DNA of 63,128 bases, filler included, from Collodictyon triciliatum (Eukaryota), in the NCBI GenBank assembly GCA_043381765.1. It is 9 parts of 9 records of this genome, joined end to end, with 100 filler letters (N's around TTAATTAATTAA, not from the genome) between each part and the next. Parts side by side here need not be neighbours in the genome. Positions count along the whole stretch, not along the records: positions 13,350 to 22,836 come from JBHJMP010004370.1; positions 22,937 to 29,511 come from JBHJMP010004371.1; 7 more parts are not named here. The stretch is one strand, 5' to 3'. Below are positions 1 to 63,128 of this stretch, piece by piece; position 1 is the stretch's first letter, and each line of letters begins with the position of its first letter. A model generated the notes under the pieces. The model had not been told where the DNA came from, ran no database searches, and saw only the letters and a list, made by a program, of their open reading frames with translations. The position numbers were made by a program, and so were the translations under genes.

Positions 1-13718: not shown

Positions 13719-15994
13719 ATGGATCGAAGAGCAGAGAAAAGAAAAGAGGAAGCGGCGAGGAGTGAGGAGCAATATTACTTAGTTTTTCTTGGCCCTGGCA
13801 CTTTCAAATTGGTTGATGAACAGGACTCCATAGCCACCTACCTGTTCGGCTCTAGGGTGGATCGTTGGTGCAACGTTTACCTGAGATACTTTTTCATTCC
13901 TTCAGTCATATTATGGTTCTCAATTCTTGGTATCTACTTTTCGGATTGGAATAATCCTATAAAAGTATCGAGATATGCCATCCACGCTCTATCTGTTCTG
14001 CCCATTCTTATGATGATGAGCACATTCCTCCTTTTTGTAAGAGAAATAGCGGTTGACTGTCTGAGATTATTTGATACCGTGTTCATTATCATTAATATTG
14101 TAATTAACGGGGTTCTGCTGAGTTATGTCACCCAAGCATCCCTTTGGGATATATTGTCGCTTATGGTCCTATATTTTCTGAGCTATATTAACTCCATATT
14201 TGCAGAATCCGCAAAATTAAATTTTAAAGATTACAATAAAATTTATGACAACTCTCTATCAGAAATCCATAGTATAGGTAGTGTGGAAAATGACGGACTT
14301 AGTAGAAAATCGAAACCTGAACCCCCCTCACACGATACTATTATATCAATAAACAGATTGGCACTGTTACGGTCGTTTCAAGACTCTTCTTTAAAAACCG
14401 ACAAGGCTGCCCTAATCAAGGCTTCAATAGCTAGACAAATACATTTTGCAAGCTATTTCAGTATCATCGGGGTCATAGCTGGTTTAGGAATACAGATATA
14501 CATTTACTTCTCTGCTCAGTTTTTTTGGACTGACTACAAAAACTCTATGCTATTGGACACTAAATGGCTTAAATTGTCTACGCTAGAACTACTCTCATTT
14601 GCTTCCTTCAATACAATAACGTTTCTAGCCAAGAAAACGTACTTTTTGTTAGTCAACCCTTTTCGCCCGAGATGTTCCTGCCAAGGATTAGTAAGGATTC
14701 CCTTCGTCCCTGGATGGAGGCTTTTGCTTCAAGACTATATCAAGTCTAACAAAAAAGCGATATTGGTGAAAGTAGCTGAACCGCGGGGAATAGGCCCATT
14801 TTCAAATGAAATCCACGATAGAGCTTTCGTACAGTCTTTTCATAATACCAGTCAACCAGACAACAGAGTCCAATGGGAAGGACATGACATTCGGAAATAT
14901 CTGGAAAGTCCATATTTTACCCGGGGGGAGTTGCAGGTAGCACACTCACACCTGCATACGGGCAAAATCCGTGCCATATTCCCAACCTCCCAGAGATCAA
15001 TTCATTTCAAGGACGTATCACTGCTAAGAAGAATCATAAAATCGATGAATCCAATCATGAGGAAGTATTTCAGAATTACCTTGAAACTAATCGATGCACT
15101 TTCGACGATTTGCCTTTATGCAAGCCTTTACGAAGTCACACAAAATGACAAAGAATTGTCTAGGACGATGCAAGTGTTACACATTATATCTATTTTATCA
15201 GTTTGCCTGGTGCTACTCGATTTCTCGAAAAGAGAAATGAAATTCTGCTTTACTCACTTTGAAAACGTTTTCTTGATAGTAAATATTTTAGTTCTTTTTG
15301 TTTCCTTGTCTGATGTATTTGGATGGAGGAGCCAACGGTCTTTGTACTTCGTCCCGCTATTGTGTGTGTTTCTGATCAGGGCGATGCTCTTTGATTCGTT
15401 TTCCGTGGATTATAAGCACTTTAGCACGTCATTGACGGAAAATATTCGCATCAAGGATGGCTTTGAGGCAACGATGCCATTCACGAGCTTCGTACTGGAA
15501 CTCTTGGACGAATACACAAGGCAATTGGAGATGGAGCAATCAGGCAGACCAGACTCCGCAGATGTGAGAAGCATGGCGAAGGTCCGAACCCGCCAGCAGC
15601 GAAGCGAGGTGAGAATGACATGGTCTGAGAGATTTGCTTACTACAAGATATTTGGCCTGAGGCACTTCATCTCGTATTTTGTGGGCCCAACCGTCTCCAT
15701 CACGCTTCTGCTTCTGTGCCAAAGCTCCTTGTTGGCAGGGGCAAACGAGGGAGATATCCGCCTGGGCATAGTTCATGGAAGGAACCTATCTCTGGCCAAG
15801 GGGCTCTGCTCAACATATTGGTATTCTGTGTCAAGAGACAGTGCCGTTTCCTGTCCAACCCCCTCGTGTCATCGACAATCACAGAGCCGTTCTTTCAATA
15901 CCCCCTCGTCCGCTCCTTGGTGAGGGAGATGATGGCTGCTGGGGAGACTGAGGGCCCCCGTAGTCCACGTCGATTGGGTGCAGACACGCAATAG
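13719..15994 (+). CDS. Intronless multipass membrane protein with two internally homologous halves; apparent 1-nt frameshift near 15794
   Basis: 734-aa ORF with many hydrophobic segments. Halves align (CLRLFDTVFIIINI vs CFTHFENVFLIVNI; FNTITFLAKKTYFLLVNP vs LNILVFCVKRQCRFLSNP, the latter only in the -1 frame). Confidence 0.7.
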
Positions 15995-16319
15995 CATCTC
16001 CGCTTGGTTGGCTTTGCACGCAGCAGACGTGTGATTGTGATGGTTGTGGTGGTGTTGGTGCAACTCTTGTTGGTTGCCAGGAAGTGAACCCTGGCGTTCT
16101 GTGTTTCCATGGACGCCCCGCACGTCAGCCATTCCTCCAAGGAGGAGCACCATTTCCTTCTCTCTCTCTCTCTCTCTTTTTTTCTTTTTTCTTATGCGAG
16201 ACCGGACTCCATTCCCCCCCACGTATCATTCATCACAACGAAATAATCTAAAAACTAACAAAAAAAAAGGGAAAAAATTGGTGAAAGAGTATATTACTCC
16301 TACACCATTGGAAACTGTT

Positions 16320-16642
16320 GGTTTACAGACAACCTCGCTGAGGAGTACTGAACTGTTCAGACGTTGGTCTGTAAGTGCAGGGGAAATGAAAGGCTAGTCA
16401 TTCAAATGCACATGGGAAGGACATGTTCGGTGCTAAGTGTGTCAACGCTTTTGCGCAAGCGTGTTGGTTGTGTGCAGGTCTGTGTTTGTGTCAACTGTCT
16501 CCGAAGAGAAGGAGCAATGATTTATTCCTCATCGCTGTAGATCGATGTATCGAAGGGAATCCTATGCGATTAATAAATCGTTTACTGAGCGGAATACGGC
16601 GTCAATTACGCTGAAATCATAGCTTAGTTTTTTTTTTTTTTT
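16320..16642. ncRNA. Candidate structured RNA, family unassigned
   Basis: Dense series of short stems, a c(UUCG)g hairpin on the minus strand, and an oligo-T run at the plus-strand end. Confidence 0.3.
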
Positions 16643-16793
16643 TGTTATGCTCATATAAGAACATAGGATGCTTGTAGAATGTAAGATAGATAAGTTATAA
16701 CCATCTGTGTGGGGAAAAAAATAGAGCGATACATGATGAACGATTGTCATCACCACGCAGAGTAAAAGGTCATGAGGAGGTGAATGAAGAAAT

Positions 16794-19723
16794 TTACGAG
16801 GCAGTGTTCTCCAGGAAGGTGACAAAGTTTTCAAATGTGCGCTCCCCTGTGAACTCGAGAATGTTTGTCTTGTTTGTCGCGGGGTAAAACAGGAGTGTTG
16901 GGTATAGGCGTATGTCTAGCCCATCCACGTCATTGGCCGTGCCATCAATCTTCGCCTAGGGGGTTTCAAGTGAGTAAATGAGATAAAAAAAATATAAAAA
17001 GTCTATTGTATGATGAGCTACTGGATACAAAATACTCTCTTTTTTTTTTCTTATTTTTTTTGAAATAAGTTGAACCAAAGTAAGTTATGTCGTTTAAAAG
17101 TCTTTTTACGATTCGGATGGATGGAACGTGACGATACAGATAAGCCAGGTCTCTCCAGACGGGTACAAGGTTCTTGCAGTGGTCGCACCCTATTTTATAC
17201 ACCAGTGTTAGGTTATGGTAATAAATATATGAATATATAACTAAAAATATGCATAAATAAATCATTCGTGAAAATGATTTCGTATCCTACATGGTGCGTA
17301 GAATTCAATAAAAACATCTGCGTTGGGGTCGTTGACCATATCGCGGTAAGTGGAGGACACGGCAATCTCAACGAACCCATCCTTCTGCTTCGGGACAGGC
17401 TGAGAGCGGAGGAAAGGCATGAGATCGCCAGCCAAGTAGTCGGTGATCCACTATTTTTTTTTAAAAAAAAAAAATTAGGAGGTGGTTGGAAGAAAGAGGT
17501 ATTGCAATCAGGAAAATTTATCCAATATGAATATCGGTATTGACAATACAATAGGAGGAACAAAGCGATGGGTCACATATAACCTTTGATATGGCGTCAC
17601 CGGTGAGTTGCTTACCGGATTTCATAAGGTATTTCTTGTTCTGCATTAATTATATTAATTAATTACATTATATATAAGAGAAAAAAAAACAACTGGACGA
17701 AAAAATGAATAATTCAGGACATGAAAATGAGTTGCCTTCATTTTTTTTAAAACATAATTGGCTAAAGTCATAGAAACGAACTCTGCGGTCATCTAAGATA
17801 GCTAGCGATAAGTGCGAAGGCTGACCAAATCCAAGGGACTCAGCAAAAAGTTCGTGCTCGGCACTACAATAAATTATATTCAATTATTTATCCTGATCGG
17901 GCCTGGGTGAGGAATTGGTGATTTAATGACTATGAAAGGGATATGATAGAGAGCACTTAGTGACCCATGCCGAGGAACTTACATGTCGATCCAAGTGAAG
18001 ATGAGTTTTCCGCGGTGTTTGTTTGCAACATTTCTCGTATAGTGTATGACTTGGTCGGTAATCTTATCGGTAGGGTCCAGAAAGAGAAACACAAGAGGGA
18101 GCCCCCCATCAAGGTAGTACCGATAGGCTTCAGGATGAAGTTGATCCTACAATTTAACATAGTGATGAATCCAGTGAAAATTTTAATAATTTCTCTCAGA
18201 TTCATGATAAAGCTTCCATGTCCATCAAGATAATATATCAAAGCTCAATGAAATTTTAGAATTTACGAGTGCAGGGATGGTGTATGTGTTGATGAAAAAG
18301 TCCAGGTTGTCAGCTGTGAGAGCCTTATCTAGGTCTAGTCTAGACTCGTCAAACTTTTTGAAAAGGGCAATTGATCCGGGGTGTTTTAATCCAAGACTAG
18401 GGTTTGCATTTCAAAGTCAGACACATACTGAGCTTGAAATTACGGAATGCCGGAACCCTGACGTGTCAGAGATGATATGTACTCATATATCGTTCTCACC
18501 TATTAGCAACAGACCCATCCAGGAAATAGCCGAATCTGACTTCGTGTCTGTAATTGGATGCAGCTTCACTAAAGAGTCTGTATTCTAAAGAAAATAAATG
18601 TCCGCAACACGTTAATTGGTAAAATAGTCTATACTTATATCAGATAAATGAAGCTTTGTTAAATTAAGGCCTTGAATTCGTATGCATGTGCGTAGCATAT
18701 CCCCGATGTAATCAAGCTGTTTGATCATTACCTTCAGACTCGATCGATGTGAAGTAACCGATGACAACAGCCTCGTCAGAGTTCACGAAGGTCTTTGCCT
18801 TCTCCGTTGTACGAAGAGCTGTGGTTAGAGGCAAGAGCTCGCTGTAGATGCAGTGCGGTACATAGATATGACATGGATAGAAAAATCACAGAACAGAATA
18901 TGTTTAGTTGTATGCAAGAGAACGGTAATAATTTCCAATGATTCCTTTAATTATCTGTGGCATGGATATAGCATATACGCAGGCGATCGCATCTATACGA
19001 TGAACAATTCACAGATAGAAAATCTTTTAAAGGAGTGGATATCTGTGATGGTGGTTGGACAACTTTTTGGCTATGACATACCGCTCAATAGCGGCAGAAA
19101 GCCTCTCGAGTGATCTAACTCCGATATACTCGTTATAGGTTCCTCTTCTATATTTTAAAGAGGGTGTCAGGTCTTCTTACATAGGTACGTTAAGAGAGGG
19201 ACTTTAAGGTTAGTATTTTTTTTTCTTACACTAAAAGAAAGCATAAGATGGAAATTCTAGGAATTAAACCCGATGTGAGCTGCACCTTATTTACATACCT
19301 GAAGATAAGAACAGTGGGGTAGAAATTCACGTTGTACTGCTTGGAAACCTCTGGGTTCTCTGTACCGTCTACTTGGGCAAAGTACAAGCGCTTGCCATAC
19401 TTAGCTTCTAGCTCGTCATAGATTGGGGCCAAGGCCTTGGAGTGGGGGCACCCTAGGTTGAATTGAAGTTTGTGAAGAAAACAAAAGTTCCTACACGGTA
19501 GGCGCAGAAGAAAAGTAAGGGAGAGCGTGGAGAAGAGGAAGGCATACTATCGTATCTCAGTCTTACAAGGAGCATAAAACTTGACAAGGAGCAGTTCTTT
19601 GCTCCCGACGAAGGAATCAAAGTTGGCGTCGTTGAGATTAGCGATGGATGCAGATGTCCCAGAGATGAAAACGCAGACAATGGCCAGGGCAACAACAGCT
19701 CTGAACATGGACGGCTTTGACAT
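16794..19723 (-). CDS. Protein disulfide isomerase family protein (a-b-b'-a'), multi-exon
   Basis: Signal peptide MFRAVVALAIVCVFISGTSA; LLLVKFYAPWCPHSK and VFIEFYAPWCDHCK, each spliced within the Trp codon; KIDGTANDV; ends ERTFENFVTFLENTAS-stop. Confidence 0.92.
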
Positions 19724-19923
19724 GATTGGTGCTACAGCAAAACATGAACTTGAGTGCGCGGGAGTAAACAGAGTGGAGAAAATAAACAGGGGCAGCAAAG
19801 ACGGGGTGGTGAATTATTATTATTTTGTTTCCTTTTGGTGCTTCTTTGTGTTGTGTTTTCTTTGTTCTTTTTTTTTTTTTTTTTTTTTTTTGTCTTTTTT
19901 TTTTTTTTTTTTTATTTTATTTN

Positions 19924-19960
<37 letters not shown>

Positions 19961-20507
19961 GCCATCTCGTGTGATCATACGACGACACATGTTGTGTGCT
20001 TCGAAGTTTCTCAAGTGCGCAGCAGTGTGGATTCGTGTCTGAAGATTCTGTGCGACGTCAGGGATTGGTGTGCAGAGCTTAGCTGGGGTCTCGACAGAAA
20101 AAATAAAATATTCCCGATTACCAGCCAGGGCCGTTTATGTACCCTAGAGTTCGAATGTAAAACGACTAGTCGTGTCGTGTCCTTCATTGGCCAATATTGC
20201 TGCTCTTATTGCATAAGAATTGTGCATAGATTGTACGTGGAAGTACTTTTTTAGGCAGGTTTCGTAATTATTTGGTACATACAACAAAAACTTATATCTT
20301 CCACAATTGTGTGAGACTGCGGTTATTCGTGGCTATAACCTGGCGGGCTTGGTAGTGGTCATTCACGGTTTGTTTAGGTAGTCATGGAAACCAATCGCTG
20401 AGAAGGAATGGCGTATCATTCCATTTCCACATATATTAAATAGACCTGGAAAAAGTCTTCTCTGGGCGGGTTGCTTCCCATAAATCCAACAGTCGCACAC
20501 GCTAGAA

Positions 20508-20670
20508 GATAAAGAAAGATAAAGAAAGATAAAGAAAGATAAAGAAAGATAAAGAAAGATAAAGAAAGATAAAGAAAGATAAAGAAAGATAAAGAAAGAA
20601 GATAAAGAAAAAAGAAAATGAAAAAGAAAAAGAAAAAGAAAAAGAAAAAGAAAAAGAAAAAGAAAAAAGA
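20508..20670. repeat. (GATAAAGAAA)n followed by (AAAAAG)n
   Basis: Tandem repeats seen directly. Confidence 0.9.
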
Positions 20671-20962
20671 AAAAAAAGCAAAGGGCACAAAGTAACGGAT
20701 GTTGTTTATCATCGTCAAGGAAACGATTTTTTTCTCCTTACAAGTGGTATTGAAAGAATCCGCTACAAGGCAGGAGCCGTATGTAATAGTAAAGGCAAAT
20801 CTTCATCTGAATCATGGCGTAATAATGAATGGACGAATGATATATATATATGTTTTTTTCCACTCTACGCGCTGGGTTAGTGGTTGGCTGATCATTTGTT
20901 GCGGGTCGGCTGTATCTTTTTCATGGTAGCACGGTTAAGGAATCGATGATAAAGCCGACGAC

Positions 20963-21013
<51 letters not shown>

Positions 21014-21095
21014 CAGAAATCATATTGACGCCGCATGTCTGAGTGGAGTGGACTATGGAGACCGAAGGGAAAGTCTAGAAAAAGGCATCTTCGTT

Positions 21096-22490
21096 TTATT
21101 GGTTCCTCTTGTCATGAAAAGAATACTTAGGGGCTTTGGATGTACGCAAGAAGACGGCCGAGGTCTACAAAAGTAAATTGAGCTTAGTACGGGTAGAGAT
21201 AATTATATTTCTTTGGGATGGGGGCACTCACGGTCAAGAGGAAGGCTCTCATTCTGGCTCTTGGCTTTGGCCTGGTTGTCTTCAGAGGCTGGAAGAAGGG
21301 CGAGTCCATCAACAACATTCCATCCAATTATCTTGAAAAAGGCACTGAGTTCTTCACCCTGGCAGATTTCAGAGGGTTACGAGCCGTTGAGCATGATTTA
21401 TTTACAGTCCCTATCTGTAAAGAGCAGAAATTGGTGTGGGTGACATCGAGATATAAAAACCTGTAAGTTGAGGTATTTTTCTGCCAGAGTAATACTGATG
21501 GACTGGTGCGTTATGGCTATCAGGTGGGAGATATCTACGAGGGAGGTAGACATGCGATTAAGATACGTGGGGCAACAGATGGGGCCACGGGGAGGGCATT
21601 TCTTACATGTGCGAATAGCCTCAAAATATCCTGGGATGGCCTCCAAATAGTCTGCATGAAGAGAGGCTTCTTGCCAGTACTCGTGGAACGAACCAGACTC
21701 GAGATGGTTTGACAGGGCGCGGATCCATGAAAGAGGCTCGTTTGATTGCTATGTTGAGATATCATCATTTCAGTATATTCATAACGTTACTAGATAAGCA
21801 AATGAAACTTAATATTTGAAGGCCTCGAATATACAGTCAATTAGTTAATTTACAAGCTTTTCAGACACAAGGCAGCTGCAAAGAAGATAGTCAGTGGCTG
21901 GAAGTCTCATCTGGGCTTTAAGGAAGATCTGAATTTGTAATCGCATAAGTCAACTGATTTCGTAATAACTAGGTTCGCTTCCAGAACAAATAACGACAGA
22001 ACGATCAAGTATCGCATGCAGAGTGAGGGAAATACTCCACAAGATATATGATAAGATTGAAAGGGAGATATTTCAGTAAAAGTCAAGCAAAAGATAATTC
22101 AAAAGGGGTTGCTGGAAGTCCACAGACCTTCTCGATATACCCTTCGGCAACGGTCTCCGGGAAGAATTGGTAGAGCTTCAATAACGCAAGATTCACATCC
22201 AAGACGAAAAAGTTTTGTTCGACCTGAGTGATTTACATTAGACATACGGGCACACTACATTTTTTTAATCAGTACAAGTTCTGAAAGAAGGGGCCAACTA
22301 GAGAAACGTTCTGTGAGGGCCTACTATTTTTTTTTGAGTTTTCCCTGTCCAACATACAGCTAATAATTAATACCTGAACGTCGACGAACTCTTGGAGTTC
22401 TGGGACGATTTCTGGGTTGTATCTGTACTCGTTTAGCAACTCCTGAAACTTTTTGGTTTCTTCTTGAGCAAGGTTTGGACGAACGGCCAT
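21096..22490 (-). CDS. EIF3K: Eukaryotic translation initiation factor 3 subunit K, multi-exon
   Basis: RYNPEIVPELQEFVDVQ, LDVNLALLKLYQFFP, LKAQMRLPATDY, IPGYFEAIR, HLIAITHQSI are typical eIF3k PCI-domain blocks. Confidence 0.9.
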
Positions 22491-22937
22491 TTTGTTTTCG
22501 TTTGCCTCCCTTGTGACAGGGACGTAAAATGATTGAGAGGTTGGGTTGGCGTTGCAAGTGAATCCACATAAACCGTTTCAGGAACTTCCAACTTTATGGT
22601 TAAAAGAGGAGCTCGAAAGCAATAGCGAATTAAAATACAGTAAATAAAAAAAACCAGCACGACTTGAAACGAAAATAACAAATAGAGCTAGGGGATGTGT
22701 GTTGCCCGTAAGGTTTTCTCTCCCCCTCCCTTTTTTTAAACCAAAACAGCCTTCACCCTGCAAGCCGGACCACAGATTTGCAGGTGGTATCCAGAGAACA
22801 TACACGAGAAAAGAGAAAAGAGAAAAGAGAAAAGAGNNNNNNNNNNNNNNNNNNNNNNNNNNNNNNNNNNNNNNNNNNNNTTAATTAATTAANNNNNNNN
22901 NNNNNNNNNNNNNNNNNNNNNNNNNNNNNNNNNNNNT

Positions 22938-24080
22938 GGTGGAAGCACAATTCGTAATAATGTCAGCAATCCAAGTCAAACAATTCAGTTTATTGGAAGT
23001 ACAGGAGGCGCTACAGGTTACATACAGTTGTCATTCAATGATTCTAGTACAGGAACGGTAGCAAATTACAGGTTGGGTAATAACACAAACTGGCCAACTA
23101 CTGAAACTGTAATGAGTAGGCTAGCTGGTGGAACTGGAACAAATGAAATATTTGTAACTGAGCACGGGAATACGTATTTTAGATTTCTAGGGGCAACAGG
23201 TACAGGTGTTTCTTTACCGGCACGAGTTCAAAGGGTTGAGATTAATAATTCAGGGATGAGTATATCAGGAGACCTTACAGTGAGTGGAAATATATCAGGC
23301 ACAGTTACAGCGCCAACAGTAGCCAAAAAAACCGTGGTGATTGCATCTAATAGCAGTACAGCATACGTGTATAATTCAGGCAATACAGCTCCAGCTACAT
23401 TACTTATATCGAATAGTATACGATCACAAAAAAATATCACGCTGGGGAACATGGGCGCGTCATACGATGGCTTTGAATTTGAATTTATGTTAACGGGTGA
23501 CTTAAATAATTTTGGCGTTGCAGTGACTCTTTCGCTTGCCGGTTCATTTGTAAAAGTCAGGTCAGGTGCTATTGGTGTGGATGACTCAACAGCTGGACAG
23601 GTACATACATTTTCAAGACCGATGAATGAGTTTAGAATTACAGGTATGTTTGTTTGGAATGGTGGAACAAATCCGTACTGGGTTGTTATTGACAGAGGTG
23701 TTTATAAACAAAGAGCAACGAATACAAAATTCACGGGTGGCACTTTAACTATAGATAGAAACACACCTGAGGACGTTTTATTAACTCGTGCGACTGCTAC
23801 GACTGTTGATTTTAAAAATCTGGTTAGTTTTGGGGGTAGTCAAGAGGACTATAATGGATTTAATTTTTGGCTTTCTTTTACAAACGCGACAAGTGATGCT
23901 GTTAGTTTTACTAATAGCACTAGTGTATCAATGTTTATAATAGGAAACAGCGGTGTCCAGACTATTACAGCTGGGAGTACAGCAAGTATTGTTGCTGCAG
24001 GTCAACCAAGTACGTGTTTAAGGTGTGTTTTTCGGGATACTGCTCCGGGCGGGTTTGGATGGTTTGTATATGGTCGCTGA
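22938..24080 (+). CDS. Virus-like fibre/spike protein, 5'-truncated by the scaffold start
   Basis: Intronless, open from the scaffold edge, Gly/Thr/Ser/Asn-rich. Shaft-like ISGDLTVSGNISG, then two beta-rich modules ending PYWVVI and FGWFVY. Confidence 0.65.
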   Translation, partial: GGSTIRNNVSNPSQTIQFIGSTGGATGYIQLSFNDSSTGTVANYRLGNNTNWPTTETVMSRLAGGTGTNEIFVTEHGNTYFRFLGATGTGVSLPARVQRVEINNSGMSISGDLTVSGNISGTVTAPTVAKKTVVIASNSSTAYVYNSGNTAPATLLISNSIRSQKNITLGNMGASYDGFEFEFMLTGDLNNFGVAVTLSLAGSFVKVRSGAIGVDDSTAGQVHTFSRPMNEFRITGMFVWNGGTNPYWVVIDRGVYKQRATNTKFTGGTLTIDRNTPEDVLLTRATATTVDFKNLVSFGGSQEDYNGFNFWLSFTNATSDAVSFTNSTSVSMFIIGNSGVQTITAGSTASIVAAGQPSTCLRCVFRDTAPGGFGWFVYGR

Positions 24081-24100
24081 CTTTATTTCTTTTTTATTGT

Positions 24101-24265
24101 ATGGACCCGGTGTTAATTGTATCGTTGATCATTAACTTGTGTTTGATTGCTGAGCGTGCGATGAAGTATTATTTAAAACACGTTCGCAAGTCTCAGTGCT
24201 GTGGCAGCGTGATGGAAACGCGTGAGCCTAGTCCTGACCGTGAGCTTGAAAAAATAAATATCTAG
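24101..24265 (+). CDS. 54-aa protein with N-terminal hydrophobic helix and RKSQCCG motif, virus-like
   Basis: MDPVLIVSLIINLCLIAERAMKYYLKHVRKSQCCGSVMETREPSPDRELEKINI; starts 20 nt after the fibre-like ORF stop. Confidence 0.65.
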   Translation: MDPVLIVSLIINLCLIAERAMKYYLKHVRKSQCCGSVMETREPSPDRELEKINI

Positions 24266-24741
24266 AGTTGAAGACTGGCCCATTTTTTTATATACTTACC
24301 CCAAAATTTTGGGGAAAATATATCTATCGCGTATGTATTTTTTGTACATCGTGTAAAAATTCTGCTATGGAAAATAAACATTTTCCCCCAATTTTTTTGG
24401 GATTTTGGGGCCAGGGTTGGCGAGCGCAAACATACCGCATATGGTATCAGCAAATTAATTTAAATTATTTATATTCCACATTTGGTATATCCATATATGA
24501 TAGGAGAATCATCTAGAAAGGTACCGTACTCGCCATATATGGTAATAGAACCATCTAGAAACGTCTAGAAAGGTGTACTCGCCATATATGGTATGAAAGA
24601 CCAGGAAATAGGTGTATAAATAGGTCGAGATAAATAAATTTCTATCATTTATATATTACTATTAATATATAAATGATGACACACGGCAACAAAGAGAGAA
24701 ACGAAGATTATCTTCACTCACGTTGGCCTAGCTCTTCTTCT

Positions 24742-27700
24742 TCAATCAAATCTGCCTAACAAAACCCAACCTCGATAATTGCATTCATTCAGCAAATGTA
24801 CTTTACATGGACTGTCAAGTATGGAGACAAGGTTTTTAATTAAAATAGTTTCCCTCCTGAAGCAAATGGAAAGAAAGAAAAAATTGCGTCGGAGTTTATT
24901 CATAATTTTTTTTTTGCGAGTTGTGGAATAACGGAAAGCTGTTTGTGCCTTAATCTTATATTTGTCCCTCATTTCTCTTTCAATGAACAGACAATATGTC
25001 ACCTTCCTTGGCTGGTGTCCTTTCGAGCCATCTGCAATTAGGTGGTATAAGTATTATTTTGCTTTTTTGCTATATAGTTTAAATAAAAAGACTGAAAAGA
25101 AGGTAAAATAATGACTAGGAATTGAGGGGAATAGTACTCTGCCAATTGCCCGGAAGCAGCCAAGAGCAGACCCAAAAACGGTGGCGATGGACGAGTGGGC
25201 CGGCTCTTGAACTCGGGGTGGAATTGAGTCGCCACAAAATATCTAATTAGAAGAAGTAACTATCATGTAAATATGTGTAGATTCCAGCTTCATAGTCGAA
25301 TATTTGGCTTGTTGTGAGCTTAACATGTTTTCAGGGAGATGACATAAACGCGTAGATAGATGGACAAAAAGTATTAAATCAGGAGAATCCAGATACAATC
25401 CTCCTTAGTTCCCATGTTTGTGTCACATACGGATGATTCTCCAGCTCGACAATCTCCATTCGGAGGCGTGTATCATCGTGACCGACAAAGTGAAGTCCAG
25501 CTTTCTCCAGCTCTGTGAGATATTTTGTATTAACCTCGTAGCGGTGGCGATGACGCTCCTCGATAGTCTAAAAAAAATTCATTGTATTTCAGAGTCAATA
25601 AAAAAAATAAGAACATAGTGGGTTGTTTTACATGATATATTATCGTGATTAAATTAATTTAGATTTAACTTGGTCGTGTCTACCTTTTTATTGCCGTACA
25701 ATTTAGCGATGACAGAGTCTTGTCTTTGTATTATAGTTCGGCGGCTGCACAAATTTTACATATGCCATTATTTATTTATTTATTTTACAGGTTTGAAAAT
25801 ATTCCACCGTTTTCATGTTTATGATATATTTGTCCTGGTTGCTAGAATTTCAAGATGATACGAGAAAAGACTAGTTGAAACCTTCCGAGTCTCATCGTTC
25901 CCCCTAGATGGGTCATGGACACTTCAGGCATGGGTACTAAGCGACGCACCCGATGCAATACATTATTGAAGAACAATTGTAACGATATATTCATAATGAT
26001 GATACACTTGCATAATATACAAGAATGAAATAATTATGAGTTCCGTACTGATAACTTCATTTTTGCATTCCTTGGAGAACTCGGCGCTGTCTACTCCTTC
26101 GAGCTTAAGAACGTTTCTGACATAAAATCGAAGCTGTTTAAATATACAGAAATATATACTTAAAAAACGAATAATAATAATAATTGACTATGAATTCTAA
26201 TTTGTGGAGTTTTGTCGTGGAGACACAAAATAGATAAAAAAAAAAAATAGACGGTGAGCTTAATGCAAAAACCTGGCGAATTCGACCACAACCAACTGCA
26301 TCCCGAGGCAGATTCCAAGGTAAGGGATTTTATTTTCGCGGGCGTATTGAATAGCAAGGATTTTTCCTAAATATACGAATCTTGAGGATTCAGGCGGATA
26401 CAGGGCATAAAAAAAAAATATGCGTAAAATTATGAACCAAAGTGACGAAATAGTCTTGCAACATTAACCTTGAACTCCACGCTCACCAAAGCCCCCCGGA
26501 ACAATAATCCCGTGGGCGAGCTTCAAAAGTTCCCATGCTGATGTGTGTTTTTCTTGATTGAACTTCTCTTCCTCGTGCTTGGGGTCATGCGCCTCGTCCT
26601 TTTGAAGAGCGATACTGTATTGAAGGATTGTGTATACGTCCATTTAGAAAAAGGAAAAGTGTGAGGGAATATATGTGCCTGAATTCAAATCTGATGATGA
26701 AATAAAAGGCTATAAAACGACATAAAGAGTAAATCAACATTAAAACTCGGTTCTTTCAGTTCAACCTTTCAACCCAGAGAATTTCTAGCTTTCGGTGTAC
26801 TGCTAGAGCCGCATGTTGGATCGATCGAACAACAGATAGATAAGAGTCTGACAAATCTGTATATTTTCCAACAAGGGCAATTTTCACCTGAATGGGATGT
26901 GATAGGCAAGGAAAGAGTAATTCAGCACTAGATGCAATACACATTAAATAAATCATATATAAAAATACAGCACACAAATCAAGTTTTATTAAAAAAAATT
27001 ATTTATTTATTTGAGATAAATGAAAGCTTTATTACTGTCTCGGTTATCTGATCAGCACAGTCGGCAAGGCGAGTCCATTCGCTCAAAAGTGGATGTGGTG
27101 TTTGTGGCTGCAATATTGTTCCATGTATTGCATACAGTAAGCATATATAATCAGCCTTTTTTCTTTTTCTTTTCTTTATTTATGTGTATTTCCTCATTAT
27201 CTTTGTACATGGATGCACAAGAAGTTCAATTAAATTACGCCTTACTTTCTCATCAAGCATTTTAAAGTGTTTCAATATGATATCCGCTACATTTTGTTGC
27301 TTCAGAAGGAGTGGAACCTGTTCAAATAAGGCGTAATATACAAAGTTATGTATTGAAGTTGATTAGTTAATGATGCAATATTTATGATAATTTTCTCCTT
27401 TTTATTTTTCCTGTCTCTCCTACTCGATAGATATTGGAGACATCGTGCACACCGATGACATTATCAGTAGGGACATGGCAAAAAAGTCCGAGTTTTTCCT
27501 TCGTTCCCTGCTCTAAAGGCTGGCTACTTCGGCACATAAGAAGGTCAGGCGTCAATCCCAAGGCTCTCAGCTGCTGAACTCCTGTTATGAGACACCGTGG
27601 TTATATTTATGCAAAGGTATTCGAATATGAATCCAAAGTATATATACTATTTTGAGTGTTATGATTGCACTCAATTTGGGGGTAACCATAAGGTTATTAA

Positions 27701-29277
27701 ACTAGGAGCGCAAAGTATGAGAATTGAATAGGGTAAATGAAAACAAGTTCTGTTCAGCAAGTAAAATAAGTCGCTTTTTTTTTTGTTTCGAACCATGTTG
27801 CGTGGGCTTTGTCTTTTGCTCTCCAACAACACCGATAACAGGTATCAAACTCACATGCTGTGAAATGGGTAGGAAGGTTAATTGATAATAGGACTATACA
27901 TATCAAAGTCAATCAAAAATCACAAAAAAAAAATTTAACAATGAAAAAAGGATACCAAGTGGCAAATGTTTTGAGAACCGATGCCGAATTGGAATTGACG
28001 GAGAGCCTCAACAAAGGGCATGGATTCAATATCACCAACTGTCCCACCAAGTTCGATAACCTATATGTTCATTAGTGAGGATACATGGCGAAGCTAAAAA
28101 CAATCTCATATATGTCAAACCAGATGAATGAAAAACTCATGCATTGTGGCTTCATCACAGTCAATTTAATTTTAGCTCAGTATTCTGAACACTCACGCAA
28201 ACATCTGCAGGTGCTCCAGAATCATCAACAGGCATTTGTGATACTGTTTGAATCCATTGTTGGATGGCGTTTGTGATGTGGGGTACCTATGAGAGCATGT
28301 ATCTGCATGTAAAATTATAGTGCGACTATTGTTTGGCGAGTACTAAGGCCAGGCATCATCCAACAGCAAACTGGCCGCATGAAGTGTTGTTCAAAATAGT
28401 ATAATCAGTTCCAGTGAATTCGTTGCCAATTCCAATGAAAATGGAAGACATATATTCTCTGAGCAAACATAAAAATGTCCCCAACGCCATCTAATCAAGT
28501 TTCCTCTCTTTCTTATTTTATTTTATCTTTTCAAACACTAGCTCTTACCACTTGCACGGTCTTTCCAAGGTAATCGCCTCGTCTTTCCCGGGCTATAACC
28601 TGCTGATAAACTTTGCCGGTTGTCAAGTTGTTGTTGGCTGTCAAGGTGATATCCAAAAAGCGCTCATAGTTGCCCAAATCCAGGTCAACTTCGCCACCGT
28701 CATCAAGGACAAAGACCTAAAAGAAAAATCAGGACGCAAATTTTGATAACCAAAAAACGAACGTGCGCTAAAGTAAATAAAAAGATATATCCTGATAGGT
28801 TTGATACAACTTCCAAAAACAATAACAAAAAAATGCATGCACTGGTTTGCTTCCATACCAGTATACGCAAAAGAATAAACACATATAGACATCTATATTG
28901 TCACAAAAATAATTATATGAAGTATTTGAGACTTCTCCGTGCTCGAAAGGAGACATCAATCCAGCATCGAGATTGATGTATGGATCGATCTTTATCGCGG
29001 TGACTCGCAAGCCACGCATCTTGAGCAGAAGTCCGGTGCTGCTGGCAATCACACCTTTTCCAATGCCGCTGTTTCACATGCATTTGTTTACAAGTATACG
29101 ATGAAAACGAGAAAAAGAAATTTGGTTATTCTATTCTCAAACATATGCGCTTATTATCCTGAAAAGAAAAGTTTCTTGAGGCTTCTTCTGTCAGGATTGT
29201 GAACAGATATAGTATATGTGTAAAGATGTATACCTCATTACACCACCAGAGACAAGTACATATTTGATCTTCGACAT
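24742..29277 (-). CDS. CTPS: CTP synthase, multi-exon
   Basis: [99 protein letters not shown]. Confidence 0.98.
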
Positions 29278-29454
29278 TATCCTTGGACAATTGGTCGCTC
29301 TTGATAAAGCTACAAAAGATAATTCAGAGGTGTATAAAGGGAGAGCTTCTGCCAAGCGTTAAGCGTCGGAGTTTCCTCCCGTAGTTGAGCAAATCTTGGC
29401 ATCTTAATCTCACATTTTACTCGAGTTTTTTTGTTTTTTTTTTTGTTTTTTTTT

Positions 29455-29511
<57 letters not shown>

Positions 29512-29611
29512 NNNNNNNNNNNNNNNNNNNNNNNNNNNNNNNNNNNNNNNNNNNNTTAATTAATTAANNNNNNNNNNNNNNNNNNNNNNNNNNNNNNNNN
29601 NNNNNNNNNNN

Positions 29612-29710
29612 GTCTTTCTGTCTTTCTGTCTTTCTGTCTTTCTGTCTTTCTGTCTTTCTGTCTTTCTGTCTTTCTGTCTTTCTGTCTTTCTGTCTTTCTG
29701 TCTTTCTGTC
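29612..29710. repeat. (GTCTTTCT)n at scaffold start
   Basis: Tandem octamer seen directly. Confidence 0.95.
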
Positions 29711-29770
29711 TTTTTCTTATGTGCTTCATCCAACTTTTAGAGGAGCTGCTTGAGTGCTGCTGTCTTGGCC

Positions 29771-32700
29771 ATGGAGCAAGGGGCTTCCAGGTTTATACAT
29801 ATTTTATTTTCTGGGACACCTCACTGAGCAAATATTTATATTCCACTAAATCCGCTCATGCGGTTGATAAACTTCACGTTCTGAAGTTTTAAAGTTTCTT
29901 TTGCGTTATTGGTTTCTATAAAATATAGATACATAGATTGCAAATATATGTTCTGCTTGTAGAATATTGATAAAAATCATATTTCTTGGGCACAGAAATG
30001 AGCTTTTTCGGTCCACATTTACCTCTGTGACCCTGTCTCATTTCAAGAAGCTCGCACTTGAAGGTGAACTGCGTCATCTTCCGTTCAGAAGTCTCTTTTG
30101 GAAGGTCTACCACAGTCTTTCCTTTTCCACTCAACTAATAATTTTTATCGTTTCATTTCCTTTCATAAACTATATGTTTATGTTCATGCGAAATATATTC
30201 TTTTGGTATTATTCAAATAAAACAATGCCACCTTCTTTTTCTCTCTCTCTCTCTCTCTTTCTCTACTGCATCACAAAAGTTGTTTTTCGAGGTTATATCT
30301 CCTTCTCCTGGGTTGATTGAGGCACCTGAAGAGATCAAACACCACCGCGATGCCTATCAGTCACTAAGAGACAAACTGATGGCTGATCCAAGGCAGACAA
30401 GCAAAGCAGATACATCCCTAAATAATCCACTCTCGCAATCAGATGAGGTTTCTCCTGAATAATCAATCGAAAAAAAAATCTCTGACTGAAATGTTGCTTT
30501 TTAAAATTTTTATAAAGTATCCATTTTCCTTCTTTTTTTAAAAAAAAAAAAATTGGGCAGAGTCCTTGGGCTAAATTCTTTCAAAATGAGGAACTCATGA
30601 AGCAAATCGAAATTGACGTCGAGAGAACGTAACTCAATCATATATATATGTATATATACCTTTCTTTTTTTCCGTACATAACCACTTCTCTATTTTATTT
30701 AGTTATAAGTAAACTGGGCCGCATTTTTTTGCCTCATTTCTACCACAGATTTCCAGACAACGAATTTTTTCGAGATGAAGATGTTAGAAAGATGATGGCA
30801 AACGTACTATTTGTTTATGCCAAAAGTAACCCTGCTGTGGGATATAAGCAAGGAATGCATGAGCTTCTGGCACCCATTATATATCTCGTCGATCGTGAAA
30901 AGACAATTTGCAGCGGGTACAGTTCAACACTCTTTAAATCATTTATCTACTTTCCAAAATACATCGTAGCTGGTGTGCTGAGTTTTCCAATAGTTCCACA
31001 AAAATGTAAACCAAAGAAAAAGTGTGTCTATTGGTTATTGACAAAAAAAATAATAATAATCCCTTGGGCGCTAGTTCCACAAAAGAAGTAGATGCAATTT
31101 TGACAGATTCAAGATTTGTAGAGCATGATGCAGCTGAGATTTTCAACAGGTTGATGAATGTTTGCCATGAATGGTTCTTGACATCGTCCTCATCCCCGCC
31201 CCAACCACAAGTTCCTGTGAGTTTCACACACATTATGCATGTTCGTTTATCTTGATTTTTTGGATGAATAAACCAACCCATTTTATTCTAAGGTATCCAA
31301 AACATCTTTGAGTAGAGCAAGTGCCTTGTCTGTAGATGAAGCACCCGCTAAAGTGGAGGTTTGCTATATTAGTACTTATGGTCTCTTACTCGTTAAAGGA
31401 ATGAAGCATAGTCCTCCATCATCCACAACTTGTTCAAGAGTTTACAGCCATTGAAATGTTTATCACTCAAATGAATGATATCGCTTGCTATTCAAGCCCA
31501 TATCAGTGGCAGTTAGGAAATGCAATAGGATTTACCACATTTTACTAAAGAGTAAAGACAATCAACTTTATCAGTACTTGGAAAGTCAGAAAATTGAACC
31601 TCAAATATATTGTTTGTAAGTAATCTCCAAAGAACAGAAGCAGCCTCATTATATTGACATTTGAATGCATGACAGATCGCATCTATTGCTGCCTGTATTC
31701 ATTAAAATCGTCCTTTTCTTTTCGCTTCCTTTTTTCTTTCTTTCGAAACAAAAAAAATGTAAGGAAATGGGTGCGACTCTTGTTTGGGCGAGAATTCCAC
31801 CTTGAAGATGTTCTTACCCTTTGGGATGCAATTTTTGCATCCAACATCTCCCAATACGTAGAATACATAGCAGTTGCCATGCTTGTTTATGTCAGGGAGC
31901 AAGGTAGGTCAATCATAAAATCCTATTTCCTCTTCGATTCCCATGAAACCAATTTCTTAACAACCACACTGACAAATAAAAACAAGTGGTATACAATGTA
32001 CCGCGACTATGTATCCCCATATCGACATACCTTTCAATGCATTTACTCACAAAAGTGACATTCTTTTGGTTATTATTTTGATTAAAAGTGATTGGAAAGG
32101 ATAGCATGCAAGCGATGAAGCGATTGTTGAAATTTCCTCCGGTAGAAGATATAACAGTGATATCAAAGCATGCATGCCAACTTCAAGACCCATCCTACAA
32201 ACCTTTCCAGAAGAAATCGTATGCACCTCCGCCAGTGCCTGTGACAAGTTCCCCAGCAGTGGAAAACTCATTGAACCCTGGCTCGGAGAAAGGGGCGTAT
32301 CAAGATAAGCCAGCCCCAACAAAAATATCATCGGTCTCGACATACAACCCGTCATACGGAATATTTCAATCCTCTCAGCAACGCTCACCAAGCACATCGC
32401 AGTCTTCGCAGTCTCAAGTAAAGGTATTTTCATCCAAAAATATCTTTAAAATCTCATCGCCGTTTTTCTTTCTTTCTTCATGCTTTTTCAATTACATTCT
32501 TTACATCTTTCCAGTATATTGAAATTCATCGATTTAAGAAAAAAGAACGTACAATTAAAATACTATTTTTTTTTTGTTCGTAAGTCGATTTTAATCTATG
32601 TTGTTTTGTGATATAGATTGTGTCTTCAATCCGTAACATAATGCCCAAATCGAAAGAACCTGAAACTAGACCTATTGTCCAAAGTTTGCAATCAAGAGTG

Positions 32701-33444
32701 GATGAACTTGAGGTATATCGCGGCCATCATAATCATATCAAAGGATATATTTATTTCGTATATACGATAATTTAATTAGGTGCAAAAAGAGCTATATTTT
32801 CGGCGCTTATGTTACTGTTGCTTTTATAGAGTGCTAATTCAAATTGCGATAGGCCGAAAACGATAGATTGATTCGCCTTCAGCAACAAATGGCTGAAAAG
32901 CTTCAACTTGCCATCGACACTCTACAAACAGAGTATGCCGAGAATGGGTAAATCAACATATGAACGTGACACCTACACATCAGAATTCAGGAATTATATT
33001 CCGTCGCAATAGTTACAAAAAAAAAAAAACACTATTGGTATATTGTCCCTCTTTTCTTCTCTTGGGTGCCAGTGCGGCTATAATCTACATTACATAATTA
33101 TCAGAGCTCTGTGAGATTTCCATAAATGCATCATCTATTACAGGGTGCCGCCAGACGAAAACAAAGTGCAGATTACAATAGCTGAACTGAAGCGAGTCAA
33201 GGATGTGCTTTCGCATGTATGACTTTTATTATTTTATTTTACCGTTTCGTCTTTTCTATCTTTCTTTTTCTTTTTCTTTTTCTTTTTCCCTTATCGTCTT
33301 GTATCTTCCCACTCACAATTCCACAATCCGAAGATTCTCGTTCTTCCCGAAGATATGCATCCAAATCCACCAACAGAGACACCAGAGCCTGTGTCATCGA
33401 AGAAAGGGAAAGCGGTCGACCCGCTCGGTGCGTTGATTGCGTGA
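29771..33444 (+). CDS. TBC1D5: Rab-GAP TBC1D5-like protein, multi-exon
   Basis: LNNPLSQSDESPWAKFFQNEEL..QIEIDVERTFPD, YKQGMHELLAPI, FVEHDA, WVRLLFGREF, LWDAIFA, C-terminal coiled coil and DPLGA. Confidence 0.9.
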
Positions 33445-33580
33445 ACAGCACCTCGAGAAAAAAAAACTGGGACAAGCACGAGATAAACACAATATACATG
33501 ATTAAAGCGCCCTATTGGCTTGTCTCCAAGTGGAGTACACCAATGCGTGATATCGACAAAAGCACAGCCTTTATACCGCG

Positions 33581-34015
33581 CTAACCCCGGCCAAGTTGCC
33601 AATCGCGTGTAGCCTGCATCAACGCAGGTGCCTCTCTGCGGACACCACGAATCCCTTTGGTCAAGACAGAAACACGCGGCACAAGTCTCCTGACGATACG
33701 CTCGGCCACCTGCAAGACAAGCGGCGTCAATCTTTTGCGTGGAGAAAGATGGAGCAGTAGGGTGGTGGTTGTTGTTGCTTGTGGGGCATGATTTACATCG
33801 ATCATCGCCATCACGAAAAAAAAAAGGTTTGTAAAGAGTAGATAAAACGGTACCTGCGCCGAGTTTGCGTCCTCTTCGTCGGCGATTACTATGTGCGCGT
33901 TTGTGATTTTGGACAGAATTTGAGACAGCCTTTCGTCGGAGTATGGAGGAGGCAGGTTGAATGAATGGACGACGCTGTCGACTCGGAAGCTTTGATGGAT
34001 GGATTGACGGATTGG

Positions 34016-34094
<79 letters not shown>

Positions 34095-35990
34095 GTTGGT
34101 TGGTTGGTTTTGGCGAGGTGAGGTAAGGAAAATGAAATGATTTGGGGTATAAATTTCCTGCTCTTGCTTTGAATAAATATGTATGTCTTGTGAATAATAA
34201 TGATATGTGAAGTGGCATGGAAGGGACAAGAATGTACTCTTCTTCAGGTCGCAAATCGATGACATGAATATGCTTGTGAAAGCGCTTCAAATCGCGCACT
34301 TTGATTCGGCCAACGAGCTCTTCCTTGAGTCTCTGGAGTGGGGGCGACGAAAGCAGCTCTTCCTCCTGTGGATATAAAAATTTTTGCCAAATAACATAAT
34401 ACATAATACAGGTTCCAATATTAAAGGAATGGATATAGGCTTGATATTTTGGTGTAATGAGAAAGGTACCGTGGGTGCGGGATGTTTGGAAAAAAGTGTT
34501 TCTATAAGAGATTCTGGTGTGGATGTGTGCAACTCCTGTTTGGAAAAAAATTGGAGAGGAAAGAAAGAAGGTTTGGATAACAACCATATTTTAAATTTCA
34601 TTTACGGGTAACATGCATTCTTAATTTGAAATTAACCAGGCCCATTGTGATACATTGGTCGATGTTGATTGTAGGTAGATTGGAAAATATGACGATGCAT
34701 GAGTTCAAATCAGAAGGCTAGACCAAATAAATTGAGTAGAAAGAATGATAGATACCTTTGTAAGTAAGTTTATGAATCCTATTGTATGAAAGAAAGAAAG
34801 AAAAAGATAAACGGATAAACAGCAGTGCACCTCTCGCAAAATGCTATAGCAATAAATATAAATTGGCATATAAATGAGCATGGAAAGATGCATACCAAGA
34901 GAAAATGACGCAAACTTTTCAAAATGGATACCGCCAGGGAACAGATAAATGATGAATTCGTTATCAAGAGCGTATCCCAAAGAATGTATGTTGTGTCGAG
35001 AGGGAAAACATGTGGATTTTGGTGAAGGAATATTAATTGAAGAAATCAGTCCAATTTTTTCTACTAATAATAATATTTTTGAAACTCAATCGATATTAAA
35101 ATATTGAGAAAAAATAATTAAACTGTTATGTCATATTTAAAGTTTTTTTTTTTTTGGATATGAGAAAAAAGCGTGAGAACCCATGGGATAGCAAACATTT
35201 CTGGGATGAATCCTTGTCGTTTGAGATGCACTATTTAAATCATAAAATTGAATCTTATTTAAACAGGATAATGAAAGGGCGGGTGGATGCACATAAGTCA
35301 TATGATATATAAAAGAAATGCATCGAAAAAATGTAAATGAAACACATCGCTTTGCTATTACGTCCAAGTTCGGGGTCGTGGTAAGTGAGGGAATGGTCGA
35401 AAAGCATCAACGTTTCCTGGTATTATTTTGAATAATAATGAGAAAATATTTTGGTACTTTGAATTGAATTTAGTAAAACAAGTAAAGTTTATGGTTTCAT
35501 TATGAACAAATAAATGATAGGCAACAAGGTTATAACCGAAAAAAAAATTATGCATCTTTTTGAAAATATCGCGTAGATGAAGCAACTTTGGAGATTCAGT
35601 TCACTTAAATATTGCTGTTTTCTGTAGCATAAAACTCAATCGGAGTATAAAAAAGTGACAAAGTGGAGGCTCAGTCACCAAACCTGAAGTGCTACTGAGT
35701 TGTCTGGAAGGAAGAAGTTCTGCTCAATGATTTAACCAGATATTAAATTAATATCGGAAATATTGGGGCAGACAGGTAAAAATGTGATGAAGCTTTCAAA
35801 TAGTATTAATGATAGGGATTCATGTCTTACAGGCCATACAAAAAAAAAAATCCCAACAGGGATAAGGAAAACAAAAAGGAATGAATAATTACCCGCAAAA
35901 ATTTATTTGTTAATTGATGGAGGCAGGCAAAGGCGCGGGCTTCGTTATTGAAGTTCAGAGAAAGAAACGGAGCACAAAGTGAATCAAGTC
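33581..35990 (-). CDS. TBCK: TBCK-like protein, 3' part (TBC C-terminal half plus rhodanese-like domain); 5' end outside the scaffold
   Basis: [48 protein letters not shown] and [11 protein letters not shown] match recalled TBCK blocks. Confidence 0.85.
34013..34109. repeat. (GATT)n/(GGTT)n microsatellite within a TBCK intron
   Basis: Tandem tetramers seen directly. Confidence 0.95.
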
Positions 35991-36283
35991 CTAGATTTTG
36001 TCCGAAAAATATAATGATTTGGAATAGATTGTGAAAATGCATAGTTTCGAATCAAATGCTTCAGAAAATTTATTAATGCTAATTTGCGTTTTTTTTCTTT
36101 TTTTTCTTTTTTTTTCTTTTTTTTCTTTTTTTTCTTTTTTTTCTTTTTTTTCTTTTTTTCTTTTTTTCTTTTTTTTCTTTTTTNNNNNNNNNNNNNNNNN
36201 NNNNNNNNNNNNNNNNNNNNNNNNNNNTTAATTAATTAANNNNNNNNNNNNNNNNNNNNNNNNNNNNNNNNNNNNNNNNNNNN

Positions 36284-36397
36284 GGATTTTATGGATTTTA
36301 TGGATTTTATGGATTTTATGGATTTTATGGATTTTATGGATTTTATGGATTTTATGGATTTTATGGATTTTATGGATTTTATGGATTTTATGGATTT
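36284..36397. repeat. (GGATTTTAT)n at scaffold start
   Basis: Tandem 9-mer seen directly. Confidence 0.95.
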
Positions 36398-36409
36398 CAT
36401 CGCAAATTA

Positions 36410-38600
36410 TTGCAAAAATCGGTCATCTCCAAGCAATATCTCATCCAGGACAAGTAGTTTACGAGAATCTACATCGCTCATTCCGAAAAAAAAAACATAT
36501 CTGCAAGACGATGCCTGACTTCAACGCGACAGAGAAACTGGCCATATTTAAAGAACGATGCAGCTCTGACAATTTTCCTCAAGGACAAACTCGACAAAAC
36601 AGAGTAACTTGGAAAAAGTTTATTCACGTAGTACATTGAAACCAACTTATTCGTCTCAAACCACGCAGGAGTTGTAAGCAGCATCAAGATATGTAAGAAT
36701 ACCAGAGTGTTTCGAAATTTATTCCGATCAGGTAAAAAAAATTCGGAATACCTTCAGTTCCATCGATTAAATCTGCGATGCTCTTTTCAATTTTTGCGGT
36801 AGGAACTGGCGGCAATTTTCAACCATCGAGTCCTGGCGCTGTGATGTAGAAATCTGCTCGAGAATTAAGAAAAGAACCAGCACACGCTTAGATCTTCGCT
36901 GTAAATCTCGTAATTATACAACTTTTTGTCATGAACAGCGACCAAACTGGAAACCTTGCTTGATGTAAGCCAAACTTACCAGATAGCCATCACACATTCA
37001 CATCTTTTTATTTTAATCAGTTTCAATTAGTTCTTTGAATTGTCATTCTTATATAAGCGCAGAGGGTTTTAGCACTTTGTTCCCTTTTTTAGAATGGATA
37101 TTTGGGACACGCGGCCTATAAAAGTTCCCTCAGGGGCGTCAGAACAGTTGCGGCTAGCTGTTGTCTACCCATCCATTGGAACGCTAGAAACTGCGGCAAG
37201 AGGAGGACGCAACTCTGAGGAACCGACATTTCCTACTTGAACAATCATTTCCACCATGCTGCTATGCATCGCATCTAATCTATACTGTGCATACATATAC
37301 ATTAAAGAAGGAACTCATGAGCATCCTACCTTAAGCCTGACGGAATTTAAGCAATTCACATATATGCCAGGATTTAATTCTGGTACCAACGATGAAACTC
37401 TAACTGAACCTAATGACAGTTCGGCGAGTACTTGGCGTCATCCCCACTCCTTGTTTTTTGTGTGCCGCTGCCTGTTCTGGTGCTTGGTATTAAAATGCAC
37501 GCAGTGATAGCATGTGAGCCCGCCTTCTTTCAGCAATTGTATTTCTTAGATGAAAAAAAAAAGACCAAACATCGCTCGCAACTCTTTCTTCCCTCAAAAC
37601 GAATAACGTGGTTTCGCGGTGGTGCAGTCATCGGCGAAATGCGTGGATAAGACAGACATTAACATGCCGGTAGCAATTACTTTTGTCGATTCGTTACATT
37701 TATCTATCAGTCATCCAATTTTGATATATTAGGGAATCAGATGGGTTATACTAGGACAAATATTGTAATTGTACTAAATTCCACAATTATAATGAATGAT
37801 AACGAACTTACAAATGAATCACCAATATGGACATGGATTATCTCACGAACGGCAGGCGACTCTGAGAATGGCAAAAAATCCAACACGTTTTCCATCAAGC
37901 TTTCGCACCCAGAAGTGTCCAACAAACCCGACTCCGTGGCCTTTCGATGTGTTCAGGTTACCGGAGACATATCTCCGACGGGCTGAAGCAGAAAAATTGC
38001 GGCAGACTTGTTCCAAGCTGCAGTTGGCTTCTCGTTTTATTTTTCTTGTTATGGAGAAACTACATCTTAGGTATGTGCTTCATTCGATTTTGTCGCCAGA
38101 AATCCAAAACCGCATTTGTACAAGCATCTAGCCACGGATGTTCTTCTAATCATGTGGATGGCCCCTTCTCCCATGATTCAACAATATCCATTTACCAAGA
38201 CATAGTGGTAATACATATTCACCAACGCCAGCAGTGCCCGTGCTTTCAGAGGGTTTTACCAATGAAAACTACAAGATAATTGTTATCATAAAAGCATCTG
38301 CAAGTCCTGTCCTTCTTTTGGGGATATTGTTAAACAGAAAACATTGCTCCGTTGCATAGGAAGAGCATCGAAGGAATGATGAATATGTGGCAGTCTACCA
38401 CTCTACGAAGCTTTTGACAAACTGCAAGTTATTGCCTCTTCATAGACTTCGCGAAGTTTTTCAAGTGGTTGGTCGATCTTGCGAAGACAGTTGAACCAAT
38501 TTCAGCTCTTCAATATTCTTATATCATCGCCAATACTTAACGTAGGATATGTGTGTTCTTCATTATCAAGTGCACTGTGTAATACAATTTGGAATATTCA
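36410..38600 (-). pseudogene. Possible decayed coding sequence, unidentified
   Basis: Higher GC than the adjacent 38.7-40 kb DNA, protein-like fragments (e.g. RKLLVLDEILLGDDRF) broken by many stops, some splice-like signals. Confidence 0.3.
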
Positions 38601-40014
38601 CAAATGTTCATTTTCCTCTGTGACTCATTGAAGGGATAAATATTACAAATCAACTTTTCAAGCCATATGCGTATCATGTTGATATAAGTTGTTTTTTTTA
38701 CAACCCTCAACCATCATTACATTTCATTATGAGATTTTCCTACCCATGACAAAAAAACTTAGATAATTTGTTACCCAGGACTGGTCAATTTAAATGTTCA
38801 GTTATTAAAAACATTAACATCAAAAAAGACTAAAATTACCCTAGCTGCATGCGTAGAATTATGACGGATGGGTGTTTATATATATATGAGCATTTTAAGA
38901 TTACTAAGCAACACATCATTTGAATTTGTAGTTTAATAATGTTATCAAGGATTTTTACACAGTTCGTCCGTTGTTATATTATTTTTATTTTAGTCTGAAT
39001 GAATCGAACCTTTACAGTCACTGAGTAGCAGAAGGGGGCTTACGTTCGAAAAATATTCGATTTTCTCATGACTTTATTCAATTCTAATGTACTTTCATCA
39101 AATTTTTCGAAAATGGATTAAAAATCGACATATTTTCATTCTACTTTTTTTATGTTGGACATTAAGAAAAAATCTTACCACTTAAGTCCGTTAGCTAAAA
39201 AATTAATTACTTTTTTCATCCGCAGCATCTTCACTCCGAACAGAACTTATGATAGACTGGCTAAGCCTCCGACTCTGATTAATAACCTTTTCAGTCGCAA
39301 GAGCTGTCTTCTTTGATTTATCAATCAATTTATCACACTTTAATTCAATTTTTTTTAGCAAATACTAAGGAAGAAATTTGACTTGAATTCTTGATTAATT
39401 TTCATTGATAAAATTTTATTATGGTTCAGAATTTTCATAATGTGATTTCTTCTATAATGAACCATGGTATTTACTAATTTTCAACAGAATATATTTCATT
39501 TGATAAATCTTGAATGAAGTAGAAAAATCGATATATTTATAATCAAACATGTATTGAATAAGAGACTTAACATCTATCGAATTTCTTTATAAATTGGACA
39601 CTAAACACCAAATATCAAACTGTTTTGTAAAAAAAATATGAAGTACCATACGTTATTAGTTATGTTTTTTTCGATATTAGTCATACTATAATTTTTTTAT
39701 TTCTTGCTCATCTCATACCTTTGATTAATTGAAATTTGAGAGTTAATATCAAATAATTAGAGCTATAGTATAGATAACGAATTAATCATTCGTTTATTTC
39801 TCATATGTATTCAAATAGAGAAGAAAATATCTCATTTGCATATTTAACCAATTTAGAGTGACTAAAAAAGCAAATCGAATATGTATTTCAAATATAAATC
39901 GCTGCCCTTAAAGAAATTACGATTTTAAATAAATTAATTTGAATAAACAATATAGCTTAAATGTGAACCGAATAAATCTAACTAATCATACATATAATGA
40001 AATAGGAAAACTAA

Positions 40015-42854
40015 ATGAAATCCGTTTCTTCGAGTACGCTTCCGCTGATAATCGGTATTTTGTGTTTTTTTTCTGCTGAAATTTGGTTTTATTGGCTAAA
40101 ATGATTTTATAGGAGTCCTTTTTTTGGGTCAATTTTTTTCTTGCCATGGCCAAGTTACTTCTGTGTATACTGTTGGAACAGGACACACAAAATCTGTTTG
40201 GAGTGTTGTTGTCACTCCTGATGATTCTCAGATAGTTTCTGCGGGGGGAGACGATAGGACAATAAAAATTTGGAATATTTCTGATGGAGCTTTGATTCGC
40301 ACTCTATTTGGGCACACCGACTGGGTTTGCACAGTTAATGTTACCCCTGATGGTACGAAAATTGTCTCTGGAAGCGACGATAGAACGATTAAAATTTGGA
40401 ATCTTTCTGATGGAGCTTTGATTCGCACGTTGAATGGGCATACACATGATGTTTATGGACTTGCAGTATCTAGAGATAATATCGTGTTGTACTCCGGAAG
40501 TGGTGATAGAACAATAAGATTTTGGAATATTTCTGATGGAGCTTTGATTCGCACATTGACTGGTCATACTGGTTATGTTCGGACTGTCATCACTCATCCA
40601 GATGGGTCAAAAATAATTTCTGGTAGTGATGACACAACAATAAAAATTTGGAATACTCATGATGGAACTCTTATCCAAACATTAATTGGACATTCAAATT
40701 ATGTTTGGAGTGTTGCTGTTACTCCTGATGGTTCAAAAATAGTATCTGGAAGCTATGATAAAACAATTAGGATTTGGGATTTTTCTCATGGAAATTTGAT
40801 TCGAACATGGAATGCTCATACTAACGAGATCACCAGCATTGCAGCCACTACTGACGGCTCCCAAATCATTTCTGCTAGCTATGACAAATCAATAAAAATA
40901 TGGAATCTCTTCGATGGAGCTTTGATTCGCACATTAACAGGTCACCTTGCAGCGATTATTAAAGTTACAATAACCTATAATTGCTTATTAATAGTGTCTG
41001 GGGGTGAGGACTCGACGGTGAAAGTCTGGGATTTATCCAAAGGAAATCTCATTTATTCGAGAGGCTCCAAAATTTCAAGCATTGCTTCGTCTCAAACAAA
41101 GTCCATTTTCGTCTCTGGGCACTCAGACAATATCATAAGAATCTGGAACTTGAATAATGGAGATTTAGTTCGCTCATTAACTGGGCATACAGATGTTTTA
41201 CAGGCAGTGGCAGTGAACCCAGACAGTTCAAAAATTGTCTCCGGAAGTGTGGACAAGACAATCAAAGTGTGGAGTATTGATGATGGAAGAATAGTTCAAA
41301 ATATTCAAGTGCACACTGATTCAGTAAATTGTGTCGCCATCACTCAAGATGGAACGAAAATCGTCTCTGGAAGCAGCGACAAAACAATCAAAATTACCAG
41401 CATATCAGATGGAACTTTGATAAGAACATTCAGCGGACATACTGGAATCGTTAACAGTGTAGCTTTGACCCCTGATAGCTCAATAATTGTGTCAGGAAGT
41501 GCTGATAAAATAATTAAGGTGTGGAATATCAACGACGGAACAGTAGTTCAAAATATTCAAGTGCACACAGATTCAGTAAATTGTGTCGCCATCACGCAAG
41601 ATGGAACGAAAATCGTCTCTGGAAGTAGCGACAAAACAATCAAACTTACCAGCATATCAGATGGAGATTTGATAAGAACTTTCAGCGGACATACTGGAAT
41701 CGTCAAAACAGTTGTCATTTCTCCAGATACTTCAAAAATTATCTCTGGAAGCAACGATAATACAATAAGAATGTGGAATTATTCAAATGGAGTGACAATT
41801 CACATTTTTTTCATAACATTTTGCTACAATTAATGATTTTTCAATTCTGTCTGATGGAACAAAATTTCTCTCTGCAAGTGAAGACGCATTTATTAAAATG
41901 TGGAATTTTCCTGATTTCAGTTTGATTTTGACAGTTTCAGGTCACACAAGTTCGGTTAATAGCGTTAGTTTGAGCCCAGATAGAACTAAAATCGTATCAG
42001 GAGGTAGCGACAAAACAATACGAATTTGGAATTATGCTGATGGAACCCAGGCGCTTTCAATAAACGCCCATACGAGTACCGTCAATAGTATTGTTATTTC
42101 CCGTGATGGAACAAAAATTGTGCCTGGAAGTAGTGATAATGCTATCAAAATGTGGAATTTCTCGGATGGTATATTATTGAAAACTTTTAGTGGCCATACT
42201 GCAGCTGTTCGAAGCGTTGCTATATCATCAGATAGTTCTGTTATTGTATCAGGAGGTGATGATATGAATGTCAACGTTTGGGGAGTTTTGGACGGAAACT
42301 TGATACAAAGCATAGTTGGGCATACAAAAGGGGTGAATGCTGTTTTCATCACTCCAGACAACAGCAAAATTATATCAGGTAGTGCTGATTTTTCAATAAA
42401 ATTATGGACTTTATCGGATGGAGTGTTGATAAGAACTATCACTGGTCACGGAAACTCTGTCAGGTGTGTCATTACCTCTCCAGATGGAACGAGAATCATC
42501 TCTGGAAGCAGTGATAACACAATCAAAATTTGGAATATGCTGGATGGCGTGTTAATTCGAACTCTCTTTGGACACTCCAGCTCAATAAATAGCATTTCAA
42601 TACCACCTGATGGCACAAAATTGTATTCTGGAAGCAGTGATAAATCAGTCAGAATATGGACAATATCAGATGGGAGAGAAATTCGACCGCTTTTGAGTCA
42701 CATTGATTCTGTCAATAGTGTTGTTATTGCACCTGACTCAAAAATGATTTCAGCGAGCACTGACAGATTTATCAAAGTCTGGAGTCCATGCCAAGGAGGA
42801 TATTTTTACAACGAGCTGTCAAACACTTGCGAAAAATGTCCTGCTGGCTCCTAC
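40015..42854 (+). CDS. Signal peptide + 21 WD40 repeats + start of Cys-rich (GCC2/GCC3, ephrin-receptor-like) repeat; frameshift near 41805-41817; 3'-truncated
   Basis: ATG 40015 and GT-AG intron 40055-40112 give MKSVSSSTLPLIIGVLFLGQFFSCHG-QVTS. 21 GH..W units were counted. The ORF ends CQGGYFYNELSNTCEKCPAGSY at the scaffold edge. Confidence 0.85.
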
Positions 42855-42954
42855 NNNNNNNNNNNNNNNNNNNNNNNNNNNNNNNNNNNNNNNNNNNNTT
42901 AATTAATTAANNNNNNNNNNNNNNNNNNNNNNNNNNNNNNNNNNNNNNNNNNNN

Positions 42955-43051
42955 ATGATTATGATTATGATTATGATTATGATTATGATTATGATTATGA
43001 TTATGATTATGATTATGATTATGATTATGATTATGATTATGATTATGATTA
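42955..43051. repeat. (ATGATT)n at scaffold start
   Basis: Tandem hexamer seen directly. Confidence 0.95.
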
Positions 43052-43100
43052 TTTGTTTCAAAGAGCTCGCTCCATCATATTAGTAGTTTGTTATACTCAC

Positions 43101-43227
43101 GGGTCGGTGGTAGCTGGTGTCTTGATCGTCGGTGTGTCTCTGTGCATAACCAGTGTTGAAGGGCATGAGGTAAAGTGATCTTTTCGCTCTCTGGGTCGGC
43201 TACGTCGGCCTCCTCATAGGCATTCAT
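43101..43227 (-). CDS. Possible first exon of a gene truncated by the scaffold edge
   Basis: ATG, then MNAYEEADVADPESEKITLPHALQHWLC..., ending at a GTGAGT donor. Confidence 0.3.
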
Positions 43228-44003
43228 TGGCGTCGGTCTCCTGGTAGGCGGTCTCGTCGCTCTCGGGATCGCTCTTTCCGATCGCTTGCTTCCTTGCTTC
43301 CTTGCTTCCTTTTTTTTCCGGCTTCAGACTTCAGATTCAGAATGTGGCGGGTTGGGAGAAGGAAGAAAGAACCCCAGATAATAATAATATTTTCCAGAGA
43401 ACGTGTCTTTTTTTCTCTCTCAGTGTGCTTGTTTCTCAGCAAAAGAGACTTTTCCTATTCGTAGTGTTTTTTTATTGTTCGTCTCAACTCTGTCTCTCTT
43501 TGTGATCATCTCATTTTTCGCATTGCGAGGTATAGAATAGATCAACCCAGGAAATTTCTATTGGCGCACTTAACATACAAACAAACTGTTCAAATTCATA
43601 GCATGGAGAAGAATTGTTTATGTTTTTTTTTTCTTGATTTTGCTGCACTAGACAAGAGGAAGATATGAGGGGAAAGTCAAAACATCAGGTGGGGGAATGA
43701 AGAGACAAGGAAGGATGAAAGAAGAGAAAAGGGGAGCTTCAGACTCATCATTTTACATGTATTTGAACAAGAGGCCAGACAGACAGATGAATAGACGAGT
43801 TCGCGATCAGCTAGGCCCTGACCAATCCGATTTCGACGTCGACAAAGACAGTAGATTCTAAATTATTGTTTTGGTTTTTTTTTTTTTTTATCATTAGGCC
43901 TCCCTGCGAGTAAAGAAAACAAATAGCGAATAACTTTCAAAAAAGCTATAAGCACACGAAAAAGTCGCTTATTAGTGAGTTGAAAGGAATTGTAACGTGT
44001 GCA

Positions 44004-44888
44004 TTAATGGTCCATATGACGACCTCCCCTACCGCGTAATACACCGATGGCATGAAAGAGGAAGAAATAAATATAGTCAATATCGAAAGGTTGAACAATA
44101 CCCAGATAACTCAAAACAGCACGAACATCTTGGGTGGCCAGATCGGCAGGTGTCTCCCCTGTGATGGAAAAGGCACGTGTGTTTGCACCGAGCTTCACGA
44201 GTGTACGAATGAGCTTGATACATTTCTAAGGAGAATATCATGTCAAGCATTTTAAACTACCTCGATATAAAAAAAAATAAACTATCTGCGAGCAGGAAAA
44301 ATACAAATGACGAAAAGAATGAAATGAAGGGAGAGAAAAAAAGACATGTTGGACGGCGACATGGAGAGGCGTGTAGCCGAATGCATCAGTAGAGTTTATG
44401 TGCGCCCCGGCCTTGAGTAGAGCAGAGATGATCGCCTCATCTCCATGAATTGCTGCGGCATGTATACATGTTTGTCCACTCTGTTTGTTGTTGTTTTGTG
44501 TAACTAGGGGAGTCCTTGAAGCAAAATTAAACCACATAGACAAGAGGAAATCTTCTGGAATAAGACAAACTATTGTCCGCAGATTGGGGTTGGCCCTGTG
44601 GTTAAGAAGAAGCAGGGCAATCTCTGTGTGGTTTGACTCACATGCGAAGAAGAGAGCAGAGCGACCAAGGTGATCCTGTAGCCAGTTTGCTACCATGAGG
44701 AAAATCGAGGAGACTCATTTTTTTTTGGTTGGGTCACCAATCTAAGTGAATAGAGTGGGGAACTTCTGCTTGCTTTGCTTTTCTTTGCTATCTTTGCTTG
44801 CCTGAGAATTCACATTAGGTTTTTTGGATAGTAGAGAGGAAACTCGTGTGAGGTCGCCCTTCCTCGCGCTGTCAATCAGAAAGTCCAT
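44004..44888 (-). CDS. Small ankyrin-repeat protein (about 4 repeats), multi-exon; 3' end uncertain
   Basis: ARKGDLTRVSSLL, GRSALFFAC, GQTCIHAAA, GYTPLHVAV, GETPADLA. Confidence 0.85.
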
Positions 44889-45687
44889 TGGGAGGCGGAG
44901 AGTCCTTCCTGGCGTGGGTTCTATGGCTTCTGCGTTCGTGAGCGGAGAGAGGGAATAAGGGAAGGCTTTGGAGGGTAAGTGTTTTCTTATCTTTTCTTCT
45001 ACATGTAATTCGTGGATCTCTTAAGGCTTTGTAGCTGTCCTGTTGCATACCTCTGGAATCGGCTTGCGATTGCGTTGGGAAACCAATGTTGTGAGCATCT
45101 GTCACTTTTGCTGCTTGACTCTAACTGTCGGCGGTTGTATTTTCCGAAGATTCAGTGAAAACAGATATGGTAATTAGATGCATCTATTTCTATAACAAGA
45201 TTTCGTTGCTGTTTGATATTTGGAGTGTATGCTTTAGATCGAGGTGATGGTGGAGAATAACAGCAAGAGTATCTGGTAATTTTATATACAAAGACGCAAT
45301 TATATGTATAATACGACGCAATCTTGTCCTACTATGACCAAACTAGTAAAAAATGGGTAAAATATATATTTTCCATATTTGTGAACGTGATTTTCTTTTC
45401 CTGCCTGACAGCCCACCCTTATCCACCAGAGGGAGCCCAGACGAATCATAACATCTCCAAGGAGAATCAAATAAACTAAGCCCGGTGTGCTCACCCCATA
45501 TTTTTTTTTTGTCTTAGTAGCAAACTTTACTTTCCCATTTCTTGAAGAAAGTGCAAAGAGGCCGAATAGAGCAGAGGGGGGGGGGGTTTAAAAAAAAAGA
45601 AATAAATGGAAGGGCATAGTTGGTGTGGGTATTTTGTAAGGAGCAAGAAAGCAGACGAGTATTGTGAGGATACGCCGATATGAGGAA

Positions 45688-48220
45688 TCATTTCCTGGAT
45701 TTTTGTGATTTTCTTGATTTTCGAGGCGGCCTCACAAACCGTTTTTTCTTTTCTAACCTGGCTTGCTTCAGGTTTTTTTGTGACCTTTTAACTCTAGCAA
45801 TTGTATTCGGACCATGCAGGGTCTGATGTGCAGCTAATATCAACAACGATTGTTCGTTCCCACTTGAGTCCAGTATCAGGACATCAGACTCATCGTACAA
45901 ACCAGGTGTTGCCGGGGATCCAACGGGTTGGGGACTAACATACCAGTTGCCTGGGGACGGACTGAACGACCGTAAGGCATTGGGAGGTTGAGCTGCAGTC
46001 ATATAATCCTCTTGAAGATGAAGCCTGGTATTAGATTCATAACCCATGATATCTGGCGGTGTGACAGATGGAAGGCTATTTGTCATATCTGTATAATGAA
46101 TTTGGTGACTAGGAATCTCCCGGGATATATCCCAGTCCTCCATCTCAGTCAAATCAACAAAATCAATCTCTTCAATTATTCGCGCAACCTTGGAAGGTTT
46201 TCTTGGAGTTATACCTATAAAATATTATTTGGATATATTTATATCGGCTATCTACAAAAGCAAAAGCAAAAGCAAAAACAATAACAAAAACAATAACAAA
46301 AACAATAACAAAAACAATAACAAAAACAATAACAAAAACAATAACAAAAACAATAACAAAAACAATAACAATAACAATAACAATAACAAAAACAAAAACA
46401 AACATGAATTTTTTTAAGATATAAAGCCAGGAGGGAAATTATGGGACATAAACATGACTAAAAACACCAGATGGCTTTTTCTTTTTTTCCCTTCATTTTT
46501 GTGCATAGGTAAAGTTATAGTAAATATAAGGTTTAATCGATTTTATATTTCAAAAAACATACTATTGAATATAAGCATCTTATTTTCGTCCGGATGTTGC
46601 CCAATATCTGAGGTGGTGTTTTCCAGATATTTTGTTAGATAATTACACGTTTGGTCCAGTGCCTGGTCCTCATCAAAGTCTTCTGACGAGGTTTCTGGTC
46701 TATCATCGATAATCATATGCTGAGGATCACTTTCATGATTCGTTATAGGATGGAATAAATTCTGTGAATCACAATCCTTGTTGATGGTGTCACTATGATA
46801 GCTAGGAAAGTCCACTTGTTCAATCTCTGGACAATTCGGGTCCAGGTGTTGATAGTCCGAAGAATGGTATTTTTCAGATACAGGAAGTGAGTGAAAACTT
46901 TGCTCCAAAACCAAAGTAGAGTCATGGTTTAAGAAGTGAGGTTCGGTGTGCTCTTGAGTTGTAGAGTCTACGTAACATTCAGTGGGCCGAGAAGCGAGCG
47001 TTTCGTGTATAAACTCATGTTCTTGTTCGATGGGGTTAGAGCATGACTCAGAGATAGAGACATCTATATAAACATCACTGGTTTCAAAAATTGTCAGTAA
47101 AGGATTCTCCAGATTACAGGATGAGTCATTTTCAAGGGCACCATTGTCGGGCAATACATTCTCATATAGAGGGGATACTTCTAGTGAAAGAGTTATATGA
47201 CCAATTTGGTCTTCATTCTCCAGTTCTATGTGGAGCGATGGAAGTACGAATGAATCTGAACAACTTGTCTCCGAAGCGTTCCTTTCTTGAGTATGATGGT
47301 CATCAGTTTTTGGTGTGGCAGCTTCGGGGCCCTCTTCTTGATTTTCGCTCGTGACAAACGTACGAATTGCATATGAGGACATATCAAGTGATTGGGAAGT
47401 AATAGGCCCACAGTGAAAGCTATTTTCATCATTCAACGGAAATGCAATTTCATTATCAGTTAATGGAGCAGCGTAAAAAAACTCGGTGCTCTCATCTGAG
47501 ACATCTGGGATATGGCCTGAGTTTACATCAAGGCCATCTATAATCAGATTAGCATCATCGGATAAATAAATTTGGGTTTGATGAGTTTCGATTGGAGAAT
47601 TATCACTTGATCGAGACTGCAAAACTTCTTCAGCGATGTCATAATTTTCAGTATCGAAATTGTTGCAGATTTCTTCAAAGATGACTCCGAGTGACTCTTC
47701 ATCTGGAAAAAATTGGGGCTTGTCTTCCGATTTATTGAGTATTTCAGTGAAAACTTTATCCTTTGAATCAACTGCGACAGTATTATCACTCATGTAAACG
47801 CTGAATTCAGGACCAGAATTATCTTTCACCGGGTCATGAGGGGGCAAATCTACTGATTTAAGTCGTGGCTTCGCAGAATGGGTTGTTGAAGACTTTGATG
47901 AGAGAATGGATTTCTTTGGTGTGGCCTCACGATTGAATTTGTATTCAGCTAATTCAAAATCGCAGTCTCGAATTTCATTTTCTTCTGCAAAAGAAACTCG
48001 GCGACGCTTCGATGGAGTTCGACGTTCACTTACGTCATGTAATGAATATGACTTCAATAAAGAACCAAAATCGGTTTTTTGGTCATACTGTCTTTGAAAA
48101 ATCGAAAATTTAGAATTCACAACTGGTGTTAATTGATTGGTCAAATAATTGGTCCCATTCCAGTAATCAAGCCTTTTCTGAATATCATTTTCGGGAGATG
48201 TGTTTGGTGCTGGGCTCTAC

Positions 48221-48271
<51 letters not shown>

Positions 48272-49315
48272 TTAGAGCATAAAAACGTACAGGGACCCTT
48301 ATAAAATAGAATGGGGCGATTTGGTGGGATTTTACGACAAAATCGATCATTGATATAATACAAGGGGGTTTAAGGAAAAAGCTTACAGATATATTATGGG
48401 GTGCTGCAGCTTTTGTAGAAGTAGATTTCTTTGATTGAAATTTCTTTGGTACGGCCGGAGCTGATGGGGTTTGAGGTGGAATTTCTATGTTGCTTACCTG
48501 AATAAATATTTTATTTCATTTTTGAATTTGAATTCAATTTTTCTCAGATATATCCAAACAATCGACCTGATGTTGATTGATTTGAGGCTAAAATGGATAA
48601 TAATTTGAATCACCGTGGCTCTTTCAAATCGAAGCATTCGGGGGTACTCCACACCCAGGGCAATCAAGTCCGAATTGTTTAAGACAGTATCAGCAATTAC
48701 CGGATGACTATTCACCATGGTTGCATTCGGCGAACAGAAGTTTTTGAAACGAATCTTTGAGAAATCAAAGATAAAGTTATTTGCCAAAGTTAGATCATAT
48801 TATTACTACTATTACTGCTTCATCATTATTCTCATAAGTATTGGAGGAGTCCCTATGTTACCCATTATAAGGCAAGTGAAGTCATATGATAAATATTGGA
48901 ATACACTCGCGATATATGATAAAAGGGGAATACGATTACCTTATTTTGGACCTCCATACGTATTTCAGCGTGGATTCCCGTGATATCTACTCGTCTAATG
49001 CACAGGTCACAGGATGGATCACTGTATTTGTTGTTGTTGTTTTTTTTTTTTTTAAAAAAAAATGTCGCTTGTTTAAATGATGTTTGCGATTCAGGATCTA
49101 TATTCACTTCATATGCCTTTTAGAATAAATATGGTGGTCGTGTCAGCCCAGAAGGACAGTGTGATGTATCTCACGAACATAATACCGTGACATAAGTTAG
49201 AAAGGTTGGTGACAAACCTTCCAATCAAGAAGCGTGGTTTTGTAACCGGGAGTCTTCGGAGAACGTTTCCGCTCATGCCCAGGACAACGACAAACCCCCA
49301 AGCATTCCGATCCAT
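45688..49315 (-). CDS. FHA-domain protein with RVxF PP1-docking motif and long acidic disordered region (Ki-67-like layout)
   Basis: Spliced N-terminus GFVVVLGMSG..LPVTKPRFLIGSDPSCDLCIRRVDITGIHAEI..NATMVN..LNNSDLIALG; KRRRVSFAE and KKSILS in the 533-aa exon; basic C-terminal tail. Confidence 0.75.
46257..46402. repeat. (AAAAACAATAAC)n-type repeat, intronic
   Basis: Tandem repeat seen directly. Confidence 0.9.
48221..48270. repeat. (ATG)n microsatellite
   Basis: Tandem trimer seen directly. Confidence 0.95.
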
Positions 49316-49800
49316 GAATGCCTCACAAAAACATATAAATTATAGATAAATAACTTGCACAAAAGATGAGGAACAAAAAACTAAAGGATATTGGAAATCG
49401 AGAAAACAAAGAAAGCTGGCTGATCGTCGGTAAATATCATAGGGTCCGTAGAAAGCAACAACGCGTGCTCAATCAAAAAAACAAAAAACAAAAAACAAAA
49501 AAACAAAAAAAACAAAAAAACAAAANNNNNNNNNNNNNNNNNNNNNNNNNNNNNNNNNNNNNNNNNNNNTTAATTAATTAANNNNNNNNNNNNNNNNNNN
49601 NNNNNNNNNNNNNNNNNNNNNNNNNAACCAAAAAAAACCAAAAAAAACCAAAAAAAACCAAAAAAAACCAAAAAAAACCAAAAAAAACCAAAAAAAAACC
49701 AAAAAAAACCAAAAAAACCAAATTACTATGAAACAGAAAAAACCTTCTGAGAAGTTCAAGGTGTCGAAAACATAGCTCCAAAATAAAAATTGTAGCCATA

Positions 49801-63048: not shown

Positions 63049-63128
<80 letters not shown>

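Follow-up and report, generated by a model that had tools for sequence, protein, structure and literature searches.

A probable endogenous Polinton-like virus, represented by its truncated right end, near the CTP synthase gene of Collodictyon triciliatum

Small DNA viruses are commonly found integrated in protist genomes, where they may defend their hosts against giant viruses; one more integrated copy is therefore unsurprising in itself. The virophage mavirus, for example, is reportedly integrated in the genome of Cafeteria. As described in parts of PMC12220804, endogenous Polinton-like viruses of protists carry phage-like fibres, Tlr6f, and Dam methylases, and the same sections record that no endogenous virophages were detected in cryptophyte genomes; Tlr6f, according to an excerpt of PMC4642659, is present in nearly all Polinton-like viruses. 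Here, we describe a segment on a scaffold of Collodictyon triciliatum in which an endogenous Polinton-like virus probably survives by its right end, in truncated form. We show that this 1.75-kb segment is viral and not host, as the initial annotation had held—the relatives of its fibre gene are found only in metagenomes, and its gene order is shared with related viral contigs.

The window, meaning the whole stretch of 63,128 nucleotides that was analysed, consists of small scaffolds, each of them entire, strung together with separators of the form N44-TTAATTAATTAA-N44. The scaffold of interest carries the following features:

22938..24080, plus strand: C-terminal 380 codons and stop of a predicted mosaic fibre- or spike-like protein (homology, model, dN/dS)
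24081..24100, no strand: AT-rich 20-nt spacer from the fibre ORF to the 54-aa ORF (sequence)
24101..24265, plus strand: 54-aa ORF with a hydrophobic N-terminus, a basic segment, and a CCGS motif (kept in relatives, dN/dS 0.11)
24266..24682, no strand: structured viral non-coding tract (repeats, folding, metagenome contigs)
24644..24677, no strand: perfect AT-rich palindrome of 15 + 15 nt with a 4-nt centre (inverted-repeat search)
24682..24683, no strand: most likely virus-host join (last base common to a related viral contig / first differing base)
24683..24979, minus strand: probable host flank and CTP synthase 3′ UTR (read by eye; AATAAA)
24980..29355, minus strand: complete intron-bearing CTP synthase gene of the host (exon matches, spliced RNA contig)

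Microsatellites or homopolymers occur at 15 of the window's 18 scaffold ends, the exceptions being 6677, 22937, and 42854; at 22937, the left end of the scaffold interrupts the coding sequence of the fibre-like gene. With this position among only three exceptions, the start inside coding sequence is evidently real, in agreement with the earlier observation that this scaffold, unlike most, is broken within a gene. That 22937 might be a sampling cut, from pieces of fixed length, was rejected, the pieces being whole scaffolds with microsatellite ends. Starting where it does, the scaffold lacks the 5′ part of the fibre gene; genomic variation or repetition of this gene may be what broke the assembly at this point. 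The scaffold carries none of the hallmark genes of any virus class (capsid, ATPase, polymerase, integrase), and an Rfam search returned no match anywhere in the window.

The plus-strand ORF at 22938-24080 runs for 380 open codons to its stop with no intron and represents the last 380 residues of a beta-rich protein of 567-1048 aa, its C-terminus aligning with the C-termini of full-length homologues. A search of 1.84 billion proteins recovered 12 representative homologues of 423-1048 aa (all E ≤ 1e-30), every one of them metagenomic. Identity to these relatives changes along the protein: it is 75-77% to P0006, P0018, P0019, and P0014 over residues 1-142, 89% to P0007 and P0020 over residues 125-378, and 81% to P0008 over residues 107-380. 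To judge from these alignments, modules are shuffled among the relatives, and the family is small, mosaic, confined to metagenomes, and so far unannotated. None of the curated families reached its cut-off with the fibre ORF (best CBM_6, 15.9 bits against 28.9; gp37_trimer, 13.4 against 21.7; DUF5907, 10.5 against 27), and none of nine full-length relatives matched any family at E ≤ 0.01. When the N-terminal 130 residues of P0006 were used as query, we recovered the same family plus proteins sharing an LP..G..GKFL.TNG repeat (P0035, P0038), with no named virus among the matches.

The AlphaFold model of the 380-residue part is almost all beta, consistent with the intronless, beta-rich, fibre-like ORF first described. 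Its pLDDT is 75-92 across most of residues 130-380, with two 10-residue blocks falling to 59-66; residues 1-100 lie below 50, and we make no claim for them, while an earlier model (5 sequences, pLDDT 49) was discarded. Two beta-sandwich domains are predicted, at residues 126-256 and 258-380. Alignment of the model to 48,161 chains with VIA-align placed phage proteins in all of the top six positions (Z 9.6-6.1)—a capsid spike (9.6), a baseplate protein (9.1), tailspikes (8.8, 8.8, and 7.7), and the chaperone-substrate complex 6o38 (6.1), which we take to be a phage tail-fibre assembly complex—before a drop to Z 5.3 at the seventh match. In BFVD, 122 viral models matched at E ≤ 1e-3. Most of the best 50 are tailed-phage proteins, either uncharacterised or annotated as tail fibres, and four come from Marseillevirus; Foldseek against the PDB gave low TM-scores (0.12-0.21). 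These comparisons support the view that the long ORF encodes a fibre- or spike-like protein with C-terminal domains of the phage spike/tailspike type.

Beyond the spacer at 24081-24100 lies the 54-aa ORF, 20 nt from the fibre ORF as originally noted. It adjoins the fibre gene in relatives too, has a stretch at its N-terminus that is hydrophobic by eye, and matches no Pfam or PHROG family; we regard it as a putative gene for a small membrane protein. Compared with the copies on the related contig L002, dN/dS is 0.21 for the fibre ORF and 0.11 for the 54-aa ORF (87% identity), indicating purifying selection on both, as measured between viral lineages. Both frames are intact, and the apparent lack of decay remarked on at the outset is thus borne out.

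The following 417-nt tract (24266-24682) contains, in our judgement, no credible ORF. The repeat-rich character attributed to it is well founded: eight inverted-repeat pairs were found, along with palindromes at 24290-24323 and 24380-24396, TCTAGA motifs, and three copies of a 42-49-nt unit at 24491-24613, each beginning CCATATATG(G/A)TA. The sequence CCATATATGGTA (at most one mismatch) occurs three times, always within the tract, against 0.23 occurrences expected in the whole window. Folded as single-stranded DNA, the tract has a z of -5.9, and 0 of 100 shuffles fold equally well. No second copy is present in the other eight scaffolds of the window. The tract is also found in freshwater metagenomes, where contigs cover 24264-24438 without differences as well as 24268-24343, 24415-24482, and 24575-24630. 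In one contig from run X2, the 3′ end of a Tlr6F-like gene is joined to 24271 onward, and the tract therefore belongs to the virus.

A contig from run X5 matches the window up to 24682, beyond which it repeats 24610-24638 in inverted orientation, with agreement by eye at 26 of 29 letters; read against the window in the same way, the arms of the palindrome at 24644-24677 reach at least 49 nt in this relative. Since the relative passes 24682 as the second palindrome arm, we take 24682/24683 as the most likely position of the virus-host join, no more than 5 nt from the element end first given as 24677. Of the right terminus proposed by the initial annotation, the viral origin stands and the tract is part of the virus; the relative's sequence goes on past 24682, so that the end may be a truncated one and need not be the true genome terminus.

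On the far side of the join, a CTP synthase gene lies on the minus strand and converges on the viral segment. Among three exon translations compared, those of 25038-25235 (E 2.4e-10; residues 523-555 of human CTPS2) and 26464-26643 (E 6.3e-6) match solved CTP synthases, and that of 25842-25994 has no match to solved structures. The matching region of the solved enzymes is their C-terminal glutamine amidotransferase domain. Further exon-like ORFs up to about 29355 look CTP-synthase-like by eye, with at least eight exon-like ORFs in the gene and an exon series that, also by eye, runs to ...FHPEFKSRP.... The intron at 25243-25430 (GT..AG, minus strand) has been removed by splicing in one RNA contig, which joins 25242 to 25431. 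By sequence, then, this is a complete, intron-bearing, protist-type host gene, and the convergent, intron-rich neighbour seen initially is confirmed. The distance of 65 bp from the element to its stop codon is not: the last exon that can be recognised as CTP synthase has its end at or before 25038-25137, the stop falls at 25038, 24994, or 24980 in three simple models drawn by eye—more likely 300-360 nt from 24682—and the ORF stopping at 24742 contains no CTP-synthase-like sequence. AATAAA occurs near 24896-24901 on the minus strand.

We hold it somewhat better than an even proposition that the segment is the right-hand end of a small dsDNA virus of a freshwater eukaryote, most likely Polinton-like (phylum Preplasmiviricota or near), integrated near CTP synthase. 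The insert would lie about 200-300 nt downstream of that gene in host DNA. Its 1.75 kb carries the distal half of a modular virion fibre or spike, the half expected to recognise the host, along with the putative membrane-protein gene and the conserved, highly structured non-coding end. The fibre would be attached to a capsid vertex through the missing N-terminal module, and the shuffled beta-sandwich modules at its C-terminus would bind the host surface. For the non-coding tract, closed by the palindrome, a role as genome-end, replication, or packaging region is proposed. Given that the insert ends 22 nt beyond the palindrome centre, this copy would have been cut at that point by integration, or else it is truncated.

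The strongest competing explanation, which we rate as rather unlikely, is an assembly chimera, in which a free or episomal virus was sequenced along with the organism and its linear, palindromic end was misjoined to the DNA 3′ of CTP synthase. A palindrome, a natural contig end, marks the exact point where the viral part stops, the scaffolds of this highly fragmented assembly are about 6.6 kb long, and two of three related short-read contigs in ENA, L001 and L003, are themselves chimeras with bacterial DNA. Of the 24 sequencing runs listed, none holds at least half of the words, and the 20 that hold any have shares of 0.05-0.16, these being environmental metagenomes or metatranscriptomes (mostly from freshwater or lake water) or unlabelled. 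Among the pieces listed from the four environmental runs compared, none bridges 24683-24900 and none covers 24717-24894. Metagenome DNA contigs are identical to host sequence at 24901-25081 and 24992-25142, and, in favour of linkage to the host, run X2 holds pieces identical both to viral 22947-23117 and to host 24901-25081. Against a misjoin, the scaffold is continuous, with no N from the viral part over the join to the CTP synthase gene, and neither side of the join is of low complexity, which leaves a false overlap without obvious cause; endogenous copies of such viruses are, moreover, common in protists by the account in parts of PMC12220804.

On L002, a Tlr6F-like gene and a D12 Dam methylase gene (E 1.5e-9) come after the fibre and 54-aa pair; the Tlr6F-like gene is not in the window copy and is present in L002 and the X2 contig described above. 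These two genes, seen in relatives only, are the sole hints of class. The Tlr6F-like protein scores 20.7 bits against Pfam DUF5754, below the cut-off of 27.4, and among seven of its relatives four match DUF5754 (best E 3.6e-4) and four match phrog_7595. No A32/FtsK-type ATPase was found in 22937-24682 or in L001-L003 (related contigs of at most 3.3 kb), nor any integrase (rve or tyrosine recombinase) or replication module on this DNA. Pattern scans of IMG/VR gave no relative of the 54-aa ORF, of the Tlr6F-like protein, or of the fibre, the last being represented also by three relatives or alignments, and the lineage is accordingly not tied to any classified virus.

That the segment is instead a fragment of a giant virus (Nucleocytoviricota) in the host genome, rather than of a small Polinton-like virus, we find distinctly unlikely. 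IMG/VR, in which the scans above gave no relative, includes giant-virus contigs as well; the single match there to an 18-mer of the tract (L004) falls within an ORF on a 54-kb contig, with about one expected by chance. The Tlr6F/DUF5754 family is not specific to a class, since giant viruses and some phages have it too, and the Atlas neighbours of the Tlr6F-like protein (26 of 30 with DUF5754) include tailed-phage and giant-virus clusters; the nearest cluster, on the other hand, is mostly Preplasmiviricota. A giant virus would fit the four Marseillevirus proteins among the best 50 of the 122 BFVD matches and the position of one fibre relative, P0010, on an 83-kb contig, against which no contig that encodes a full-length fibre with its N-terminus intact exceeds 24.9 kb. 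The contigs of P0013, P0015, P0032, P0008, and P0020 measure 24.9, 15.4, 14.8, 13.6, and 10.3 kb, respectively; on that of P0010, the fibre gene is interrupted by the contig start just as in the present scaffold, and this contig may be a further virus-host junction. DUF5754/Tlr6F is also annotated in the freshwater giant virus CpV-BQ1, according to a portion of PMC12085832.

The palindrome raises a further possibility, one we treat as a long shot. In this scenario, an unclassified lineage of small freshwater eukaryotic viruses, without members in IMG/VR or the phage records as far as these were scanned, would have a linear genome closing in a long imperfect palindrome, or hairpin-type telomere, and the join would be an opened hairpin end captured by host DNA repair with no integrase. 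Hairpin-type telomeres are known from poxviruses and chloroviruses, and Polintons have protein-primed inverted repeats.

Contamination with DNA of a phage or bacterium, by misassembly or by transfer into the eukaryote, would account for the mostly tailed-phage structural and Atlas feature neighbours of the fibre, for the phrog_7595 matches, and for the LP..G..GKFL.TNG N-terminal repeat, which is common to two uncultured Caudovirales records. We nevertheless consider it very unlikely. Among 50,697 phage records there was no relative of the C-terminal 380 aa of the fibre or of the Tlr6F-like protein, the sole fibre-related match being a 13% repeat match, and no relative turned up in one genome from each of 185,579 prokaryote species. 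The one Tlr6F-like match in that collection, on L005 (labelled a Dependentiae MAG), sits beside a poxvirus A22-type resolvase (E 6.4e-14), a eukaryotic-virus gene; a 582-aa ORF of L005, a possible capsid gene, had no match in PDB or NCBIfam. Neither sigma-70 promoter-like sites (6 against 6.3 expected) nor terminator-like sites (1 against 1.2) are enriched, and the segment is linked to an intron-bearing gene. Domestication, in which a host gene of viral origin now serves the cell, is scarcely credible: both ORFs are intact and lakes with pieces identical to the viral part also have host pieces, but the viral non-coding end tract is kept, the gene order is that of related viral contigs, the gene has no intron beside an intron-rich neighbour, and the purifying selection was measured between viral lineages and not within the host.

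Of use here, in the first place, is the fibre, an unannotated family swapping modules like phage receptor-binding proteins, through which the way freshwater eukaryotic viruses recognise their hosts can be approached. A fibre family otherwise seen only in metagenomes is now linked to a eukaryotic host scaffold, and the end region with its truncated palindrome could show how the genome ends of this lineage form and how the chromosome was entered.

Compared with integrated virophages such as mavirus in Cafeteria, the locus would be similar in being a small dsDNA virus integrated beside host genes. The virophage late-promoter motif is TCTA, which the TCTAGA motifs of the tract may recall by analogy; unlike virophages, the segment has no virophage-type gene, and nothing favours a virophage over a Polinton-like virus. 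Unlike phage tailspike domains, its fibre shows only 9-13% sequence identity to them, matches no Pfam family at threshold, and occurs in a eukaryotic genomic context, whereas both modelled C-terminal domains superpose on phage accessory beta-sandwich domains—the Pa223 capsid spike (9ny6), the N-terminal part of CBA120 TSP4 (7rfv/7rej), and the Solidus tailspike (24qj), with Z of 9.6, 8.8, and 7.7, respectively, and rmsd of 2.5-2.8 Å over 90-97 residues—and modules are shuffled between relatives as in phage tailspikes and fibres. Endogenous Polinton-like viruses differ in that here only one end is visible, with no capsid, ATPase, replication, or integrase gene, the lineage is not found in IMG/VR, and the end is a palindrome with its second arm cut off and no demonstrated terminal inverted repeat; the Peptidase_S74 chaperone, laminin G_3, collagen, and PTR domains given for Polinton-like virus fibres in parts of PMC12220804 are also missing here. 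The resemblances to endogenous Polinton-like viruses of cryptophytes, Paulinella, and Tetraselmis, as far as these are covered in excerpts of PMC12220804, PMC9356565, and PMC4642659, are the compact intronless genes in a eukaryotic scaffold, the long modular virion fibre with phage-like domains, the Tlr6F-like and Dam methylase genes (here in relatives), the repeat-rich non-coding end region, and the freshwater habitat.

The left part of the scaffold at window positions 22937-29511 is best explained, with moderate confidence, as the right end of an endogenous Polinton-like virus, joined to host DNA downstream of the CTP synthase gene. As the initial annotation had described, a fibre-like open reading frame (ORF) and a 54-aa ORF lie packed together, followed by a repeat-rich non-coding tract:

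Features of the viral segment (window positions)
22938-24080, plus strand: long fibre-like ORF, open for 380 codons, then a stop
Between fibre ORF and 54-aa ORF: 20-nt spacer
24101-24265: 54-aa ORF
24266-24682: non-coding tract, no credible ORF by judgement

Against the DNA of L002, a related metagenome contig, dN/dS was 0.11 over 54 codons for the 54-aa ORF and 0.21 over 252 codons for the fibre ORF; purifying selection acts on both. The scaffold was also correctly said to begin within coding sequence. The window, 63,128 bases long, chains nine scaffolds, separated by spacers of the form N44-TTAATTAATTAA-N44 and mostly 6.57-6.58 kb long (two exceptions, 9.5 and 6.8 kb); 15 of the 18 scaffold ends carry a homopolymer or microsatellite, and 22937 is among the three that do not, with 6677 and 42854. 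Elsewhere, window 40124-42902 holds a pair of long ORFs without introns (569 and 334 aa) built of many WD40-type repeats, the second interrupted by another of these three ends.

The tract contains eight inverted-repeat pairs and three repeat units of 42-49 nt. With at most one mismatch, CCATATATGGTA occurs three times, always within the tract (0.23 occurrences expected in the whole window), and as single-stranded DNA the tract folds with z = -5.9, none of 100 shuffles being equally stable. The repeat units hold three copies of TCTAGA (24505-24574), which resembles the TCTA motif that marks late promoters in giant viruses of the mimivirus type and in their virophages. A perfect palindrome (15+15 nt) occupies 24644-24677. 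One contig from the environmental run X5 matches the window to 24682 and continues as the reverse complement of 24610-24638 (26 of 29 letters, by eye); in this relative, the palindrome is the core of an imperfect one with arms of at least 49 nt. Letters 24678-24682 (n = 5) are common to the window and X5 but lie outside the symmetry, which speaks against a simple fold-back artefact. The window leaves viral sequence at 24682/24683, within the second palindrome arm, and we take this point as the virus-host join, where the viral end would have been cut or truncated.

Twenty runs shared words with the searched sequence (shares 0.05-0.16), all of them unlabelled or environmental metagenomes and metatranscriptomes, mostly from freshwater or lake water; the contig comparison at the element end covered 4 of 24 listed runs. 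Contigs without differences span 22947-23117 (run X2) and 24264-24438 (run X1), and much of the remaining 22937-24682 is covered by more diverged contigs. In an X2 contig the 3' end of a Tlr6F-like gene runs into the sequence from 24271 onward, which indicates that the non-coding tract is viral and that in this variant it comes after Tlr6F. Similarity to L002 ends precisely where the 54-aa ORF reaches its stop codon. The module boundary at 24263-24271 is variable between relatives: in the window the 54-aa ORF leads directly to the tract, L002 continues with Tlr6F followed by Dam and lacks the tract, and X1 contigs identical to the tract diverge from the window left of 24264. On the host side, pieces without base differences cover 24901-25081 (X2, 6 gaps) and 24992-25142 (X5). 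Among the pieces listed from these four runs none bridges 24683-24900, so the join is seen in the assembly only, and a chimera assembled with a co-sequenced free virus, while rather unlikely, is the alternative to which we give most weight.

A complete CTP synthase gene, read from the minus strand, fills the remainder of the scaffold. Of three exon translations tested, two matched solved CTP synthases (E 2.4e-10 and 6.3e-6) and the third matched none of them; more exon-like ORFs, up to ~29355, are CTP-synthase-like by eye. The 188-nt intron at 25243-25430 (GT..AG, minus strand) is spliced out in an RNA contig from an aquaculture metatranscriptome (X12) whose flanking exons show no differences, so the source organism, or one very close to it, was active in that sample. 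The stop codon had been placed about 65 bp from the viral end, the only described detail that found no confirmation: three simple last-exon models, read by eye, put it at 25038, 24994 or 24980, 300-360 nt away.

Searching the whole of 1.84 billion representative proteins with HMMER recovered 12 relatives of the fibre (each E<=1e-30), of 423-1048 aa, so the window holds the C-terminal 36-67% of the gene. Every relative comes from metagenome or Logan assemblies, and neither an informative name nor a Pfam domain is attached to any; the long ORF is a real gene, and its family is small and unannotated. Counted along the window part of the fibre, residues 1-142 share 75-77% identity with the middle segment of four homologues (P0006, P0018, P0019, P0014), residues 125-378 share 89% with the C-terminus of P0007 and P0020, and residues 107-380 share 81% with that of P0008, while P0006 has an additional ~110-aa module separating its two window-matching parts. 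Judged by these alignments, the family is mosaic. The homologue P0010, on an 83,121-base contig, lacks a start methionine (first residue L), which suggests that, as in the window, the gene is cut where its contig ends and a long stretch of contig follows it; there may be another virus-host junction of this type there.

The three related ENA metagenome contigs compared (L001, L002, L003) are poor assemblies (L001 1-800 and 3190-3300; L003 245-1287; L002 2310-2359): L001 and L003 are chimeric, each containing bacterial DNA, and adapter sequence stands at the end of L001 (Illumina) and L002. In L001, the fibre gene is joined in frame to nrdR and to the N-terminal part of an ORF that is unrelated and apparently bacterial; in L003, the fibre gene passes into GC-rich bacterial sequence encoding a PEP-CTERM-like tail. 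L002 carries, in order, the fibre, the 54-aa ORF, a 98-aa Tlr6F-like gene and a D12 Dam methylase gene (E 1.5e-9), with spacers of 6-25 nt after the 54-aa ORF. The Tlr6F-like protein falls below the Pfam threshold (20.7 against 27.4 bits); 4 of 7 relatives match, and 4 of the 7 in this set also match phrog_7595. The assignment is backed by DUF5754 in 26 of 30 Atlas neighbours, the closest cluster being mostly Preplasmiviricota. According to one paper, almost every Polinton-like virus has a conserved Tlr6f, as do several virophages, many giant viruses and some phages (PMC4642659). No hallmark gene was available, which leaves Polinton-like virus as the likeliest class rather than an established one; a fragment of a giant virus is distinctly improbable.

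Phage or bacterial DNA is more doubtful still, despite the predicted fold. An AlphaFold model of the fibre (17 aligned sequences, mean pLDDT 68) is unreliable for residues 1-100 and places two beta-sandwich domains in residues 130-380, where pLDDT is mostly 75-92, with two blocks falling to 59-66. VIA-align (48,161 chains) ranked six phage proteins first: the Pa223 capsid spike (Z 9.6, rmsd 2.5 A, 95 residues), KP1 baseplate protein (Z 9.1), CBA120 TSP4 twice (Z 8.8), Solidus tailspike (Z 7.7) and the chaperone-substrate complex 6o38 (Z 6.1), a phage tail-fibre assembly complex; the seventh scored 5.3. BFVD gave 122 matches at E<=1e-3, the best 50 coming mostly from tailed phages, as uncharacterised or tail-fibre proteins, and in four cases from Marseillevirus; the Atlas features likewise pointed to phage-type proteins. 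The fibre fell into none of the curated families, and "fibre-like" is supported by its fold and its modularity. Against a phage, neither the C-terminal 380 aa of the fibre nor the Tlr6F-like protein has a relative among 50,697 phage records, where the similarity of full-length P0006 to two uncultured records is confined to its N-terminal repeat; pattern scans of IMG/VR with proteins of the lineage found no relative, and an 18-mer scan with the tract gave one match, by chance. Across 185,579 prokaryote species (one genome each), the fibre has no relative and the Tlr6F-like protein a single match (37% identity) in L005, a 29.5-kb contig (29,526 bases) labelled as a Candidatus Dependentiae MAG. 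Positions 1-20192 of L005 encode a poxvirus A22-type resolvase (E 6.4e-14), a D12 Dam methylase (E 1.2e-13), the Tlr6F-like protein and a P-loop NTPase; four ORFs of 582-784 aa have no family match, and its large ORFs are unrelated to the fibre family by BLAST. From this gene content, L005 looks like a small eukaryotic DNA virus wrongly binned with a bacterial MAG. Nor are promoter-like and terminator-like sites of bacterial type enriched. A domesticated host gene is the least credible reading, one to which we give almost no weight.

As the end of an endogenous Polinton-like virus, the segment would carry the half of a modular fibre that recognises the host, a small gene for a putative membrane protein and a structured end region, with host DNA joined 22 nt beyond the palindrome centre, downstream of CTP synthase. 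Its interest lies in the unannotated mosaic fibre family, with its first link to a eukaryotic scaffold, and in the truncated palindromic end. Endogenous viruses of this kind are already well documented in protists. One account of endogenous Polinton-like viruses lists phage-like fibres, Tlr6f (PF19058) and Dam methylases (PMC12220804), and a 2026 preprint describes a subgroup whose consistent annotation is limited to capsid, ATPase, Tlr6F and methylase genes.
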